Source of the DNA: an uncultured virus (IMG/VR IMGVR_UViG_3300008262_006132)
Lineage: Duplodnaviria; Heunggongvirae; Uroviricota; Caudoviricetes
DNA length: 64,000 bases
Virus record (IMG/VR): IMGVR_UViG_3300008262_006132
Coordinates: 1-64,000 of that record
Strand: one strand, 5' to 3'
The notes beneath the pieces are model-generated. The model was not told the origin of the DNA and ran no database searches. It saw only the letters and a program-made list of their open reading frames with translations. Positions 1 through 64,000 of this stretch are shown in pieces (the first letter of the stretch is position 1; every line of letters begins with the position of its first letter). The translations under genes were made by a program, and so were the position numbers.

Positions 1-1
1 T

Positions 2-577
2 TTTATTAAAGAAAAAATATTAAATGTACTTAATACATTCTTGGTAAAGGCCGCTCAGATTGGATTTAAAGTTATAGAAAAGTTCAAAACTATATTTACC
101 TGGATTATAAATACAGTCTCTAAGTGGAAAGAAAAACACCCAGTACTTTATAAAGTTATTTTAATAACACTAATTACTATAATTCTACTTATGGTTTCTG
201 CATCATCTGCTTATGCTCAATCAACAGGAAAACCAGTTGAACCAGCACAGATTAATGTTGCTATTGGTTGGTTGGAACTCTTAAAGGGTAAAACAGATAT
301 CGATGTAATTGAAGTCAACAAAGCTATAGCACACTTAATTGATCTTAAAGATGGAACTATTGAAATAACTGAACTTGGGGATAAGGCTATACAAATAGCG
401 GATTCTGCTCTTGAGACATCTGGTAAGATGATTGACGAGGCTAAAACTGGACTAGATAAAGGAGATGAAAGTATCGCAAAAATGTGCCTTAATTTGATGG
501 AAAAAGGTTCACAGTACGTATCAGCATTTTACAGTAAAATTCAAGATACCGAGACAGTAAAATTAACAATGAAATGA
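2..577 (+). CDS. Hypothetical protein with internal hydrophobic/signal-like segment, 5'-truncated by window edge
   Basis: Frame open from nt 2; segment VILITLITIILLMVSASSAYAQ. Confidence 0.7.
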   Translation, partial: FIKEKILNVLNTFLVKAAQIGFKVIEKFKTIFTWIINTVSKWKEKHPVLYKVILITLITIILLMVSASSAYAQSTGKPVEPAQINVAIGWLELLKGKTDIDVIEVNKAIAHLIDLKDGTIEITELGDKAIQIADSALETSGKMIDEAKTGLDKGDESIAKMCLNLMEKGSQYVSAFYSKIQDTETVKLTMK

Positions 578-1170
578 TGAGTCAAATAGTTTTTCACGGA
601 GATAAATTTGAGATTTCTCACGAAGAGTTAGACGATATTCTTAAAGAAATCACAGATGAGTTTTTTAATTTAGAATATGAAGTAGAAAGCTCATTACAAT
701 CATCTTTAATATACGATGATGTAAACTCGTTTGTCGTATGTTTTAATGAAAAGATTGAAAATGATGAATATTCAAACGTTCTATACTATCTAGAACCTAA
801 AATATTTAACTTGATTGAATCAATAAATTCACAGTTAAAGGAATTCAATCTCTATATTTCAGCATCAGATTTTGGGCAAACTGACGCATTCTACGAATTA
901 GTAATAACCAAAATTGGCACTACTCCAGTATTTCGACCAAGATATCAGAAGACATTAGAGAACTCTAGTGCAAGTGCCACATCCGGTGGTATGGGAGCAG
1001 TAGCAAGTCCAGGTGTATCTTCAACATCAGTTGCATCGAGCACTTCCGGTAGTGGAGATGTAACTTTTACACTACTTTCAAAACCAAGTCAAAAAATGGG
1101 TGGACCGAGTGAAGTGAGTGATTTGAGATATTTAAAAAAAGTTAAAATTAAAAGAGTCAAAGACTTTTAG
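574..1170 (+). CDS. Hypothetical protein with C-terminal Ser/Gly-rich GMG..GSGD module
   Basis: 198-aa ORF overlapping upstream stop (ATGA); module shared with 56863..57696. Confidence 0.7.
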   Translation: MMSQIVFHGDKFEISHEELDDILKEITDEFFNLEYEVESSLQSSLIYDDVNSFVVCFNEKIENDEYSNVLYYLEPKIFNLIESINSQLKEFNLYISASDFGQTDAFYELVITKIGTTPVFRPRYQKTLENSSASATSGGMGAVASPGVSSTSVASSTSGSGDVTFTLLSKPSQKMGGPSEVSDLRYLKKVKIKRVKDF

Positions 1171-1547
1171 AGACTATTCTCAAAGTATTTAACTAATCTT
1201 GACGCAGTTGAATAATTCGTCGCAATCGGAGTATCAGTAACATTACAAATTCTAAGTAACATTTGAACATCAACTTCGTGTGGATGTGAACTAAGTGGAT
1301 CTATAAAGAATACGACACAATCAATCCTTTTTTCAACAATCATTGCCGCAATTTGTGCATCACCACCAAGTGGACCCGACTTAAATTTGTTAACATCACA
1401 ACCAGCAAATTCAATGTGTTTACCAGTTGTGCCGGTTGCGAATATGTTTACGTTTTTGAAAAATTCTAATCTTTTCATTATAAAAGCAACCATATCTGCT
1501 TTCTTTTCATCGTGAGCAATTACTGCGAAATTTAATTTCTTTGACAT
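1167..1547 (-). CDS. mgsA: Methylglyoxal synthase
   Basis: Motifs IAHDEKK, ATGTTG, SGPLGGDAQI, FFIDPL..HPHEVDV, PIATN. Confidence 0.95.
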   Translation of the reverse strand: MSKKLNFAVIAHDEKKADMVAFIMKRLEFFKNVNIFATGTTGKHIEFAGCDVNKFKSGPLGGDAQIAAMIVEKRIDCVVFFIDPLSSHPHEVDVQMLLRICNVTDTPIATNYSTASRLVKYFENSL

Positions 1548-1604
1548 ATTATACTTAGTTTGTTTATTGGCTTAAGTTTAAAAGAGAAAAAAAATTAAAA
1601 AAAA

Positions 1605-1635
1605 TTTGGTAATTAGAAACTTCACCTTATATTTG
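1605..1635 (+). promoter_or_regulatory. Bacteroidota-type primary sigma promoter (TTTG-N19-TAnnTTTG) for the tRNA
   Basis: TTTG 1605-1608, 19-nt spacer, TATATTTG 1628-1635. Confidence 0.75.
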
Positions 1636-1684
1636 TAATAAGATAATGACACACACTAAGTCAATAGCTTAGTGGATAAAAAAT

Positions 1685-1761
1685 GGTCTCGTAGCTCAGC
1701 TGGATAGAGCAGCAGATTTCTAATCTGCGGGCCAGGGGTTCGAATCCCTTCGGGACTACCA
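1685..1761 (+). tRNA. tRNA-Arg (anticodon TCT) with encoded CCA
   Basis: Acceptor GGTCTCG/CGGGACT, D arm GCTC..GAGC, anticodon arm GCAGA-TTTCTAA-TCTGC, T loop TTCGAAT, 3' ACCA. Confidence 0.97.
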
Positions 1762-1763
1762 AC

Positions 1764-1798
1764 AAAAAGAGACACTTATAAGTGTCTCTTTTTCTTTT
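1764..1798. terminator. Intrinsic terminator, probably bidirectional
   Basis: AAAAAGAGACACT-TATA-AGTGTCTCTTTTT between the tRNA and a convergent gene. Confidence 0.85.
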
Positions 1799-1821
1799 AT
1801 CTCAAAATGTATTAATTTATA

Positions 1822-2181
1822 TTAATCTAAATAATTTATACGTTCAGTTTGGCTAATATTTGAAATAGAATTTATTGTCTTAATTGCAGATTCTTTAGTT
1901 TCATATGTCTCACTTTTTCCGATTATTTCTCCGTTTTTAGCTTTCAATACAAAATAGGATTTGCCGTCTTTAGAGTCTCTTACTTCAAAGTTTGATGAGT
2001 CGCTAGCATTTAATTTTACAGAATCAATTCCAGTTATAACTCCATTTTTATTTTTATACGATTCAGATATTAGTACAATTTCACCGTTTGCCGCTTTTAG
2101 TATAAAGTACCATTCACCGCTAACGTTCTTTTTTACTTCGTATTTGCTTCTTCCAAAAATTGATTTTAATGTTTCAAACAT
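1822..2181 (-). CDS. YegP/DUF1508 tandem-domain protein
   Basis: Two copies of YFxLKAxNGEIxxxSExY. Confidence 0.9.
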   Translation of the reverse strand: MFETLKSIFGRSKYEVKKNVSGEWYFILKAANGEIVLISESYKNKNGVITGIDSVKLNASDSSNFEVRDSKDGKSYFVLKAKNGEIIGKSETYETKESAIKTINSISNISQTERINYLD

Positions 2182-2197
2182 GATTTTAATTTATTTT

Positions 2198-2524
2198 TTA
2201 ATTTAAAATTTCCTCTGCCCATACTTTTACGCTTTCGATATTCATATCGTGTTTAGCAGCTAGATTTCCTAATTTTATGCCTGTGAGTAAATGAAGTATT
2301 GCTCCCACAAATGCCAAAGTCATTGCTGGTATCCATAAGATAATATTTGTCCACATAGAAATTGGAGAAGTTTCACCATCTATAACTGTATCCACAAAGG
2401 CAATTAAAAATGAAATCCCTAGAATCCACTTTATGGCTGGAATTATTTTTCTAAGTTTACTAAACTTATTGTATACTTTTAAGATCACAGATGATTTGAT
2501 ATCATTTTGAAGTTCAATACTCAT
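2198..2524 (-). CDS. Hypothetical membrane protein (2 TM)
   Basis: Two hydrophobic segments. Confidence 0.6.
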   Translation of the reverse strand: MSIELQNDIKSSVILKVYNKFSKLRKIIPAIKWILGISFLIAFVDTVIDGETSPISMWTNIILWIPAMTLAFVGAILHLLTGIKLGNLAAKHDMNIESVKVWAEEILN

Positions 2525-2588
2525 AAAATTTTGGTAATTTTACTGTATATATTCAAAATAAAACTCTTTATTGTCGATTTTTTAAAAA

Positions 2589-3116
2589 TTACTGGTATTT
2601 CTTAAAAGACTTTATTAAAGACTCTACATTAGTGTAGTTGTAACAATGTAAATAATTTTTAAAAGCATCAATTACTTTTTTTGGTTTTCTTGAAGTATCT
2701 TCCAGTAAATTAATGTAATACCCGATGTACAGAAAAAGTTCCTTTTCGTGTATTAGACCACTTTCAATATAGATTTGAAAGGTAGATATTCTGTCAAAAA
2801 ACTTATCAAATATATCTCTAAGATTTGCCTCCCAGAGTTCATAGTTATTTTTCTCACCATGTGTTTTAAGGACTTCTGCAAGTTTTTCATCACTTACAAT
2901 TACATCTTCTCCTCTGATGTTTATTTTTCTAACGTTCCAATCTAATATTTGATAAACTATTTTAGTGTCTGGATCGTTTTGAAAATCTTTAATTTCTTTC
3001 GCTAGAAACTCTGATTTTTTCCACTTTAGACTTTGGATATATTCCCAAACTATTTTTATAAATGTTAAAAGTCCAACAAACGGCAAGAATTTTATTATAA
3101 TCTCAATCGTATTCAT
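2589..3116 (-). CDS. Hypothetical protein with N-terminal membrane anchor
   Basis: ATG at 3116 preceded by TATATA motif; hydrophobic N-terminus. Confidence 0.6.
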   Translation of the reverse strand: MNTIEIIIKFLPFVGLLTFIKIVWEYIQSLKWKKSEFLAKEIKDFQNDPDTKIVYQILDWNVRKINIRGEDVIVSDEKLAEVLKTHGEKNNYELWEANLRDIFDKFFDRISTFQIYIESGLIHEKELFLYIGYYINLLEDTSRKPKKVIDAFKNYLHCYNYTNVESLIKSFKKYQ

Positions 3117-3225
3117 AGAGTATATATCTTTTTTAAATTTTTTTTCAAATTTTTTAAACAAATTATCTCACTTGGATATAATAATTCGTCAAACGATAAA
3201 TTTTATTTAAAATCAAAAACAAAGT

Positions 3226-3501
3226 ATGGTAAATCAAATTAAACCCTTGGGTGACAGGGTTCTGGTGGAACCCGCCCCAACAGAAGAAAAAACATCAAGT
3301 GGTATCATTATTCCTGATACTGCAAAAGAAAAACCACAACGTGGTCGAGTGGTAGCCGTAGGTGGTGGAAAGAAAGATGATCCTCTTACCGTAAAGACCG
3401 GAGACAGTGTACTGTTCGGAAAGTTTTCTGGAACAGAATTTAAATTCGAGGGAAAAGACTACCTCATTATGAAAGAGTCTGATATTTACGCAATCATCTA
3501 A
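3226..3501 (+). CDS. groES: Co-chaperonin GroES
   Basis: [32 protein letters not shown]. Confidence 0.98.
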
Positions 3502-3510
3502 AAAATCTAA

Positions 3511-5145
<1,635 letters not shown>

Positions 5146-5167
5146 GATTCTAACTTTACAAACTAAG

Positions 5168-5199
5168 AAAGAACCACCTAATGGTGGTTCTTTTTTTTT
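5168..5199 (+). terminator. Intrinsic terminator after groEL
   Basis: AAAGAACCACC-TAAT-GGTGGTTCTTT plus T-run. Confidence 0.85.
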
Positions 5200-5220
5200 A
5201 TAAACCTAATATATAATATT

Positions 5221-5706
5221 ATGAAATTTACAATTTTGAAAGGATCACACTATTCAGACCAATTTTTATATAAGTCTATTAATTTTTTAAATCTAAGTAG
5301 TATACTAACCTTCAAAGTTAATTTTGATAAATCTTGTATCTACAATTTGAATTCACCAGATCAATTGGATATTAATAAACTATTTGGATTCTCAAATGGT
5401 TTTAATCATCATAAGTACTCTGCTAGATTTGGTTGGAATTCAGAGGGTGACAAGATAAATATATTCTCTTATGTTTATGACAGCGGTAAGAGAAAATCAA
5501 ATCTTATATCAAAGATTGAGACTGATAGATACTACAAGATGGCTATAATTGATGATAATACAAATTGGATTTTTGCAATTGATAATTATTGTACGATGGT
5601 TCCAAAATCGGAGAAATTCAAGATAGGATATAAACTGTGGCCTTACTTCGGTGGTAATAACACTGCACCTCAGGATCTTTCAATTAATATGATAGGATTT
5701 GATTAA
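5221..5706 (+). CDS. Hypothetical beta-rich protein
   Basis: 161-aa ORF with TAATATATA upstream; motifs DINKLFGFS, SARFGW, PYFGG. Confidence 0.65.
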   Translation: MKFTILKGSHYSDQFLYKSINFLNLSSILTFKVNFDKSCIYNLNSPDQLDINKLFGFSNGFNHHKYSARFGWNSEGDKINIFSYVYDSGKRKSNLISKIETDRYYKMAIIDDNTNWIFAIDNYCTMVPKSEKFKIGYKLWPYFGGNNTAPQDLSINMIGFD

Positions 5707-5718
5707 TATATAGATAAG

Positions 5719-6141
5719 ATGAAACATCTTAAAAAGTTCAATGAATCTAAATATGATATAGAGTTGTTTGAAGAAATTCTTCAATACGTTAATGATCTAT
5801 CTTTAGATTTTGTAGATTTAGGTTTAGAATGTCAAGTCAAGAAATCTTCACTTCCAGGCTCTGTTTCACCAGAATTAAATCTAAATAGAAGAGCTATTTT
5901 ACCTTATACAATCTTGGTGGAAATCATTGATACTAGTTATGGATTTTCAATAAATCGAGATGAATTTAATTCTATAGTAAAAGCTATCAAAGACTACGTT
6001 GAATCTCAAGGATGTAACTTTTTTGTCTCAAGATACGATGAGCATGAAAACTACTACCTAAATGATATAGGTTATACTACCTTTGATGATTATTTGAAAG
6101 AACAAGGAAACTTCTATGGTTTTGAAATTAGAATATTCTAA
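5719..6141 (+). CDS. Hypothetical protein with CTS-like N-terminus (MKHLKKFNES)
   Basis: TAATATATA at 5704-5712. Confidence 0.7.
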   Translation: MKHLKKFNESKYDIELFEEILQYVNDLSLDFVDLGLECQVKKSSLPGSVSPELNLNRRAILPYTILVEIIDTSYGFSINRDEFNSIVKAIKDYVESQGCNFFVSRYDEHENYYLNDIGYTTFDDYLKEQGNFYGFEIRIF

Positions 6142-6392
6142 TTACAAGTATCACACTCTTCAGAGTCATTTTCCTGTTCTGTATCAAAATCAAATCCTAG
6201 ATTCACAAGTTCGGCCATTACTCCATCTATCATTGACAAGTCAGCTCCATTTTCTTTCATAAACATTTCGAAGTTAGAGGGTGATATCATTTCACCTGCA
6301 GCTCTTTTAGCTTGAAGTTTTGGTAGTAGATCATTTGCAATATCCACTGCTAGATCAAAATCAACCATTTCATTAAATCTTTTTATTCTCAT
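6138..6392 (-). CDS. Hypothetical protein with CTS-like N-terminus (MRIKRFNE)
   Basis: ATG at 6392 overlaps the upstream stop (ATGA). Confidence 0.65.
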   Translation of the reverse strand: MRIKRFNEMVDFDLAVDIANDLLPKLQAKRAAGEMISPSNFEMFMKENGADLSMIDGVMAELVNLGFDFDTEQENDSEECDTCN

Positions 6393-6811
6393 TTTGTTAT
6401 TTTTATTTTTATACCAGATGTTATAAAGTTCCACGAATCTAATTTCATGTGTATATCTCCCATTGAAGCTGAAAATCCTAATTTTCTAAATCTTACCATG
6501 TAGGGTATTAATTTGTCTTTAATTTTATTTGTAAGAAAGTGAGCGGCGTCTCTATCGACTAGACTATCAGTCTGACCTATAGTTCTAATGTCTATGTGTG
6601 CTTCAAATATCTTGCCTCTATAAGGATGTAATGTATTTAATCTAGAAGTCAAAGGTCCGGTCATCTCACTTGTAGATTTGACATCCTCTAAATTCAAATC
6701 ATCAACAATATCACGATATAAATCTTTGATATCATTTAACTCATCTTCGGCAAATGCCAAATCATTTTTTTCCTGACTTTCAAATGATTCATATTTTTTT
6801 ATAAACTTCAT
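6389..6811 (-). CDS. Hypothetical protein with CTS-like N-terminus (MKFIKKYESFE)
   Basis: ATG at 6811 a few nt after TATATATA. Confidence 0.65.
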   Translation of the reverse strand: MKFIKKYESFESQEKNDLAFAEDELNDIKDLYRDIVDDLNLEDVKSTSEMTGPLTSRLNTLHPYRGKIFEAHIDIRTIGQTDSLVDRDAAHFLTNKIKDKLIPYMVRFRKLGFSASMGDIHMKLDSWNFITSGIKIKITK

Positions 6812-6848
6812 AGTGTATATATAAAATAATTTCATATATTTGTAATTA

Positions 6849-7772
6849 ATGAATAACATTGGATACTGTTGTATAAATATTTCGATTAATTCTAATCTAA
6901 GTAAGAAGGATCAAATTTCTGTTAATAGAGGAATGGTTAAAAAGACATTTGAATCTAAAGGTCTGAAATATGTTTCAGAATTAACAATTAAAAATATTGA
7001 TGATCTCAAAAAGATACTAGAGTGGAATCTTAAAAATAATATTTATGTTTATAGGATGTCAAGTGACATGTTTCCATGTTTAGGATTCTATAAAATCAAA
7101 GATTTACCAAACTATAATTTAATATGTAGAAAATTAAAAGAGTGTGGTGATTTTGCTAAGAAAAACTCATTCAGACTATCTTTTCACCCTTCACACTTTT
7201 GTATAATAGCAAGTGAGAATCAAAGAGTCATTGATAATGCTATTGATGAACTTAATAAACATGCTGAAATCATGGACATAATGGGACTTGATCAGACCAC
7301 ATTTTATCCAATTAATATACACATTGGTACTACAAAACCATCACTCACTGATGCTACCCGTAAGTTTTGTGAGAGTTTTCAACTACTTTCCGAATCTTGT
7401 AAGAAAAGGTTAACTGTTGAAAATGATGATAGTCCTAATCAATACTCTGTAAAGTTTCTATATGAAAATGTTTATAAAGTAATTGGTATTCCGATTGTAT
7501 TTGATCAACACCACTTTAACTACGGACCACAAGATCAAACTATGGAAGAAGCTTTAAAACTAGCACATTCAACTTGGAATACAAGATGTCTAACACATAT
7601 GAGTTCTTCGAAACTAATTGAAGATGTTAAAGGTGTTGCAACTGCTCATGCTGATTATATCTACGAAGAAATAAAAACATTCGGATTGGATTTTGACATT
7701 GAAATTGAAGCAAAGGCCAAAGATCTAGCAGTATTGAAATATAGAAAAGAGTTCCAACTTGTAAAATCATAA
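6849..7772 (+). CDS. uvsE: UV damage endonuclease (UVDE family)
   Basis: IGYCCIN, YRMSSDMFP, RLSFHP, INIHIG, RLTVENDD, FDQHH, HADYI, DIEIEAKAKD. Confidence 0.93.
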   Translation: MNNIGYCCINISINSNLSKKDQISVNRGMVKKTFESKGLKYVSELTIKNIDDLKKILEWNLKNNIYVYRMSSDMFPCLGFYKIKDLPNYNLICRKLKECGDFAKKNSFRLSFHPSHFCIIASENQRVIDNAIDELNKHAEIMDIMGLDQTTFYPINIHIGTTKPSLTDATRKFCESFQLLSESCKKRLTVENDDSPNQYSVKFLYENVYKVIGIPIVFDQHHFNYGPQDQTMEEALKLAHSTWNTRCLTHMSSSKLIEDVKGVATAHADYIYEEIKTFGLDFDIEIEAKAKDLAVLKYRKEFQLVKS

Positions 7773-7782
7773 ATACGATACA

Positions 7783-8001
7783 ATGAGTTCAGTATTAAAC
7801 AATTGCATTAATAATGCAAAATCAGATGGCAGTGAAAGAATCTTAAATACAGATGTCTGTATTAGAGTAGTTCATAATCTTTATAATAAGAGTATCGATT
7901 TACATCTAAACTATGATACTAATCTTCAACAGATTATTACACTTAATGAAGAACAGACAATTTTTTTGATAGATGAGTTATTAAAAGAAAAAGAGAGTTA
8001 A
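7783..8001 (+). CDS. Hypothetical protein
   Basis: 72-aa ORF directly after uvsE. Confidence 0.55.
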   Translation: MSSVLNNCINNAKSDGSERILNTDVCIRVVHNLYNKSIDLHLNYDTNLQQIITLNEEQTIFLIDELLKEKES

Positions 8002-8201
8002 AAACTCTCTTTTTTAATTTCTTCTAGAATCCCCTTGTATTCAGATAAAATTTTATCATACAAAGGTTCGTCAAAAGTTTTCATAAGATTAATCATTTTT
8101 CCAATTCCAGAGTCCTTCGGTAATAGTTGACGACTTTGGATTTGTTTCATCTTTGAATAGATTTCACGTTCTAGTTTAATGAGGTCTTTTTCACTGGCCA
8201 T
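7998..8201 (-). CDS. Hypothetical protein
   Basis: 67-aa ORF with TATATTTG on the minus strand at 8217-8224. Confidence 0.6.
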   Translation of the reverse strand: MASEKDLIKLEREIYSKMKQIQSRQLLPKDSGIGKMINLMKTFDEPLYDKILSEYKGILEEIKKESF

Positions 8202-8281
8202 GTTTTGTATTTTTTACAAATATAGTGAAAATAAACTTTGTTTCGAATTTTTGATATAAATAACTAAAAATAAATTATATT

Positions 8282-8635
8282 ATGATCAAAAATCTTTTTA
8301 CTTTAAAAAACTTAGGTTGGCTTTTAACTGCAGTTGTTGTTTATATGCTTGGAATGGCCGGTGTATCTAAAGTTACTGGCTCAGAAGAAATGATACAGGT
8401 GTTTACACTTTTCAATCTTCAAGATTATATGATGTGGGTAGGTGTTGCTGAAATCGTATCAGTGCTCTTACTTATCTATCCAAAAACATCTATGTTCGGC
8501 GCACTCGCAATTACTTCAATTATGTCTGCTGCGATTGGTCAACACCTTTCTTGTCTTGCTGGAGCAGGAGTTATAGCACCTACTGTGATTTCGGTCCTTG
8601 CTTGGTCAGCACATTGTTTGAGAAGATATTGTTAA
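8282..8635 (+). CDS. DoxX-family membrane protein
   Basis: 4 TM; AGVSK, GVAEIV..LLLIYPKT..GA, AIGQH. Confidence 0.85.
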   Translation: MIKNLFTLKNLGWLLTAVVVYMLGMAGVSKVTGSEEMIQVFTLFNLQDYMMWVGVAEIVSVLLLIYPKTSMFGALAITSIMSAAIGQHLSCLAGAGVIAPTVISVLAWSAHCLRRYC

Positions 8636-8652
8636 TTAAAAAAGTTAAAAAC

Positions 8653-9225
8653 ATGAAATTAAAATTCTTAATTTTTATTGCTATCGTTTTAACGACTGTT
8701 TCTTGTAGTAAGAAAAAGAAGACTACCGAAACACAACCTAAACCGGTTGGTGAAGTTGTTATTAATGAGTATTGCTCAGGAGATCAATACTACAGTACAA
8801 AAGATGCATTTCGCTCAACTGCAACTGGTGAGAGCCTAGATAGAGAAACTGCTAAGAAGAAAGCTCGTTCAAATGCTTCATCGGAACTTGCAAAAACAAT
8901 AAGTGCTACTCTTAAAATTGTCGGAGATAATTATGTCAATTCTACTGAATTCAACAACAAAGAAGAAGTGACAGAAACATTTCAAGAAATGGCTAGAACA
9001 GTTGTTGATCAAGAGATCAGAGGATGTGTTGAGATTTGTGAGAAACTTACACAGCGTCCTGATGGTGTTTATGTGAGTTATGTTGCACTTGAACTTTCTG
9101 GTTCTAAAATTGCAGACTCCTATAGTAATTCACTTTCTCAAAATGAGAAGTTAAAGGCAGATTACAATTATGAAAAGTTCAAACAAACATTTGAACAGGA
9201 AATGGAAAAGACAACTAAACGTTAA
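8653..9225 (+). CDS. Lipoprotein, LPP20-like
   Basis: Lipobox TVSC after MKLK and a hydrophobic stretch; GESLDRETAKKKARSNASSELA. Confidence 0.75.
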   Translation: MKLKFLIFIAIVLTTVSCSKKKKTTETQPKPVGEVVINEYCSGDQYYSTKDAFRSTATGESLDRETAKKKARSNASSELAKTISATLKIVGDNYVNSTEFNNKEEVTETFQEMARTVVDQEIRGCVEICEKLTQRPDGVYVSYVALELSGSKIADSYSNSLSQNEKLKADYNYEKFKQTFEQEMEKTTKR

Positions 9226-9229
9226 TTTT

Positions 9230-9257
9230 AAAAACCTCTCAATTGAGAGGTTTTTTT
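9230..9257 (+). terminator. Intrinsic terminator
   Basis: AAAAACCTCTC-AATT-GAGAGGTTTTTTT. Confidence 0.85.
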
Positions 9258-9281
9258 ATTTATTTTTTAATATATAGATTT

Positions 9282-9821
9282 ATGGGTAAAATAAAGAAAT
9301 TCTTAGATTATATAACTGGATATACTAGTTATCAAAGTAAACTTAATAGAATGGTAAACAGAACTCGCGAGTACCAAGCTGGTCCTCAAGTAACTGGTAA
9401 TGGTCAAATGACCGCTGATGAGATTTTGGAAACTTTTTCAATGATTAAGGACTATCTTACTCTCCTAAGTGATACAGCTGGTGTTCAAGTAATCTGGCCA
9501 AGATATAAAAAAAATCCGACAGCTCTTTTGCAAGGCTTAGGGTTGTTTCAATTCGAAACCAATTACTTATCACATACAATCACTAGTTTAAACAATTTTA
9601 TCATTCATGCTCAACTCAAAATATCAAAAGATGTTGATATGAAACAATTTCAGTTAGATTTTGAATCTTGTAAATCACAATTAAAGGCTGAGGATTTTAT
9701 TCTCGAATGGCACAAACCAGAAAATCCGTATCACGTTCAGGAATTAATTGTTAGACATATTTCATGTCCAACATTTGATCAACTGTCAAAGACGGCTAAA
9801 TTTACTCGTCGTTTTGCCTAA
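9282..9821 (+). CDS. Hypothetical protein (MGKIKKFLDY start)
   Basis: TAATATATA at 9268-9276 before ATG 9282. Confidence 0.65.
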   Translation: MGKIKKFLDYITGYTSYQSKLNRMVNRTREYQAGPQVTGNGQMTADEILETFSMIKDYLTLLSDTAGVQVIWPRYKKNPTALLQGLGLFQFETNYLSHTITSLNNFIIHAQLKISKDVDMKQFQLDFESCKSQLKAEDFILEWHKPENPYHVQELIVRHISCPTFDQLSKTAKFTRRFA

Positions 9822-9861
9822 TTATTTAACTTAAATCTACGATTATCGATAGTAAATTATT

Positions 9862-10215
9862 TTACTTAATTCTTTTCTTAATCTCAGACTTTATTTCAGA
9901 ACATTTTTCATATTCTTCTAAAGACTCGTATTCTTTAATCATGTCTTTCAACTGATCTGAGTCGCTAAGTTTTAGTCTTAATTTGAATCTTACTTGATTT
10001 AAATCATTTAAGTCATCACAATAAGAATCTATTATTTTTCCTATAACAAACTTATCGAACTTAGACGTTTCTATAAACTCAGTCCAAGTTTCAATCTCAT
10101 TATCTTTTAAAAATGTTACGATTACATTTACGCAATCATCAACTCTATTTTGAGTATTTTCATTTTTTTGAAAGCTAAATAGTTCGTTAAAGTTTGCGAA
10201 TTTTTTTAAAGACAT
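9862..10215 (-). CDS. Hypothetical protein with CTS-like N-terminus and UVR-like C-terminal helix (EEYEKCSEIK)
   Basis: MSLKKFANFNE; TAATATATA on the minus strand 10220-10228. Confidence 0.65.
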   Translation of the reverse strand: MSLKKFANFNELFSFQKNENTQNRVDDCVNVIVTFLKDNEIETWTEFIETSKFDKFVIGKIIDSYCDDLNDLNQVRFKLRLKLSDSDQLKDMIKEYESLEEYEKCSEIKSEIKKRIK

Positions 10216-10250
10216 GTAATATATATTAATTTTTTTCCTATATTTGTAGT

Positions 10251-10546
10251 GTCAAATGGGAGCTGCCAAAAGCCGACTAGCCAAATGACCTTGAAATCTT
10301 TTTTAAAATCTCAGATAAAACACTGTCCCTAACAGTCTGATTATAAACTGGGATTACCTTTTAGGGAAGGTTGGGCCAATTCAAAATATCTGTGGCACCG
10401 CAGAAACTACAAAGTGACTGACACATAAACTGGTAGTTATAAACAAAGATGTGTTAAAAAGAGAGGTAAAGTAGTGTGAAACTTTTAATCTCAAAATCCG
10501 ACGAAAGACTTACTCACAATAAGTTTCATCGTCGGATTATTTTTTT
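10251..10546 (+). ncRNA. Candidate large structured non-coding RNA of unknown family
   Basis: ORF-free gap, richer in GC than flanks; TATATTTG at 10239-10246; several hairpins; terminal 10-bp stem AATCCGACGA/TCGTCGGATT plus T7. Confidence 0.7.
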
Positions 10547-10620
10547 CACTGATGTCAAAAATTATTAAAATTTACCAAAGTCAATAGGAATAAGGTTTTC
10601 CGAGTGTTATATATAACACT

Positions 10621-11094
10621 ATGAAAAATTTAATCACATCAATCCTAATACTGGTAAGTGTTTTGGGATTTTCTCAAGAGAAATACGATTTATTTCTTGA
10701 TAAAGATAGAGCAGCTACATTTAATCAACCAAATTCATTAGAAAGAGCTTGTCAAATTTATAACTATGAACAAGTTGACTCAGTTTCTTTTTTGATCTAT
10801 AACGATTATTTAAGATTTGAATTCAAAATAGACTCGATCTCACTCACTGAAACTGAAAATATTAAGGGCAATTGTAAGGTCTCATTCTGTGGTTCTGATG
10901 ATGGTACATATAAAACCACACTTAATAAAATGGACCGCTATTGGTATATTATAAAATTTATTCAATCAGAAGAGATTTACCATTACTATTACTTTTATAG
11001 AAGATGGGATTTTTTAGAACCTTATTGGCCTGAGCATGAGAGAGTGATTATTGACGCCTCAGTTGTACCAACCACTGTAAGCGATTCTAACTGA
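10621..11094 (+). CDS. Secreted hypothetical protein
   Basis: Signal peptide MKNLITSILILVSVLGFS-Q. Confidence 0.7.
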   Translation: MKNLITSILILVSVLGFSQEKYDLFLDKDRAATFNQPNSLERACQIYNYEQVDSVSFLIYNDYLRFEFKIDSISLTETENIKGNCKVSFCGSDDGTYKTTLNKMDRYWYIIKFIQSEEIYHYYYFYRRWDFLEPYWPEHERVIIDASVVPTTVSDSN

Positions 11095-11772
11095 TGTAAC
11101 TCCTCTATTTACATGTGATACATAGTGGAACTTTCCTTTTCCATCTGGAATGTGGAAAAGAGTAAGTGTGTTAAATGTTGGACTTTCACTATATTCAATT
11201 TCAGTAACTTGATCATTAGTGAAGTGTAAAACACCACCCCAATGAGGCATCCATCTTTTGGTCAATTGTAAAACAAAACCCATCTTACCTAAAGATTCAT
11301 CGTGATGAGGAGATAGAAAACAACCTTCTGAATATTTTGATGCAAAAAGAGTGTTATAATTTGATATCTCCTGTCCTGATACTCTACTTAGAAAGTTTAG
11401 TACTTCCTCAGATCTTAACCAAGTTCTAAAGTCACACTCTTTACACCAACATCCTTGTACGTGGTCTCCTGCTGTTCTATAAAAATGATATGAAAAACCT
11501 CCAGTATTAAAAATACTATCAGAGTGGTTTCTTTCCATTAATATTCTTTCTTGATTTTCTGGAAAATCTCTGATAAAATCTACGGATCCGTTTGTTCCTG
11601 GTGAACTTACCGAGTACCACCAATTTTGTGCCATCTCGTCTGTAAAAAAGCTAGACAACTGATTTGCATAGTCATAATTTAGAAAGTTTCTAATTACAAC
11701 AGATCCTTGATTTACGAATTGATCATGCAATTCTTCAGGGTTTATATCGGGATTGATACTAGGACTAAACAT
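11059..11772 (-). CDS. 2OG-Fe(II) dioxygenase, prolyl-hydroxylase-like
   Basis: HxD in FLSPHHD, WGGVLHF, PTFN, HYVSHV, RIAYSGWY. Confidence 0.88.
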   Translation of the reverse strand: MFSPSINPDINPEELHDQFVNQGSVVIRNFLNYDYANQLSSFFTDEMAQNWWYSVSSPGTNGSVDFIRDFPENQERILMERNHSDSIFNTGGFSYHFYRTAGDHVQGCWCKECDFRTWLRSEEVLNFLSRVSGQEISNYNTLFASKYSEGCFLSPHHDESLGKMGFVLQLTKRWMPHWGGVLHFTNDQVTEIEYSESPTFNTLTLFHIPDGKGKFHYVSHVNRGVTSVRIAYSGWYN

Positions 11773-11802
11773 ATAATTTATAGTTTCTTTTTAATTTGAA
11801 GT

Positions 11803-12174
11803 TCAAAATAATATTTGTGGATATTTATCAAGTAATTTATAACCCAATTTTATTTTACTATTTAATAGTGGTGTTGAATACTCTACTATTTCAAATACTA
11901 TTTTAATCTCATCATTTTTACTTATCTCTTTTCTAACAATTTTCATGTGAATTAAATCAACAGACTCAATTTCCTTTTTGAGATTAGTTTCTAAGAATTT
12001 GGTTTTTGTTGTAAATTCTTGAAGTTCTTTAACGAGTTTTTCGGTCCATAGTAAATAAGGACTTAATATATGATTTGAATAACTATCATCTACTGATTTT
12101 AAATATTGAAGAAGTAGATAATTCTTGTGTTCGAAATCTAACGGTGTTTGACAGTACCAATCTAAATTCAACAT
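11803..12174 (-). CDS. Hypothetical protein
   Basis: 123-aa ORF in a minus-strand run. Confidence 0.65.
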   Translation of the reverse strand: MLNLDWYCQTPLDFEHKNYLLLQYLKSVDDSYSNHILSPYLLWTEKLVKELQEFTTKTKFLETNLKKEIESVDLIHMKIVRKEISKNDEIKIVFEIVEYSTPLLNSKIKLGYKLLDKYPQILF

Positions 12175-12193
12175 ACTGTGAAAATAATTTTTA

Positions 12194-12859
12194 TTACCAC
12201 AAATTCATCTTTTGATATACATCTTTCCACTCATTCTCAATCTGTGGTCTATCTTGTTCATTTTGTAGATGATTGATTGATCCAACAAGATTACTGTTAA
12301 AATCAAAAAACTTAATATTATCACCCATATCATCAACTTTGTAAATCTCACAATTAAGGCGATTTGACATATTCATCAAAAGTCCATCTATATTGATTTT
12401 ATCCTCTACTCTTTTCATAATTGCCTTTGGTTCCATTTTTCTGAACTCAATAAATACACTATCATCTGAGTCGTAGTAAAAATATTTTTGAATTGCCTTT
12501 TCAACTAATTCACTAGACCACTCTTTGTGAGTAGTATTATTTACTATCTCATAGTATTTATTCTCTGATGTTATGTTAACAAAAAGTTTTGCTCCTAACT
12601 TATTACAGAAATTCAAGAGCATATTTTTCTGAAAGTGATCTCTATCGGTTAAGATGTTACCCATTTTCGACTCGGGCTTGAATTTCTTTTCAATAATTAC
12701 TTTAACGGAATCATTATCATATATTATGACATCTAAATCTACTAAGTAGTGCCAATTTTCTAAAAAACCACCAACTTTTTTACTTCTGTGACCATTTGAG
12801 AAAGGTGTCCCACCACCATATAGTCTCGACTGTGCTTCTAGAATTGAAAATCTCTTCAT
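12194..12859 (-). CDS. Putative PD-(D/E)XK nuclease-like protein
   Basis: FSNGHR..VDLD..VIIEKK pattern. Confidence 0.45.
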   Translation of the reverse strand: MKRFSILEAQSRLYGGGTPFSNGHRSKKVGGFLENWHYLVDLDVIIYDNDSVKVIIEKKFKPESKMGNILTDRDHFQKNMLLNFCNKLGAKLFVNITSENKYYEIVNNTTHKEWSSELVEKAIQKYFYYDSDDSVFIEFRKMEPKAIMKRVEDKINIDGLLMNMSNRLNCEIYKVDDMGDNIKFFDFNSNLVGSINHLQNEQDRPQIENEWKDVYQKMNLW

Positions 12860-12862
12860 ATC

Positions 12863-13108
12863 CTATATATTATTTAAATTTTGTGGTGGTTCATTACCAT
12901 ATTCTTTAATTCCTTCAATTAGTTCCGAATTTTTACAAGTTATCCGTTCTTCAACGCACTTACCATCTGCGAATTTGAACCCATCGATGAAAGATGTTAT
13001 CGAAATTGATTTATTATAATCTTTAAATCTAAAGAGATTACCATCTATGTAAAGTGCCTCACATTCATCACCACCGTCTGAGAAATCAACAATAGTAAAT
13101 CTTTTCAT
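12863..13108 (-). CDS. Hypothetical protein
   Basis: 81-aa ORF with TATATA motif upstream. Confidence 0.6.
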   Translation of the reverse strand: MKRFTIVDFSDGGDECEALYIDGNLFRFKDYNKSISITSFIDGFKFADGKCVEERITCKNSELIEGIKEYGNEPPQNLNNI

Positions 13109-13124
13109 AGATTATATATAAAAC

Positions 13125-13151
13125 AAAAAGAAGTCTTTTAAGACTTCTTTT
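13125..13151. terminator. Intrinsic terminator (symmetrical)
   Basis: AAAAAGAAGTCT-TTTA-AGACTTCTTTT. Confidence 0.75.
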
Positions 13152-13176
13152 AAATGGTTGATGATTCACCTAAAAA

Positions 13177-13506
13177 TTATTTACCGTAAGCAAATTTTTG
13201 TTTTTTTCTAAAAACTCTAACTTTTCCACCAGAACCTCTTTCACTTCTTGTTCTAGTATATCTGATGAATTCGTGCTCTCTTCTAGGAATAAACACCCAT
13301 CCATTTTTTCCTTTGAAAAAGTAGGTGTGTCTTGTTCTCATTTTTCGGTTCTTAGAAAAAAGACCATCAGATACGGTTAGATTTCTGTGCTCAAAACTTT
13401 CTTTTTTAGTTTTTTTAGGTTTGTAAATTTCAACTTCTTTTTGAATTGAACATGATTCAAAAAACATGGGCATTGCCAAAAGTAATATGTAAATAAATTT
13501 TCTCAT
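13177..13506 (-). CDS. Basic putative lipoprotein
   Basis: MRKFIYILLLAMPMFFESC lipobox; K/R-rich body. Confidence 0.6.
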   Translation of the reverse strand: MRKFIYILLLAMPMFFESCSIQKEVEIYKPKKTKKESFEHRNLTVSDGLFSKNRKMRTRHTYFFKGKNGWVFIPRREHEFIRYTRTRSERGSGGKVRVFRKKQKFAYGK

Positions 13507-13590
13507 AGATTATATATAATCGTCTGAAATCCTTATTGGATAAGGATTTGGGGAAATTCAATAATTTCCCTGCTATGAAGAAAATAATTT

Positions 13591-14379
13591 TTAAATTTTT
13601 TTTATGAGACCTTTAGACTCGGCTTCTAGAAATTTGAGAACGTAGTTTTTATCGTAAAAATTGATAATTTTAGACCAATTGTCAGTTGCAAATTCTCTGA
13701 ACCAACCAGAACAAAGTGTGGTACAAATTCTCATAAGAGACCAATTAAATGCATCTTTTGATGATATTGGCTCAGAGATCCCATTAAGCATTGGTATTAT
13801 CTTTCTTTCAAGAGCAATGACATATGATTCTTCTAAAACACATTTCACTTTCTTTTCAAATGAAAAATTATCCCATAGTGATTTCTCACACCAAGCATTT
13901 GATTCATTATTTTGCATATCCTCATAAATTGGTTCAGTTTCAATAAAATTTGATTTTGTAATTTCTTTTAATTTATCTTCTTTGAGTAAATCTAAAAGTA
14001 GATTGTAGTCTTTGATATGTTTTTCAAACTTTATGGGAAAATTAATGTGACTCTTCTTTAAAGAAAGTAAAACTTCTAAAGATGCAAATCTAAGACCATG
14101 TTCAATCTCTGAATTTTGGGAATCATATTCTAGGTATTTTTTTAAAGAATTAGATTCACTGGAATTTAAAATTTCAACATTATTCGTTGTGAAGAATTTA
14201 TCTCTATTTTGAATATCAATTAAGGTAGTAATATTTTTCTGTGATTTTACTTTAGTCGGATTTAGAAAAGTAATAAGTCTTTCGATATCAGTATTTTCAG
14301 CAATGATATCGATATCTTTAACTTTCCTTTCTAGTTTAGGAAAGTGATATGTTAAAGCTTTTGAACCTACAACTAACAT
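13591..14379 (-). CDS. Phage nucleotidyltransferase-fold protein
   Basis: N-terminal GS..DxD (VVGSKAL..KDIDII); C-terminal EESYVIALER, RICTTLCSGWFREFA. Confidence 0.65.
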   Translation of the reverse strand: MLVVGSKALTYHFPKLERKVKDIDIIAENTDIERLITFLNPTKVKSQKNITTLIDIQNRDKFFTTNNVEILNSSESNSLKKYLEYDSQNSEIEHGLRFASLEVLLSLKKSHINFPIKFEKHIKDYNLLLDLLKEDKLKEITKSNFIETEPIYEDMQNNESNAWCEKSLWDNFSFEKKVKCVLEESYVIALERKIIPMLNGISEPISSKDAFNWSLMRICTTLCSGWFREFATDNWSKIINFYDKNYVLKFLEAESKGLIKKI

Positions 14380-14380
14380 T

Positions 14381-14617
14381 TTAGTAACTTGAGTCTAAAT
14401 ATGAACTATCATCGGTGTCGGTGTATGAGACTGCACCATCTTCGTTAAAATCTACTCGGTTATCTTTGATTAAATTTTTATCAATCTTTACTCCGAATTC
14501 ATTTTTATTTAGTTCATCAATGATTTCTTCAAACTGCTCACGACCTATCTCTTCATTTGTGAATCTACTTATTGCATCATCTAAAGATTGATAAAATTCA
14601 AGTAGTTTTTTATTCAT
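14381..14617 (-). CDS. Acidic hypothetical protein
   Basis: 78-aa ORF in an operon. Confidence 0.6.
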   Translation of the reverse strand: MNKKLLEFYQSLDDAISRFTNEEIGREQFEEIIDELNKNEFGVKIDKNLIKDNRVDFNEDGAVSYTDTDDSSYLDSSY

Positions 14618-14855
14618 TGTCTATAATTTTATTAATTTGAAAATCTCTAACTTCAGAAACTGATACAAACCTACCTACATTATAAACGCGGAAAGACCAC
14701 TCTTCAAGAATGACTGATGCGAAGTTATTAGTTTCAACTTTTCCTTGAAATTTTTTAACTGTATATGTTTTACCGAATTCCAATTCAGAGTTACTTGGTA
14801 GTATACAAATAACTTTATCACCAGTTTCAAATATTTTATCAGTTGTGATTTTCAC
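14610..14855 (-). CDS. Small SH3/KOW-like hypothetical protein
   Basis: FETGDKVICI..LEFGKTYTV; TATATTTG on the minus strand 14860-14867. Confidence 0.6.
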   Translation of the reverse strand: MKITTDKIFETGDKVICILPSNSELEFGKTYTVKKFQGKVETNNFASVILEEWSFRVYNVGRFVSVSEVRDFQINKIIDNE

Positions 14856-14873
14856 TTTTCAAATATAAATAAA

Positions 14874-15080
14874 TTATTCTAAAATAGAATTTATTTTATT
14901 ATCTAATTTTAAAATTTCGTAAATTTTATCAGAAATGGAAAACACGAAATCATTGGAATTGTCTTTACAAGTTATAAAATAAGTATCACCTATTTTATCT
15001 TCTTTTATTATCTCGAGACTACACATGAATCGATCATCAACTTGATAGTCAATACCTGCGATACAAATTGGATATTCCAT
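14874..15080 (-). CDS. Hypothetical protein
   Basis: 68-aa ORF. Confidence 0.55.
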   Translation of the reverse strand: MEYPICIAGIDYQVDDRFMCSLEIIKEDKIGDTYFITCKDNSNDFVFSISDKIYEILKLDNKINSILE

Positions 15081-15170
15081 ACATTTTTTACCAATTTTTA
15101 CAAAAAAGTTTCAAGGCTTGAAAATGGTCTGTATAAAATAATATATAACGTTATAAATATTTTTTAAAGT

Positions 15171-16853
15171 ATGAAATGGATTAAACCTAGAAATAGATTT
15201 GTAAATGAAGAGGCAAAACTTAGAGATGTAATTCTCCCAAAACAAGCTGAAGTAGTTGGTAAAACTTGGGGAGAGTCTTTTCTTGATTTAGAAGAAATCG
15301 AAGCAACTGAAAACATTAAACAAGGTAAATGGAAACTATCTGAAGAAGATAAAATCGAAGTTTTAGGTAAATTCTTTCAGGTAGATTTAAAATCTATTTA
15401 TAATTCATTTGAATCACTTCCTGATAAATTTGCTGAAGTTTTTAATGAGTCAATAGACACTTCTTTAATAAAAGAAGATAAAGATAAATTCGAGAAAATA
15501 TTAGATAACTTTAATATTAAAAAGCCATCAATTAATCAAATCGGTGTTTTGACAGATCCAGTATTTAGAAAGATATCAGTTAGTGAAACACTTGCTTCTG
15601 AAATAATTGTAAGAGATGAAACTGGAAGACCTATAATGGGTGAAGATGGAAGACCACAAAAAGTTGGTAAAGAACCTGGTGAAATCGTTTATTCAAAAAA
15701 CTTAGTCAATATCAACGGGTTTGTAGAAGATTTTAATAGATGTTTTTCAGAATTTAAAATTGACAGCTCACTTTTTTCAAGAGGTGAAATTCAACGATTA
15801 ATCAGTAGTTCAAAAGAAGATTTTGGAGGTGATAGATATGCAGTTGAAGTAGACCTTTACTCGAGAGATATGTTTTTGTCTATTCAACACAAAGCAAAAG
15901 ATATATTGAATATCTCAATATCAAGATTTTATTCTTCTTGTCAACATTTGTATGGTGGTGGCTATAGAAGTCAATTATTAGGAAATGTATTTGATCCAAA
16001 CACAGTTCCAGCTTTTATAATTTTTGATACTCCTATTCATAATAACAGTGGCGTTTTGATTTCTGAACAATTGCCTCTTTGTAGAATGATGGTCAGAAAC
16101 ATCGAAAGATTTGATGATTCTAAATCTAAGAGTCCTAAAATATTTTTTGACAGAGCTTATCCAGATAGAATGGAAGAAATAATGGGTAAAATTATAGAAA
16201 AATATAGTGAGAATAAAGAAAATTTTGATTCTGGTGATGGTAACTACCTATTCACTCCTGATCTACCAACAGATCTAAAATTAAGAGAGCCTTATATGGA
16301 TAGACTCGGTGTTCAAAGAGGCTACTATATTGGAGTAAATGCTAAGACGTTAAATTTCGGTGGCGATATTGATTGGTCTCAAACTAAAATTTCACCAAAA
16401 GCAAATATTGAAGAAGTAGTAATTGAGACTACTAATTTACCAGATAATTTCTTTAAAATACCACTTAAACCAAATTGGATTAAATTCAAGTTTATAAAAA
16501 TTAATAGTCTTGAACCGTTCAAAAAGATAGTCTCTGATTCTTTTGCGTTTGAGAAATGCTTGATCAGTGAAAAGTCTATTAAAGATTTACAGAAAATAAA
16601 TAAGAATATAAAGAAACTACAATTTACCGCTTGTGAACTTCACAAAGTTGAACTAAAGAAGTTTGCGAATCTAGAGGAATTACAGCTTATTTATTCTATT
16701 GATCCAGAAGAATTAGAGAAGTTTATTGAAGGTGTTAATTTCAATAAGCTGATTATATCTGGTGATTTAGTTTCAGATTCTAAGAACAAGGAACTAATTC
16801 AAAATCTAAAAAAACAAAATAAAATCGTAGAGGTAAGAGGACCAGTTATATGA
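15171..16853 (+). CDS. Hypothetical protein: CTS-like N-terminus, SC..R..DRxY..PYxD domain, LRR-like C-terminus
   Basis: 560 aa; SSCQHL, LCRMMV, FDRAYP, PYMDR; Leu-periodic tail (IKKLQFTAC, LEELQLIY). Confidence 0.75.
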   Translation: MKWIKPRNRFVNEEAKLRDVILPKQAEVVGKTWGESFLDLEEIEATENIKQGKWKLSEEDKIEVLGKFFQVDLKSIYNSFESLPDKFAEVFNESIDTSLIKEDKDKFEKILDNFNIKKPSINQIGVLTDPVFRKISVSETLASEIIVRDETGRPIMGEDGRPQKVGKEPGEIVYSKNLVNINGFVEDFNRCFSEFKIDSSLFSRGEIQRLISSSKEDFGGDRYAVEVDLYSRDMFLSIQHKAKDILNISISRFYSSCQHLYGGGYRSQLLGNVFDPNTVPAFIIFDTPIHNNSGVLISEQLPLCRMMVRNIERFDDSKSKSPKIFFDRAYPDRMEEIMGKIIEKYSENKENFDSGDGNYLFTPDLPTDLKLREPYMDRLGVQRGYYIGVNAKTLNFGGDIDWSQTKISPKANIEEVVIETTNLPDNFFKIPLKPNWIKFKFIKINSLEPFKKIVSDSFAFEKCLISEKSIKDLQKINKNIKKLQFTACELHKVELKKFANLEELQLIYSIDPEELEKFIEGVNFNKLIISGDLVSDSKNKELIQNLKKQNKIVEVRGPVI

Positions 16854-18484
16854 AAAATTTAAAATATATTAAACTTTTTGAGGCATTTGAGTCCTCTAAG
16901 ATTAGCAAGACTTTAGCTTTTATTAACAAGAGTTCAAGACAGACATTTATTGAAAAGTTGAATAATCTTGCAAAGTCGATAGATTTTCCAGTTTCTGAAC
17001 TATCTGATAAGTTTTTACAGTATTTGCCTTTTAACAAGGCACTTGAATTAAATGCTAATATAGAAGACATTCCTTGTACTGCAACAAGTAAAGGTGAGTT
17101 TTCAGATTCAGGTATAGATGGTGAAAAGTGTGAATCTGGCATGATAAAAAGAAAGTGGGGAAGAAGCATAAGAACAGTTGGTTGTCCGAATTGTCACGGT
17201 ACTGGTATTGAGCCTAAAACTAATTTTCCTATTAAGTGGGTTAAGTTTTGGTTTGATAAAGACGGTGACTATGTTCAGACAAGTGTTACTGATGGGAAAG
17301 TCAGACCTCAATCGGATACTGTTTCAGATAAACTTTCTCAAAATCTAAGTGACTATGAGGTAGTGAAAGAATTAACACTAGACGAACTTAAAAATCTAAC
17401 AACTGGTGATTATGTTAAAATCACACTTACAGATGGTAGTGGAAGATCAGTAATAGGACGAGTATTCAAATATGATAGAAACCTTAGATCAATTTATATC
17501 ATACAAAATTTTTGTTCTGGTAGTGAGCCAGATTATAGTAGTGCTTGGAAAAAATTCGGTAGACTTAGCTGGGTTATAGAATCTGGTAGTGAGTATACGG
17601 GTACCCCACTTTTACTTAAGCCCAGAGAGATAGAAAAAGATGAACGACCTAATCCATATACATGGAACGCACTACTTGGTAGAAATAATGCAGTTGAATC
17701 AAATTTAGATATGAAGAGTAAACTATCTAAGGCTCATTTTGCAATAGTTCTTGATTATTTAGAACTGTCTCAGTCAGAATTTATAAAAAGAACTGATATA
17801 CAAACAAAAAGAAAAGAGCAGACTACTGGTGCACTAGCACTTCAAAGTGATGAAGAAATTAGAAAGCAAAATATAAATAGGTATATTGAAGAAATAAACA
17901 AACGTGTTCAATTCTCTTCTGATTTTTCAAATGTTAAAAATTTAATATCTAGATTATTTGGACTAGGTAAATTCGGATATTATGTTCTAAGAGGTAGACA
18001 CTTTAGTGAATTCGATAGTATAATTACATATATGTTCAGATTTCTGAAATCTGGAGATGATCAGCAAGAATTCTACTATGAGAGAATCGTTGATAGCTTA
18101 AAACCACGTATAAAGTCTAATATTGAATTTAATAAAGAATCTGATGACGTTATGAAGTCAGTTTTTGCAAGTCAACCAGATTATATTAAACCACTTCAGT
18201 CAAAATTTGAAGAATTAAACGCTGCAATTTACAATAGATTTAAAAGTTTTAATCTTGAAAGTATTGAAGATATCGAAATATTTTTTCAGAAAATGAAATC
18301 TCTTAGAAGTCTTTGGGGAAATTCTGAAAGATTTGATAATTTAAAAAATACAGTCTACTATCCAATTGAGAGCATGTCAGATAAATGGAGATTTGAGAGA
18401 TATCTTTCACAAATTGGAGATTCACAAGTGGATTCAATCATTGAAGATATTGATAGGTTTATTTCAGTTGTTAATAAAATTTAA
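16850..18484 (+). CDS. Hypothetical protein: CTS-like N-terminus and DnaJ-type CxxCxGxG motif
   Basis: MKNLKYIKLFEAFE; CPNCHGTG. Confidence 0.75.
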   Translation: MKNLKYIKLFEAFESSKISKTLAFINKSSRQTFIEKLNNLAKSIDFPVSELSDKFLQYLPFNKALELNANIEDIPCTATSKGEFSDSGIDGEKCESGMIKRKWGRSIRTVGCPNCHGTGIEPKTNFPIKWVKFWFDKDGDYVQTSVTDGKVRPQSDTVSDKLSQNLSDYEVVKELTLDELKNLTTGDYVKITLTDGSGRSVIGRVFKYDRNLRSIYIIQNFCSGSEPDYSSAWKKFGRLSWVIESGSEYTGTPLLLKPREIEKDERPNPYTWNALLGRNNAVESNLDMKSKLSKAHFAIVLDYLELSQSEFIKRTDIQTKRKEQTTGALALQSDEEIRKQNINRYIEEINKRVQFSSDFSNVKNLISRLFGLGKFGYYVLRGRHFSEFDSIITYMFRFLKSGDDQQEFYYERIVDSLKPRIKSNIEFNKESDDVMKSVFASQPDYIKPLQSKFEELNAAIYNRFKSFNLESIEDIEIFFQKMKSLRSLWGNSERFDNLKNTVYYPIESMSDKWRFERYLSQIGDSQVDSIIEDIDRFISVVNKI

Positions 18485-18530
18485 ACTTTTAGATAGTTTA
18501 TAACTATTATTTAAGTTAAATTTTTGACGA

Positions 18531-19052
18531 ATGACAGACCCAAAACAATACGGTAATTCTGAAAAAGATCCAGTCTATGGATATTTGGAAAATCCAAAAG
18601 AACTTATATTTATTGATATGGATGGAGTTCTTGCAGACGCTGAATCAAGAATGAAAATCTGGAGTGATAAACTTGATATTTCAACTACCGAACTTTTTAA
18701 GAAAAAGTTATATCACATGCCTGGGTTCTATGCAAATCTTGATCCAATACCTGGGGCTATAGAGGCATTTCAATTACTATGTGATCATTATGAAGTTTAT
18801 ATTTTAACAGCTCCATCTTGGGAAAATCCATCTTGTTACACCGATAAAAGACTTTGGGTAGAGAAGTATTTAGGTGAAAAGGCATTTAAACGACTTATCA
18901 TAAGTAATGATAAATCACTTTTTAAAGGCAGAGCTATAATCGATGATAGAACAAAATATGGTGTAACAAAGTTTCAAGGTGAACATATTCACTTTGGAAC
19001 CGATAAGTTCCCGAACTGGAATTCTGTATTAAAATACCTTAATGTAATATGA
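18531..19052 (+). CDS. 5'(3')-deoxyribonucleotidase, HAD superfamily (NT5C-like)
   Basis: IFIDMDGVLAD, PIPGAIEA, ILTAP, DKRLWV, IIDDR. Confidence 0.92.
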   Translation: MTDPKQYGNSEKDPVYGYLENPKELIFIDMDGVLADAESRMKIWSDKLDISTTELFKKKLYHMPGFYANLDPIPGAIEAFQLLCDHYEVYILTAPSWENPSCYTDKRLWVEKYLGEKAFKRLIISNDKSLFKGRAIIDDRTKYGVTKFQGEHIHFGTDKFPNWNSVLKYLNVI

Positions 19053-19153
19053 AAAGAATTATAAAATTTTTTGAAATCCACTTTGGTTGGTTTCTCACAA
19101 ATGGAAATAAACAAGAAAAGTTTTCAAATTATTTGAAAAAAAAATATAAATAA
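19049..19153 (+). CDS. 34-aa small protein (not in ORF track)
   Basis: ATGA overlap with the nucleotidase stop; MKRIIKFFEIHFGWFLTNGNKQEKFSNYLKKKYK. Confidence 0.55.
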   Translation: MKRIIKFFEIHFGWFLTNGNKQEKFSNYLKKKYK

Positions 19154-19190
19154 TTATTTCTTTTTTGATAATTTTTCTTATCTTTGTTGT

Positions 19191-19706
19191 ATGAAAAATA
19201 CAATAATTCTTTTCACTGCAACTATTTTTTTGACATCTTGTATGTCTCGTGAGATTCTTTCAAAAGGTCTTATCTCATCTTACCAACTTGATCAAAATTC
19301 ACTAGTTGGAACAGAAGTTTATGTTACAGACCCTATTCGAATGAAGTTTGATACACTTGAACAATCGACCCACAATAAAAAAGGATTTATTCAAGTTCAA
19401 CAAATTCAAACTATTGATAAAGTAACTGTTAAAGTTCAATCAAGGGGTATCATTGAAACAGTCAATGATGTTTCTAGTTCTAGTTCTAGATCGGTAGTTG
19501 GTGTTATGTTTGAAGACCGATCTGAACCTCTATATTTTCTTATGACAAAACGTGGGGTATTTGAACTTTTCTTGGATGAAAACGGAAAAGTACCTTATGG
19601 TAAACATAACTATACACTTGTGTCTACACAAATACCACAACTTGAAGTAGTTATCAAGAAGAATAAAAATGTTTCTTCTAGTAAGATTGTTATGGACGGT
19701 TATTGA
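19191..19706 (+). CDS. Lipoprotein
   Basis: Lipobox LTSC; TATCTTTG at 19179-19186. Confidence 0.7.
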   Translation: MKNTIILFTATIFLTSCMSREILSKGLISSYQLDQNSLVGTEVYVTDPIRMKFDTLEQSTHNKKGFIQVQQIQTIDKVTVKVQSRGIIETVNDVSSSSSRSVVGVMFEDRSEPLYFLMTKRGVFELFLDENGKVPYGKHNYTLVSTQIPQLEVVIKKNKNVSSSKIVMDGY

Positions 19707-20511
19707 TATAATCAATCATCTTTTCTAATAATACATCAGCTCTATTTAGAAATTCATTTGTATTATCAAAGTCTAAATTTGCTTCATAATAGTCTTTACC
19801 TTTATTAATATAAAAAGATTCTATTAGATCTTCTGGTACAATTATACCTGAATATCTGCATTGATAAACTAGAGGCAAAACTGCATTTTTAACATCCCAA
19901 GATTTATCTCCCGTATCTGGTTGATTTCCGTCATAGTCATTTGCACCATCATCACCGTGAGCATAAAATCCGGCAAATTTTCCTTCTAAGTGATTTTTTA
20001 ACAAAGATTTATACTCTCCACTGAGTTCGGCGTCCCCTGTAATTTCAGAATTTTTAATGTTACCTTCACCGAATATTTCTAAAGCTTGTTCTTTTGTAAT
20101 TGTTTGATTTGCACAAACTAACCTATCAAACATCGCCTTTACTTGAGTTGAAACAGAGTACCAGTGAATCGGAGTAATTACTATGAATCCATCACAGTTT
20201 TCTAACTTAGTATAGATATCAGCTTGATACATTAAGTCTGGCGTCTTTGACTCTTTTGAATAACACGAACATGTCCAGTGACAGTGCATTCCATTTGATG
20301 TTGAAATACAACCTTTGCAAGGTTGAATAGTTACTTTACCAACACTAAGATCAATTATTTCCAAGTTTGCAAAAGGTGACCATTTATCAATTAGATATTC
20401 AGCAACCTTTTGTGTTTTAGGGATCTGATTAGCACACCCTTTTTCACGTCTTGGAGATCCTTGAAAAACTAGGATCTTTGGTTTATTGTCTGATATCTTT
20501 CTAATAATCAT
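19690..20511 (-). CDS. Flavodoxin-fold NAD(P)H-dependent FMN reductase / iron-sulfur flavoprotein-like
   Basis: FQGSPR, PCKGC..C...C.C, TPIHWYSVSTQVKAMFDRL. Confidence 0.85.
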   Translation of the reverse strand: MIIRKISDNKPKILVFQGSPRREKGCANQIPKTQKVAEYLIDKWSPFANLEIIDLSVGKVTIQPCKGCISTSNGMHCHWTCSCYSKESKTPDLMYQADIYTKLENCDGFIVITPIHWYSVSTQVKAMFDRLVCANQTITKEQALEIFGEGNIKNSEITGDAELSGEYKSLLKNHLEGKFAGFYAHGDDGANDYDGNQPDTGDKSWDVKNAVLPLVYQCRYSGIIVPEDLIESFYINKGKDYYEANLDFDNTNEFLNRADVLLEKMIDYINNRP

Positions 20512-20694
20512 TAATTATATATTAAGAAATTACTATTTAAATAATTTAAATATTTTAGCGACTAGTCTATCAAGGGATTGACTAAATCTACAAAAAATTC
20601 GAGTTTTTTTAATCAATATATAAAATACAATCAAAATTTAAATAATTCAAACACATCAACAGAATTATTAAATAAAAAAAAATCAATTTCAAAA

Positions 20695-22965
20695 ATGAAA
20701 AAGTATATTCTATTTCTACTAACATTTTTATCATCACTTGGTGTTTATTCACAGGAAAGATTTGATCAAAATGTCTCTCAAAGAGTAATTGTTGTTCCTC
20801 AACCGGGTCAACAAAGAAACGCTGAAAAATTGTTCAAAGACAATAAAGCAAAAGTTATAAAAAAATGGGATGAACTTGGTTGGTACCTTACTGAGCTACC
20901 TCCAGGACTTGCAAAAAAACAATTTGAAGATAAATGTCGGTCTGAAAATTCAATCATTAGTAGAATATATCAAGACGAAGTTATGGAATATAATAGAGAA
21001 TATATTCCTAACGACTCACTATTCAATGCATCTTGGCATCTAAGACAACTAAACGATAAAGATATAGATGCTGATGAAGCTTGGGATTTAATTAATAATA
21101 TAAACGGGTATGTTACAGTCGCGGTGTTTGATGGTGGATTTGAAACTACACACGAAGACTTAATAGGTTGTTTTAATAATCCCTGGAATGCTGTTACAAA
21201 TACTCCTGGAAATGCATTTGTAAATGATTTTGATAGGCACGGTGTTGCTTGTTGCGGTACAATAGCCGCTAAGGTAAATAATCAAAAGGGTGTTGCGGGT
21301 GTTGGTGGTAATAAAGTACAGGCACAACCAATTAATATAATGAGTAGTGTTTCAAGCACTGGTAGTTTTTCAACAACATCCTCAATTCAGATTAATGCGA
21401 TAAATGCTGCTATCGCAAATCCAACTTGTGTGGCAATATCCATGTCTTATGGTGGTACTAGTTTTAGCCAGGCACTAAGTGACGCTTTTACTGCTGCTAG
21501 AACTACTGCAAGAGGTGGTAAGGGTATAATGATATTTGCGTCAACTGGAAATAATGGTTCTAATACGGCAGCTCAATATCCCGCTCAATATCCAGCTGTA
21601 TGGGGTGTTGGTTCAACAACCTCATCTGATTTACGATCATCCTTCTCAAACTATGGACCTATTGTTGATATATCAGCACCTGGGTCAGGTATTCAGTCTA
21701 CTGATAGAAGTGGCGCGGTTGGGTACAATGCAACAAACTATGCATCAGTAAGTGGAACATCTTTTAGTTGTCCTATCACTGCTGGTGTGGCTGCGATGCT
21801 TGCTTTTAAAAATCCAAATTTAACAGCTGTGGAATTATTCACAATTCTTTCTTCGACTTCTGAAAAAGTAGGTGGGTATGTTTACTCAAATGATCCAGCT
21901 TACCCTTATTCAACAAGATGTGTTGAGATTGGTTATGGTAGAATTAATGCTAAACTTGCTTTACAGGCAACTCCTAGTCCAGGTGGTGGAGGAACAACAC
22001 AGCAACACAATTTAACAATTACGAATTTGTCTGTATCGCCAACATCAATAAATGTTGGCCAATCATTAAATATTAGTTGTGCTCAAAACACAAGTACATC
22101 AACTCTTACTCAAGTTAACAGTATTCTTCAATATAGATTTTCTACTGATAATGTTTGGGGAAATACTGACGATGTGATTATTGGTAGTGATACAACTACA
22201 CTTGGTGGGGGTATTGCAACGGGTGGAGAGAATACAACTTATATTATTCCAAACTCAGTCGGTACAAGATATATACTTGCTAAAGCTAACTTTAATGAAA
22301 CTATTAGTGAGTCGAGTCTTACTGATAACGTTTCTAGTGTCTCTATTCAAGTATCTAATCCAATATCAACCAATACAGACTTATCAATTCAGCTTGTGAG
22401 TCCAAATTCACCTTTTATGACTTCTTCAACGGCAACTGCCGTGTCGATGCAGTGGAAAGTAACGAATACCGGACAAACAACTATTACGAGCTTCAGATGG
22501 GGAAGAGGATGGGTTAATTGTCCAACTACACTAAGCTGTGAAAGTACAGTAAATTGGACTGGAACTTTATCACCTGGTCAAAGTGTATTTTTACCGAATG
22601 GTGCTAATAGTTATCTTTCAACATCTCTTTGTTTTAGTTCAACGAACTGTGCAGTTCCTGCAGGTGGTACTAACACATATAGAGCTAGAATTATAAATGT
22701 GAATAATGTAACAGGTGATTCAAATTTATCAAATAATACCGCACTTTGTGTTATTAATAGACCATCAGTAGCAACTTCAGTTGCAGAAATTGATGAATCG
22801 AACGTAGATCATTTAGATGTTTTTAACCTTCAAAATTTGTCGGAAAAACCAAAAAAGTTTAAAAAAGAGTCTCAGTTAAATTTACAACCTGGGTTTTATG
22901 CGATACATACATATCTAAAAGATGGTGGTGTGGAAATTAAAAAAATACTTGTAGTATCTGAATAA
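20695..22965 (+). CDS. Secreted S8 subtilisin-like protease with CARDB-like domains and a T9SS-like CTD
   Basis: Signal peptide from ATG 20695; triad VAVFDGG / HGVACCG / GTSFSCP; oxyanion TGN; ISESSLTDN; tail LQPGFYAI..KKILV. Confidence 0.9.
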   Translation: MKKYILFLLTFLSSLGVYSQERFDQNVSQRVIVVPQPGQQRNAEKLFKDNKAKVIKKWDELGWYLTELPPGLAKKQFEDKCRSENSIISRIYQDEVMEYNREYIPNDSLFNASWHLRQLNDKDIDADEAWDLINNINGYVTVAVFDGGFETTHEDLIGCFNNPWNAVTNTPGNAFVNDFDRHGVACCGTIAAKVNNQKGVAGVGGNKVQAQPINIMSSVSSTGSFSTTSSIQINAINAAIANPTCVAISMSYGGTSFSQALSDAFTAARTTARGGKGIMIFASTGNNGSNTAAQYPAQYPAVWGVGSTTSSDLRSSFSNYGPIVDISAPGSGIQSTDRSGAVGYNATNYASVSGTSFSCPITAGVAAMLAFKNPNLTAVELFTILSSTSEKVGGYVYSNDPAYPYSTRCVEIGYGRINAKLALQATPSPGGGGTTQQHNLTITNLSVSPTSINVGQSLNISCAQNTSTSTLTQVNSILQYRFSTDNVWGNTDDVIIGSDTTTLGGGIATGGENTTYIIPNSVGTRYILAKANFNETISESSLTDNVSSVSIQVSNPISTNTDLSIQLVSPNSPFMTSSTATAVSMQWKVTNTGQTTITSFRWGRGWVNCPTTLSCESTVNWTGTLSPGQSVFLPNGANSYLSTSLCFSSTNCAVPAGGTNTYRARIINVNNVTGDSNLSNNTALCVINRPSVATSVAEIDESNVDHLDVFNLQNLSEKPKKFKKESQLNLQPGFYAIHTYLKDGGVEIKKILVVSE

Positions 22966-22994
22966 GATACTAAGATAAAACAAAAATAAATAAA

Positions 22995-24062
22995 ATGGCA
23001 AACACACAAAAAGCAATTGAACTCTTAGGAATCCCACAAGAGTGTGCGATCTATGAAGGTCAAATACAAACAAAAACAAGCAGATCACTACGAGTTTACG
23101 AAGTTTCTGATTTTACCTCTGGTAAAAAGAAGGTATATTATGAGTATGAATTCGTGGAGAAAAATGAACTATTTGGGGCTTACCCATTCAACTTGATAAG
23201 TAATTATCTATATTCTTTCGGTCACACTCCTGAGAATTTTGAGGGTTCTACTTTTACGACAATTAGACCGGCTTCATCTTTCACCGTCAACCTTGGTCCG
23301 ATGATAGGAAAGACTTATCATAGTGGTTGGCAAAAGACGAAAATATCTCCAAATGATAAAGGTGGTTATTCGTTTGATATTTATACAGAACCATGGATGA
23401 ATACAAACACCGATGGTACACCTGCTGATATGACGAATCCTTTTCCTCTACCTGGGACTTGTGCTAAGTATGCAAGATCAAAAACTAAAAGTTCAACAAC
23501 AGGTGAGATAAAAATTTGGACATCTAGATATCCTGTAACTCAAACTTTGAGAAAAAGTGATATCTTAGGACTTATCAATTTGTCAGAAGAAGAATACGCC
23601 TCTAAAGTTGGTTGGACATTTAACATTGTAACAGTATCAAACAAAACACACATCACCTCTATTGCTATGGATGTAGTTGATGTTGACTTAAATAAGAAAA
23701 AAGGGATCTTCTATATTAATGGTGAAGATACTCAATCTGTTTCGGCGTCTGGTTTGATAACCAGCTTTAATAAAACTAATCCTGGTTACATCTTCCAGTG
23801 GAGACTTTATAATGGTGATGAACAAGGTGCCTATGGTTGTACTTTAGTTGCACCATTCACTCAAACTCAAGATAATACAATTAATATTGCGGTTGGTAGT
23901 ACAAACTCTTGGAATGCTACAACTAAGACAATTACTTATAACTTTGCAAGACCGGAAGTTGCTAAGATCTTGGCCTATGCTGAGTTTCTACCTGCTCAAG
24001 GTAAAAATGAGTGTATTGGTAGAATGTATAATCTTGAAACTGGTGAAGAATATAATTGGTAA
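22995..24062 (+). CDS. Hypothetical protein, probably co-transcribed with the protease
   Basis: 355-aa ORF 29 nt downstream; followed by a terminator. Confidence 0.7.
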   Translation: MANTQKAIELLGIPQECAIYEGQIQTKTSRSLRVYEVSDFTSGKKKVYYEYEFVEKNELFGAYPFNLISNYLYSFGHTPENFEGSTFTTIRPASSFTVNLGPMIGKTYHSGWQKTKISPNDKGGYSFDIYTEPWMNTNTDGTPADMTNPFPLPGTCAKYARSKTKSSTTGEIKIWTSRYPVTQTLRKSDILGLINLSEEEYASKVGWTFNIVTVSNKTHITSIAMDVVDVDLNKKKGIFYINGEDTQSVSASGLITSFNKTNPGYIFQWRLYNGDEQGAYGCTLVAPFTQTQDNTINIAVGSTNSWNATTKTITYNFARPEVAKILAYAEFLPAQGKNECIGRMYNLETGEEYNW

Positions 24063-24080
24063 TATTAAATTAGATTATTT

Positions 24081-24108
24081 AAAAATCCCACCAAATGTGG
24101 GATTTTTT
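24081..24108 (+). terminator. Intrinsic terminator
   Basis: AAAAATCCCAC-CAAAT-GTGGGATTTTTT. Confidence 0.85.
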
Positions 24109-24160
24109 CATTTTAAACTAATCAGTGAATTCAAGTATAAATAAAAAATAAAATATAATC

Positions 24161-24859
24161 ATGCCTAAAGCAATTGTGGTTAATAAAGAAAATGAATTAA
24201 ACCGTGAAACACACTACTTGTTGATTGTAGACGCCTCATCATCTATGAGTCCACTGACTAAATCAACTATAAGTGGTGTTAACGAGCAAATAGATTCAAT
24301 AAAACAACTTGAGAAAGAACATCCAAATCAATCATATTATATGTCTTTTATTCACTTTAATAATGTTGTTACGGTTGAATATACTGACAGACCTGCAGGT
24401 GCTCTAGAAAACATCTCAGAAAAGAATTATAATTGTAATGGAATGACTGCACTACTTGATGCCATCGGTGTTGGAGTCAGAGATTTGAATCAAAAGATAT
24501 CTGATAAGGTTTCTTCTGGACTCGCTACTGCAGTAGTTGTAATAATTACCGATGGTGAAGAAAATAGCTCAATTGAGTTCGATGGTAAAAAGGTTAAGTC
24601 AATGATTGAAGAGTTGCAAGAAACTAAAAACTGGACATTTACTTTTGTCGGTGCTAACATCGATTCTATATCAACTGCTAAAAATTATGGAATCAATGTT
24701 AATAACGTAATGCAGTTTAGTGCTGATGAAATTTCAAATCAAAAAGTATATAGATCGATGTCTAAGTCATTCAAAACACGTGCGATGTCGATGGATGATG
24801 GTTCATATAAATCTGATGTATTTTTGTCAGACGATGATAAAGATGTTACATCTAAATAG
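24161..24859 (+). CDS. von Willebrand factor A (vWA) domain protein
   Basis: MIDAS DASSSM, GMTALLDAIG, IITDGEENSS, FTFVGAN. Confidence 0.9.
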   Translation: MPKAIVVNKENELNRETHYLLIVDASSSMSPLTKSTISGVNEQIDSIKQLEKEHPNQSYYMSFIHFNNVVTVEYTDRPAGALENISEKNYNCNGMTALLDAIGVGVRDLNQKISDKVSSGLATAVVVIITDGEENSSIEFDGKKVKSMIEELQETKNWTFTFVGANIDSISTAKNYGINVNNVMQFSADEISNQKVYRSMSKSFKTRAMSMDDGSYKSDVFLSDDDKDVTSK

Positions 24860-24869
24860 TATCTTTTTA

Positions 24870-24910
24870 AAACAAAAAGTGAGTTACCTAAAGTGACTCA
24901 CTTTTTGTTT
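24870..24910 (+). terminator. Intrinsic terminator
   Basis: AAACAAAAAGTGAGTTAC-CTAAA-GTGACTCACTTTTTGTTT. Confidence 0.8.
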
Positions 24911-24926
24911 AAATATATAACAGACT

Positions 24927-25232
24927 GTGATTAAATTAAAACAAGAAATACAAAAATTCAATCTTTTTATAGTTGATTTTCTTAAAAGAATTAAAGCTGA
25001 AGGTGTAGAAACTTCAGAAGCTGCTCAAATTTTAGCAAGATATGCAAAAGGTGGTGAAGTTTCTAAAGAAGAAATGGAAAAATTTAGAAGCCAAATGATT
25101 GATGTTATCAAAGTTATTGGAATTGGAATACCATTTACAATTATACCGGGTTCTAGTCTTTTACTTCCTCTAGTAGTTGCTATTGCTAAAAAGTATAAAA
25201 TTGATATTCTGCCATCATCATTTAAAGATTAG
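24927..25232 (+). CDS. LETM1-like membrane protein
   Basis: QMIDVIK..IPFTIIPGSSLLLP..LPSSF resembles the LETM1 TM signature. Confidence 0.6.
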   Translation: MIKLKQEIQKFNLFIVDFLKRIKAEGVETSEAAQILARYAKGGEVSKEEMEKFRSQMIDVIKVIGIGIPFTIIPGSSLLLPLVVAIAKKYKIDILPSSFKD

Positions 25233-25263
25233 AAAATAATATATAATTAAACCAATTAGTTTA

Positions 25264-27009
25264 ATGTTATTAAAATTCAATGATTTTTCGGACTACAAAT
25301 TATTTGAGAATTTAGTTTCTGAATCTATTGTTTACTTCTCTCCTAATTTTAGAAATAAACTAAAGTCAATTACTGATGATATTTCTAAAGACCTTCTTAG
25401 TATTGAAATGAAAGATGTTAAGCCAGACATCACATTTATTGATTTGGATAAGAATGATTTTTTAACATTCACAACTATGCAGAATGTTGAAAAGGAGTTC
25501 AAAGAAAAACATCCACACTTAGATATCTTCACACGTCCGTATGGAGGTATTGCTGATATACTTTACAATTTACAAAATGATAGAGAAATTGCTCAGGTTT
25601 ATTCAAAGTCAAGAAATCAAATTAAAATTGGTAGACTTATAAATAAATTTTTTCCGAATAAATATTCATCTAAAGAAGTTGAGCAGTTTGTAAATAAGTT
25701 TAAATCTACCGAAGTAAAGGCAGGTGAAAACTTTAAATTAGTAGAAGGTGATGAAATTGATTTTTGGTATGATTCAAATAATTACGCAGAACTCTCAGGA
25801 TCTTTAGGAAACTCTTGTATGAGAAATATTAAAGGTGTATTTGAGATGTATACTAAAAATCCAGATGTTTGTAAAATGCTTATTCTCGTAGAAAACCATA
25901 AATTACTAGGCAGAGCTCTTGTGTGGAAAATTGTAGAGTCAGATGGCATTAATTTTACTTGGTTTATGGATCGACAATATACAATAAAAGACTCTGATGT
26001 TTTAAAATTTAGAAAGTATGCAATTGAAAACAACTGGGCATTTAAAACTAAAAACACTCACACATTATTGAAGGGTGTAACATACAAAGACGAGGAACTT
26101 CAACTTGACATGAAAGTTCAATTAGATAAAAATATAGAATATGACAAATATCCATATTTAGATACTTTTAGAAGATTTGATCCAGAAAATAAAGTACTTT
26201 ATAATAATACAGATAGTAAAGCTATTGGTGATTATATTTTAGATCAAACTGATGGGGATTTCATAGTTATAGAAGATGGTGAATGGTCAGAGTATTACCA
26301 AGAAAGAATACCATCAAACCTTGCTATATGGTCTGAACCTTTACAGGATTGGCTTAATATTAATTCAAGTATAACTGTTAGTAGTGGTCAAAGAAGAAAT
26401 CAAGGAGTTTACCCTGAAGATTTTGATGATATAGTTTGGTGTGATAATGTGAGTGAATATTACTACGTAGATGACGTAGTTTATTCTGAAGAGTATCAAA
26501 CTTATATACCTGAAAATGAAAGTATAAGTGTCATAAATGAGATTGAATCTGATTGCACAGTCAACGCAGATGCTTACTATGTTGATAAAGACGATGATAT
26601 TTGGATCGGACTCTCAAAATTCTCTAAAGATCTCTGGTATGTTGAATGTTGTGAACATGATGAAGATTGGAAAACTGGTTGGACACACTTAGGCATTCTT
26701 AAAGAATTAATGGTCAGAAACTATCAAAATAAACTTATTCCAAAAAAGTTTTCAACTGTAGCTTACCAAAACCTATCAGGACCAGAAGGTGTAGAGTTTC
26801 TTACTGAATTAGATGCTTTTATTTTAGATAAACAAATTGATAAGTCTAAAGAATTTAAAGTTGATAAGTTTGAATATAATAAACTACTACTTAATATTGA
26901 AGATGAGTTGAGAAAAAAGAGTTCTGAAAAGATTCAGCAAGGAATTGATTCAGAAAAAATATCAAACAGAATGACTGATTCAAAAATTTGGAACTATTTC
27001 AAAGATTAA
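25264..27009 (+). CDS. Hypothetical protein: CTS-like N-terminus, SCM..GRAxxW..DRxY..PYxD domain, acidic aromatic repeats
   Basis: 581 aa; NSCMR, GRALVW, FMDRQY, YPYLDT. Confidence 0.75.
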   Translation: MLLKFNDFSDYKLFENLVSESIVYFSPNFRNKLKSITDDISKDLLSIEMKDVKPDITFIDLDKNDFLTFTTMQNVEKEFKEKHPHLDIFTRPYGGIADILYNLQNDREIAQVYSKSRNQIKIGRLINKFFPNKYSSKEVEQFVNKFKSTEVKAGENFKLVEGDEIDFWYDSNNYAELSGSLGNSCMRNIKGVFEMYTKNPDVCKMLILVENHKLLGRALVWKIVESDGINFTWFMDRQYTIKDSDVLKFRKYAIENNWAFKTKNTHTLLKGVTYKDEELQLDMKVQLDKNIEYDKYPYLDTFRRFDPENKVLYNNTDSKAIGDYILDQTDGDFIVIEDGEWSEYYQERIPSNLAIWSEPLQDWLNINSSITVSSGQRRNQGVYPEDFDDIVWCDNVSEYYYVDDVVYSEEYQTYIPENESISVINEIESDCTVNADAYYVDKDDDIWIGLSKFSKDLWYVECCEHDEDWKTGWTHLGILKELMVRNYQNKLIPKKFSTVAYQNLSGPEGVEFLTELDAFILDKQIDKSKEFKVDKFEYNKLLLNIEDELRKKSSEKIQQGIDSEKISNRMTDSKIWNYFKD

Positions 27010-27787
27010 TTGATCCTAGTGAGGCCAGAAACATCTCACTTTCTTTTTCTCTTCTTTTTACTAATCCTGGAAACTTCTTACTTATTCTAAATTCTTTTAT
27101 ACTGTCTCCAGCAGCTCTATATTCTGACTTTTTCAGATTATCAGCAACTTTTGAATTTCTTAGTCCACTAACACCTGAGTTGAACGCGAGTGATACGAGT
27201 GAATCAAACATACTTTGTGTAACTGGAACGACAACCCCTTGTGACTCCCAGTCTCTAAACATTCTTCTCACACCATCTGCTGCAACTTTTAAGTCTTGTT
27301 TTAGCAAACTTTCAGCTTCTTCTTTAGAAATTTCTTGGCCTAACTTATATTTTGAATCACCTACTCTTTCAGCATGTCCGTATCCAACAGTTATCATACC
27401 ATCACCAATTTGATATGCTTTAAGTTTTAATTTCTCTTCATTTTTAATGTGATTCCATCCTTCATCTGATAAAGTTAACTCTTTTGCATTTTTGAATTGA
27501 CTTTCTTGAACTACCTCAACTGCAACCTGTTTTGTCTCATCATCAGTTTTTGAGTTATTAATAATTTGAACAACATTAGTAATTGTATTAAAAGCTAATA
27601 GTGAACCTATAGCATATTTAATTATCCTTCTTTTAGATGACTTAGAGAGTCCTTTTATTTTCTCAAGTACATTGTTCCAAATAGATTTTATATCTACTGA
27701 TTCATTTATAGAGTAGTCGATATACTCTATTATTTGTTTTACTTTTAGTTCTTCGTTATATCTTTCGAAGCTTGATAAATGATGCAT
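26999..27787 (-). CDS. GH24 lysozyme with CTS-like N-terminus and hydrophobic segment
   Basis: IKNEE..LKAY..GDG..TVGYGH, QSMFDSLVSLAFNSG, GLVKRREKE. Confidence 0.9.
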   Translation of the reverse strand: MHHLSSFERYNEELKVKQIIEYIDYSINESVDIKSIWNNVLEKIKGLSKSSKRRIIKYAIGSLLAFNTITNVVQIINNSKTDDETKQVAVEVVQESQFKNAKELTLSDEGWNHIKNEEKLKLKAYQIGDGMITVGYGHAERVGDSKYKLGQEISKEEAESLLKQDLKVAADGVRRMFRDWESQGVVVPVTQSMFDSLVSLAFNSGVSGLRNSKVADNLKKSEYRAAGDSIKEFRISKKFPGLVKRREKESEMFLASLGSINL

Positions 27788-27831
27788 ATAGTTATATATA
27801 AAAAGATAAATTTTATTTTAATATATAACTT

Positions 27832-28020
27832 ATGAAGAAAATTAAAACATACAAAGAGTTTAAAGAACCAACAGTCTCTTGGGAAGAATTAGCAAAAGAT
27901 TTTCGTGAAGATAAAAGACACGATAAAAATTCTGTAGCTGCTGATACTTTTAATGCAAGTCAAATTGAAGAAGTTCAACCTGCTAATATGGTTATTAAAG
28001 ACGAAAAGAAGAAAGACTAA
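27832..28020 (+). CDS. Small protein with T4-CTS-like N-terminus (MKKIKTYKEFKE)
   Basis: TAATATATA immediately upstream. Confidence 0.65.
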   Translation: MKKIKTYKEFKEPTVSWEELAKDFREDKRHDKNSVAADTFNASQIEEVQPANMVIKDEKKKD

Positions 28021-28211
28021 TTTTCTTTTCTTAAAGATCCAATACACACAGTATTTTCTTTTGGTTCGTTCCAAACGTTTCCGATCATATGACAAGTGTG
28101 TGTTCTATTTTTTATAGAACCAGAATTGAACATTTTGTCGACATAATTTGGAAAATTATTATTATGTTGAGACTTTACTTTATATGGGCACTCTTTACAA
28201 GACTTTCTCAT
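28017..28211 (-). CDS. Small Cys/His (Zn-binding-like) protein
   Basis: CKECP..HTCH..CIG. Confidence 0.6.
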   Translation of the reverse strand: MRKSCKECPYKVKSQHNNNFPNYVDKMFNSGSIKNRTHTCHMIGNVWNEPKENTVCIGSLRKEN

Positions 28212-28483
28212 TCTAATACTATTTTAATTCGTTCATCTCGCTCATCTTCCGCGGTCACAATTTTGTAAATTGAATTTAAAGTTCTAAATTCTCTATCGCT
28301 AATTATTTCTGTAACTTGTGTTGTTCTTAGTTCGGTAGTCCAATCATTCCAAAGTTGAAATGATTTACCAATTTCTGGCCAAGTATTAAAGCTTCCGTGA
28401 AATATATCTCCTGACTTTATATACATATTTTTTTCTTCTTTATCAGGAAGAGTCTGTATTTTAATAACTTTAGCTTTTATCAT
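28208..28483 (-). CDS. Hypothetical protein
   Basis: ATG 28483 (MIKAKV); FRTLNSIYKI motif. Confidence 0.6.
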   Translation of the reverse strand: MIKAKVIKIQTLPDKEEKNMYIKSGDIFHGSFNTWPEIGKSFQLWNDWTTELRTTQVTEIISDREFRTLNSIYKIVTAEDERDERIKIVLE

Positions 28484-28507
28484 TTTGAAAGTTGTATATA
28501 TACTTAT

Positions 28508-28801
28508 ATGAAAAGTAGTGAACCGAAACAAAAAAAAGAGCCTGGTTTCTTTGATGAAGTCATTATGACTTTTTCAAATAATAAATCAATGCTTAGTTCT
28601 AAAAAGATTGAAAGATTCATTGTTTTCAACTGTTTTTTAGTTTTGACATTTTATTATGTCTTTATAAATATAGACGAAATAGACGCTAGATCATTTATCG
28701 AGATTATTGGAGTTTGGTTATTTTATGGTGGTTACAATTCATTTATGAGTTTGAGAGATAAAAAACTTTCAAATCAAAATGGTGACGAGCCAACTCAATA
28801 A
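28508..28801 (+). CDS. Small 2-TM membrane protein (holin-like possible)
   Basis: SSKKIERF followed by two hydrophobic helices. Confidence 0.55.
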   Translation: MKSSEPKQKKEPGFFDEVIMTFSNNKSMLSSKKIERFIVFNCFLVLTFYYVFINIDEIDARSFIEIIGVWLFYGGYNSFMSLRDKKLSNQNGDEPTQ

Positions 28802-29185
28802 TTATTTGTCAGGTATTACTCGATATAAAAAAGCGTAGTCACTATATTCAATCATGTGGAAAACTGAGGCTTCGTCATAACCGATATAGTAGAAACATTG
28901 CTTACCATTTTGATCAACTGCAAACCATTTAGAAGCAGTTTCGATTTCTGTTGCCAGTGAGATAATTCTAAATTCTTGAATTTCACTTGAATAAATAGTA
29001 ACTCTTTCTGGTTTGGTGATGATTAAAATGTCAACATCAGTAGCTTGACTTGACCAAGTAATTGGTGAGTTGTTATCACTTTTAAATCCAAGAAAAAGGT
29101 TGTATGCTTTTGCAAAAGTTGCTTCTTGAGAGAAAGAGACAAGTGAGATAATTGAAAAGAATAGTGTGATTATTAGTTTTTTCAT
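28802..29185 (-). CDS. Secreted hypothetical protein
   Basis: Signal peptide MKKLIITLFFSIISLVSFS-Q; TATATTTG on the minus strand 29200-29207. Confidence 0.7.
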   Translation of the reverse strand: MKKLIITLFFSIISLVSFSQEATFAKAYNLFLGFKSDNNSPITWSSQATDVDILIITKPERVTIYSSEIQEFRIISLATEIETASKWFAVDQNGKQCFYYIGYDEASVFHMIEYSDYAFLYRVIPDK

Positions 29186-29246
29186 ATTGTATATTTTGTC
29201 AAATATAAAGAAGATGATTCAAATAAAAAAATTAATATATAATTTT

Positions 29247-30056
29247 ATGAAACATTTACAAACATTTAATTCTTATGAACCAATTAATGAGGGTTGGAAA
29301 GAAAACTTACTTGCTGGATTACTAGCCTTGGTTGGGACTTATGCGCAAGGACAAAAAGAACCTGAGAGAATTGTAAGAAAGGTTAAAACTGAAAAGCAAG
29401 TTCAAAGTCTAATCGAGATGGGATATACTCTTGACTCAACTCAGGTTGATACAGTTTGGAAAGAATTAATTACAAGTGCTCCTGAAAGTGAAGTTGTATC
29501 AATTAGATATACACTTGATAAAGGTCAATATTTTGAATCCGGTAAATTTGAATTAACTGAAGATATGAAATCAGGAATAGACAGTGTACTTTCCGAAATA
29601 TTAGAAGATGGTGGAATACTTACAAATATAGATATAGAATCATCTACAGATAAACAACCACTTAGTTCATCACTTAAAGCAAAGTTAAAGTCTTTAGGAT
29701 ATAGTGAAGATAATTCTGGATTATCTGAAGCTAGATGTGGATCAATTAAAAACTACTTAGTTCAGAAAAGAGTTGATACAACTTTGATTTCTACAGAAAC
29801 AAAATCTGAATTAGGAGAGACAGAAGTTGATCCTAGTTCGAGGTATGTAAATGTTGATTTTTATTATGTTATACCAGTTGCTGTATTGCCATTTGAAGCT
29901 GAGAAAGAAGTACAAAGAGTTAAAACAACTTATTACTTATCAAAGCAAAAAGAACCAGTTAAGATTGTTAAAATAAAACACAAAGGTATTAAAGTGAAGA
30001 AGATGGGTACTGTCAGAAAAACTGGTAGCACACCACCTTTGAAGTGTTGGAACTAA
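29247..30056 (+). CDS. OmpA-like peptidoglycan-binding domain protein with CTS-like N-terminus
   Basis: FESGKFEL, IESSTD, NSGLSEAR..IKNYL, RYVNV; ATG after TAATATATA. Confidence 0.7.
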   Translation: MKHLQTFNSYEPINEGWKENLLAGLLALVGTYAQGQKEPERIVRKVKTEKQVQSLIEMGYTLDSTQVDTVWKELITSAPESEVVSIRYTLDKGQYFESGKFELTEDMKSGIDSVLSEILEDGGILTNIDIESSTDKQPLSSSLKAKLKSLGYSEDNSGLSEARCGSIKNYLVQKRVDTTLISTETKSELGETEVDPSSRYVNVDFYYVIPVAVLPFEAEKEVQRVKTTYYLSKQKEPVKIVKIKHKGIKVKKMGTVRKTGSTPPLKCWN

Positions 30057-30562
30057 GGATTGTAAATAACAAGAGTTGCCCAGATTAAATAGTTTGTGAA
30101 ACCTTCTATTCCGGTAGGTTGTTTTTGAATTACTGTAGAGACACCACCGAGTCTACATTCATTTAACATTGTTTTATTATGGCCTGGTGAGTTTTTCCAA
30201 GACTCAAAAACACCAGTAGAAATTTCCGAATTAATATTCTCTTTTGATTCAGAGTCTTCGAAGTTCATACTTAAAAGAAGAACATTCTCAGAGATTCTTG
30301 AACAGTTTGATCCATATTTCCAGAGTCTATCTTGTGGATTTACTAAAATAGATTCATGGTGTGATATTGTCATATCGCAACTATCTTTTAAGTAATTCGA
30401 GTGATGATTTGAGGCTTTGAAGGCGATATCATTCCAAATAAATTCATTTTTTGAAAATGATTTTCTATACTTGTTGATTTTTTCGAAACACAATTTATCT
30501 AAATTGGTCTGTGACAAAGAGACTTGTGTAAATAGGAGGAATAGAATAGTTAGAAATTTCAT
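30053..30562 (-). CDS. Secreted CAP/SCP-domain protein
   Basis: INKYR, ASNHHS, SENV, WKNSPGHNKTML; TTTG-N19-TATATTTG on the minus strand 30567-30597. Confidence 0.88.
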   Translation of the reverse strand: MKFLTILFLLFTQVSLSQTNLDKLCFEKINKYRKSFSKNEFIWNDIAFKASNHHSNYLKDSCDMTISHHESILVNPQDRLWKYGSNCSRISENVLLLSMNFEDSESKENINSEISTGVFESWKNSPGHNKTMLNECRLGGVSTVIQKQPTGIEGFTNYLIWATLVIYNP

Positions 30563-30667
30563 GAATCAAATATAGTAAAATATTAATATTTTCCAAAATT
30601 TTTAGAATATATTTTCTTGAGATCTAAATCACTTGGTTTAATATATAAAATAAACTTGAGACTTTAA

Positions 30668-33600
30668 GTGGCTTTAATTCTTTTCGAAGAACCGGTTCCA
30701 GTAGAGAATGGTGATGTAAACTTTAGAGTAGACTCCAATAATTGGGCAGTTCCTGGTCAATCAGTACTTGTAAGCTATCCAGATGGTAGCTACTTGGGAT
30801 ATTTCATCGTGACTGATGTTTATATACTTGTAGAGCCTGATGGAACTGAGTATTTATATATTACTTGTCGGAATGTCACACTTTATTTTCCAGCAAATCC
30901 TGCTCCTTTATCTCAGATACCTCAGTTTTCAATAATTGGCCCAGGCATGCCTCCAAGTGGACCTCAAGGTGAATCAGGACCTCAAGGTTTACAAGGTCCA
31001 ACAGGTCCACAAGGTCTACAAGGTCCGACCGGTCCACAAGGTCTTCAAGGTCCGACTGGTCCACAAGGTTTACAAGGTCCAACAGGTCCACAAGGTTTGC
31101 AAGGTCCGACCGGTCCACAGGGTCTACAAGGCCCAACAGGTCCACAAGGTTTTCAAGGACCAACTGGTCCACAAGGTCCTCAGGGTCCTACCGGACCACA
31201 AGGTCCTCAAGGTTTACAAGGTCCAACAGGCCCTCAGGGTTTTCAGGGACCAAGTGGTCCACAAGGTCTTCAAGGACCAACCGGTCCAACTGGAGTTCAA
31301 GGTTTTCAAGGACCCTGTTGTGCTGGTCCAACCGGTGCGACTGGTCTTACTTTGACATCCGATTCTTGTTACATTTTTGACTATGATGATTCGACTACTC
31401 AGTCTTATCCAGGTAACGGTAGATTTAGACTTAATAACTCAGATATGGGTTCTGCAAATCAGATGTTTGTTTCTTACCAAGACACAACATCGAATGATTT
31501 GTCTAATTATTTTGAGGCATTAAATAATTATGGCACAACTCTTAGAAGAGGATTTTTGAAAATTCAACTTTCAACAGATCAGTCTTGGTTTCATGTATTT
31601 GAAATAACTGGTACGATTACATCTAGTGGTTCTGGTGTGACTAAATACTATTTAATACCAATTTCAAATATAGTTTCAGATAATGATTTTACTAATAATT
31701 CCAACAGCTATTTGTGTTTTACTCCTGCTGGTAATTCAACTACTGGTCCCCAAGGAGCTACTGGTCCTTCATTAGGACCTGCGGGTGCTCAAGGTCCAAC
31801 TGGTCCACTAGCTAATACAGTAACTGGTCCTCAAGGACCAACAGGCCTGTCAGGAGATGCTGGACCACAAGGTCCAACTGGACCTGCTGGATCCGGTGAT
31901 GGAAATACTGGACCACAAGGACCAACAGGCCTGTCAGGAGATGCTGGACCACAAGGTCCAACTGGACCTGCTGGATCCGGTGATGGGAATACTGGACCTC
32001 AGGGTCCAACCGGTCTATCAGGAGATGTTGGTGCACAAGGTCCAACTGGACCTGCTGGATTAGGTGATGGTAATACTGGGTCTCAAGGACCAACTGGACC
32101 GTTAGGTATGACTGGTTCACAAGGTTCAACTGGTAGCTCTATAACTGGTCCACAAGGATCAACAGGTATAATAGGTCCCCAAGGTCATACAGGACCTCCC
32201 GGTAATCCAGGTGGTGATCAGGGACCAACGGGTTTTCAAGGTAATACAGGAGTTCAAGGTATAACTGGACCATCAGCTACAGGACCGCAGGGTAATACAG
32301 GTATTATTGGTCCTCAAGGTCACACTGGTCCTCCCGGTAATCCTGGTGGAGATCAAGGTCCAACTGGTTTTCAAGGAAACACTGGTGTTCAGGGTCTTAC
32401 TGGACCTCAAGGTTTTACAGGAATCGGTACGACAGGATCTCAAGGATCTACTGGTTCTCAAGGCGCAACTGGTAGTCAAGGTTTAACAGGAACTCAAGGA
32501 GTGACTGGTACTCAAGGTTCTACCGGTATTCAAGGATTGACTGGACCACAAGGTTCTACCGGTTCTCAAGGTCAGACAGGAGCTTCTATAACTGGCCCGC
32601 AAGGAAACACAGGTGTAGGTATACAAGGCCCAACTGGACCTCCCGGTAATCCTGGTGGAGATCAAGGTCCAACAGGTTTTCAAGGTAATACAGGAGTTCA
32701 AGGTATAACGGGACCATCAATAACTGGTAATCAAGGACCTACTGGAATACCTGGTCCTCAAGGTGATACCGGTCCTGCCGGTCCTGCAGGTGGTCCTTCT
32801 GGTCCACAAGGAAACACCGGAATACAAGGTTTGACGGGATTACAAGGTCCAACTGGTTTTCAAGGATTTACTGGTTTACAGGGTCTTACTGGTCCACAAG
32901 GTTTGACTGGACTACAGGGATTAACTGGTCCACAGGGTGTAACTGGAACTCAAGGGTTTACAGGCACACAAGGAATTACTGGATCACAGGGTCCAACTGG
33001 TATTCAGGGTATGACTGGCACAAAGGGAGAAACTGGACCTTCAATAACAGGACCACAAGGTCCAACTGGTGTAGATGGTCTACAAGGTCCAACAGGACCA
33101 CCAAATGGTTTTCAAGGACCAACCGGACTTCAAGGTATGACCGGTCCAAAAGGTGACCCGGGTGGCTTTCAAGGACCAACAGGTCCAGAGGGTTCTACTG
33201 GTGTTCAAGGAACTACAGGTATATCTATAACTGGACCTCAGGGATTTACCGGTAATCAAGGAACAACGGGCTCTCAAGGATTAACTGGTACTCAAGGTAT
33301 AACAGGTTCTCAAGGTTTCACTGGTTCGCAGGGGGTGACAGGGTCTCAAGGATTTACTGGATTTCAAGGAAATACAGGATCTCAGGGAAATACAGGGTCT
33401 CAAGGTGTTACTGGATTTCAAGGTAATACTGGTATTCAAGGACCCACAGGTAATTCTATTACAGGACCACAGGGTGTCACTGGTATAGATGGTAATCAAG
33501 GTCCAACAGGACCTGCTGGTACACCTGGTGGACCTCAAGGATTCACTGGATTTCAAGGACCAACTGGGCCAAAAGGTGATCCGGGAGGTCTTCAGGGACC

Positions 33601-36600
33601 AACTGGAACAACAGGAGTTGATGGTCCAACTGGTACTCAAGGACCAACTGGTAATCAGGGTAATACAGGTCCACAAGGCACAACTGGGAGTCAGGGTATT
33701 ACTGGGCATCAAGGAACTACAGGAAATCAAGGTTCAACTGGTGTTCAAGGTTCTACAGGAATACAAGGACTCACTGGACCGAAAGGTGAAACTGGAACTT
33801 CTGTAACAGGTGCTCAAGGTCCAACTGGTGTTGGTCTTCAGGGTCCAACTGGACCACCGAATGGTTTTCAAGGACCAACTGGCTTCCAAGGTGCAACTGG
33901 TCCTAAGGGTGATCCTGGTGGATTTCAAGGTCCGACTGGACCAACCGGTCCTTCCGCAAATTACTATGTTCAAGAACCACCAGCACCACCGTCACCGGTA
34001 CAAGGTGATAGATGGTATGACTTATCAACGGGTCAAGAATTTGTTTATATAAACGATAATACCAGCTCTCAGTGGGTTACTCCAATTAATTTTTACAATG
34101 GTTCATCTACCGGTGGTAATACAGGTCCGCAAGGAACCACTGGTCCTCAAGGAATCACTGGAAGTCAAGGTCCAACTGGTCCTAGCAGTATCACAATAAC
34201 TGACCCTGCTGGTAGAATATTCTTTAGTAGTGGTAGTTCACTTACAAGCTCAAGTTGTTTAAGTATAAACGTATCAGATCTAAATTTAATTATTGGTTCA
34301 ACTGGTAGTTCTATTCTGGGCTACCTTGGTAACCCAGCCTCTGTCTATTGTAGTCGTAGAAATTCTATAATAAGCAGTTTTGATTCTGAGATTTCTGCTA
34401 TTAGCCGTGGTAACACTATAATTTCTGGTGAGTGTAATAGACAATGTGTTTCATGTAATTCAACAATAATTTCAAGTAAATGTAGTTGCATGGACCCCGC
34501 TGGTGGTATTTTTGGCAATGTACATTTTCACAGTTCGATAATAGCAGGATTCAATAGTTGTATAATAAGTTCTGGAGCAGTTACTGTCAAATATTCGTCA
34601 ATAGTGGGTGATTGTCAGTCTAGAATCCAATCTGGATGCACATCTTTGATAGGTGGGGGTTTTAAAAATGTAATTTGTACTAGTTTACAATCATCAATTC
34701 TTGGTGGATCGTGTAATGTTATTACAAATTCAACTTGTAATAGTTCTATTATAGGCAGTTACAGATCATGTATCAGTTGCTCAAAACAAACTGCAATAAT
34801 TGCAGGTGGAACTGGTAGTTTTATCAATTGTGCAAGTTGTAATTCATCACTTATTGGCGGATATAGAAATACATTAACGGCATCTTGTTTTAGTTCAATT
34901 ATTAGTGGTCAAAGAAACTGTATTAGTAACGGTGCAAACTCTATAATAATTGGTGGTTCTGGAAGTTTTATAAGCTCTACTGCTTCTAATAGTGTTATAG
35001 TAGGTGGTAATTCACTCACTTTAACAGCCTCTAATACCGTACTTGTGCCAAATTTAAGAGTTGCTGGTAATTTAATTCCTAACGCTGATCAGACTTATGA
35101 CCTTGGTGCAACTCCATCTGGAAGATGGAGAGATCTATGGCTTAGTGGTAACACAATATATCTTGGTGATTTAACTATCTCGGCATCTGGTTCATCAGTT
35201 GCAGTTCCAAATCTATTAGTTACCGGTGGCTCGACGTTTAGAGGTAGTCTATCTACAGGAACAGCTTCAGTATTGGGTAATATATCTGCAACTGGTTCAT
35301 TATCAGTAACGAATACAATCACAGCTGGTACTATTTCCGCAACTAACCAGGTAGATTCCAGTTCGTTCAATGCTGCTACTTATAAAATAGCTACTTTTAA
35401 AGCACTTGATGGACCAGCTTTTTCAGCTTATGGAAGTGTAGCTACGACGCTAAATAACGGTGTAGTAACTAAAATAACTTTGGATACTGAGGAATTTGAT
35501 ACTGACAATGTATTCAACACTTCAACATATCGATTCACACCAAATTTAGCTGGATATTATCTGTTCCATGGTCACATAAGTGTTGTCACATACGCATCAA
35601 ACACTAGCTCACAAATTATGTCATTATATAAAAATGGATATGAATATAAAAGAGGAGTTAGAGTTCCTTGCAATACTGCTGGTGTTGGGACCATGATTAG
35701 TGCAATGATTTTCATGGATGGAATCACTGACTATATCGAAATGTATGGTCTACAGAGTTCTGGTGGTAATGTTACAACTGAGACTGGTCAACAATTTGGT
35801 TCATATTTACAAGGTAATTTTGTGAAACCACCAATTTACTTATACGTTTCGGTTCAATATCTAGTCATCGGAGGGGGTGGCGGAGGCGGATGTAACTGGG
35901 GTGGAGGTGGAGGTGGAGGTGCCTTTGTTGAAGGAACTTCTGGATTTGCTAGAGGATTTGTTTATGATATTATTGTTGGAACTGGTGGGGATGGTGCAAC
36001 CACTGCGGGCTCCGGTGGTAATGGTGGTTCATCAACCATAACAGGTGTTAAATATACTCCTAGTACTTTTACTATTGATGCTTCTGGCGGTGGCGGTGGT
36101 GGATATAACATAAGTGGATCAAGTGCAGCTGCAGGAAATTCAAATGGCAACGGGTCTGGTGGTGGTGCTGGGTATCCAGGTTCTGGTGGAACAGTTGCTG
36201 GTGGGTCTGGTGTCAATAACGTAACTATAGAATTTCAAACTGTTAATTCATTCAACAGTGGGGGACAATCACAAGGTTTAAATTCTAGAGCATCTGGTGG
36301 TGGAGGTGGTGCTGGTGCTGTTGGACAAGAAGGTCAAACATCAACCACTGGTGGTAATGGTGGTGCTGGTAAAACAAGTTCAATAACTGGTGCTTCTGTA
36401 TACTATTCAGCTGGAGGTGGAGGCGGTGGTAATGCCGGAACAGTACAATCTTCAGGTGGGACTGGTAATACAGGTGGCAAAGGTGGAAATACAAATGGAG
36501 GCGCTGGTACAAGTGGCGCGGGTGGATATGGTATGGGCGGTGGTGGAGGTGCTACTAATGGTGGCCAAGGTGGTAATGGTAGTAAAGGTGTTGTTATTTT

Positions 36601-36709
36601 ACGTGTTTTAACTTCTCAAAATAGTTCGGGAACTGGCACCTATACAACAACAACTGATGGTCTATACACAATTTTCACATTTACTGGCGATGGCCAGTTT
36701 ATACCCTGA
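30668..36709 (+). CDS. Giant collagen-like fibre protein (collagen repeats, Cys-rich SxIxGG repeats, C1q-like domain, Gly-rich C-terminus)
   Basis: 2013 aa; long Gly-X-Y runs (GPQ/GPT); [37 protein letters not shown]. Confidence 0.9.
31826..32077 (+). repeat. Three tandem 84-nt (28-aa) units within fibre gene 1
   Basis: [28 protein letters not shown]; first two copies near-identical in DNA (offsets 31832 and 31916). Confidence 0.85.
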
Positions 36710-36736
36710 TAAAATAGATAAATAAATAAATAGAAT

Positions 36737-39700
36737 ATGCCAGTAAATTTTCCATCATTTCCCTCAACAAACGAGACCTACACTTTTAGTTCAACAGTGT
36801 GGACATATAATGGATATGCATGGGTTGTATCTTCATCGGCTCAATCAACTGGTGCTACAGGTCCTCAAGGTCCTACTGGACAGGCAGGATCAGGTTCCGG
36901 GGTAACAGGTCCTCAAGGTCCGACTGGTATAGATGGTGTTCAGGGTCCGACTGGACCAGCAGGTGGTGGATCTGGCACAACCGGTCCTCAAGGCCCAACT
37001 GGCCTACAGGGTATAACAGGTCCTCAAGGTTCAACAGGACCGGGTATTTCGGTTGATAGACCATTCACTGAAGTATTCTTTAGTGATGGTAATTTAGGCA
37101 TAACGAGTTCAGAAAACTTCACATTCAATCCAACTTACTCGAACTTAGTTTCCGGACTTTCTAATAGTATAATCGCTGGAGTCTATGGACCTACTGATAG
37201 TATTTCATCAGCTATAATTGGTGGTAAAGAAAATACTATATCTAATAGATCAAGTTATTCTACAATTTTAGGCGGATCTTGTAATTTAATTACTGGTACA
37301 TCCGCTTCATCAGCCGCTTCATCAGCTATAATTGGTGGTAAAGAAAATACTATATCTGATAGATCAAGTTATTCTACAATTTTAGCTGGATCTTGCAATT
37401 TAATTACTGGTACATCCGCGTACGGATTTGTAAGTGGTGTTTGTAATAAAATTATAAACAGTTCAAAATCTCATATAATAGGAGGTGAGAAGAATTCTAT
37501 TTGTAATTACGACGGTCTCTACCAAAATGCTAATCTATTGAATCTTGATAGCTCTTTAATAATTGGAGGATGTCAGAATACAATTATGAACAACAGTTAT
37601 GTTTCAAATTTCTCATCAATTATAGGTGGATTTACAAACTCGATATGTGATTCTCAACGTTCCTCTATCTTATTTTCATCTTGTTCAGTAAATCGTATAT
37701 CCTGTTGTGGTATTATATTAAATTCATATAAATCTATACAATGTTGGGACTGTAACAGTTTAATATTAGGTGGTTCATATAATTGGATTATTGGAAATTA
37801 TCTGGGACAACCAGAATACAACGTAATAGTTGGTGGTAAACATAATTGCATGTTCCAATTTAACTCATATACTGGTTACACCGGAGTCTCTTCCTATAGT
37901 GCTATACTATCATCTACTGGTTCAAGTATCAATTGGTCTATTTCAGGAGTGATTGTAGGTGGATCCGGAAATATTCTTGCAGGTCGACCGTATGACATCA
38001 AAAATCTAACTTCTACAATAATAGGAGGTAGATGTAACATTATTTTGATAGATGCTTTTGCTGCTGGTACATCGTCAGACAATTCAATTATGGGTGGATT
38101 CTGTAACAGAATTGTAAATTCTGATAGAAGTGCAATAATTGGTGGCAGTCAGCTCACCCTCACTCAATCGGATACAGTACTTGTACCTCAATTAAAATTA
38201 AACGAGCCTACAAATTCTGTAATATTATCTGCAACAAATGGGACTTTAAATATTGGAATAGGAACTTACTCTTACAGATTACCAAAGACTGATGGGTTAC
38301 CAGGTCAGTTATTATCAACTGATGGATTGGCATCTTCTGGTGGTACCCTTTCTTGGGTTACTGCTTCTGGTGTTGGTAGTCAGGGAGTGACTGGACCACA
38401 GGGTTTGACAGGTGTTCAAGGTCTAACAGGTCCTCAAGGTTTTACAGGAGATCAAGGTACAACTGGTTCTCAAGGATTTACAGGTAATCAAGGTCTGACT
38501 GGATCACAAGGAACCACTGGTAATCAAGGATTTACAGGTAATCAGGGTGTGACCGGACTACAAGGTTCGACTGGTGTTCAAGGATTTACCGGACCACAAG
38601 GATTTACAGGTAATCAGGGTGTGACCGGACTACAAGGTTCGACTGGTGTTCAAGGATTTACCGGACCACAAGGGTTTACAGGTGATCAAGGATCAACAGG
38701 ACCACAAGGTTTTACTGGTTTACAAGGATTTACTGGTCCACAAGGTCAACCCGGTCAAGCAGCTTCATACTATAATTACAAAGCTAAAACGGCAAGTCAG
38801 AGTGGTGATCCAGGATCAACATATATCCTCTGGAATAATGCTACACAAATAAGTTCAACACAAATAAACATAAGTCACATCAATAGAGATTCAGTGGATA
38901 TAGATTTCTTACTTGCTACAATTATCCCAGGCAACACAATAATAATACAAGCTGATGATAATTCAAATAACTATCAAAAATGGGTAGTTAGTGCCACGAT
39001 TTCAATAATCCCGAACTCTTATGTGCAAATACCAGTTACATTCGTAGAATATGGTGGTACTGGTAATTCATTTAATAATGATGATAATATTATAGTTATA
39101 GTTCAAACAGCTGGTTCTACTGGTCCACAAGGAAGTGTTGGTGTAACTGGACCACAAGGTCAAACTGGTATACAAGGATTTACTGGACCACAAGGTGCTA
39201 CTGGTTCAGGAATTTCAATCACTAGTCCAACTGGTGAAATATTCTTCAGCAGTGGTAGTTCACTAACTAGTTCTAGTTGTTTTAATATAGATTCATCAAG
39301 ACTGAATTTGATTATAGGTTCTACCGGTTCTAGTTTTGACAACACACCAAAAAATAATCGTAGAAACTCAATAATTAGTAGTGGGAATTCAAAAATATGC
39401 TATGGTAGTTGTGAGAGCGGAATCGCTTTTGGTCAGAATAATTTAATATACTCATCTATAAATTCATCAATAATATCAAGTCAAAATAGTTGTATTTGTA
39501 ATCCCTTGTCTAAATTTGTTTATAATAGTTCAATAATTGGAGGAGTAGATCATAAAATTATAGGAGCATCTTTTTTATCTTCTTATTCTTTGATTTTGGG
39601 TGGTACATCCTCAACAATTTGTTCTGCATATAGAACAGTAATAATTGGTGGTGGTGGCAACATAGCTTATGGTACAAATAGATCAGTAATTTCCGGGGGT

Positions 39701-41104
39701 ATTCAAAACACGCAATGTAATGCTTATAACTCGAACATTCTTGGTGGTGGTAGTAATTATATTGGTGTAAAATCCGGTTCCGTTGTATCAAGTTTGATAG
39801 CTGGTGGTTATAAAAATAGAATTTGTGGTGATGATTCCGATAGTGATATAATAATTGGTGGTAGAAGTAACTGTATTTGTAAATCTACTAATTCTGTAAT
39901 AATCGGAGCAAGTGGTAGTGCTATTTGCCAGGGAGCTGTAAATTCAGTGATAATTGGTGGTAATGGTCTTACACTTACAGCTTCAAATACTGTTTTAGTA
40001 CCTAACTTACAAATAGATGGTGTTTTAAATGGTAAGTTTATTAACCAGCAAACAAACACTGGTCCATATTATTTAGCCGAATTTAGAGGTAATGGTGGTG
40101 CGAGATTTAAAATAGGCGTGAGTGATGACTTAAATTTTGGAATAGCGAATGATGTTCTAAATAGCACCGATAATGGTTATGCTGATTACAACCTAAATGC
40201 TAAAGAAATTACCTTTGGAATAAACGACGATCCAGTAGTTGGACCGGGTCTACCAAACGCATTTGTGATTCACAATCAAGGAGCATGGGTTGAAATTACA
40301 TACGGATTAACTGTTAGTCAAGTTTTTAGTGTTAATGGTACAATCGGAAGTAATTTAATTCCTGATATAGATGCCTACTATGATTTAGGAGCAAGTCCTT
40401 CATCTAGATGGAAAGACTTATGGTTAAGTGGAAATACTATCTATTTGGGAGATGCTAAATTAAGCTCAACTGGTTCATCAGTTCAAATAGAAACTCTTTA
40501 TATAGGCACAACTAATCCAGTTCAGATCTCTGCAACTGGTAACTCACTGGTTTTTGGATCAACACAGTCTTATGCACTTCCAAACTACGATGGTGGTCCT
40601 GGTCAAGTTCTTTACACAGACGGACTAGGCCAACTTGGTTGGACTAATTCTGGAGGCGGTGCAGGTACACAAGGCCCAACTGGACCAGCTGGTAATGCCG
40701 GTTCACAGGGTCCAACCGGTCCGCAGGGTCCTACTGGACCAGCGCCAACAACTACCAATTCTTTTGGTATTACAATCGATGGCCAAGGTGGTACAATAAC
40801 AACTGGAGTTAAGGGTTATGTAAGTATACCTTATGATTGTACTATCACAGGATGGACTATAATAGCAAACGCAACAGGATCAGTTGTAATAGACGTATGG
40901 AAGGCGGCAAGTTCAATACCGACTGTTTCGAATAGTATCGCTGGATCTGAGAAACCGACACTATCATCAGCTCAATATAATCAAGATCTTACACTCTCAA
41001 CTTGGACTGTTTCTGTGGATGCTAATGATGTAATTGCGTTCAACGTCGATTCAGCAACTACAGTTTCAAGTGTGTCATTAACTATTGCAGTCAGTAAGAC
41101 ATAA
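36737..41104 (+). CDS. Second collagen-like fibre protein
   Basis: 1455 aa; MPVNFP..WTYNGYAW start, Gly-X-Y runs, SxIIGG repeats, modules shared with fibre 1. Confidence 0.9.
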   Translation: MPVNFPSFPSTNETYTFSSTVWTYNGYAWVVSSSAQSTGATGPQGPTGQAGSGSGVTGPQGPTGIDGVQGPTGPAGGGSGTTGPQGPTGLQGITGPQGSTGPGISVDRPFTEVFFSDGNLGITSSENFTFNPTYSNLVSGLSNSIIAGVYGPTDSISSAIIGGKENTISNRSSYSTILGGSCNLITGTSASSAASSAIIGGKENTISDRSSYSTILAGSCNLITGTSAYGFVSGVCNKIINSSKSHIIGGEKNSICNYDGLYQNANLLNLDSSLIIGGCQNTIMNNSYVSNFSSIIGGFTNSICDSQRSSILFSSCSVNRISCCGIILNSYKSIQCWDCNSLILGGSYNWIIGNYLGQPEYNVIVGGKHNCMFQFNSYTGYTGVSSYSAILSSTGSSINWSISGVIVGGSGNILAGRPYDIKNLTSTIIGGRCNIILIDAFAAGTSSDNSIMGGFCNRIVNSDRSAIIGGSQLTLTQSDTVLVPQLKLNEPTNSVILSATNGTLNIGIGTYSYRLPKTDGLPGQLLSTDGLASSGGTLSWVTASGVGSQGVTGPQGLTGVQGLTGPQGFTGDQGTTGSQGFTGNQGLTGSQGTTGNQGFTGNQGVTGLQGSTGVQGFTGPQGFTGNQGVTGLQGSTGVQGFTGPQGFTGDQGSTGPQGFTGLQGFTGPQGQPGQAASYYNYKAKTASQSGDPGSTYILWNNATQISSTQINISHINRDSVDIDFLLATIIPGNTIIIQADDNSNNYQKWVVSATISIIPNSYVQIPVTFVEYGGTGNSFNNDDNIIVIVQTAGSTGPQGSVGVTGPQGQTGIQGFTGPQGATGSGISITSPTGEIFFSSGSSLTSSSCFNIDSSRLNLIIGSTGSSFDNTPKNNRRNSIISSGNSKICYGSCESGIAFGQNNLIYSSINSSIISSQNSCICNPLSKFVYNSSIIGGVDHKIIGASFLSSYSLILGGTSSTICSAYRTVIIGGGGNIAYGTNRSVISGGIQNTQCNAYNSNILGGGSNYIGVKSGSVVSSLIAGGYKNRICGDDSDSDIIIGGRSNCICKSTNSVIIGASGSAICQGAVNSVIIGGNGLTLTASNTVLVPNLQIDGVLNGKFINQQTNTGPYYLAEFRGNGGARFKIGVSDDLNFGIANDVLNSTDNGYADYNLNAKEITFGINDDPVVGPGLPNAFVIHNQGAWVEITYGLTVSQVFSVNGTIGSNLIPDIDAYYDLGASPSSRWKDLWLSGNTIYLGDAKLSSTGSSVQIETLYIGTTNPVQISATGNSLVFGSTQSYALPNYDGGPGQVLYTDGLGQLGWTNSGGGAGTQGPTGPAGNAGSQGPTGPQGPTGPAPTTTNSFGITIDGQGGTITTGVKGYVSIPYDCTITGWTIIANATGSVVIDVWKAASSIPTVSNSIAGSEKPTLSSAQYNQDLTLSTWTVSVDANDVIAFNVDSATTVSSVSLTIAVSKT
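37204..37419 (+). repeat. Near-identical tandem duplication with 114-nt period
   Basis: SSAIIGGKENTISxRSSYSTILxGSCNLITGTSA at 37204 and 37318. Confidence 0.85.
38525..38668 (+). repeat. Exact 72-nt tandem duplication
   Basis: CAAGGATTTACAGGTAATCAGGGT...TTTACCGGACCA at 38525 and 38597. Confidence 0.85.
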
Positions 41105-41120
41105 AAAATAAATATTAATT

Positions 41121-41360
41121 ATGACTTATAGTATTTTAGAAAGAAGAGAAGAAACTTATCAATCTGAGGCTCAGATTAGCGAGACTGAGACTATTATTAT
41201 GGATCAAACAACTGTTTTCACAACCGTTCAGTATGACTTTGATGGTACAATAGTGACAGTCGAAATTCCACACTTTATGCCAGCAGATGAGGCATATATA
41301 ACTTTAGGTATAGAAAATAGAGCAATAACAGAACAAAGAAAACTCGGGCTTATTCCATAA
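41121..41360 (+). CDS. Small acidic protein in the fibre operon (possible assembly factor)
   Basis: 79 aa between fibre genes; function inferred from position only. Confidence 0.6.
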   Translation: MTYSILERREETYQSEAQISETETIIMDQTTVFTTVQYDFDGTIVTVEIPHFMPADEAYITLGIENRAITEQRKLGLIP

Positions 41361-42931
41361 TGGCAACTATAACTATAAGTAATACAGGTGGAAACTGGAA
41401 TTCTACTTCTACTTGGGTAGGAGGAGTCGTTCCTACAGTAGCGGATGATGTGGTAGCTACTGCAACTTCCGGAAATCTTACTGTGACTGCGACTGCTGCG
41501 GCTTTGAGTATCAACTTCACCAATTACGTTGGGACTTTCGTAGTCAATTCTGGAGTTACTCTTACTATTGGCAACGGCACAACAAATACTGGAGGCACTT
41601 TTACTATGGTAGCTGGAATGAATGTTGGTGCGACTAGTACTGGAACTCTCTCTTTTGCAGCGACAGCAACTTTAAACTCAGGAGGAAAAACCTGGCCAGG
41701 TAATATAACATTAATTGTCAGTCCTAATGTAGGTGGTCAAACTAGAACATTCACTTTAGGTAGTCCCTGGTCAGTCGATGGAAACCTATCAATAACTTTT
41801 GCTGCAACTTCTCAGTTTGTGACCCTAAATTCAAATTCGATGACTGTTCGTGGTAATTTCACCATGGGAACAGCTGCTGCTGTTCATAATTCTGGTTTTA
41901 CTGGTACTACTAATTTGATATTAGGAACCACGACAACCCAGACTGTAACAACTAATATATCCGCGGGAATAGCATTCGTCGATATTTTAGTTCCTGTTAC
42001 TTTCAATTCGAGTGGTACTATAATCATCACTACTCCTTCCTCCAAGTTGCGTTTTGGCGCATTGACATGGACAGCTGGTATTGTAACAACTACTGGAGCC
42101 ACGCTTTACAATGTAGGAAATATTACACTCACTACCGGAGGAATGACCTGGGATTGTGATTGGATTCTTCAAGGTCAAGGTAGAACTTTTACACTAGTAA
42201 GTGATTTTAATGTATCAAGTCTAGGATCTTTAACAACTCGTCAAACACAAAATATGACATTTAATGGAAGTAATATCAATCTAAATTGTAATTATACACA
42301 AGTAGTAGTTACTATAGTTGGTAATTTGATTGGTACTACAGTGATGAATTTACTCGGAAATTCTACAATATCACAATCTGCTGGCCTTTCATTTCGACTT
42401 CCAACTATTATAAACTCAACAGGCACAGTCACATTTACATCAAATTTTAGTCACGGTGCATCACTAACATATACTGCCGGCACATTTTCAATGTCAAACT
42501 CGTTGACTTGGACTAATGTAGCCACTGCCACATATACTTTAAATGCTCCAAATTTTAATTTTCCAAATTTTATATCTACCACCAACGTAACATTCGCAGG
42601 ATCAGAAGGTTGTAATTTCTATTCATATACAGTGACAACTGCGGGAGTAACTAACACACTTCAAATAAATGAGACTTATACAATCCTCTCTGCAATTACT
42701 GTGACCGGGACACTCGCATCAAGAGTATCTTTTGTATCTTCTTCTGCTAATACTAATGCCATATTAACTGTCTTACAAGGTGCTTCTATGGATGTAGGAT
42801 ATGCAAACGCAACAGATATTGACTCGTCTCTTGGTCAGACTATTTGGAGTTACAGAGGAACTTTACTTAGAAGTACTAACTGGCAACAACTTCCAGTTCA
42901 GCCAAAAACAGTCGCTAACTTCAATATATAA
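41360..42931 (+). CDS. Thr-rich beta-solenoid/adhesin-like virion protein, paralog A
   Basis: GGNWNSTSTWVGGVVP start; C-terminus homologous to the next gene. Confidence 0.75.
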   Translation: MATITISNTGGNWNSTSTWVGGVVPTVADDVVATATSGNLTVTATAAALSINFTNYVGTFVVNSGVTLTIGNGTTNTGGTFTMVAGMNVGATSTGTLSFAATATLNSGGKTWPGNITLIVSPNVGGQTRTFTLGSPWSVDGNLSITFAATSQFVTLNSNSMTVRGNFTMGTAAAVHNSGFTGTTNLILGTTTTQTVTTNISAGIAFVDILVPVTFNSSGTIIITTPSSKLRFGALTWTAGIVTTTGATLYNVGNITLTTGGMTWDCDWILQGQGRTFTLVSDFNVSSLGSLTTRQTQNMTFNGSNINLNCNYTQVVVTIVGNLIGTTVMNLLGNSTISQSAGLSFRLPTIINSTGTVTFTSNFSHGASLTYTAGTFSMSNSLTWTNVATATYTLNAPNFNFPNFISTTNVTFAGSEGCNFYSYTVTTAGVTNTLQINETYTILSAITVTGTLASRVSFVSSSANTNAILTVLQGASMDVGYANATDIDSSLGQTIWSYRGTLLRSTNWQQLPVQPKTVANFNI

Positions 42932-42934
42932 ATT

Positions 42935-44461
42935 ATGGCTACCTATTATTTTAGAAGTACTGGAACAAACTGGGGAACTGCTGGTGACTGGAGTGCTACA
43001 CCGTCTCCAACTTATTCAGCTGGAGCTGTACCAACCACGGCTGATAATGCAGTTTTTGAAGCAGCTAGTGCTAACTGTATAATCAATACTGGTGCTACAC
43101 GCAACTGTGTGAATCTCACTTGTACAAGCTATGTCGGAACTCTTACCTTCAACACCAACTTAGCGGTCACTGGTAACGTAGCACTTGGTTCGTCAGCTAT
43201 GAGTATGACCGGATCTTCTACTCTTGCTCTTACGGTACCGGGTTCAACTTTGTCTCTATCGTCTGCAGGATGTACTTGTTCGGTTCCGATGCAGATTTTA
43301 AAAGCCTCTGGTGCTTTAACCGTAACTTGGGGAAGCAATTGGACTCAATCAGGATCGTTTACAATGACTGGAACATCATGGATTTGGAATGGTAACACAG
43401 TTACTTTTAAAAATTCTGTTGCTTGGAATGTCTCAAATCTTTCTGGTACTACTGCTATTATTCTCGCTCCTGACATTTCAACGACTATGAACATAACAAG
43501 TACTGGAAGTCCTGTATGGGGATTATCCTCAGTAACAATAAACGGTGCGGGTACAGTAAATTTAACAGTATCTTTCTTTTTTTCCGGCACATTTACTTGG
43601 ACCGCTGGATCTGTTACTCACACCGGTACTATTACTTTTAACCCTGGAACTAGTACTATGAATACTTCAGGAATGTCATTTCAAAACGGACAAAATAGTA
43701 CCTCTGCTACAAGCGCTGTAGTTCTTACATCAGACCTTACATTCACAGGAGATTACGCATATAACAGATCTGCAACTAGCTTCAACCCGGCTGGTCGAAC
43801 CGTGTTTGTTGGTGGTAATTTGACGATTGGTGTTGGTGTAATTAATATCAACACAGTTCTCGGAGCAGCTACTATAGTTATGAACGGAACTGGTACTATC
43901 AGCGGATCTGCTCCGAATGCAATGACCGTGCCTTTAACTATAAGCACATCTGGGACTATCACTTTTTCAGGAAACATTAACTGGTTGAGAACACTCACTT
44001 TTACTTCAGGTACTATAGTCTCGAATGCTACAATAACTTGTAACAGTGCTAGTACATTTACTCTGAATGCTCCTGGTTTCTCTTTTGCAACTTTCAGCAC
44101 GAGTGCTAACTCAACTTTCACTGGATCTGAAGGATGCACTTTTGTGACTTTCACATCACAGACTGCTGGAACAACACACACATTCCAGTCTACTGACACA
44201 TACACAATTACTTCTGCTTTAAACTTGCTTGGTACAGCTGCCTCTGCACTTACTTTTAGATCAAGTTCTGCTGGAAGTTTGGCAACTGTCACGATACCAT
44301 ATGGGGCTAGTTTAGATGTGGGTCACGTTACTGCAACTGATATCAACTCTTCAAATGGAAGAACAATTTGGGTTTATAAAGGAACTATAGGAGCTGGAAC
44401 TCTTAACTGGCAACAATTACCAACAGTTCCGAAAACAGTTGGTGTAGCTTGGGTTAGATAA
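42935..44461 (+). CDS. Thr-rich beta-solenoid/adhesin-like virion protein, paralog B
   Basis: GTNWGTAGDWS..AVPT start; shared GSEGCxF, GASxDVG..ATDIxSSxGxTIWxYxGT, NWQQLPxxPKTV. Confidence 0.75.
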   Translation: MATYYFRSTGTNWGTAGDWSATPSPTYSAGAVPTTADNAVFEAASANCIINTGATRNCVNLTCTSYVGTLTFNTNLAVTGNVALGSSAMSMTGSSTLALTVPGSTLSLSSAGCTCSVPMQILKASGALTVTWGSNWTQSGSFTMTGTSWIWNGNTVTFKNSVAWNVSNLSGTTAIILAPDISTTMNITSTGSPVWGLSSVTINGAGTVNLTVSFFFSGTFTWTAGSVTHTGTITFNPGTSTMNTSGMSFQNGQNSTSATSAVVLTSDLTFTGDYAYNRSATSFNPAGRTVFVGGNLTIGVGVININTVLGAATIVMNGTGTISGSAPNAMTVPLTISTSGTITFSGNINWLRTLTFTSGTIVSNATITCNSASTFTLNAPGFSFATFSTSANSTFTGSEGCTFVTFTSQTAGTTHTFQSTDTYTITSALNLLGTAASALTFRSSSAGSLATVTIPYGASLDVGHVTATDINSSNGRTIWVYKGTIGAGTLNWQQLPTVPKTVGVAWVR

Positions 44462-44466
44462 CTATC

Positions 44467-44967
44467 CTATTTTCTAGGACCAAAAAGATAAGAAACACTA
44501 AAAGTATATTGTGGGATTTTCCACTCCTTATCTTGAGTCGTAATTCTGTAATCAAAGCATAGTCTATCTAAATCTAGACCTACTCCTACTACTGGTGTTC
44601 CAAAAGTTGATTCAGATGTGTATGTTAGTGAGTTCAATCCCATATTATTTTGACCTTGAAAAATTAACCTTGAACGAAGTTCACCACCGATATTCACTCT
44701 AACAGTTCTGAAAAAACGAGCACCAAAAACAAAAGGAATACGCATCTCAGTTAGTTTTCTGTTTCTAACATCCCAGAGTAAATTAACTTCTGGTTGAGCA
44801 TAAATGAATTTATTTATTCTACGAACTGAGAATCCAATCTGAAATTCAGTAGAACTAAATCTTTCAGAATTACTAATCCAACCAACATTAGGTCCATAAT
44901 TAGAACGTGGTTGTGCAAATCCCACAGATGAAAAAACAATTAAAATTAAAATTAAAACTTTATTCAT
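44467..44967 (-). CDS. Small outer-membrane beta-barrel protein
   Basis: Signal peptide; alternating strands (YAQPEVN, GVGLDL); terminal FSVSYLF. Confidence 0.7.
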   Translation of the reverse strand: MNKVLILILIVFSSVGFAQPRSNYGPNVGWISNSERFSSTEFQIGFSVRRINKFIYAQPEVNLLWDVRNRKLTEMRIPFVFGARFFRTVRVNIGGELRSRLIFQGQNNMGLNSLTYTSESTFGTPVVGVGLDLDRLCFDYRITTQDKEWKIPQYTFSVSYLFGPRK

Positions 44968-45042
44968 ATTGTAAATATAAAAAATATTTTTTAAGAAATC
45001 AACTTTTATAAGACAAAAAAGAATATTTTATATATAATCCAT

Positions 45043-45390
45043 ATGATTTTTGAAATTTTTTGGGTAGTTTTTATACTCTTTATCTGGTTTGAAACAGATG
45101 CATTTATACAATATTCAAAGTTATTTAGACTCACTAAAATAACTAAAATTGAATCATGGGAAAACTATAAGTTGACAAATTCTCAAATAAGTTACCTAGA
45201 CTATATACTTATTAAACATAAAGGATTTTTCTCTAAACTTATTTGTTGCCAACCTTGTTTAACTTTTTGGTTAACTTTCATCGTTAAATTATTCTTTATC
45301 TCAGAGTTTGAATTTTTCGTTGCTACTTTTCCAATTACATACATCTTATCCTATGTAATATACAAATTAATTAAGAAATATGTCAACTAA
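45043..45390 (+). CDS. Membrane protein with CxxCxxFW motif
   Basis: CCQPCLTFWL flanked by hydrophobic helices. Confidence 0.65.
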   Translation: MIFEIFWVVFILFIWFETDAFIQYSKLFRLTKITKIESWENYKLTNSQISYLDYILIKHKGFFSKLICCQPCLTFWLTFIVKLFFISEFEFFVATFPITYILSYVIYKLIKKYVN

Positions 45391-45673
45391 TGGTTATGGA
45401 CTCGAGATTACTCGCAGTATTTTAATAAATACTCCTCAAGAATTTTATAGACTTCTAACTGATATTCAATATAGAACACCACAATTTATCCCATTTATGG
45501 ATAGAGTTGATATTTATACAAATGGTTGTACTTGTCAAGCCGAGAATAATTTTAAGCAAGTGGTTGCAGAATATAGAAAATTTATTAACTTCGATATGAC
45601 TGAATTAAAAGAAAAGGCAAGATGCGCAACAATACAGTTTTATCTAGATGGTGAATTACTTTTCAGTCTGTAA
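45380..45673 (+). CDS. Hypothetical protein
   Basis: 97 aa, GCTC motif. Confidence 0.6.
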   Translation: MSTNGYGLEITRSILINTPQEFYRLLTDIQYRTPQFIPFMDRVDIYTNGCTCQAENNFKQVVAEYRKFINFDMTELKEKARCATIQFYLDGELLFSL

Positions 45674-46612
45674 TATTTGTTCTAATTCTTTTAGAGTTTT
45701 TGCTTGAATTTTTTCTATTTGATAAATTAAATCCTCGCAGGAATTTCTCCAGTCTTCAATAAAAGTATCCAAAGATGATATTACTGTTGATATAACCATA
45801 TTTCTTATTTCAGGTTCTTTATATGACTTTTTCAAACCCCATACGTGTTTAATGTTCCAAGTAAGATACTGATTTTCAAGATTGAATCCGATTTTGGGTT
45901 CCCACTCACTACCAAGATGATCAGATGTTATATGAGGTAAATAAATATTCGGGATTAATTTACCAACCTTCATTTTTAAAGTATAAGCGATCGCTGATAA
46001 TAATCTTTGTTCTATGAATATAGTATCAGCGGATAAATTAAATATTGGTTCATTTTTATTTAACTCAATTGTTCTTAGAACCCATTTATACCATTCATCA
46101 ACTAAATGACTAGAATTTAAATATAAAAACGCACAATTAATTGGATTCATAGACCAGTCAATTAGTGAACTCTCAGTCGATTTAAGAAACGTTTCTGGAT
46201 GTAAATAAGGATTTTTAAGATCATCGATTACATCTTCTTCATGATATCCAATAAATTGAAATTTATTATCAATGTTAATTGGTTCTTGAATCCAAAGATC
46301 TGTGTCTAATACTACAAATTCTTTATAACTTTCAGATATTTTTTTAATCGCGTGTATTTTACAAAAACTCCAATATTTTTCTAAATGTTCAGAATAAGGT
46401 ATATCTTGCAGACAATTTAGATTTATACTATCATATAATTTATCTATACCCCACAGTTTTAGTGATTCGAGATGGTTTTCGTTACAATATAAATGTATTG
46501 GTCCTTGATTTTTTTTCCAGAATTTTATAGACGCCACTTGGACCAATAAGTTTATTAGGTCAAACTTTGGAATATCTCGCTCTTTTTGGTAATAAATATG
46601 AAAAGCGTTCAT
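45656..46612 (-). CDS. Putative GT-A fold glycosyltransferase
   Basis: WSFCKI, VVLDTDLW (DxD), INCAFL, IEQRLL, KHVWG. Confidence 0.65.
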   Translation of the reverse strand: MNAFHIYYQKERDIPKFDLINLLVQVASIKFWKKNQGPIHLYCNENHLESLKLWGIDKLYDSINLNCLQDIPYSEHLEKYWSFCKIHAIKKISESYKEFVVLDTDLWIQEPINIDNKFQFIGYHEEDVIDDLKNPYLHPETFLKSTESSLIDWSMNPINCAFLYLNSSHLVDEWYKWVLRTIELNKNEPIFNLSADTIFIEQRLLSAIAYTLKMKVGKLIPNIYLPHITSDHLGSEWEPKIGFNLENQYLTWNIKHVWGLKKSYKEPEIRNMVISTVISSLDTFIEDWRNSCEDLIYQIEKIQAKTLKELEQILQTEK

Positions 46613-46648
46613 ATAAAACTTATATAAAAAAAATTAATATCAGTTTAT

Positions 46649-47359
46649 ATGGATATTAATAAGTATTTTGATAAAATATATTTACTCAATCTTCACAGAA
46701 GAAAAGATAGACTAAATAAATCGTTAGAGAAATTACAACAATTTGATATTGAAGTTGAAGTTTTTGGAGCAGCCGATGGGTCTGTATTAAATCATCTTTT
46801 TAAGAAATTAGATAACCCACGTTTTTTAAACACTGGATACTTAGGGTCAACAATTTCTCACCTCTCAATTTATAGAGATGCTCTTTCAAATGGATATGAA
46901 AGGATTTTAATATTAGAAGATGATAATTTAATTAATAAAAACATTCATCAGATATTCGAATCACAAGAAATACCTGAGTGGGAAGATTTATTCTATCTTG
47001 GATACATCCCATTAAGTGATGACCTTGTAATGTGGACTTATGGTATTACCATGTTAAAAGACCAAATGTTAACTGATAAAATTTTCAAGTGTCATAATCT
47101 CTGGGGTCTATATGCCTATGGAATAACATCAAAAGTTATGAGAGAAATGATAGATGTTTATAACAGTGAATTTCCGATGGAGATCGATAGATATTTTGTA
47201 AACTCTATTCAAAAAAGAAATGGTTCTATTGCGATAGGTCCTCAACTTTTTTGTTGCGATTATGATAATTTTAGTGACAATCAAGGATTTGCACCAGACA
47301 ATCACATTACAATCAAGTCAATCGATAGTAGATTTGCAAGCATTCAAGATTATATTTAA
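46649..47359 (+). CDS. Glycosyltransferase family 25
   Basis: FDKIYLLNLHRRKDR, AADG, GSTISH, ILILEDD, YLG, YAY, EID. Confidence 0.88.
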   Translation: MDINKYFDKIYLLNLHRRKDRLNKSLEKLQQFDIEVEVFGAADGSVLNHLFKKLDNPRFLNTGYLGSTISHLSIYRDALSNGYERILILEDDNLINKNIHQIFESQEIPEWEDLFYLGYIPLSDDLVMWTYGITMLKDQMLTDKIFKCHNLWGLYAYGITSKVMREMIDVYNSEFPMEIDRYFVNSIQKRNGSIAIGPQLFCCDYDNFSDNQGFAPDNHITIKSIDSRFASIQDYI

Positions 47360-47760
47360 TCAAGTAGATTTTTAAGATTCGCACTTCTGTTCACTTGAGA
47401 ATTACCTCCAAGATATTTCAAAATATTTGAAGGCGGGAATTTAAATTGACGACCATCAACTTTTCTTCTGCCTATAATTGGATACTTACGATTCTTAGTC
47501 ATGAAACTTTCAACCACAAAAACACCATTAGAACAGGTAAATTCCATTCCAATAATGTTTTGTGTAAAACCATATCGTTTAGAAAGTGCTAAATTAGCCT
47601 TATCATCAACTACCGTGTCTTTTGTAGATATTGACATTTTCATTTGTGATGTTGAAAATGATATATTTGAGACTTGAAATTCGATACCTTCTTCCTCTTG
47701 TATTTTAAGAAGTGCTGACTTAATCTTTTCTGACAAGTAAATTGCTTTTTCTCTGTTCAT
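47356..47760 (-). CDS. Hypothetical protein
   Basis: 134 aa; NRKYPII motif. Confidence 0.65.
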   Translation of the reverse strand: MNREKAIYLSEKIKSALLKIQEEEGIEFQVSNISFSTSQMKMSISTKDTVVDDKANLALSKRYGFTQNIIGMEFTCSNGVFVVESFMTKNRKYPIIGRRKVDGRQFKFPPSNILKYLGGNSQVNRSANLKNLLD

Positions 47761-47761
47761 A

Positions 47762-48184
47762 TTATTTTGTGTAGATTAATTGACCGTTAAAAAACCCATA
47801 AGCATCATCCATTTTTGAAATTCTCTTTTCAATTCTAAACATATAGTTAATAAAAAGCTGCCGGATGTTTTTATTACCACTTGTGTTGTCTGAGTGTACG
47901 AACCAATCAGGTAAGATCTTATTATTATCAATACAATAATTTACTAACCAATCTGCTGCATCTTTACCAGTCAGTTCATTTCCAGAAACATCCCAAGAGT
48001 CAATATCGTGATCAAAAGAAATAAATTGTATTTTATCAAAATTATTTTTAACGACACTAATAAAATCTTGATAGTTTCTAACTATTGTCCAGTTTTTAGA
48101 ATTTCCAAATTCTTTTCCTAAACCACGATCAGAGTTGTGAACAACTCGTGGTGAAATTCTAATATCATCTAAGAATATTAACAT
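47762..48184 (-). CDS. Cyclic-phosphate-processing receiver (REC-like) domain protein
   Basis: IFLDDIR, VRNYQDF, ISFDHD, TGKDAADWL, VHSDN; TATATTTG on the minus strand 48190-48197. Confidence 0.8.
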   Translation of the reverse strand: MLIFLDDIRISPRVVHNSDRGLGKEFGNSKNWTIVRNYQDFISVVKNNFDKIQFISFDHDIDSWDVSGNELTGKDAADWLVNYCIDNNKILPDWFVHSDNTSGNKNIRQLFINYMFRIEKRISKMDDAYGFFNGQLIYTK

Positions 48185-48242
48185 AATTACAAATATAAGG
48201 TATGAATCTAAACTATAGAAATTATTTTTAATATAATTTTTG

Positions 48243-48602
48243 ATGATTTTTATATCCCCTAAAATTAAAGTAGAAAAATCTCCTATTCATGGATATGGAG
48301 TTTTCGCAAAAGAGTTTATCCCATCTGGTGAAATTCTCGAAACTTGTCATTTCTGGATACTTGAAGAAAAAGATTTTCAGAAACTAGACAAAACTATTCA
48401 ACAAATATCATTTGCCTATCCAATTTTCACAAGTGACTCACACGCTATTGTACTTGGATGGGGTAGTATTTATAACCACAGCACAGAAAACAATGCAGCT
48501 TGGGCAACTGATACAGAAAACCAATTGTTTAAATTTTTCACTGTAAAAGATATTAATCCAGGTGAAGAAATTCTCACTAATTATCTTAAAACCACAATTT
48601 AA
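48243..48602 (+). CDS. SET-domain methyltransferase
   Basis: SPIHGYGVFA, YNHS..N, DINPGEEILTNY. Confidence 0.9.
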   Translation: MIFISPKIKVEKSPIHGYGVFAKEFIPSGEILETCHFWILEEKDFQKLDKTIQQISFAYPIFTSDSHAIVLGWGSIYNHSTENNAAWATDTENQLFKFFTVKDINPGEEILTNYLKTTI

Positions 48603-48605
48603 AAA

Positions 48606-48848
48606 ATGAGTAATCAAACAACAAATACTGGAATAAGTGTTTATACTACAATATTTTTAATATTTTTAGTATTGAAACTAACTGGAAATATAAGCTGGTC
48701 TTGGTGGTGGGTTACTTCTCCACTTTGGATTCCACTACTTCTAGTACTTTCTATAATGGCATTGATTTTTATTTTTGGACTAGTATACATTGCCACAACA
48801 GGCAAAAATATCGATCAGTTAATCAAAAAAATTCAAAAAAAAGATTAA
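48606..48848 (+). CDS. Small membrane protein (WSWWWV motif)
   Basis: LVLKLTGNISWSWWWVTSPLWIP. Confidence 0.75.
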   Translation: MSNQTTNTGISVYTTIFLIFLVLKLTGNISWSWWWVTSPLWIPLLLVLSIMALIFIFGLVYIATTGKNIDQLIKKIQKKD

Positions 48849-48922
48849 ACTTTTTAAAACCTAAGCTGATTCACGAATATAACTATTAATGAAGAAATTC
48901 ATAGAAAAAACAAGTTAAATAA

Positions 48923-49198
48923 ATGAACAAAGCAGATTTAGTAAATGAAATCTCTTCTAAGACAGGTTTAACAAAGACCAAATCAAATGAAGTTATTGAT
49001 TCAATTGTTTCATCAATCCAATCAGCTCTTGCTGGTGGTGACAAAGTTACTCTTGTTGGATTTGGTACTTTTGACACTATAACTCGTCAGAGCCGTAGAG
49101 GTCGTAATCCTAAAACAGGAGCTGAATTAACAATTCCTGAGAAGAAGGTTGCTCGTTTCAAGGCTGGTAGTGGTCTATCTAATGTTGTAAATTCATAA
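48923..49198 (+). CDS. hup: HU family DNA-binding protein
   Basis: MNKADLV, VTLVGFGTF, RRGRNPKTG, FKAG. Confidence 0.96.
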   Translation: MNKADLVNEISSKTGLTKTKSNEVIDSIVSSIQSALAGGDKVTLVGFGTFDTITRQSRRGRNPKTGAELTIPEKKVARFKAGSGLSNVVNS

Positions 49199-49221
49199 TT
49201 TAGAATTAGATAATATACCTT

Positions 49222-49260
49222 TAACCCTCGACAATTAATTTTGATCGAGGGTTATTTTTT
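49222..49260 (+). terminator. Intrinsic terminator after HU
   Basis: TAACCCTCGA...TCGAGGGTTA plus T-run. Confidence 0.8.
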
Positions 49261-49284
49261 TATATATTTACAAAAAATAAAATT

Positions 49285-49488
49285 ATGAAAAAAGTACTTT
49301 TCTTAACTTCACTGATAATTTCAATTACATCTTGTGATTACAATGAAGGTGTACCTGTAATTGTTAATAAGCAACAATCATTTATTCCAGGTAAATGTCT
49401 CTATACTTATGAAGGATTTGGTCGAGAAGAAACCTTTGATGACGATTGTAATAAATATCAAGTTGGAGATACTCTTAGAGGTCAGTAA
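49285..49488 (+). CDS. Small lipoprotein
   Basis: Lipobox ITSC; YQVGDTL tail. Confidence 0.65.
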   Translation: MKKVLFLTSLIISITSCDYNEGVPVIVNKQQSFIPGKCLYTYEGFGREETFDDDCNKYQVGDTLRGQ

Positions 49489-50020
49489 AATTGTCCTTTG
49501 AGTCTAAAAATTTTAAATCACTAGGTGTGACTTTTATTCCGTCAAAGTGATTAAAAAACCGACAAAGATCCTCAAGACTTTCTCTTGTGAGAGCAAATAC
49601 TGTATTACTTGGATCCATTTTTGAATGATACGAAGTATATTGATAAGGCTCTACAATATTAGGTGATTTTATATTAAACCCTGAAGCTATAAAATTACCA
49701 AGTGTGATCTCGACATTTAAGTGAAAGTCTTTTTCTTCAGCATTATGAATCGGTCCTAAATCAATTTCAAGTGTATCTGGAATACCGTCTATATCAAAAT
49801 CGCGGTCATATGTAATTTGATAAACAGCATCTGACATAATATTTCCAAGTTTGTATCTACAAGAAATATTTGTTGACATGCCAGTTTTTGGATCTATCAA
49901 CATTCCGTTAATATCTGTGATATCACCACTTATAATTGTAAGATATTTAGGAGTGATATTTCTTATATCATATTCGAAAATATCAGTTAGTGCTTCATTG
50001 AATCTTCTTATTTTGACCAT
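49475..50020 (-). CDS. Hypothetical protein with CTS-like N-terminus (MVKIRRFNEA)
   Basis: TAATATATA on the minus strand just upstream. Confidence 0.7.
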   Translation of the reverse strand: MVKIRRFNEALTDIFEYDIRNITPKYLTIISGDITDINGMLIDPKTGMSTNISCRYKLGNIMSDAVYQITYDRDFDIDGIPDTLEIDLGPIHNAEEKDFHLNVEITLGNFIASGFNIKSPNIVEPYQYTSYHSKMDPSNTVFALTRESLEDLCRFFNHFDGIKVTPSDLKFLDSKDNFTDL

Positions 50021-50030
50021 AAGGTATATA

Positions 50031-50177
50031 TTATAGTCTAGTTCTTAAATCTCTAACAACTCTCAGGCAAAAGTCACAGATTATCACTGGTCCGTCTTTA
50101 GTCATTATAGATTTTCTGTCACAATTTGCTTGGCAATCTTTTTTACCAAATTCTGCGTATTTATTTAAATTTTCCAT
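50031..50177 (-). CDS. 48-aa Zn-ribbon-like protein (not in ORF track)
   Basis: MENLNKYAEFGKKDCQANCDRK..IICDFCLRVVRDLRTRL. Confidence 0.55.
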   Translation of the reverse strand: MENLNKYAEFGKKDCQANCDRKSIMTKDGPVIICDFCLRVVRDLRTRL

Positions 50178-50200
50178 ATATTTACAAATAATTAAAAGAG

Positions 50201-50368
50201 GTGAAAAAACTTATATCATTTATAGAAATACTTGTAATTTTAGCATTTGTCGTTTATACCTTCTACACAAATGATAAACCAACTGATAAAGTATTTTTCT
50301 TTTTACTTGAATTAAGTGCTGTTTCAATTTGGCACCTTTATGACAAGTACAAACATCCTGAGAATTAG
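50201..50368 (+). CDS. 55-aa membrane protein (not in ORF track)
   Basis: GTG start; KKLISFIEILVILAFVVYTFY..VFFFLLELSAVSIW. Confidence 0.5.
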   Translation: MKKLISFIEILVILAFVVYTFYTNDKPTDKVFFFLLELSAVSIWHLYDKYKHPEN

Positions 50369-50369
50369 A

Positions 50370-50735
50370 TCACTCACACACCTTTCTAAAAGGTTCGTCA
50401 TCTTGTAGATCAGGATTCATAGTATCAATCGGAATTTTATTTTTAGGTTGCTCAGACGATCTTTGGAGAAAAGTTGCTACAAATACTTCATCGACTTTTT
50501 TAGTCACAAAATTCGGACTTTGTTTTTTGATAAGCTTTTGAAAATCTTTGCTCAAAAGTGTGGTTGTGATCATGTTTGTTGTAATCCAGTAGTCTACACT
50601 TTTGTCAAATACTTTATAATCCTCAATTAGATAGTCGTGAATAAGATATTCTAATTTTGATTTTGTATTACTATTATCATTAAGTAATACTTTAATAATA
50701 GCATTAAGCTTTTCTATGTTCGGAAAATAATTCAT
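50370..50735 (-). CDS. Hypothetical protein
   Basis: 121 aa downstream of purA. Confidence 0.6.
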   Translation of the reverse strand: MNYFPNIEKLNAIIKVLLNDNSNTKSKLEYLIHDYLIEDYKVFDKSVDYWITTNMITTTLLSKDFQKLIKKQSPNFVTKKVDEVFVATFLQRSSEQPKNKIPIDTMNPDLQDDEPFRKVCE

Positions 50736-50741
50736 CTTTTT

Positions 50742-51986
<1,245 letters not shown>

Positions 51987-52038
51987 TTAACTTATATTTT
52001 AGATTAATTTTAGGTAAAAGTTTGTAGAAAATGGTTGT

Positions 52039-52365
52039 TTAAATAGAGAAACTTTCACCACAACCACAAACTTTTGAGGCCTGTGGATTCTTCCATTCAA
52101 ATCCTTTACCATTTAGACCATCTGAGTAGTCTAATTCTGTTCCTATTAGGTACAGAAGAGATTTTTTATTTGTGATTATTTTGATATCGAATTGTTCAAA
52201 GACTTGCTCGTCTTCGAAATGTTCATTTGAGAAATCCATATTGTATTTTAAGCCTGAGCAGCCACCTCCGACTATTTCAACTTTAAGAAAATAATCATCA
52301 GAATGACCAGCATCATTCATTAGTTCTTTTACTTTCTGATACGCTTTTTCAGATAGTGTTATCAT
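52039..52365 (-). CDS. iscA: HesB/IscA-type Fe-S cluster assembly protein
   Basis: GGGCSGLKY, GTELDYSDGL, NPQA..CGCGESF. Confidence 0.93.
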   Translation of the reverse strand: MITLSEKAYQKVKELMNDAGHSDDYFLKVEIVGGGCSGLKYNMDFSNEHFEDEQVFEQFDIKIITNKKSLLYLIGTELDYSDGLNGKGFEWKNPQASKVCGCGESFSI

Positions 52366-52377
52366 ACAATTCAAAAA

Positions 52378-53001
52378 TTACTTACTTAGAAGTTTAATTA
52401 GATCTTCGGTGATTTTGGTAATTAATTTTTTACCAGGTTCTATCTCAACATTTGGAATGTTTTTAATACTAGAGAACTCTTCAGCCCCACCTACTTCAAT
52501 TGATTCAATAAGATTTGACATTTCAGCACTATCTTTATATTGGTTCAAATAAAAGGTCTTCAATTCTAAGACAAACTTTGCCATATCAAAACCTTTCTTA
52601 TTATTATACTTAACCATTTGAAGCTCATTATCTTGTTTTTCAACAAGTATATACCAAATAGAATTTTTTGAAATTTTTACATTTTCTAAGAAATTATAGG
52701 CCTTTGAAGCTTTAACTTTTTTTGGAAATTTTGCAACTTTACCGAAAAAATTTACATTAGATTCATTAGCCTCAGGATCATTTTCAGAGTCTGATGGTAA
52801 TTCAATATTTTGGTCTTGTGGTATCAAATTTTTTCTTGATGGCATTTTTTGAATCTTAGAAGATTTATATGGCAAATTTGGATTAGCAGGTCTATCTGAA
52901 TCTGTCATTGGTTGAGCACTTGGTGAAACTTCTTTAAGTTCCTTTTCGCCTTTCATTTCCGTGAATTTCTTAAATCCGGATATCTTTTTATTATCTGCCA
53001 T
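52378..53001 (-). CDS. Hypothetical protein (near-N-terminal FKKFTE motif)
   Basis: 207 aa; TAATATA upstream. Confidence 0.7.
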   Translation of the reverse strand: MADNKKISGFKKFTEMKGEKELKEVSPSAQPMTDSDRPANPNLPYKSSKIQKMPSRKNLIPQDQNIELPSDSENDPEANESNVNFFGKVAKFPKKVKASKAYNFLENVKISKNSIWYILVEKQDNELQMVKYNNKKGFDMAKFVLELKTFYLNQYKDSAEMSNLIESIEVGGAEEFSSIKNIPNVEIEPGKKLITKITEDLIKLLSK

Positions 53002-53050
53002 ATCTTTTAATTTCTTTGTCTATTATATATTATAATTAAATATTGTTTTT

Positions 53051-53305
53051 TTACCTACTGTGTTTATAATGGTACTTGTCTACAATATAGTTTTTAAAGT
53101 TTTTCATCACATTCATTTGGTCGAATAAAAGAGAAACTAATGGTTGCATTTTATTTAACCAACTATTCATCATATCATTTTCATACATATATGGTGACAG
53201 TGATGAGTTGAGTATCTGTTTCTCATAATCAACATAATCTTTAAAGTCATCATGACGATGCTTTAAGAAGTATAACTCAGGTATTTCTTTTCTTTCAATT
53301 AGCAT
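53051..53305 (-). CDS. Hypothetical protein downstream of the baseplate wedge gene
   Basis: 84 aa, abutting. Confidence 0.65.
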   Translation of the reverse strand: MLIERKEIPELYFLKHRHDDFKDYVDYEKQILNSSLSPYMYENDMMNSWLNKMQPLVSLLFDQMNVMKNFKNYIVDKYHYKHSR

Positions 53306-53306
53306 T

Positions 53307-55070
53307 TTAAACTACATTATTTCTTAGTTTTGAATCTACAACACCTTTTTTGATAATGTTAATAGACTTCAAAGTTGTAGAGGCCATGTCATCTGAAAAG
53401 TAAATACCATTTCTATCATACCAACCACCTCTGATAATTGGAATTTCTTTTGGTTCAAAAATAATATCTCCAAGAACCGGATCAAGACCTAGTGTTGTAT
53501 TTGGTTTATAATCAGGATTCCGTTTTACTGGATCGAATTCCGATTCAACCATTATGTCTTTATTTTTATTAGCACTAATATTAGTCTCGAATTTGGTTTT
53601 ATTTTTTCTTAGATTTTCTTTTCTACTAATTTCTTCTCTGTGATATTCTTCATTTTTCTTACATATAAATTGAACATCAACTGAATGAATATCATTTATC
53701 CCAGAAAGTACTTTAACTAAATCTGATTTAGGAATTCTATCAATTCTACTGAAGTTCAAAAAATACTCAGAGACAGCATCTTGCACTTGAGACTGAACTG
53801 AATCATCATTCGAATCTGAATATCTTATCACAAATACATTCATTATATAATATGAAAGTACCGGTGAGTCTATTCTATATTTTTTTGTTATTTGTATATT
53901 ACCAGTTGTTCTAAGATACTTATCTATTTTAGATTTTTCGTATCTATCGAGTTCAAATGCTCTTGTACTAACTGCAAAATAATCAGCATTTTGGTTTTTA
54001 AATAGTCTTATATTAGGAGTAGCAACTATGTAAACTATTCCTAAATCCTCATACGCATTGACGTGTGAGAAGACACCTAATTTTTTTATTTCATAGGCAT
54101 ATTGCTGTGGTAAACCTAGAACAAAATTATTAGAAACAATAGGTAATATATTTTTTGTAAAAACAACATTCTCTTTATTTGCTCCAAAGTTTATATCATT
54201 AAATATTTGAACTGTGAATATCTTTGCAGCATCAACACCATTACCTTCGCCGTCAATCGCCTCGTCTACAAATTTCCAGTCATTTACAGTTCTTCTAAAT
54301 ATATTTCCATTTGCACCATCTGAAACTAAATATGTAATTGCAATACTCGATCCGATTTCTGGTATTGCACCAAAACCACCATTTCCGAATATTATATCAA
54401 TACCACCATTGAATCCGGTTTTAACAACACACGCATTCTCATTTGGTAAAAGATCATATAAATGTCTTTTTATTGACCAGTAGTTACCATTTACTGTGAC
54501 TTCAACATTGAAATTTTCTATATCTTGTTGACCACTTAATGTCACTTGGTAAGTCTGATTTGAATTACCGGTACCTGTATATGTAGTTGTTGTGAATTTA
54601 CCTTGTATAAGTGGTAAAAATATTTGAGTTGAGTTTATCACTTTAAATACTAACTTATCTTGACCAAGATAAATTGAGTAATCAAGACCATTCGTCTTAT
54701 TTTTTAAAACTTGTCTATTAAGGAAAGTTATTTTACCACCTTTTAATTCTTTATCTAGTTCAGTTCCTGGTTTCACAGTTAATCTTAAATTACCAGTTGC
54801 TGAGATGTTTCTACCTGGATTATGACCCGCAAATATTGCAGCATTTCTAACAATTATGGGATTTACTGAATTTGGTTCACTTAAATCGAATTGATTGATA
54901 GAGTTTTTTAAGTATAGAAATGATAATTGATGTAGATTTTGAAGAACATTTAAAATTTGACCATAAGGTGAAGCAGGAGAGTATAATATCTGAGCCTTGT
55001 TATGTTCAAGTCTAAGAAATCTTTCGATCTCACCTTTGATTAGATTAAATGAAATTTCAACAAACTTCAT
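53307..55070 (-). CDS. Baseplate wedge protein (T4 gp6 / baseplate J-like)
   Basis: SPYGQIL, LIQG, IIFGNGGFGAIP..GSSIAITYLVSDGANGN. Confidence 0.82.
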   Translation of the reverse strand: MKFVEISFNLIKGEIERFLRLEHNKAQILYSPASPYGQILNVLQNLHQLSFLYLKNSINQFDLSEPNSVNPIIVRNAAIFAGHNPGRNISATGNLRLTVKPGTELDKELKGGKITFLNRQVLKNKTNGLDYSIYLGQDKLVFKVINSTQIFLPLIQGKFTTTTYTGTGNSNQTYQVTLSGQQDIENFNVEVTVNGNYWSIKRHLYDLLPNENACVVKTGFNGGIDIIFGNGGFGAIPEIGSSIAITYLVSDGANGNIFRRTVNDWKFVDEAIDGEGNGVDAAKIFTVQIFNDINFGANKENVVFTKNILPIVSNNFVLGLPQQYAYEIKKLGVFSHVNAYEDLGIVYIVATPNIRLFKNQNADYFAVSTRAFELDRYEKSKIDKYLRTTGNIQITKKYRIDSPVLSYYIMNVFVIRYSDSNDDSVQSQVQDAVSEYFLNFSRIDRIPKSDLVKVLSGINDIHSVDVQFICKKNEEYHREEISRKENLRKNKTKFETNISANKNKDIMVESEFDPVKRNPDYKPNTTLGLDPVLGDIIFEPKEIPIIRGGWYDRNGIYFSDDMASTTLKSINIIKKGVVDSKLRNNVV

Positions 55071-55077
55071 ACTTTAT

Positions 55078-55395
55078 TTAGATTTTTATATAGTCTTCTG
55101 AGAATCTATTGTTCTGGAATATATCTTCAGTTAAAAACACTATATTCTCACTATTTGTATCTCTTGATATTAGCTCTGAATTTTCAACTAGTGGATTACT
55201 AAAATACTTGACTTCAAAATTAGATTTACCATCTATGTTACTAAAAGGAACAATCATTTTTAAAATCTTTGACTCATTTATAGTGATTTCAAAATATTTT
55301 CCGAATTCTTTAGAAGCCTTTTCTGTTATTTGAACATCATTATATTTGTCCGATAAGTTTACATGAATTCTATTAATATTATAACGAATATCCAT
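55078..55395 (-). CDS. Hypothetical protein
   Basis: 105 aa upstream of the wedge gene. Confidence 0.65.
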   Translation of the reverse strand: MDIRYNINRIHVNLSDKYNDVQITEKASKEFGKYFEITINESKILKMIVPFSNIDGKSNFEVKYFSNPLVENSELISRDTNSENIVFLTEDIFQNNRFSEDYIKI

Positions 55396-55466
55396 TGAAT
55401 AGGTAATTTTTAATTATATATTAATTTAGTGTCTGACCTAATTAATATATAAAATATATTTTTTTA

Positions 55467-55543
55467 GACGGCTTAGGACCGTCATGTTGTTACGACACAT
55501 GTTTAAATCCAGGAAACTCGCTCCTTCCTGGATTTTTCTTTTT
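55467..55543 (+). ncRNA. Candidate small three-hairpin RNA
   Basis: GACGG-CTTAGGA-CCGTC; TACG-capped hairpin; AAATCCAGGAA-ACTCGCTCC-TTCCTGGATTT plus T-run; TAATATATA at 55443. Confidence 0.6.
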
Positions 55544-55556
55544 AATATATACCACT

Positions 55557-56279
55557 ATGGGCGTTGAAGAACTAATAATGATGTTGCAGAAGTACGGGTT
55601 GAAAGGTCTCTTCCTAGGAATAGTTTATATTGTAATACGTAGTATGATCAAAAGTGAATGGTTTGGTAAATGGTGGTCACAATTCACTGATAAGTTCATA
55701 GAGTTTTTTATGAAAAAAAAGGTAAAAGAAATACCACACGAAGTTACAGAATCCGATATTTCAAACCATGATATTTTTAACTATATAGACTTTTGGACCT
55801 ATTCTAAAGTTCCAACTTTTCAATTTTCTACGGAGTACAGAACTGTTGTTTTTAAAAAATATTTATCTGTATTTCTGAAATCATACAAAAGAGGTCTACA
55901 GGAATTTGTACAATCTAAAGATTATCAGAAAATGGATCAATCTGAATTATGGAAAAGTTTATTATCACTTTTAAATAAAATAATTATGGAATATGAAAGA
56001 GAATGTGAAGAGTTAGGCATACCTAAAATTGTTGTGTTGAAAATGAAATCTAAAAATAACGATACAATTACACTAACAATAGATATTATAGAGAGTATTA
56101 CTAATTCTCAATTTTATGAGAGTGAACAAAATTTCTTGAAGATGTATTCAATATTAAACATACTTCTTTCAATCTTAGAAAACACCATATCAAACTCGAT
56201 TTCAGTTTGTAATTCAATAAATGGTCAATTGAAAGGTTTGTCTATAATTGATAATGGTAAGACCTATACAGAACCTTAG
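55557..56279 (+). CDS. Hypothetical protein with N-terminal TM helix
   Basis: GLKGLFLGIVYIVI; TAATATATA at 55543. Confidence 0.7.
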   Translation: MGVEELIMMLQKYGLKGLFLGIVYIVIRSMIKSEWFGKWWSQFTDKFIEFFMKKKVKEIPHEVTESDISNHDIFNYIDFWTYSKVPTFQFSTEYRTVVFKKYLSVFLKSYKRGLQEFVQSKDYQKMDQSELWKSLLSLLNKIIMEYERECEELGIPKIVVLKMKSKNNDTITLTIDIIESITNSQFYESEQNFLKMYSILNILLSILENTISNSISVCNSINGQLKGLSIIDNGKTYTEP

Positions 56280-56818
56280 TCCATAAGTTCATAAACCTCA
56301 TTTGCCGTAAATTCAGGATCAGTTATTTTGAGGTCATAATCCTTAAAGTTTAAGAAATCAAGCTCATCAGCATCTAATCTTCTTTTAATAGAATCATTTT
56401 GATCTTTTCTAAAAGAAAGTCTTTGCTCTCTTACTTTTCTATCTATATCAAGATAAACAACAAAACACTTTTTTCTATCTGACTCTTCTATTTGTGATAA
56501 TTCACCAGGTGTCATAATGAAAACCTGAGCACTAGTAAATTCTTCTTTTGTTATTCCGTAATACCACTTCTGAGGTTCTTTATTTTGCGGAGTGACCATA
56601 AATGTTTGGTGACATAAAAACTTACTGTCGGTTAGTAGACTTTCAAATTTAGAATCGTCTACAAAATTATAGGTGACATTCTGAGTCTCATTAATTCTCA
56701 TTGGTCTTGTGGTTGTCTTAATGCAAGGTTTTAGACCCTTTTCTACCAATTTTCGAAGTAGGTGATCTTTTCCTGCTCCAGAAGATCCGAGTATTATTAC
56801 TTTCTCTTGTTTATTCAA
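56276..56818 (-). CDS. Guanylate kinase-like protein
   Basis: P-loop GSSGAGKD, TTTRPMRINE, YNFV, WYYGI. Confidence 0.85.
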   Translation of the reverse strand: MNKQEKVIILGSSGAGKDHLLRKLVEKGLKPCIKTTTRPMRINETQNVTYNFVDDSKFESLLTDSKFLCHQTFMVTPQNKEPQKWYYGITKEEFTSAQVFIMTPGELSQIEESDRKKCFVVYLDIDRKVREQRLSFRKDQNDSIKRRLDADELDFLNFKDYDLKITDPEFTANEVYELMD

Positions 56819-56862
56819 AATAAATATAGTTTACATGGTATATTTATTTTGTGAAAAAATGT

Positions 56863-57696
56863 TTATTTTTGAGATTTTATTATATCGGTTATTTCAGATT
56901 TAATCTTACCGAGTTCAGTATATTCAAACTCTTTTGGAAATTTATTTTCCTCTTTTTTTACTCCAATATAATCTTCTCTAAACATAACTTGAGCGATATG
57001 TTTTTTATTTAAATGAATTTCAAAATCTGAACCAACTTGCTTTATAGTGCAGTCCAGTGATTTTATATGTGATTTGATAGTATCTTGAAATTTTGAAATA
57101 TCTACCGCTTCTTTTTTACTTTTCTTAGAAACATCAAAAGTCTTTCCCTCTTTGACCTTTGTTACTTTAGTAGTGACATCTTTTTTCTCAAAGTCACTAA
57201 AATTCATTACTTTACCAGAAGGCTTTTTATCTTTTAAAAGTTCTTTTAAGGTTTTAATATTAAGTGGTTTGACTCTTGATTTTTTAGTAATCACGTTAGG
57301 GTCACTTTCTTTTCTTGTTTTATTTTGACCAGGTGCTGCGATTTTTTGAAACACTCTGTTTGCACCACTTGGGTTGTATGGAACTGCAATATCTCCACTG
57401 CCTTCTCTTCCTCCACCTGTTATCCATGCTGTACCAGTTAAAGCACCTGGAAAATGTGACGGTGTTGAAGATGCTACTCCACCCATACCAGCGGTTGTTG
57501 CATTTGCAAGAGCTACTCCAGCACTACCAACACCTACACTCGAAGCACCGGCCGAACCTGCTGGTCCTCCTGTAGCTGAAGTATTTTCTAATAGACTTTC
57601 CTTCTCTTGAATAAGATTTTTAATTTGGTTAATTTCTATTTCAGAATTTGTCTTTTTCAAAAGATTATAAAGTTCGTATAGTGAAAGTTCTTCCAT
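56863..57696 (-). CDS. Hypothetical protein with Gly/Ala-rich GMG..GSGD module
   Basis: 277 aa; TAATATA upstream. Confidence 0.7.
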   Translation of the reverse strand: MEELSLYELYNLLKKTNSEIEINQIKNLIQEKESLLENTSATGGPAGSAGASSVGVGSAGVALANATTAGMGGVASSTPSHFPGALTGTAWITGGGREGSGDIAVPYNPSGANRVFQKIAAPGQNKTRKESDPNVITKKSRVKPLNIKTLKELLKDKKPSGKVMNFSDFEKKDVTTKVTKVKEGKTFDVSKKSKKEAVDISKFQDTIKSHIKSLDCTIKQVGSDFEIHLNKKHIAQVMFREDYIGVKKEENKFPKEFEYTELGKIKSEITDIIKSQK

Positions 57697-57756
57697 ACCA
57701 GTCTTAATTTTTATTATATATTAAAACATCACTACAATAATTTAATATTAATAAAG

Positions 57757-58326
57757 ATGAATAGCCTAAAGAGTCTGGAGTTACAAAGACTTATTAAAGA
57801 ATTACAATTTGTTGAATCAGACTATATCTATCAATCTGAAGTAGTTAGACAATCTAATCAGTACTTTCTTGAGTCTGTAGATTCACTTTTAAATGACTAT
57901 CCAGACTTGAAGAGAATCTGGACCGAAAAAAATACCAAGCAGTCTGAGGTAAATATTCAAGATTTACCGACTGAAATTGAAAAGACAAAATTGAATGTTG
58001 ATACAAAGGTAAAAAAGATATACCGAGAGATTGTAAAATCAACTCATCCTGATAAAATTAAAAACTCAAAGCTTAATGAACTTTATCTTGAAGCAACGTT
58101 CGCATATGAAACTAATGATATTGTTACTCTTTACAAAGTTTGCTCTGAACTAATGATAGATTTTAAATTTGATGATTCAGAAATTGAAACTATTAAAAGT
58201 AGAATAAATGAAATAAAAAGTCAGATAAATTTCTTAGAATCAACTTATACGTTTAAATGGTTGAAGTCATCTGAGGTTGAGAAAACTAAAGTGGTACTTA
58301 GATTTATTGAAGAGAGACTTAAATAA
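57757..58326 (+). CDS. J-domain-like (HPD) protein
   Basis: VKKIYREIVKSTHPDK..ATFAYE. Confidence 0.75.
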   Translation: MNSLKSLELQRLIKELQFVESDYIYQSEVVRQSNQYFLESVDSLLNDYPDLKRIWTEKNTKQSEVNIQDLPTEIEKTKLNVDTKVKKIYREIVKSTHPDKIKNSKLNELYLEATFAYETNDIVTLYKVCSELMIDFKFDDSEIETIKSRINEIKSQINFLESTYTFKWLKSSEVEKTKVVLRFIEERLK

Positions 58327-58948
58327 TATTTACTTTAACCTTTCTTTCGTCTATTATCTTTTGTAAATCCTCTTTAGTAACATCTCTTTTATAAATATCA
58401 CTTTGACTTTCTATATTTTGTAAAATCCAATCGTTACCGTTTGAAGTTGTATAGATATAATTTGTATCACCTTCTATAATCTCAATTGTCTTGCTTGCTA
58501 GTTTATCATAGAATTTTTTTATATCATCATTTACTTTATATAAACTAGCATCTTCCCATTTTTGTATAGTTGAATTATAGGTTTGAAAAATAATATATTC
58601 TGGATTTTCTAATTCATTTGAGTTGAAGTCATAGAGAAACATAAACCTACAAGGCTTATTTAAAAAGGTTTGAAAGTCGTCAGTATTTTGGAGAGCAGAT
58701 TTCTTTAAACCAATTGATGAGAGTGAATTTACAAATTCTATATTATTAGATAACTCATCTAGATTCATTTTTTCTTTAAATTCATCAGACAAGTTAAGTG
58801 TTTTAAATATATCTACATTTTGTGCAGAGATAGAAGATAAAAGAACGTCTCCCCATATGTTTAAGGATTCCATCAAGTCAATAGTATTAAAAGTCAAGTC
58901 TACAACTATAGACTCTTTAAATTGACTAAACTTTTTTATCCATTTCAT
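58319..58948 (-). CDS. Hypothetical protein with CTS-like N-terminus (MKWIKKFSQFKES)
   Basis: TAATATATA on the minus strand just upstream. Confidence 0.7.
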   Translation of the reverse strand: MKWIKKFSQFKESIVVDLTFNTIDLMESLNIWGDVLLSSISAQNVDIFKTLNLSDEFKEKMNLDELSNNIEFVNSLSSIGLKKSALQNTDDFQTFLNKPCRFMFLYDFNSNELENPEYIIFQTYNSTIQKWEDASLYKVNDDIKKFYDKLASKTIEIIEGDTNYIYTTSNGNDWILQNIESQSDIYKRDVTKEDLQKIIDERKVKVNII

Positions 58949-58961
58949 AAAGTATATATTA

Positions 58962-61900
58962 TTACCATCTGTTGGTTTTTAAGAACTGTACGAATCTAGG
59001 TGTTGGTGCGGCATCTACTTTACCTGATGTTATCGAACCATGTGTGAAATATCCTGGTAAATCTTTTTTCCACTGTTTACCATCACCAAACATCGTGTAG
59101 AAATTACTTTCATTTAGTCCGTTCCAAGCTGGCAGAGTTGGAATTCTTTGTCTTAGATACTTTAATAGTTTTAATAGTGATACTAATTGTGCCTCACTAA
59201 CTTCTTGACCTCTTTTTATACCACGCCATTTTTGTGAATTAAGATTGATATCACAATAGTCAACATAATTTTCAATAAGTCTATAATCTCCGGTTCTATT
59301 TTTGTAAGTTGAACTATTTTCAATACCACTTGTAGACCCTAAGCATGCCATTGATATACCAATTGAGGTATCATTTGCTTGTTTAGCATGGTATGCTTTA
59401 TACTCTGGTGGTACTAAATTCTCTATGTGTCCAGTTACGTCAATTATATAGTGATAGCTGAGTCCTCTATCAAAGAGTGTTTTAATAGTCGCCTCGTTTT
59501 TATCTGTTTTTTGCCACCCGGCACTGTAGTGGAAAATAACTTGAGTCTTTTTCGATGAATTTTTCGAGTAGGCTCCGCCTTTAATAGGGAATCCAGATGG
59601 TGTGGACTTTGTTGGTGACTCAGGTGCCTCTGGTATTTCTGATGCCATATCACCATACTCACCAGTAGGATAAGCTTCTTGAGACGATGGATTTGGAGTT
59701 GTGCCAGTCGTATTTGTATTATTTGGAGTTGGTTCAGGAGAGGCTTGATCATTTGGTGATAGTTCATTACTTTGTGACTTCTGATTATCTTCACCACTAT
59801 TTGCTTTTGATTTCGATTCAGATTCCTCACCTTTAATCAAAGAAAGTTCTCTAAGTATTGCAGTAACTATTTGATACTGTTTTCCCGAAATAAAAGACAT
59901 TTCAATACCTGTGATTAACCAATCACCAGTCAATCTTTTTAATACTCCTTCTGGAGCTGATGGTGTTGGCTTTGTAAGTGTAAAAAATACAGGCACCTTC
60001 TGGTAAAGATATAAATTATGGTTTGGATTTGGTAAATAAAATTTAGCAGAGAACTTAGCTATATCATCTAAGTTTTGTCGATTTTGTGAAATCGAGTAAT
60101 TATAGTTTTTATGTACGTTTCCTTGACCATCTTCAAAAGAGTCTATTTTACCTGAATAATAGAAGTTTGTATTATTCTCAAAAAAACTATTATCGTCAGG
60201 ATCACCTTTTAAAATAATTGATTTTGAACCATCTGAAGTCTGTGATTCTACGTCGAATATTAAAAGTTCTTTTTTCACAGTATCATAATACTTAGTTTTT
60301 GTTCTATAAGATTTTTTTATTGAAACCTTAGTTGACTTATTCATCAACTCGAATTTTTCTATGTATGATGTACTTGCTTTTATTGCCTTATCAGTAGATA
60401 AAAGTAAGTCAACGACCTTTTCATCAATTTCTTGATCATCCTCACCATTTTTGTATTTCCAACCATATGCGCTAATCATCTTATCTTGACTAACGTCTCT
60501 TAAAAGTTCTTTACTAACATCCACATAACAAAGATTGTAATAAAAATCTATATAGCACAGTTGAAATGATTGATCAGAAACATATGAGTTTAACATAATA
60601 TTATCTACAAACTCCATATTTCTAAAACCTGTATTTATCCAAGTCATTTTATCATCACTATTCTGTATATTAGAACAAAATCCGATACCACATTGTCTCG
60701 CTACTTCCTGTAAAGCCTCGTGTGATGTTTTTGATCCAAAACTTGCAAATCTTCTAATATACATTTCTGGTATGTTACATATACCAACTATTGTATATGA
60801 CCCCTGACCATTGTCTCGGAAATTAAATATCTTAAAGTCCATGTGAATTGATCTAAGATTCTTAGACCTTGAGTTTATATAGATTGTTATTTTGCCGTCA
60901 TCTTTAGGTATACCATCATTTTTTAAAAGTCCCAATGAGTCTATAAATGTTGTCTCTATTACCGGTAATATGCCTTTATGATATAATTTAAATTTTTCTA
61001 AATCTGTGACTTTAATTTCATAATTATTGATGTAAACAAGTGGCATATAACCAAGCTCAGATGAAACCTTTTTCTTTGATGATTCACTCATATCAGCGAG
61101 ATTTATCGTAATATCAGTTGGAACTATTGTCGGTTTGAAAAACTGTGTCAGGTTTGTTACTGGCGCACCTGACGAGTTATTACTAGTATTATTCGATGAG
61201 CCATCACCGCCTGTTTGATCCTGATCTTGTATTTCATTTTGTTGTTGTGTTTGTGCGTCTCCAGTAGCTCCAGCTGATGATGGATTTTCTGGAGGAGATG
61301 TCGTACCTTCTGGATTTTTTTCTAGATAGTCAATTAAAAAAGAGTGACATAGTTTAGCTTTGTCGTAATTTTTCCTAACACTATCATTAGTTGTAGATTT
61401 ACCAAACCCAGCTGTCATGTTTATTATACACAAGAGAGCTTGATCCCAGTTATTAAAGTCATTCACTGACTCTACGTTAAATTTTGACTTTATTTTTTTC
61501 TTACTATTAAAATCCCCATCCACATAAAATGCAACACATGCTATTGCTGCATTTTTTGGATCGTTTAATAGATCTGGATTATTCACAAGACCCGGGATGT
61601 ATGCCTCCTTTTTTTTGTATCCAGACTTAAATGTTATCTGATTGAATCCCCTACCTCTATACCTCCAGCCATCCCCTTGATCAGTATTTCCGTATCTTCC
61701 AATTTTATATTTACCATTTTCCCAAACACCACCATAAATGTAATTTGCGATTTTCTCAGGTTTTTTGGCATAATCAGCTGGATTAGCTCGACCGCTTTGA
61801 AAATAGCTACCAAAAGTATTTCTTAAACCTGATTCACTATAATTTAAATTTTCATTTTGAGGTACGAATCCTGACTCTTTTGAAACGGTTGCTAATATTC

Positions 61901-62039
61901 CGGCAATAATGTACTTATTGGTCACTCCTCTTCTTTTACATTCACCAATTATCGCGTCTATCGCTGTTTTTGAAAATTTTCTAGTTGTTCCTTTAGTATC
62001 TTTTGCAACTAAATTTCCATTTTTAATTTCATAAGCCAT
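58962..62039 (-). CDS. Baseplate-associated fusion: GH19 muramidase + probable hub domain + Amidase_2
   Basis: KESGF..ENLNYS, DGWRYRGRGFNQIT; central ~450 aa ending LTGDWLITGI; FHYSAG, SYHYII, AYHA, SIGISM, THG. Confidence 0.8.
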   Translation of the reverse strand: MAYEIKNGNLVAKDTKGTTRKFSKTAIDAIIGECKRRGVTNKYIIAGILATVSKESGFVPQNENLNYSESGLRNTFGSYFQSGRANPADYAKKPEKIANYIYGGVWENGKYKIGRYGNTDQGDGWRYRGRGFNQITFKSGYKKKEAYIPGLVNNPDLLNDPKNAAIACVAFYVDGDFNSKKKIKSKFNVESVNDFNNWDQALLCIINMTAGFGKSTTNDSVRKNYDKAKLCHSFLIDYLEKNPEGTTSPPENPSSAGATGDAQTQQQNEIQDQDQTGGDGSSNNTSNNSSGAPVTNLTQFFKPTIVPTDITINLADMSESSKKKVSSELGYMPLVYINNYEIKVTDLEKFKLYHKGILPVIETTFIDSLGLLKNDGIPKDDGKITIYINSRSKNLRSIHMDFKIFNFRDNGQGSYTIVGICNIPEMYIRRFASFGSKTSHEALQEVARQCGIGFCSNIQNSDDKMTWINTGFRNMEFVDNIMLNSYVSDQSFQLCYIDFYYNLCYVDVSKELLRDVSQDKMISAYGWKYKNGEDDQEIDEKVVDLLLSTDKAIKASTSYIEKFELMNKSTKVSIKKSYRTKTKYYDTVKKELLIFDVESQTSDGSKSIILKGDPDDNSFFENNTNFYYSGKIDSFEDGQGNVHKNYNYSISQNRQNLDDIAKFSAKFYLPNPNHNLYLYQKVPVFFTLTKPTPSAPEGVLKRLTGDWLITGIEMSFISGKQYQIVTAILRELSLIKGEESESKSKANSGEDNQKSQSNELSPNDQASPEPTPNNTNTTGTTPNPSSQEAYPTGEYGDMASEIPEAPESPTKSTPSGFPIKGGAYSKNSSKKTQVIFHYSAGWQKTDKNEATIKTLFDRGLSYHYIIDVTGHIENLVPPEYKAYHAKQANDTSIGISMACLGSTSGIENSSTYKNRTGDYRLIENYVDYCDINLNSQKWRGIKRGQEVSEAQLVSLLKLLKYLRQRIPTLPAWNGLNESNFYTMFGDGKQWKKDLPGYFTHGSITSGKVDAAPTPRFVQFLKTNRW

Positions 62040-62050
62040 AATAAATATAT

Positions 62051-62530
62051 TTATTTATTAAATAGCCCTGTTCCAACTCTAATATTATTACCAGCAACTT
62101 TTATCTGTTGAGTTGGTGTGTCCATTACTGTCGGTGGTAGATTAAAGTTTTGTTCAACGTAAGCTTGTCTTGATGGATCAACTTTAGTTGACTTATCTTT
62201 ATTAGCAAGTAACTTTTGAGTGTTTTCTACTGCGACTTCTTGTGGTCTTAGTTTTTCTATTTGTTCTATATTCGGATATATTATAGTTGTACCTTCTTTT
62301 ATATTCAGTGGATTGCTAATATTATTAACACTTAAAATTATATCAATGTGTTCTAAATTACCATAAATTGAGTTACAAACTAAATCTATTCTCATCTCTT
62401 CTCCCTTTTTTACTCTGTATGAATTGTAATTCACACCTTGCCAGGTAGCCTGGAAAGTAACTGTTGTTAGATTAAACAAATTTTCATTTTCTTCGTTTCT
62501 TTTAAGTTTATCAATATCAGCTATTTTCAT
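62051..62530 (-). CDS. Baseplate wedge subunit, T4 gp53-like
   Basis: YRV..GEEMRIDLVCNSIYGN..IILSVNNISNPLNIKEG..IYP. Confidence 0.75.
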   Translation of the reverse strand: MKIADIDKLKRNEENENLFNLTTVTFQATWQGVNYNSYRVKKGEEMRIDLVCNSIYGNLEHIDIILSVNNISNPLNIKEGTTIIYPNIEQIEKLRPQEVAVENTQKLLANKDKSTKVDPSRQAYVEQNFNLPPTVMDTPTQQIKVAGNNIRVGTGLFNK

Positions 62531-62532
62531 AA

Positions 62533-63999
62533 TTAAATAAATAATTTATCTCCCGGTTTTATAAAGTCTGGGTCTGATTGTGAATTTGTATTAACTATAC
62601 CATCAACTTCAAGTGGATTCTTGTTCTTATTAAGTGAAATAATTCTCTTTGTCTCTGCAAGTATTTCAGAATTTGAAGCGTTTGGTCCAAGTTTATTTCT
62701 TGCTATTTTGGAAATACTATCACCAGCTTTAACTGTATATTCATCACCTGGTAGGTTTTCAACTTTTCCAAGAAGAGCCTCTACACTATTAGGATCTGGA
62801 TTTATAGATTGACCGTTTGCTGCAATATCATTTCCTATTTTTGTTTGAGTTGCGAGTTCTAATGCTCCTTCTTGTGACAGTACACCTTGGCCGTCTTGCG
62901 TCTCCATATTATCTAGAACCTCTGGCGCATAAGGACCAATTAAACCCTCTGTCTCATTAGGTTCGGGAGTTGCGGATGTAGTAGTCGATGCTGTAGTACC
63001 AGGTGTATCTTTACTTGTACTCTCTGGATTTGGCTTTGGTGGGTCTTCAAGGAAATTCCAAAATGATGGTACTTCTTCATGAACTCTGATACTACCGCAG
63101 TTTAATTTTTCCATAATTTCATCAATACCCAGATTTCTTGCACTCTTTAAAGTAAACTCGCATTCTATGTATGATGGTAAATCATTGAAGCTTAGCTGAG
63201 GACCAAGATTTACTTGAACTTCACTACATTCCATATCACCACTTGATAAAATTGGACGAAGAGGATTTCCTATAGTTACGTGCCAAGGTGTAGAAGGAGC
63301 ACCTGTAAGAGCGGATACAATCCCTAATACTCTAACTCTATATTTTTTTACTAATGAGTCTACAAGTCCTTGTACTATTTTATCAACCACTGCAGTTGCT
63401 GCATTTAGTTGGTCTTGTCTTTCTTTTTCGGCTTTTTGATTAGCTTCATCTGCCTTCTTCTTTGCATCATCAACAGCTTGTTGATTTTCAGGATCAACTT
63501 CTTCATCTTTTGCTGGGTTTTCACCATTGAACAGTTTCGTAATTTCTGATTTAATTTGACCCACTACTTTATCTAACTCCTCCTTAAAAGCTTGAACCAA
63601 TTGTTTTATTTTAGCAATAGCACCACCTGGTCTTGAAAACTCATCTAAAAATTTCCCTAAACCGGTAAGATTAGATTTTTTACCTAAATAAAAAACAGCT
63701 TGAGAACCACCAAATGAAAGTATTGTTTGTAAAATCTCATAATAGATAATAGTTGGATCTACTCCAGATATAAACTTTTGCTCCCATGCGCACTTTACTT
63801 TAATATTAAATTTACCTATTAATCCAGATCCAGGAGTATCATCTTTCATCAACTTTCTTTGTCTTGCTTCTTTGATTAAGTTTGGCGTACCAGATGGTAG
63901 AATTTCTGCTGTTGCTGGATCACCTATAACACCAAGTTTTGCCAGAATTTTTCTTTGAAACAGTTCAGTCGCACCTGGTGCTGGTATAAAATCAAGTCC
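62533..63999 (-). CDS. Tail/baseplate protein with C-terminal LysM domain, 5'-truncated by window edge
   Basis: Frame open to window end; WHVTIGNP, FNDLPS..FTLKSAR; YTVKAGDSISKIA..IKPGDKLFI. Confidence 0.75.
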   Translation of the reverse strand, partial: GLDFIPAPGATELFQRKILAKLGVIGDPATAEILPSGTPNLIKEARQRKLMKDDTPGSGLIGKFNIKVKCAWEQKFISGVDPTIIYYEILQTILSFGGSQAVFYLGKKSNLTGLGKFLDEFSRPGGAIAKIKQLVQAFKEELDKVVGQIKSEITKLFNGENPAKDEEVDPENQQAVDDAKKKADEANQKAEKERQDQLNAATAVVDKIVQGLVDSLVKKYRVRVLGIVSALTGAPSTPWHVTIGNPLRPILSSGDMECSEVQVNLGPQLSFNDLPSYIECEFTLKSARNLGIDEIMEKLNCGSIRVHEEVPSFWNFLEDPPKPNPESTSKDTPGTTASTTTSATPEPNETEGLIGPYAPEVLDNMETQDGQGVLSQEGALELATQTKIGNDIAANGQSINPDPNSVEALLGKVENLPGDEYTVKAGDSISKIARNKLGPNASNSEILAETKRIISLNKNKNPLEVDGIVNTNSQSDPDFIKPGDKLFI

Positions 64000-64000
64000 T

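Follow-up and report, generated by a model that had tools for sequence, protein, structure and literature searches.

Huge phages of Bacteroidota are uncultured, and to our knowledge almost nothing is known of their noncoding RNAs. Several described RNAs nevertheless offer points of comparison. The packaging RNA (pRNA) of phi29, for which Rfam includes a model, carries two complementary loops in one RNA, and its copies can join head to tail. T4 species 1 and 2 are small stable noncoding RNAs that lie inside a tRNA cluster, and their function was long unknown. In type III toxin-antitoxin (ToxI-like) systems, a promoter is followed by a noncoding RNA, a terminator, and an ORF of about 160–170 aa. 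ROOL RNAs are about 600–800 nt long. GOLLD and ROOL are large ornate RNAs of phages and prophages that form cages via kissing loops (bioRxiv 10.1101/2024.12.08.627333). The intergenic sRNAs of Bacteroidota are reported to act by base pairing, and TAnnTTTG is given as the Bacteroidota -7 promoter consensus (PMC7366714).

We analyzed a 64-kb window at the start of an IMG/VR virus record of 137 kb (CheckV completeness, 44%); the window contains a candidate noncoding RNA unit of ~295 nt. The intergenic sRNAs of Bacteroides thetaiotaomicron resemble this unit in that they have a TAnnTTTG -7 promoter, end at an intrinsic terminator, are some hundreds of nucleotides long, and contain no ORF (PMC7366714). 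In contrast to these sRNAs, the unit is phage-borne and matches no described family; by analogy, it may work like a phage-carried intergenic sRNA gene of Bacteroidota. With GOLLD and ROOL, the unit shares that it is phage-encoded, that its function is unknown, and that loop-loop complementarity offers a possible intermolecular contact. However, GOLLD is given as 800+ nt, against ~295 nt for the unit (bioRxiv 10.1101/2024.12.08.627333). Furthermore, the unit differs from both classes in having no Rfam match and no covariation-backed fold, in lying 8.5 kb from a tRNA, and in having a body that folds at chance level. It differs from phi29 pRNA in that it has no Rfam match and in that the phage equipment includes a baseplate and a T4-type terminase, not phi29-like packaging. 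Any likeness to pRNA or to ROOL/GOLLD would be one of loop complementarity only. Like T4 species 1 and 2, the unit is a phage-encoded candidate noncoding RNA, but the T4 RNAs lie inside a tRNA cluster and the unit is not beside a tRNA. The order of elements is the same as in type III toxin-antitoxin systems, but the unit has no tandem repeats, and the protein encoded downstream matches no family and begins with a hydrophobic, signal-like N-terminal segment.

The record has a G+C content of 32%, and a simple ORF call assigned 93% of it to coding and ~7% to intergenic sequence. Letter-for-letter copies of the phage were found in a 172-kb IMG/VR contig and a 291-kb metagenome contig. Its baseplate protein is 63–65% identical to those of two “uncultured phage” genomes of 635–642 kb. 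Weaker kinship of this protein was found with three more genomes of 462–735 kb (four records, two of them alike), with the Lak phages of Prevotella, and with jumbo phages of Tenacibaculum, Flavobacterium, and Chryseobacterium. A domain scan covered 134 of the 153 called genes, and 13 ORFs were covered in a separate scan. Two phage proteins (L023:9667-11622 and L024:4229-6148, both on the minus strand) have a C-terminal Por_Secre_tail, the sorting domain of type IX secretion (T9SS), and one of the two has additional Peptidase_M43 and fn3 domains. These proteins would be phage-encoded cargo for the host T9SS and would mark a Bacteroidota host. Together with the host-type promoter described below, they point to such a host. 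Fifteen DNA runs contained at least 74% (about three quarters) of the sampled words of the stretch, and these runs were labeled as freshwater, lake water, estuary, or “fungus metagenome.” All 20 runs that contain such words belong to 13 studies; run X16 (13% of the sampled words) is marked “RNA?” but is probably DNA, and runs X17–X20 contained only 5%. None of the runs containing the stretch was clearly an RNA run.

The unit lies in a gap of 405 nt (10216–10620) between a minus-strand gene of 117 aa and a plus-strand gene of 157 aa. We consider that there is about an even chance that it is a separate transcription unit of a Bacteroidota huge phage, in which a host-type promoter is followed by a noncoding RNA of ~295 nt with its own terminator, and whose primary sequence is constrained. 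The features of the region are as follows.

9862–10215, minus strand: divergent neighbor gene, 117 aa, no family
10216–10232, minus strand: phage-type promoter-like motif TAATATATA, directly before the ATG of the 117-aa gene
10239–10246, plus strand: host-type (Bacteroidota sigma-A) -7 box TATATTTG, from an exact-match census; predicted start at ~10251–10252
10251–10546, plus strand: predicted noncoding transcript, ~295 nt, with a promoter before it, a terminator after it, and no ORF of at least 30 aa; the low-divergence block ends at the terminator
10251–10289, plus strand: G+C-rich 5' segment (GGGAGCTGCC...GCCGACTAGCC), with GTCA/TGAC and TGG/CCA as weak closing pairs; MFE -7.3, z -0.98
10308–10354, plus strand: long hairpin with the apical loop CCCTA (10327–10331); pair probabilities 0.83–0.96, z -1.5 when folded alone
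10356–10371, plus strand: short hairpin ACCTT-TTAGGG-AAGGT, with a loop complementary to CCCTA; z -1.35
10389–10404, plus strand: hairpin TCTGTG-GCAC-CGCAGA; z -2.75, 3 of 200 shuffles as good
10405–10438, plus strand: hairpin AACTAC/GTAGTT with a hypervariable 22-nt loop, from the strain comparison
10461–10492, plus strand: hairpin GAGA..AAAGT-AGTGTGAA-ACTTT..TCTC; z -2.15
10495–10546, plus strand: intrinsic terminator, a 10-bp + 7-bp hairpin with the apical loop CTCACAA (10513–10519), then T7; z -7.21
10607–10617, plus strand: phage-type promoter-like motif TTATATATAAC, directly before the ATG of the 157-aa gene
10621–11094, plus strand: downstream neighbor gene, 157 aa, hydrophobic signal-like N-terminus, no family

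No ORF of at least 30 aa was found across the gap 10216–10620 under code 11, with TAG read as Q, or under code 4, so the region that a sequence-only reading of this DNA had called ORF-free is indeed so in three genetic codes. Protein Atlas look-ups of the 117-aa and 157-aa neighbors returned no function. A replication origin was rejected, because there is no skew turn and there are no iterons at the locus. The only array detected by TRF was a weak 9-nt one at 10146–10171, outside the unit, and a repeat search over the unit found just short two-copy families and no tandem repeats. These include the direct repeats GTAGTGTCAAA and GTAGTGTGAAA (10246–10256 and 10471–10481), and ATAAACTGG, which occurs twice within the unit (10343–10351 and 10425–10433). 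Such short direct repeats may be traces of internal duplication or may be due to chance.

The box TATATTTG upstream of the unit was located at 10239–10246, as the sequence-only reading had noted. In a census of the record, TAnnTTTG occurred at 249 sites, which is near expectation overall. The exact TATATTTG is present in 18 copies in the 137-kb record, nine of which are intergenic. The intergenic copies lie mostly 4–15 nt before start codons, and one lies 50 nt before the tRNA-Arg gene; the box at 10239 has no gene behind it. The host-type box precedes only about eight genes, the tRNA, and the noncoding unit. Start codons placed 4–15 nt after the box suggest leaderless or near-leaderless early mRNAs. 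A GTG-start ORF of ~79 codons (window 14621–14860, minus strand) has a TATATTTG box (14867) 4 nt ahead of it; in the ATG-only ORF call, this stretch appears as a 256-nt gap. A second motif, ATATATA (often TAATATATAA), precedes 59 of the 153 called genes at a distance of at most 45 nt, against an expectation of 2.2. Judging from these motifs, the phage seems to have two promoter classes, with the noncoding unit in the rare host-type class. Because the phage-type motif stands before both flanking genes, the unit would not be needed for their expression. If these classes are borne out, they provide a testable map of early versus phage-driven transcription.

The 3' end of the unit had been described as terminator-like, and the folding analysis agreed. 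The terminator AATCCGACGA...TCGTCGGATT followed by T7 has a z of -7.2, with 0 of 200 shuffles as good, and is thus exceptional against shuffled sequences. In a second strain (described below), it carries the substitutions C10502T and G10507C, has lost 3 nt at 10529 by deletion, and has a T run longer by one letter. The folding energy is -26.5 in the reference and -24.9 in the second strain; introducing only the substitutions gives -22.4, and introducing only the deletion gives -20.0. The changes are therefore jointly compensatory, and a strong stem is kept. Elsewhere in the record, z values of -4 to -5 are reached by gaps whose hairpins are simply terminators. The lowest values of the record (-4.6 to -4.9) belong to the gaps at G000 98531–98866 (L023:14531-14866) and 73141–73393 (L022:9141-9393), both of which contain long perfect G+C-rich hairpins that are terminator-like and usable on both strands. 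No promoter box is present in the former; the latter carries an ATATATA motif of the phage type and, on the minus strand, a box of the host type.

Natural variation was compared over 9600–11300 in four runs, using contigs only, which carry neither transcript ends nor strand. In two runs, a second strain was present beside reference-like contigs at similar depth. For the second-strain contig over 10456–10637, the list of differences is complete and comprises 12 substitutions and 8 gap letters. Within 10456–10546, there are two substitutions in 91 nt (about 2%), both of them the terminator changes given above. The first differences after the unit appear from 10547, and four gap letters accompany ten substitutions over 10547–10601. 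The contig that follows covers 154 nt of the 157-aa gene, 27 of which are substituted. The comparison is thus 2/91 in the unit block versus 37/215 (about 17%) just downstream (Fisher p = 1e-4). At the other end, a second-strain contig matches the window up to 10107 and then again from 10251 onward; the shorter of its two matching sides measures 29 letters. The second-strain contigs skip 143 nt (10108–10250), which include the start of the 117-aa gene and both promoters, and they also skip 222 nt within the 157-aa gene (10762–10983). These two skips indicate that both neighbors are mosaic between strains and that the noncoding unit is kept.

In the 5' part, the second strain has 28 substitutions and 13 gap letters over 10251–10485, including C10289T, A10332G, T10336A, A10386G, and 11 gap letters among the differences listed. 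Since 24 of the 28 substitutions fall outside those listed, the conservation of 10251–10455 is an upper estimate. We infer that most of these 24 sit in the loop at 10406–10428, where the gap letters cluster, with second-strain deletions of 1, 2, 3, and 4 nt at 10406–10425. The run X16 alignment is interrupted at 10415, where a different, shorter loop follows, and GTAGTT then appears again. The stem AACTAC/GTAGTT is kept, and its loop is free to vary. With respect to the other elements, C10289T changes a G-C pair to G-U, and A10332G keeps a wobble pair; both G-U pairs can form on the plus strand only. In the long hairpin at 10308–10354, the end pair is lost through T10336A. The hairpin at 10389–10404 has no change among the second-strain differences listed, and that at 10461–10492 is unchanged according to the complete list. 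The listed 5' changes destabilize the predicted fold by +3.3 kcal/mol, compared with +0.8 ± 2.6 for random sets, 85% of which are no worse.

We also analyzed the fold of the unit. For the full stretch, the z values were -3.34 (plus strand) and -3.09 (minus strand). When the terminator was removed, the body (10251–10494) had a z of -0.49, with 63 of 200 shuffles as good, and the other strand had a z of -1.13. With the terminator alone at -7.2 and the body at chance, the value for the full stretch is due to the terminator. Every stem and loop listed in the sequence-only reading is present at its place, and a script check confirmed the complementarity of TTGAA/TTCAA, AATCTCAG/CTGGGATT, ACTGT/ACAGT, ACCTT/AAGGT, and TCTGTG/CGCAGA. 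The domain that TTGAA/TTCAA was proposed to close fared less well: its letters are complementary, but 10291–10384 has a z of -0.51, and the helix is absent from both the MFE and the centroid structure. Given its MFE and z, the 5' segment at 10251–10289 is probably mostly single-stranded. The short hairpin at 10356–10371 competes with a longer helix pairing 10295–10307, which is seen in the MFE structure. The best z values of single hairpins (-2.75 and -2.15) were obtained with the hairpins cut at their own borders, which favors them.

Searches for known families returned no match at the unit. With the 4,227 models of Rfam 15 at the gathering thresholds, nothing was found at the unit, just the tRNA in the window, and nothing in the rest of the record. 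A permissive search (E up to 10) of 9800–11000 gave four chance-level matches (E 3.4–7.7), far below the gathering scores. A tmRNA was rejected, because ARAGORN found only the tRNA-Arg at 1685–1761, Rfam gave no tmRNA up to E 10, and the 3' end is a plain terminator. RNase P, SRP, and 6S RNA were likewise rejected, with no covariance-model match at gathering or with E up to 10 over 9800–11000. The earlier statement that the region bears no tmRNA, RNase P, or SRP signature is consistent with these blank results. Membership of the GOLLD, ROOL, OLE, or raiA classes was rejected, because there is no Rfam match and the folding energy of the body is at chance. An antitoxin RNA of type III toxin-antitoxin systems was rejected for want of tandem direct repeats in the unit. 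A riboswitch or attenuator of a known class was rejected, because there is no Rfam cis-regulatory match and the alternative partner of the terminator arm offers only 5 contiguous pairs, 250 nt away. On its sequence, the unit has the marks of a stand-alone sRNA gene, i.e., its own promoter, its own intrinsic terminator, and no conserved ORF.

A single phage species with its strains is the only known source of the unit. A “distant” blastn search against GenBank phages gave no match to it. Exact-pattern scans with four blocks of the unit in viral, metagenome, and genome contigs returned two contigs of 100% identity and two hits judged to be chance, namely L027, a G+C-rich contig that shares only 20 letters, and L032, a planctomycete chromosome. 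Homologs of the 117-aa protein (39–46% identity), in a 23-kb IMG/VR contig and two huge-phage genomes, face a large ORF across ~70–100 nt, and no such unit is present at the matching place beside them. The 157-aa gene has no homolog in GenBank phages, and in IMG/VR it occurs only in the identical contig. A covariance model (R1) was built from a single sequence, the 5' 154 nt with 39 pairs, and reaches moderately distant relatives only. It recovered itself in G000 and G001, and gave matches in none of the five huge-phage genomes and none of the ten related IMG/VR contigs, save for one noise hit of 7.7 bits. BLAST of the whole unit against the five huge-phage genomes gave short A+T-rich matches only (best E, 0.007). 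The gathering of homologs, covering these five huge phages, the ten IMG/VR contigs, and the pattern scans, thus yielded none outside the phage species. A keyword-level survey of the literature on huge phages, megaphages, and phage kissing-loop RNAs found no described RNA like the unit.

It is unlikely, in our assessment, that the region has no dedicated RNA function and simply combines a terminator with a control region lying between divergent genes, with incidental hairpins and a recent recombination patch. Recent recombination is another possible source of patchy conservation in phages, and the chance-level folding of the body, the plain terminators in the other low-z gaps, and the absence of the unit at the matching place in relatives and of homologs elsewhere are all consistent with such a region. 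However, a terminator without an upstream gene on its strand needs a transcript to end, the class of promoter box is strongly enriched between genes, and the terminator has undergone compensatory changes. Additionally, a single recombination patch does not account for a low-divergence block that stops at the terminator and has a hypervariable loop inside it.

We regard it as improbable that the unit is a cis-acting 5' leader of the 157-aa gene at 10621–11094, with the terminator serving as an attenuator that a ligand, protein, or RNA could override. The unit and the gene are on the same strand in the order of promoter, structured leader, terminator, and gene, and a near-copy of the 5' arm of the terminator at 10269–10278 could in principle compete for the 3' arm. 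However, this alternative pairing has just 5 contiguous pairs and would be weaker in the second strain, and no riboswitch family matched. Most other promoters of this class lie 4–15 nt from a start codon, not 375 nt, and divergence is about 17% in the 61-nt spacer and the gene, against about 2% in the unit. The phage-type promoter-like motif at 10607–10617 follows the terminator and precedes the ATG of the 157-aa gene, and a motif of its own, of the other class, argues for a separate unit over a leader. An mRNA of a very small protein, either the 10-codon ORF from ATG 10256 (9 nt after the box, in line with the 4–15 nt of other genes of this promoter class) or the 27-codon GTG ORF at 10249–10332, with the rest as a long 3' UTR, is very improbable, because GTG 10249 is only 2 nt after the box and ahead of the expected start, a 1-nt deletion at 10308 in the second strain shifts the 27-aa frame, in which C10289T also changes a residue, and conservation runs more than 200 nt beyond either ORF.

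The sequence-only reading had emphasized two complementary loop pairs. The pairs CCCTA/TAGGG and TGTGA/TCACA are each 5-nt Watson-Crick complements. When the loops were randomized, two disjoint loop pairs of at least 5 nt arose with P = 0.004–0.008 given six hairpins, and both neighbor pairs together arose in 0.02–0.06% of randomizations. This test is post hoc, since the hairpins were chosen after the sequence had been seen and are themselves not beyond chance. None of the four loops has a change among the second-strain differences listed, and that list is complete for the 3' pair only. The complementarity is present and uncommon by chance (P about 0.005), but the loops show no listed change and no covariation, so that covariation speaks neither for nor against the contacts. 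The proposed pseudoknot between TGACACAT and ATGTGTTA is not supported: TGACACAT is part of the hypervariable loop, and neither natural variant retains it, while ATGTG is kept; in one natural strain 10 nt of this loop are lost, and in another the loop is replaced. The further proposal of a tertiary-folded RNA of a new class is not borne out either, given a body at chance (z -0.49), a hypervariable pseudoknot partner, and loop pairs without covariation. A related idea is that the unit is a new lineage-restricted self-associating RNA, in which CCCUA pairs with UUAGGG and AGUGUGAA pairs with the terminator loop CUCACAA, so that copies chain or close into rings. Each loop pair joins hairpins of unequal height, which would favor contacts between molecules. 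We consider this idea a long shot; if it were true, the RNA would resemble pRNA or the ROOL/GOLLD assemblies on a small scale.

Returning to the separate transcription unit, the anatomy from promoter to terminator and the conservation between strains are plain, and the steps of its expression can be sketched. Host RNA polymerase would start at ~10251, just past the TATATTTG box, and transcription would end at the strong intrinsic terminator at 10546. The resulting RNA would be G+C-rich and mostly open at its 5' end, and would further contain some local hairpins, a single hypervariable loop, and the terminator hairpin, the last of which should protect the 3' end. Selection would act on the nucleotide sequence and not on an unusually stable global fold. 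Because the sequence appears to be under selection without such a fold, we infer that the RNA would act in trans, via exposed conserved stretches and loops. The likeliest mode would be base pairing with a host or phage RNA, and the holding of a protein would be less likely. Among the start regions of the called genes in the 137-kb record, no base-pairing target stood out: the best duplex was -37.2, compared with -31.4 ± 3.1 for shuffles (minimum, -42.9). The suggestion of an early-expressed phage RNA outside Rfam fits the host-type promoter, the terminator, the absence of an ORF, the absence of Rfam and ARAGORN matches, and the conserved block, and in this suggestion transcription, its timing, and any target are the conditional parts.

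We describe the unit as a plausible lineage-restricted phage noncoding RNA, for which the folding results do not support an elaborate fold. It is a clean candidate in that its promoter class is reserved for the tRNA and about eight genes, its terminator has been repaired by compensatory change, and its block is nearly constant between strains while the neighboring genes drift. As an orphan candidate, its value at present is that of a lead. If expressed, it would offer a handle on early host takeover in this clade.

Several other genes of the phage were recorded during the domain scans. The phage carries a GroES/GroEL pair, a ClpP protease, and a ClpS adaptor (window 3226–5145, plus strand; L023:2246-2911, minus strand; L025:5248-5529, plus strand). 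Further phage genes encode HU, a histone H1-like Hc1 protein, PPK2, a ferritin, and an adenylosuccinate-synthetase-like enzyme. Collagen triple-helix repeats are present in two giant proteins of 1,920 and 1,455 aa, counted from the first ATG (window 30947–41104, plus strand).
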